Positions 1 to 12,866 of a DNA stretch of 12,866 nt are shown here, one piece after another. The translations under genes and the position numbers were made by a program. Under the pieces are notes generated by a model. That model was not told the origin of the DNA. It worked only from the letters and a program-made list of their open reading frames with translations, and searched no databases. Within the stretch, counting starts at the first letter, position 1, and every line of letters starts with the position of its first letter. The stretch is taken from assembly GCA_951406725.2 (NCBI GenBank), contig CATOCA020000054.1, positions 1 through 12,866 of the forward strand, in the 5' to 3' direction. The DNA comes from Octopus vulgaris (lineage: Eukaryota).

Positions 1-140
1 ATAATATTCAATGTGGCAATTATGTAAAAACTTTTTTGAATTCATAATATTCAATGTTACTTTTGACAATCTTTTTCCAAAGAGTGAAACCGGTTAAGTA
101 AATAAACATCTTTTTAAATTGCATTTTCAAACCTTCTTTC

Positions 141-976
<836 letters not shown>

Positions 977-2817
977 CCGGTTCCGTTTTCCGCAGAGAAA
1001 GACGCATTATTGCCTTTGCTCTGTGAAAAAGTTTGCATAGAAACGGCGAAATAACCCACTGTAGTTGCAAAACGTAAAACTCTAAGTCATAGAGATCACT
1101 ACAACACTTTGGTTAAAAATATTTTTAAAAATATATATATAAATATATACATATACACAGTAATTTTCATTTTCGCCGAAACGCACATGGTGCAAAAATA
1201 ACTGAATCAAGTTATCTCCTGCAAGAAAGAAAAAAGAAGCATCTCTCCTGAAAAAAATCCCGTAAACCAAAAAAAAAATAATCCAGACCACATTGTTGGA
1301 TTAAGTATCAATTTCATCTATTTCATATTTTATTTATTATTCTATTTTATCTTTCACTTAGGCCCACATCTTAGTTAAAGTTGCGATCGTCATTTTGTTT
1401 GTTTACATTTTCAATATCTGTTCTCGATATAATAATTTTCCAGATACTCTATCTTCTAATTAGCCTTAAGATTAAATTAAATAACGTTTAATATTGATAC
1501 CGTCAAATTAGCCTTAGGATTAAATTAAATAACGTTTAATATTGTTTAATATTGTTAATAATTATTGTTAATTAGCCTTAAGATTAAATTAAATAACGTT
1601 TAATATTGTTTTAATATTGTTAATAATCTTTCAGATACTCTATCTTCTAATTAGCCTTAAGATTAAATTAAATAACGTTTAATATTGATACCGTCAAATT
1701 AGCCTTAGGATTAAATTAAATAACGTTTAATATTGTTTAATATTGTTAATAATTATTGTTAATTAGCCTTAAGATTAAATTAAATAACGTTTAATATTGT
1801 TTAATATTGTTAATAATTATTGTTAATTAGCCTTAAGATTAAATTAAATAACGTTTAATATTAATAACGTTTAATATTGTTTAATATTGTTAATAATTAC
1901 TGTTAATTAGCCTTAAGATTAAATTAAATAACGTTTAATATTGTTAATAATTATTGTTAATTAGCCTTAGGATTAAATTAAATAACGTTTAATATTGTTT
2001 AATATTGTTAATAATTATTGTTAATTAGCCTTAAGATTAAATTAAATAACGTTTAATATTGTTAATAATTCTTCAGATACTCTATCTTCTAATTAGCCTT
2101 AAGATTAAATTAAATAACGTTTAATATTACCCACACTCTAATATAATATTTACATTGCTAATATATTTTCAGATACTCTATCTCCTGATTAGCCTTAAGA
2201 TTAACTAACGTTTTTATCCACACTCTAATATAATATTAATATTGCTAATATATTTTCAGATACTCTATCTTCTAATTAGCCTTAAGATTAAATTAAATAA
2301 CGTTTAATATTACCCACACTCTAATATAATATTAATATTGCTAATATATTTTCAGATACTCTGTCTTCTAATTAGCCTTAAGATTAAATTAAATAACGTT
2401 TAATATTACCCACACTCTAATATAATATTAATATTGCTAATATATTTTCAGATACTCTATCTCCAAATTAGCCTTAAGATTAAATAACGTTTTTTTTTTT
2501 TTTACCCACACTCTAATATAATATTAATATTGCTAATATATTTTCAGATACTCTATCTCCTAATTAGCCTTAAGATTAAACAACGTTTTTATCCACACTC
2601 TAACATAATATTAATATTGCTAATACATTTTCAGATACTCTATCCCCTAATTAGCCTTAAGATTAAATAACGTTTTTACCCAAATAACGTTTTTACACAA
2701 ACTTTAATATTGTTAATATTTCTTTTTCAAGTACTCTATCTTCTAATTAGTCTTAATATCTTCCTGTCTTCTCTCGAACATAATTAGATAGATAAACGGA
2801 TAGACGGATTATCCAGC
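977..2817 (+). promoter_or_regulatory. Putative 5' UTR / internal promoter of the LINE
   Basis: Lies between the TA flank and the ORF start (CCAGC-ATG, A at -3). I found only one + strand ATG (1187, 4-codon uORF MVQK*). It contains 5' stem-loops and a monomer array. Promoter function is inferred. Confidence 0.6.
1440..2758. repeat. AT-rich tandem monomer array, core TTAGCCTTA(A/G)GATTAA..AACGTTT, 17 copies plus 1 degenerate
   Basis: Core starts at 1460, 1508, 1572, 1651, 1699, 1763, 1827, 1907, 1961, 2025, 2093, 2189, 2276, 2372, 2468, 2564, 2651 and, degenerate, 2747. The 5' half has 48-80 bp units; the 3' half has 87/96 bp units carrying CCACACTCTAATATAATATT...TTCAGATACTCTATCT. Confidence 0.95.
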
Positions 2818-5800
2818 ATGTCCAGAGCATGGAGACGTGACGAGCTGGATTTATTCGTACGAGCATGGGAGTGCGCCGGCGGAGATAGCCCTAGGGAGGT
2901 GATTGCGGCTGCGCTGAAGAGCAGAGGCTACAAGAGGACAGCGGCTCAGATGGAGCGAAAGAGACAGGAATTCGTGCGCTCATATGCTCTTGTACGGTCG
3001 CACATTGGCGCACTTGATGCCATCTTTGAGAACGAGCGGGGCAAAGATGGCAAGAATGGAGACGATGAAAGAAGTCACCCCCACCTGGTGGACGCCCGGG
3101 AGGAGGTTTTGAATGAGAAACCTGCCCGGGAAGTGAACCCAGGTGCAAGTTCTCCAACCGGCAGCAAAGGCCATGGAGACGGAGAACCCGGTGAAGAGGT
3201 AGAGGGAGGAAGAAGAACTAAAAGAAGGACTGGAAGAGCTAAAGGAAAAGAAAAAGCTCAAGCAGGACCAAAGAGTGAAACAACCAGAAATAGAAGTGGA
3301 ACCGCAAAGGATGGAACCAAACAGCGCACACGGGTGTGTAGGTTCTACCTGAGAGGTTCCTGCTGGCATGGAAAGGAAGGTGCAGGCTGCCGCTTTGCAC
3401 ATCGGGGACCCTGCCACAGAGACACGAGGCAGATGGACAAACCATCAACACAAAGAAAAAGGGATGGACCACGCACCACCTGCCCCAAAGCGGAGGTACG
3501 CAGATGTTGTGCGCGTCACAAACAAGCCAACATGATGTTGTCGAAAGAGCAGCTGCTGAGCAACAATCTTTTTGTGCATGGCACAAAAGATTGTACAGCA
3601 GCTGACCTGGCTTCATCAAACCCAAGCCCGCAGGTGGGACTACCCACTATATACCAGACCACCACAGCAAACAGACACAGGATGGACACCGCCGGCAACA
3701 ACGTACACCTCACCTCGATACTCCTACTGAACATCAGAGGACTGCAAACACTCAGTAACAGGACAAAGATCCCGTTCCTGAGAGACTTTGTTGCATGCAA
3801 TCAAGCCATATGCATAGCACTTACAGAAACGCACCTGAAACCGGACATATCAGATGCGGAGTTACACATACCACAGTATGCTGTACTACGGACCGACAGG
3901 AAAAGAAAGGAGTCATGGATGTGTTGCTATGTACATCCGTGAGGACCTCACACCCCAGGTCCTCTTGTCATACTCAAACTCGGTGTGTGACACACTAATT
4001 GTACATATTAGGCAACTTGATGTAGTTGTGTGTGCTACATATCGCCCTCCAGATGCCCCAAGCCATGTGGGCAAGTTGAAGACTGCCTTATAAAAATAGA
4101 AGAAATTCTAACCACATTAGAACAACACATAGGTGTGCTTCTTATGGGAGACTTCAATCTGCCCAATGTCAGATGGCCCGAGGGCCTTTCTCTCCCAGGA
4201 ATGACAAGATGTGAACGAGGACAGGCGAGGTCCCTCCTGAACCTCATCAACACCCTGTACATGGAGCAGGTAATACTCCAACCAACCAGGGCAGGTAACA
4301 CACTGGATCTCTGCTTCACAAATGACATGGATCTCATCCATAATGTGAAAGTGACACCGACACTACTCTCGGATCACAACATGATAGAGCTGACCATGTA
4401 CGGGCCAAAAGAGAGCACGGACATGCAGCCTACAAGAAACCCTCAAAATCTTTCCAGCTTGAACTACCATAAGGCAAACTGGAAACAAATTGAGAAAGAG
4501 ATCCTCAAACAAAACTGGCCTAAATGTCTCTCCTCGCCAGACATCGACGTGAAACTTCAACAATTCATGTCTGTAATGCAAGCCATATGCTACAAATGTG
4601 TCCCAGAGAGAAAGGCCACTGTACACAAGAACAAAATCCCCAGAGAGAGGAAAATTTTAATGAGACGGCGTACGAAATTTTCAAATCGCCTAAACAAACA
4701 GATTGAAAGCAGTGAAAAGTCCCGCCTAAAAATAAAACTGTTGGAAATCGAAAAATGTCTGCAACTCTCCCATGAAAAAGAAAGAGCAGACAAAGAAGCC
4801 TGGAGCTATAGAAAACATAAAATCTAACCCCAGAGCTTTCTACAGGTATGCCAAAGAAACAGCTACAGTGCACTGTAGAATAGGGCCACTCCTCGAAAAG
4901 GATGGCACACTTACAGGAAAACCAATGAGGGTAAGTGAAATACTGAATGAGCAATTCAAGAGTGTTTTCACTCCACCCCTTGGGCATCTCCAAATCACCA
5001 ATCCAACTGACTTTTTTACCACTGCAGATATAAAATCAGAGGCGGCGACGATAGATTACATCGATATAAAGGAAGACGATGTAACCAAGGCTATAGATGA
5101 AATGAAAACAGACTCAGCTACTGGCCCCGATGGATTCCGGCAATCCTCCTAAAAGCATGTAAGAGAGTCCTAGCAAGACCACTGCAGTTCCTCTTTCAGA
5201 GCTTCCTTGCAGCTGGCAAACTTCCAGGAAAACTGAAGGAAGGTAAAATATGCCCCATTCATAAAGGAGGTAGCAGAGCGGAAGCCAAGAACTATAGACC
5301 TATCTCTCTGACCTCACACATCAGCAAGGTCATGGAACGAATAGTCAGAAGGAAGCTGATCACCTTCCTTGAAGAGAATGACTTGCTGCCCGACACCCAA
5401 CATGGTTTCCGACCAGGGAGAAGCTGTTTAACTCAGCTCCTACAACACTATGACTGGGTGCTGAAACGGCTGCTCAACCACTCAAATGTGGAAGTGATAT
5501 ATCTCGACTTTGCAAAGGCCTTTGATAAAGTCGATCATGGAATGATATGTCACAAACTGCGTGATCTCAACATAGTTGGAAAACTGGGAGAATGGCTTCA
5601 TGACTTTCTGAAGGATAGAAGTCAGGTGGTAGTAGCCAATGGGGCCACCTCCATTAACACACAAATAGTGAGCGGTGTTCCGCAGGGCACTGTTCTGGGA
5701 CCACTACTGTTCATAATGGCCCTCTCAGACATGCCCTCAGCCACGCAGAGAGCCACGATCACAAGTTATGCAGATGATACAAAAGTTTCACAGGCAATAC

Positions 5801-6678
5801 AGAACCCTGAGGACACTAAACACCTGCAATGTGAGCTGGACGAAATATACAAGTGGGCTGAAAAGAATAGCATGCAGTTCAATGCTGGAAAGTTTCAAGC
5901 TTTATACTATCAGCATGCAAAACTGAATGCAATACCCAATGAATACACTGGACCCGGAGGGATTGCAATCCCAGAGGCACAATCAGTGCGTGACCTGGGT
6001 ATTCACATGAGTGATGACGCGACCTTTCATGTACATGTTGCTAAACTGACAATGAAATGTAGACGGCTGGCTGGATGGATTCTTAGAACCTTTAGAACAA
6101 GAGAACAAGAAACCATGATGGTCCTCTGGAAGACACTTGTCCTAAGCCACTTTGACTATTGCTCTCAGCTATGGTCACCATCCAGTGTCAAGTTGATCAC
6201 AGAACTTGAGGCGATCCAACGAAGCTACACAAAGAAGATAGCCTCTATGCAGAATGTAAGCTACTGGGAAAGACTCAAGAGATTAAAATTATATTCCCTG
6301 GAGCGTAGGCGGGAAAGATATGCCATAATATACATCTGGAAGATCCTGGAGGGAAGTGTCCTGAACTTTGGCATCGAGAGTTACGCAAATGCCAGAACTG
6401 GGCGCCACTGCGTGGTGCCTAGGACTCCAAACCTGCCATCAAGATGTAGGACAAGATTCTGTGATAGCCTGGGCTTCCGAGGCCCACAGCTCTTCAATAT
6501 CCTCCCGAAGAACCTGAGAGACCTGCATGGGGTGGATACAGATGTCTTTAAAATGAAGCTGGATCTCTTCCTGTCAGGTGTCCCAGATGAACCAACTTCA
6601 CGGCAGGAGGGGCAGATGAGGGCAGCTGCATCGAACTCTCTCATGCACCAAATAGCAGTTGCTAGAAAGCCTCCATGA
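2818..6678 (+). CDS. LINE polyprotein (Myb/SANT-like, CCCH zinc finger, AP endonuclease, reverse transcriptase); 1286 aa when four 1-bp frameshifts are corrected
   Basis: ORF pieces 2818-3942, 3854-4093, 4030-4827, 4772-5152 and 5332-6678 join by +1 (~3901-3904), -1 (~4076), +1 (~4804) and -1 (~5137) indels. The joins read [20 protein letters not shown](F)[25 protein letters not shown] and GPDGF(P)AILLKACK...[19 protein letters not shown]. No in-frame stops remain after correction. Confidence 0.88.
2827..3003 (+). other. Myb/SANT-like (trihelix, Myb_DNA-bind_4-like) domain
   Basis: [13 protein letters not shown]...[30 protein letters not shown] follows the trihelix pattern W-x3-E-x2-L-x4-W ... 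IA-x2-L-x3-GY-x-RT-x2-Q-x3-K-x3-hydrophobic-x3-Y. It is divergent, lacking the helix-2 Trp and the QC..KW residues. Recognised by eye, no HMM run. Confidence 0.62.
3337..3402 (+). other. CCCH-type zinc finger (C-x7-C-x8-C-x3-H)
   Basis: [22 protein letters not shown], with the typical C-x-F-Y start and C-x-F-x-H end. It follows a Lys/Arg/Gly-rich low-complexity linker. Confidence 0.8.
3715..4395 (+). other. Apurinic/apyrimidinic-like endonuclease (EEP fold) domain
   Basis: Motifs in order: [46 protein letters not shown] (4369-4377). The catalytic N, E, Y, D, N, D and H residues are all present. Confidence 0.93.
5110..6010 (+). other. Non-LTR reverse transcriptase domain
   Basis: [62 protein letters not shown] (5767-5778), RDLGI. 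The downstream YCSQLWSP and [11 protein letters not shown] are typical of CR1-group C-termini. Confidence 0.97.
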
Positions 6679-6703
6679 AGTGAAACCAAGTAGCAACACC
6701 AAA

Positions 6704-6739
6704 TGGCGGTGCCCCAGCATGGCCACAGCTCATAAGCTG
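6704..6739 (+). other. 3' UTR tandem stem-loops (putative RT recognition element)
   Basis: TGGC-G-GTGC-CCCA-GCAT-G-GCCA (6704-6725), immediately followed by CAGCT-CATA-AGCTG (6726-6739), 7 nt upstream of the tail. Confidence 0.6.
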
Positions 6740-6746
6740 AAACTAG

Positions 6747-6761
6747 AATCAATCAATCAAT

Positions 6762-6762
<1 letters not shown>
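6747..6762 (+). repeat. (AATC)4 3' tail of the LINE
   Basis: AATCAATCAATCAATC starts 69 bp after the stop codon and abuts the TA array. Short tandem-repeat tails are typical of CR1/L2/RTE elements. Confidence 0.88.

Positions 6763-12774
<6,012 letters not shown>

Positions 12775-12798
<24 letters not shown>
12775..12798. repeat. (AG)12 microsatellite closing the compound array
   Basis: AGAGAG... directly follows the TA array and precedes unique sequence. Confidence 0.95.
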
Positions 12799-12799
<1 letters not shown>

Positions 12800-12866
12800 A
12801 AGTTGCATGCATTTATATAATATGTACAGTTGAGTGAGTGAGTGTTACTGAGTGATAGTAGGTACT

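What the first reader, a model, noticed from the sequence alone, without database searches (positions are those of the whole stretch)
965..6774. Possible (TA)n-microsatellite-targeting LINE with a candidate target-site duplication
Seen: both ends abut TA repeat. The 12 bp before the 5' end (ATATATGTATAT, 965-976) match the 12 bp after the tail (ATACATGTATAT, 6763-6774) at 11/12, with ATGTATAT identical. G interruptions are rare in the right array but one sits exactly here. Known: microsatellite-specific non-LTR elements exist (Waldo/Mino at (AC)n, Kibi (TC)n, Koshi (TTC)n, Dong (TAA)n) in the R1, Tx1 and R4 clades, while CR1-group elements are generally non-specific. Inference: a TA-specific CR1-group family using microsatellites as a safe harbour. 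This rests on one copy, and a TSD in low-complexity DNA is weak evidence.
Basis: partly seen in the sequence, partly recalled or inferred. Interest (0 to 1): 0.75.

Follow-up and report, generated by a model that had tools for sequence, protein, structure and literature searches.

The report
Octopod CR1 LINE inside TA repeat
A broken, near-full-length copy of a high-copy LINE retrotransposon, likely from an octopus-type genome, sits between two long TA repeats, most likely because such repeats are common landing places in these genomes; that the family actively targets TA repeats remains untested.

Summary
In detail: a 5.8-kb element (977-6762) lies between a 0.8-kb and a 6-kb (TA)n array, and the two 12-mers match 11/12. 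It is an APE-RT LINE of the CR1 group with a Myb-like + CCCH ORF1, a minisatellite 5' region, an (AATC)4 tail and frameshifts. Its nearest named relatives are Argonauta hians proteins (63%). Public contigs show a high-copy family with a steep 5'-truncation gradient. The TSD is weak: any 12-mer matches within one mismatch in 64-86% of random cut pairs; the shared G has P about 0.01-0.5 depending on the null. TA-specificity is not shown. Simple repeats cover 7.45% of the Octopus vulgaris genome, so 1,000-3,000 CR1 copies would sit in them by chance, and two sister-lineage loci have non-TA 3' flanks. Contig data cut both ways: 5 of 12 displayed joints put a TA run just upstream of a truncated copy, but three displayed loose ends are non-TA and 1,207 rows were hidden. 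Verdict: an ordinary, probably non-specific CR1-group insertion. A TA-preferring family stays open at about 25%, and one assembly-wide flank count would settle it.

The parts
142..976 (.). Left (TA)n array with G-type interruptions (46 G, 1 C)
965..976 (+). Candidate target-site duplication, left copy (weak)
977..1429 (+). Presumed 5' end / 5' UTR of the element (31% GC); sharing between copies not tested
   Evidence: sequence; membership inferred
1430..2760 (+). AT-rich minisatellite (units of about 64-96 nt, 20% GC) in the presumed 5' UTR; its last degenerate unit (2722-2760) runs into sequence covered in other copies
   Evidence: depth in bin 2720-2855
2818..3570 (+). ORF1: Myb/SANT-like helix-turn-helix domain (residues about 1-76), low-complexity linker and one CCCH zinc finger (3337-3402). 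In frame with the APE in this copy; probably a separate, overlapping ORF in other copies
   Evidence: Pfam Myb_DNA-bind_4 E=0.014 and Torus E=7.5e-5, both below curated cut-offs; model pLDDT 75; MYB/SANT top folds; indels at 3456, 3524 and 3568 in other copies
3574..6678 (+). ORF2: APE endonuclease (about 3718-4390) and reverse transcriptase (Pfam RVT_1 at 5257-6003, YADD motif); stop at 6676-6678; frame broken near 3901, 4075, 4804 and 5136
6679..6746 (+). Short 3' UTR; two small hairpins predicted, not significant (z=-1.36)
6747..6762 (+). (AATC)4 tandem-repeat tail
6763..6774 (+). Candidate target-site duplication, right copy (11/12; 6763-6772 is a perfect 10-bp palindrome)
6763..12775 (.). 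Right (TA)n array, 6 kb; C-type interruptions near the element, nearly pure in the middle, grading into (AG)n at 12775-12799

Best explanation
This is a frameshifted, near-full-length copy of a high-copy CR1-group LINE, likely from an octopod, that probably inserted by ordinary target-primed reverse transcription without strict sequence targeting and likely landed and stayed in a (TA)n array because such arrays are abundant, neutral sites in these genomes. Shown: the APE-RT anatomy, the tandem-repeat tail, the 5'-truncation gradient across many copies, and TA on both sides of this copy. From established knowledge of APE-type LINEs: the APE nicks the target, the RT primes on the freed 3' end using the RNA tail, and most copies end up 5'-truncated. 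Inferred: no strict target specificity; the 12-mer is at best a short TSD since eroded by slippage; the arrays may have lengthened after insertion; a mild excess in TA from survival bias or breakage is possible.
For: (1) Background is high. In O. vulgaris simple repeats cover 7.45% of the genome and CR1 covers 62.2 Mb in 169 families (PMC13282606 supplement). That predicts about 1,200-3,100 CR1 copies inside simple repeats by chance at a 1.5-4 kb mean length. In the squid D. pealeii over 10% of the genome is (AT)n (PMC9068888). (2) The family is abundant. 24,824 and 13,444 contigs were laid from two runs, with depth rising 22-fold and 66-fold from 5' to 3', roughly thousands to tens of thousands of copies; the tool warns that depth is no copy number. 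(3) Three displayed loose ends that leave the element for 20+ letters (3306, 3535, 3612) are not TA (table 7). (4) Strict targeting should give one TA-to-element joint per truncated copy, but holds only 106 joint rows in all against 1,220 loose-end rows. (5) The only two loci of the same wider clade whose 3' ends are visible (L002, L082) have non-TA flanks. A distant CR1 family shows no TA run next to any of 10 aligned copies, although 8 of its 11 loci contain TA arrays elsewhere. (6) Sequence-specific APE elements are reported from the Tx1 and R1 clades (PMC4640811, passages). (7) The TSD is weak.
Against: In one search, 5 of the 12 displayed joints with letters between (37 in all) run from the TA end of the reference into element positions 4036, 6605, 6704, 6708 and 6709, so a TA run lies just upstream of a truncated copy. 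The 4036 joint lands on a TA-like 7-mer and has about 8 times single-copy depth. Depth in the last bin, 18% of which is TA flank, does not drop. No 3'-end loose-end row is among the 13 shown. Only 4-6% of laid contigs are partial, and the share running on into unlike sequence is given as 0. The G at 6769 has P about 0.01-0.06 under nulls drawn from the right array. TA-rich contigs may be removed by the human-likeness filter, which would hide TA junctions. The 3306 and 3612 loose ends could be subfamily variants or recombinants rather than host flanks.
Confidence: 0.5

Rival explanations
1. Soft preference: the family is enriched several-fold in (TA)n without being strict. The APE may favour TpA steps or extruded TA hairpins, or host breaks at cruciform-forming TA arrays may capture the cDNA, with 5' junctions completed by microhomology to TA.
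For: TA-to-element joints (5 of 12 shown), one at a TA-like internal 7-mer with about 8 times single-copy depth. This copy sits at the switch between G-type and C-type interruptions, i.e. near the centre of a quasi-palindromic array. AT/TA repeats form cruciforms cut by Mus81 in yeast (PMC12972899, abstract). Drosophila Waldo-A/B accumulate near CA repeats without strict targeting (PMC3812793, passage).
Against: The fraction of TA junctions cannot be read; it could be under 10% of about 1,000 partial contigs, i.e. background. No clear mirrored copy of the interruptions around the junction: best 10 of 46 coincidences, at an offset of 115 nt, reached by 22 of 500 shuffles.
Confidence: 0.27
2. 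Strict (TA)n-specific CR1-group family: the APE, possibly helped by the ORF1 Myb-like domain, recognises TA repeats and makes a TSD of about 12 bp.
For: TA on both sides; shared G at the same register; undiminished depth over the TA flank and no 3' loose-end row among those shown; a Myb-like fold in ORF1 is supported.
Against: Non-TA loose ends; only 106 joint rows where thousands are expected; sister-lineage loci with non-TA flanks; no CR1 precedent in the passages read. A Myb fold shows no TA specificity, and it lies in ORF1 rather than in the endonuclease.
Confidence: 0.13
3. The arrays largely postdate the insertion: the element landed at a short AT-rich or TA site and the arrays grew by slippage on each side, the right one possibly seeded next to the (AATC)n tail.
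For: Opposite interruption polarity (left ATGTA context in 45 of 46, right TACAT in 47 of 56) suggests independent growth of the two arrays. In maize, short TA targets are reported to expand on both sides of TAFTA elements after insertion (PMC5907723, passage).
Against: The tail unit AATC is not a rotation of TA or ATAC, and tail seeding cannot explain the left array.
Confidence: 0.1

Closest known systems
CR1-group LINEs of octopods (O. vulgaris: 169 CR1 families, 13 recently active with 787 insertions; PMC13282606)
   Same: APE-RT ORF2; high copy number; nearest named RT relatives are Argonauta hians proteins at 63%, in a clade with support 1.0. The recently active O. vulgaris CR1 insertions average about 4.1 kb, close to the ORF-bearing part here.
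   Different: Identity with any of those families could not be checked because the consensus library is on Zenodo, out of reach. No target preference is mentioned in the two of three text parts read or in the supplement search.
CR1-Zenon
   Same: CR1-group RT in an invertebrate; Zenon is reported from molluscs and dominates Euprymna.
   Different: Zenon elements are described as lacking ORF1 and ending in poly-A (PMC13343379 section 15). This element has an ORF1 and an (AATC)4 tail.
Microsatellite-targeting non-LTR elements: Waldo (ACAY), Mino (AC), Kibi (TC), Koshi (TTC), Dong (TAA), Togen (TG)
   Same: A non-LTR element inside a microsatellite (PMC3812793, PMC4640811; passages).
   Different: They belong to other clades (the Utopia paper names R1, Tx1 and RLE-encoding clades as the target-specific ones), none listed targets (TA)n, and their specificity rests on many copies. 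Here it rests on one copy plus ambiguous contig joints.
TA-microsatellite-targeting DNA transposons (Micron, MuTAnT, SaTar, TAFTA)
   Same: Flanked by (TA)n on both sides.
   Different: They are plant Mutator-like or MITE DNA transposons with TIRs, not RT elements.

Membership tests
CR1-group LINE | ORF2 with N-terminal APE endonuclease and RT | tested here: met
   Exo_endo_phos_2 E=8.5e-13, RVT_1 E=7.6e-31; catalytic motifs present
CR1-group LINE | Short 3' UTR ending in a short tandem-repeat tail; frequent 5' truncation (recalled as typical of CR1) | tested here: met
   68-nt UTR and (AATC)4 tail; depth gradient 22-fold and 66-fold
CR1-group LINE | RT phylogeny groups with reference CR1 elements | tested here: inconclusive
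   The tree of 61 fetched RT cores places it in an octopod clade within a wider clade (support 1.0), but no named reference CR1, L2 or Jockey sequence was available. The CR1 label rests on domain layout and on recalled motifs.
CR1-Zenon | No ORF1 | tested here: not met
   ORF1 region with Myb-like and CCCH domains at 2818-3570
CR1-Zenon | Poly-A tail | tested here: not met
   (AATC)4 tail
Microsatellite-specific non-LTR retrotransposons | Most independent copies inserted in the same repeat, on both sides | tested here: inconclusive
   5 of 12 displayed letter-between joints are TA-to-element; 3 displayed long loose ends are non-TA; 1,207 loose-end rows and 91 joint rows were not shown. No genome assembly is held.
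Microsatellite-specific non-LTR retrotransposons | Fixed cleavage register or TSD within the repeat | tested here: inconclusive
   11/12 match, P 0.012-0.53 depending on the null
Microsatellite-specific non-LTR retrotransposons | Endonuclease cleaves the target repeat specifically | not testable with these tools
   needs an in vitro nicking assay

The most novel reading that the evidence does not exclude
An abundant octopod CR1-group LINE family, carrying a Myb-like + CCCH ORF1, inserts preferentially into (TA)n arrays. It would be the first (TA)n-targeting LINE and the first microsatellite-targeting CR1-group element found in the searches run here, it would use the unusually large TA fraction of coleoid genomes as a safe harbour, and it might exploit TA cruciforms or breaks.
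Probability: 0.25. Interest if true: 0.7.

Novelty: new member of a known kind. Interest (0 to 1): 0.33.

Why it matters
If ordinary, it is one more CR1-group copy, and a reminder that TA flanks and short TSDs mean little in TA-rich cephalopod genomes. If the family does prefer (TA)n, an APE of the CR1 group would have evolved repeat targeting independently of R1 and Tx1. That would give a test case for how APE specificity arises, tie LINE spread to the large AT-microsatellite fraction of coleoid genomes, and offer a repeat-targeting integration enzyme. The question can be answered cheaply on an existing assembly.

Tried and rejected
No whole genome is held, so copies could not be tabulated. 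Exact-pattern scans found no copy of the family: the 3' UTR pattern in metagenome contigs and viral contigs, and the 5' end pattern in viral contigs. Protein-based scans gave only distant relatives (best segments 25-49% identity): 1 viral locus, 80 metagenome loci kept of 490 confirmed in one sixty-fourth of the collection, and 80 genome loci kept of 382. The two raw-read runs laid (X22, X23) carried only 4 and 18 reads, so their shared species label does not mark the host and they gave nothing. The stretch laid was 2720-6784, so 977-2719 was not compared with other copies. ORF1 homologues: none at E<=0.001 among 446 candidates; no usable Atlas hit for 211 aa; Myb-labelled clusters at 0.79-0.83 for the first 92 aa, lead level only. 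The exhaustive HMMER job for ORF1 was still queued and gave no result. Fold matches are to MYB/SANT/homeodomain chains but none reaches Foldseek E<=0.001 or Z>=8. The idea that the right array is an inverted duplicate of the left was not supported. A single fused ORF as a family trait was rejected as likely private to this copy (indels at 3456, 3524 and 3568 in other copies; two relatives' ORF2 begin near 3574-3577). The 3' UTR fold is not significant. Earlier scan notes: four look-ups empty and one unrelated 3-word chance hit. Literature: searches listed no paper on a (TA)n-targeting LINE or CR1 element; I judged these from listings, and Repbase Reports, subscription papers and the Zenodo consensus library were not searchable.
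Full report
Observation. The window holds a (TA)n array at 142-976, unique sequence from 977, an (AATC)4 tail at 6747-6762 and a second (TA)n array at 6763-12775. The 12-mers at 965-976 and 6763-6774 match 11/12 as stated, and the G at 6769 is one of only 3 in the first 500 nt of the right array. The match carries little weight. The left 12-mer matches within one mismatch at 2590 of 6002 positions of the right array and recurs exactly 39 times in the left array. In 20,000 random cut pairs, a 12-mer within one mismatch arose in 64-86% of trials. A match of 8 or more bases sharing a G arose in 6% (proximal right array), 1.2% (whole right array) or 53% (an array like the left flank). A real TSD is possible but not shown. 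The two arrays differ in polarity: left interruptions are G (ATGTA in 45 of 46), proximal right ones are C (TACAT in 47 of 56), which are reverse complements, but their spacings are not a clear mirror image (22 of 500 shuffles do as well).

Anatomy. 977-1429 is unique sequence. 1430-2760 is an AT-rich minisatellite whose last unit runs into the pre-ORF sequence. An ORF from 2818 encodes a Myb/SANT-like domain and one CCCH finger. The Pfam hits are below cut-off; a single-sequence model of residues 1-92 has pLDDT 75, and its best folds are MYB/SANT domains at Foldseek E 0.27 and Z up to 7.9, which is suggestive rather than strong. APE (E=8.5e-13) and RT (E=7.6e-31) follow, with a stop at 6676-6678. 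Against an 89%-identical intact relative (P0001) the frame breaks near 3901, 4075, 4804 and 5136, and other copies differ by single-base indels at these places, so this copy is dead or carries consensus errors. Indels at 3456, 3524 and 3568 in other copies, and two relatives whose ORF2 starts near 3574-3577, suggest that ORF1 and ORF2 are normally separate and overlapping. That is the layout in the related loci L002 and L083, whose ORF1s carry 3 and 2 CCCH-like fingers. Metcalfe and Casane's ORF1 survey (PMC4120745) has no occurrence of 'Myb' or 'SANT' in its main text or of 'CCCH' in the search listing.

Relatives and host. The nearest named RT relatives are Argonauta hians proteins at 63%. 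In a tree of 61 RT cores they group with the window at support 1.0, so the host is likely an octopod (inferred). 20 of 24 listed runs, from 10 studies and 9 organism labels, hold 72-92% of the sampled words. The CR1 label is by layout and recalled motifs; no reference sequence was available for the tree. It fails two stated Zenon features, no ORF1 and a poly-A tail (PMC13343379, passages and section 15).

Other copies. The two raw-read runs gave only 4 and 18 reads. The two contig sets gave 24,824 and 13,444 contigs, with depth rising 22-fold and 66-fold toward the 3' end, the usual truncation gradient. Scaling by single-contig depth (about 60 and 9) suggests thousands to tens of thousands of copies, a rough figure the tool warns against. 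For TA association: 5 of the 12 displayed joints with letters between (37 in all) lead from the TA end of the reference into positions 4036, 6605, 6704, 6708 and 6709; the 4036 joint lands on a TA-like 7-mer with depth 470; the last bin does not lose depth; no 3' loose-end row is among the 13 shown; and the share running on into unlike sequence is 0. Against: three displayed long loose ends (3306, 3535, 3612) are non-TA; there are only 106 joint rows in all against 1,220 loose-end rows and 1,066 and 799 partly laid contigs, whereas strict targeting would give a joint for each truncated copy. If the partial contigs are mostly true junctions, the TA share is under about 10%. If few of them run on 20 letters or more, it could be half or more. 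1,207 loose-end rows and 91 joint rows were hidden, and TA-rich contigs may be filtered as human-like. The test is inconclusive.

Controls and background. Of the three fetched loci in the same wider clade (L002, L082, L083), two have visible 3' ends and both have non-TA flanks. A distant CR1 family shows no TA run beside any of 10 copies aligned to an eleventh. In O. vulgaris (PMC13282606; text parts 1-2 of 3 read, supplement searched) simple repeats cover 7.45% and CR1 62.2 Mb, so about 1,200-3,100 CR1 copies would lie in simple repeats of any motif by chance. That the window comes from this species is not claimed. In D. pealeii over 10% of the genome is (AT)n (PMC9068888, passages). One TA-embedded copy, picked for being striking, is therefore expected.

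Mechanism. Most likely ordinary target-primed reverse transcription by a weakly specific APE, with landing and retention in an abundant neutral repeat (0.5). A soft TA preference through APE bias or capture at cruciform breaks is the main rival (0.27); AT/TA cruciforms are cut by Mus81 in yeast (PMC12972899, abstract). Strict TA specificity is put at 0.13 and post-insertion growth of both arrays at 0.10.

Known systems. Microsatellite-targeting non-LTR elements listed in PMC3812793 (passages) are Waldo, Mino, Kibi, Koshi and Dong; PMC4640811 (passages) adds Togen and names Tx1, R1 and RLE-encoding clades as the target-specific groups. TA-targeting elements found in print are plant DNA transposons (PMC4486113, abstract; PMC5907723, passages). 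PMC10294476 and PMC8967140 (passages) give only mollusc and cephalopod family abundances. Eight searches listed no (TA)n-targeting LINE; Repbase Reports, subscription papers and the O. vulgaris consensus library on Zenodo were out of reach and may already describe this family.

Verdict. The feature is real and is a new or uncatalogued member of a known kind. The targeting claim is unproven: about 25% that young copies strongly prefer (TA)n. Interest 0.33, or 0.7 if the preference is confirmed.

Noticed in passing
window 142-976 vs 6763-7700: The arrays on the two sides have opposite interruption polarity (G-type left, C-type right), so the element sits at the switch point of a quasi-palindromic TA array. 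The spacings are not a clear mirror image.
   Followed up: partly
window 2818-3402: ORF1 pairs a Myb/SANT-like fold with one CCCH finger. No sequence homologue was found, and the combination is not mentioned in the Jockey-superfamily ORF1 survey passages checked.
   Followed up: partly
L002 958-2553; L083 2-1552: ORF1s of related elements carry cysteine-rich PHD-like stretches and 2-3 tandem CCCH-like fingers and overlap ORF2, so CCCH ORF1s may mark this CR1 sub-lineage.
   Followed up: partly
P0001-P0120, C-termini; window 6583-6645: 101 of 120 closest ORF2 relatives end in a PDxP...NS motif after the RT, a possible lineage marker of unknown role.
   Followed up: no
window 1430-2760: A 1.3-kb hierarchical minisatellite (64-, 96- and 191-nt periods) in the presumed 5' UTR; it may act as a tandem internal promoter.
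   Followed up: partly
window 4036: A contig joint with about 8 times single-copy depth links a TA run to this internal TA-like 7-mer: either a recurrent microhomology truncation point or one amplified insertion.
   Followed up: partly
L088-L151 (CBDHHR contigs) and other genome-contig hits: Many contigs filed under bacterial or archaeal MAGs carry animal-type LINEs (11 copies of one CR1 family in one Metamycoplasmataceae MAG), i.e. host contamination of those bins.
   Followed up: no
window 8200-12500: More than 4 kb of almost pure (TA)n; its length may be inflated or uncertain in a long-read consensus.
   Followed up: no

Follow-up and report, generated by a model that had tools for sequence, protein, structure and literature searches.

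R2 elements are single-ORF LINEs with an RLE nuclease and C2H2-type fingers, and the -1 frameshift site of HIV-1 gag-pol is U UUU UUA. An in-register X XXY YYZ heptamer is the general rule for -1 frameshifting, with U UUU UUG being a weak slippery heptamer, and older CR1 papers reportedly describe overlapping ORFs. In the accessible text of reviews, the way in which ORF2 of bicistronic LINEs is translated is treated as an open question (PMC3894237, PMC2881922). Frameshifting by -1 in LINEs has a precedent in Dictyostelium, where, according to the available part of a review, the ORF1 product of TRE5-A binds TFIIIB (PMC5911963). Within the accessible text of another source, Tx1 and R1 are the APE clades that contain most of the reported target-specific families (PMC4640811). 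Zenon occurs in molluscs and is a sister lineage to CR1 (PMC10294476); the text available describes it as having a poly(A) tail and no ORF1 (PMC13343379). ORF1 proteins outside types I–IV are placed in an unclassified type V, and the accessible text of this 448-element survey contains no mention of CCCH, Myb or SANT (PMC4120745). A 2026 repeat annotation of Octopus vulgaris listed 787 insertions from 13 CR1 families with recent activity; its main text, as far as available, contains neither "ORF" nor "target", and its supplement may list the family described below (PMC13282606). A literature search, with most subscription papers and Repbase Reports lying outside it, yielded nothing on a CCCH/Myb ORF1, a (TA)n-targeting CR1 or -1 frameshifting in CR1; in the available part of PMC5009743, HeT-A and TART were the sole non-LTR elements mentioned.

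The window studied here is the whole of a 12.9-kb contig from the 2.8-Gb genome of O. vulgaris, and it is laid out as (TA)n / LINE / (TA)n. We read it as a damaged copy of a young, two-ORF, (TA)n-dwelling LINE in which -1 frameshifting likely yields ORF2 as part of an ORF1-ORF2 fusion, and we assign this reading a probability of about 0.6. Its ORF1 looks uncatalogued, its (TA)n specificity is clear and it carries a candidate frameshift signal. The single-ORF organization claimed for it in an earlier note is an artifact of one copy.

Anatomy of the element and translation of ORF2

The LINE spans positions 977–6762 of the forward strand and lies between two (TA)n arrays, one at 142–976, which forms the 5' half of the target site in a layout that other copies show as well, and one from 6770, which forms the 3' half. 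The latter is a near-pure array of 6 kb (6770–12775) reaching to the contig end, and its length may be an assembly effect. The 5' UTR (977–2817) begins CCGGTTCCG and contains a sole ATG, at 1187, within 1841 nt; its length ranged from 1.6 to 3.1 kb in near-full-length copies. Tandem arrays with units of ~64 bp and ~96 bp and a variable copy number occupy 1430–2701 and constitute a putative monomer-type promoter. ORF1 of the family (2818–3730; 303 aa, stop TGA at 3728–3730) runs out of frame beyond 3456 in the window copy. ORF2, taken from its first AUG (3682–6678), encodes APE and RT in 998 aa when intact and is broken four times in the window copy, near 3901, 4076, 4804 and 5137. The 3' UTR (6679–6746) has two predicted hairpins (z -1.76) and a GGTGCCCCAGCATGGCC core common to the sister families, and it leads into a simple-repeat tail (6747–6762) that was (AATC)2–8, not poly(A), in 36 of 36 readable copies.

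ORF2 matched PF14529, PF03372 and PF00078 only, giving APE followed by RT with no RNase H or RLE domain, and from its C-terminal motif we take it to be CR1-like. By domain order and tail, the element is likely a member of the CR1 group. A quick RT tree of 55 rows, built without named CR1 references, placed the family on its own 21-row branch (SH-aLRT 100) within a 41-row group (96) that also holds esterase-ORF1 and PHD-ORF1 elements. Membership in R2 was considered and rejected, ORF1 being separate and no RLE domain being present; Zenon was rejected on account of the ORF1 and the (AATC)n tail.

The copies compared were the best 40 of 1962 candidates, window included, a sample that is biased to young, long copies and in which the sequences were 99% identical. 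A genome search with the 3' end gave no matches, so short truncated copies lie outside the sample. Among the 39 other full-length copies, ORF1 was 303 aa in 31, 261 aa in five and interrupted early in three; an ORF2 of 995–998 aa from AUG 3682 was found in 17, and both ORFs were whole in 13. The family is thus a young LINE with two ORFs, the second overlapping the first in the -1 frame.

The same -1 overlap was observed in three sister families (B, C and E) as in the window family (A), and in all four the ORF1 stop lies on APE motif I, 2 nt ahead of the APE Asn. A stop closes the -1 frame in A, C and E, and the open stretch starts three codons before an in-register heptamer, which is U UUU UUG in A and E and U UUU UUA in C. 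In the window, the closing TGA (3557–3559) is immediately 5' of the candidate slippery site (3569–3574), which reads U UUU UUG in 34 of the 39 other copies and is one T short in the window and in the remaining five. Family B has no AUG before APE, and 19 of its 20 copies carry a different heptamer, A AAU UUU, which lies one codon upstream of the corresponding position. An in-register X XXY YYZ motif was found together with a -1 frame open to the downstream domain. Given the amino acids encoded, the chance of such a heptamer is 0.011–0.035 in A, C and E and 0.15 in B; 4-fold sites are 40–62% identical among the four families, and TTA/TTG account for 12 of the 110 Leu codons in family A ORF2. 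The open overlap is in itself unremarkable in A, C and E (P 0.41–0.71). No structure was detected 3' of the heptamer in A (z +2.0 over 50 nt, +0.5 over 80 nt), nor a stimulatory one in C, E or the distant locus L223, and an H-type pseudoknot was absent from A, B, C and E; family B has a long stem (z -3.1 for the 80-nt span).

The start of APE could be parsed in 40 of 160 outside loci, and in 12 of the 40 a long ORF1 stands in -1 relation to ORF2, the others being truncated, broken, single-ORF or +1 (three overlap in +1). An in-register heptamer at most 16 codons from the opening of the ORF2 frame was present in 10 of the 12. When counted by lineage, with the host-genome families taken as one, the heptamer occurred in 9 of 11, whereas the background rate was 19 in 3809 codons (~10% expected; p ~7e-8), a figure that applies to a span of 22 codons chosen after the data had been seen; three of the nine hits are A-runs in Lys-rich stretches (P 0.2–0.3) and are weak. 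L099 and L149 have no heptamer, and the distant L223 and L224 show the pattern. In L090, which is 43% identical, U UUU UUA is followed by a hairpin 7 nt downstream, within the 5–9 nt expected of a stimulatory structure, in contrast to family A. AUG, CUG, GUG, UUG and ACG are all absent between the heptamer and APE in L090 (141 codons) and L224 (48 codons). Two esterase-ORF1 elements (L095:1447–1490 and L234:480–525) have U UUU UUA, a stop and then a 9-bp hairpin 11 nt downstream, and the hairpins differ in sequence at paired positions with pairing kept. In L222 (3635–3650), L228 and L096, ORF1 closes with U UUA AAC and a stop codon, and the ORF2 of L222 and L228 lacks an AUG before APE. Species-representative genomes of prokaryotes also encode relatives of ORF2, in at least 377 stretches (L216–L295), many of them on short contigs, which likely represent eukaryotic contamination of bins; a search of viral contigs returned only six weak RT matches.

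The retention of a slippery heptamer in the sister families and in AUG-less distant relatives points to -1 ribosomal frameshifting, which, judged from these sequence patterns, is probable in the window family and more so in the relatives that lack an AUG. The main competitor, a possible explanation to which we give clearly less credence, is that ORF2 initiates by itself at AUG 3682 (GUG in B), either by internal entry or once ORF1 has terminated ~47 nt downstream. On that view the element would otherwise be the same, with two ORFs and a TA target, and the heptamer would be an evolutionary remnant or simply follow from an F-L motif. An AUG in strong context does lie 16–18 codons before APE in A, C and E, with a GUG at the matching place in B (AGG.ATG.G in A and E, GGG.ATG.G in C, AGG.GTG.G in B), and family C has a second AUG directly behind the heptamer. 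The invariant spacing of the ORF1 stop in the four families and the lack of a stimulator in A also favor an independent start, and reinitiation has been described for SART1 and L1 in the accessible text of two papers (PMC5972666, PMC2881922). However, the AUG/GUG derives from Gly-Trp codons of ORF1 and could be produced by protein constraint. Independent initiation also leaves unexplained the low-probability codon choice at the heptamer, the different heptamer alongside in B, and the absence of any AUG or near-cognate start from L090 and L224.

The copies that have lost a T at the heptamer bear on both explanations. Such loss was seen in 6 of 40 copies versus 1 of 39 at another T6 run, a difference that is no more than suggestive and may reflect slippage by the reverse transcriptase. 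Three of these T5 copies have kept an intact 998-aa ORF2, in line with independent initiation. On the other hand, the T5 copies are scattered and form no clade on the copy tree, which is weakly resolved and from which five copies were left out for gaps or insertions; this fits repeated loss into dead ends rather than a breeding lineage, as frameshifting would predict.

The (TA)n target site

The suggestion in the earlier note that the ORF1 head might serve target selection holds in so far as the family is (TA)n-specific. The 3' junctions were located in (TA)4 or longer in 32 of 36 copies, compared with 3206 of 99,760 background positions (3.2%) in 20 arbitrary 5-kb stretches, and by a strict rule 26 of 33 copies had their 5' junction in TA. 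TA also adjoins 5'-truncated copies with different breakpoints, so that the features of a target-specific LINE were observed: the two junctions fall in a single repeat, well beyond the background rate, and do so in truncated copies as well. The sister families B and E have different tails, yet TA follows their 3' ends (read by eye in both, 17 of 18 readable copies in B and 2 of 2 in E); in family C the 3' end was not found. The 5' and 3' arrays of a single copy have interruption patterns in common (0.42 versus 0.26 ± 0.06; 56 of 10,000 shuffles), in a comparison that includes L044 and L051, which look like one duplicated locus. The exceptions were L033, which lies in (AAT)n, and L052, L031 and L175, which are without a clear 3' array; L031 is flanked by a ~19-bp duplication, read by eye, that contains (TA)4. 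We read this as insertion into pre-existing TA arrays, and on the junction sequences the (TA)n specificity appears clear. The 3' flanks of outgroup loci were readable in two cases (L216 and L224) and are not TA arrays, a number too small to link the Myb head to TA. Near L048, L054 and L178, a second copy or a related LINE lies a few kb upstream, which suggests repeated insertion into the same TA-rich sites.

It could be argued that the TA flanks were seeded by the element, or that they were kept by selection after random insertion, and are not targets. We consider this improbable. LINE 3' ends can reportedly seed microsatellites, an RTE being the example (PMC2887409), and the four exceptional copies could be taken in the same sense, but seeding does not account for TA next to 5'-truncated ends, for three different tails that lead into the same TA, for patterns shared by the arrays on both sides or for (TA)4 within the duplication at L031. 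With regard to selection, the rise from 3% to 89% in copies that are 99% identical is too large for survival bias.

The in-frame join of the window copy and the ORF1 protein

In the window, the frame from ATG 2818 is indeed open through the Myb-like segment, the basic linker and the CCCH finger into the APE motifs LLNIRGL and ETHL, as the earlier note had described. It does not extend as a single APE-RT ORF through 4395; it stops at TGA 3940–3942 after 374 aa. The multi-copy comparison that had been proposed as a check on the fusion went against it as a family trait, since an intact head in frame with APE was found in none of the 39 other full-length copies. The join is created by an extra A at 3456–3460 and another at 3524–3525, both private to the window copy, together with the one-T loss at 3569, which is common to five of the 39 others. 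The first run is A5 in the window, A4 in 38 of the others and A3 in one, and the second extra A is absent from all 39; a first comparison had already set both apart from 29 of 29 copies and had revealed one more T at 3569–3574 in 24 of 29. In total, the window copy carries six one-base indels of its own, each of them within a short run, and four private substitutions. One other copy equals it in private indel load, and most have none. Contigs from public runs (four runs from four studies) contain non-window alleles, X2, X3 and X15 at all seven indels and X6 at five.

These data show that the in-frame join of head and APE is private to the window copy; the indels may, as a guess, be assembly errors in an unplaced contig. 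ORFs that overlap in the -1 frame are one indel short of fusion, which explains the fused frame, and single-copy ORF fusions in small unplaced contigs should be treated with caution as they can be artifacts. Because the family has a normal ORF1/ORF2 pair, with the ORF2 AUG at 3682, which is the outcome that the earlier note had named as refuting its claim, the head is ORF1 itself and does not replace it, contrary to what had been proposed. A single-ORF family with Myb and CCCH fused to APE-RT at the DNA level can be dismissed as most improbable: besides the window frame, three of five family B copies picked for long frames are fused (L184, an unbroken 1327-aa frame, L185 and L188), but the insertion responsible is a different one in each (+4; +10; several), ORF1 is separate in the 15 B copies that had not been selected, the other 39 copies and the four public runs speak for the two-ORF state, and a word-based homologue search with ORF1 found none at near or longer lengths, which is weak evidence.

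ORF1 consists of a Myb/SANT-like head, a basic linker, a CCCH finger and a conserved C-terminal helix, the last of which is lost from the fused window frame. The Pfam models that the earlier note had named for these domains were recovered, all below their curated cut-offs: Myb_DNA-bind_4 (PF13837) at E=0.011–0.014 and CCCH models at E=0.05–2.1 in the window protein, with PF13837 in 6 of 23 ORF1 rows (best E 0.0017, again below cut-off). None of the 23 rows had a Pfam match to ORF1 types I–IV (RRM/CCHC, transposase-22, PHD, esterase), so that this ORF1 would fall under type V. The AF2 model of the head (aa 3–78; 2824–3051) contains three helices (7–19, 25–35 and 42–78; block pLDDT 84–97 across aa 1–70), and its top structure match was the GT-1 trihelix 2jmw (Z 7.8, rmsd 2.6, 59 aligned). 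The top VIA rows, namely GT-1, LUX, RAD and the DNAJC2 SANT, were tied at Z 7.4–7.8, all <8 and in a range where a match may reflect a common helix arrangement. The Foldseek half of the proposed check gave no match to the model at E<=0.001, and Atlas matches were below 0.9. The model is consistent, at the level of fold only, with a Myb/SANT (trihelix-type) three-helix head that has a long third helix. The single CCCH finger (3337–3402; C-x7-C-x8-C-x3-H) had MBNL-type fingers as its best PDB sequence matches (E=0.0008–0.015). Fold-level support for the two domains is better than the Pfam scores.

A HMMER search with ORF1 gave 31 matches, of which 22 were aligned and nine left out (fragments, a chimeric gene model and CCCH-only proteins). 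These relatives are stand-alone proteins of 265–371 aa with a Myb-like head, CCCH and a C-terminal helix, and those that are named are O. vulgaris gene models; the best named match to ORF2 was from Argonauta hians (62%). One gene model, P0132, which from its N-terminus we take to be lipin-like, ends in a piece of the ORF1 linker and is probably a mis-joined model or an exonized copy. CCCH fingers, often three, are present in the ORF1 of more distant relatives (P0150, L217, L223 and L224), and a Myb profile had no match at E<=1 in the 160 outside loci; we infer from this distribution that CCCH is older and that the Myb head was probably a lineage addition.

Proposed mechanism and comparison with known systems

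Under the preferred reading, in which ORF2 is reached by frameshifting, scanning ribosomes would pass through the AUG-poor UTR, start at ATG 2818 and in most cases yield the 303-aa ORF1p, whose CCCH finger, basic linker and helix would serve to coat the RNA. A few ribosomes would slip at U UUU UUG (codons 250–252) and produce a fusion of ~1,290 aa, so that a joined head-APE-RT protein may exist after all, at the protein level. The fusion would nick the TA array and reverse-transcribe from the (AATC)n tail via a microhomology of 1–3 nt; APE and the Myb head are both candidates for choosing the TA target. A more far-reaching scenario, which we regard as doubtful, is that, in an octopod lineage of the CR1 group, a CCCH ORF1 gained a trihelix Myb head, and that a gag-pol-like frameshift puts this head on APE-RT, where it steers insertion to (TA)n. 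This would make it a third target-specific APE lineage, with an R2-like Myb reader, and much of the CR1 group would generally reach ORF2p by frameshifting. A heptamer conserved at a defined codon makes the question of ORF2 translation testable, and a young, intact (TA)n-specific CR1-like family offers a way to find out which of the two, nuclease or Myb head, selects the insertion site.

With CR1-clade LINEs, the family shares an APE-RT ORF2, a separate ORF1, a simple-repeat tail and 5' truncation; it differs in its strong (TA)n specificity and in an ORF1 of Myb-like and CCCH domains instead of RRM, CCHC, PHD, transposase-22 or esterase, the types given in the accessible survey text (PMC4120745). 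This architecture, which the earlier note had recognized and which stands with the Myb part at fold level, is absent from that text and looks uncatalogued. As in R2, a Myb domain and a zinc finger occur in a target-specific LINE, whereas the nuclease here is APE, the finger is CCCH and ORF1 is separate. The family has in common with retroviral gag-pol an X XXY YYZ heptamer that is in register and lies at the opening of the -1 frame; unlike gag-pol, it has neither a 3' hairpin or pseudoknot nor a protease, and ORF1 continues ~50 codons past the site. TRE5-A and TRE3-A of Dictyostelium are likewise target-specific APE LINEs, with an ORF2 stated to require a -1 frameshift, a point taken from the available text of a review and not from primary data; they belong to the L1 clade, target tRNA genes and have an oligo(A) tail and a C-terminal zinc finger (PMC5911963). 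The target-specific R1 and Tx1 elements also use an APE nuclease and insert into multicopy repeats that, according to the accessible text, include microsatellites (PMC4640811), whereas the present family has a CR1-like ORF2, no CCHC ORF1 and a (TA)n target. By analogy with these systems, the element is predicted to behave as a LINE of CR1 type that frameshifts in the manner of TRE5-A and targets its insertions in the manner of R1 and Tx1.
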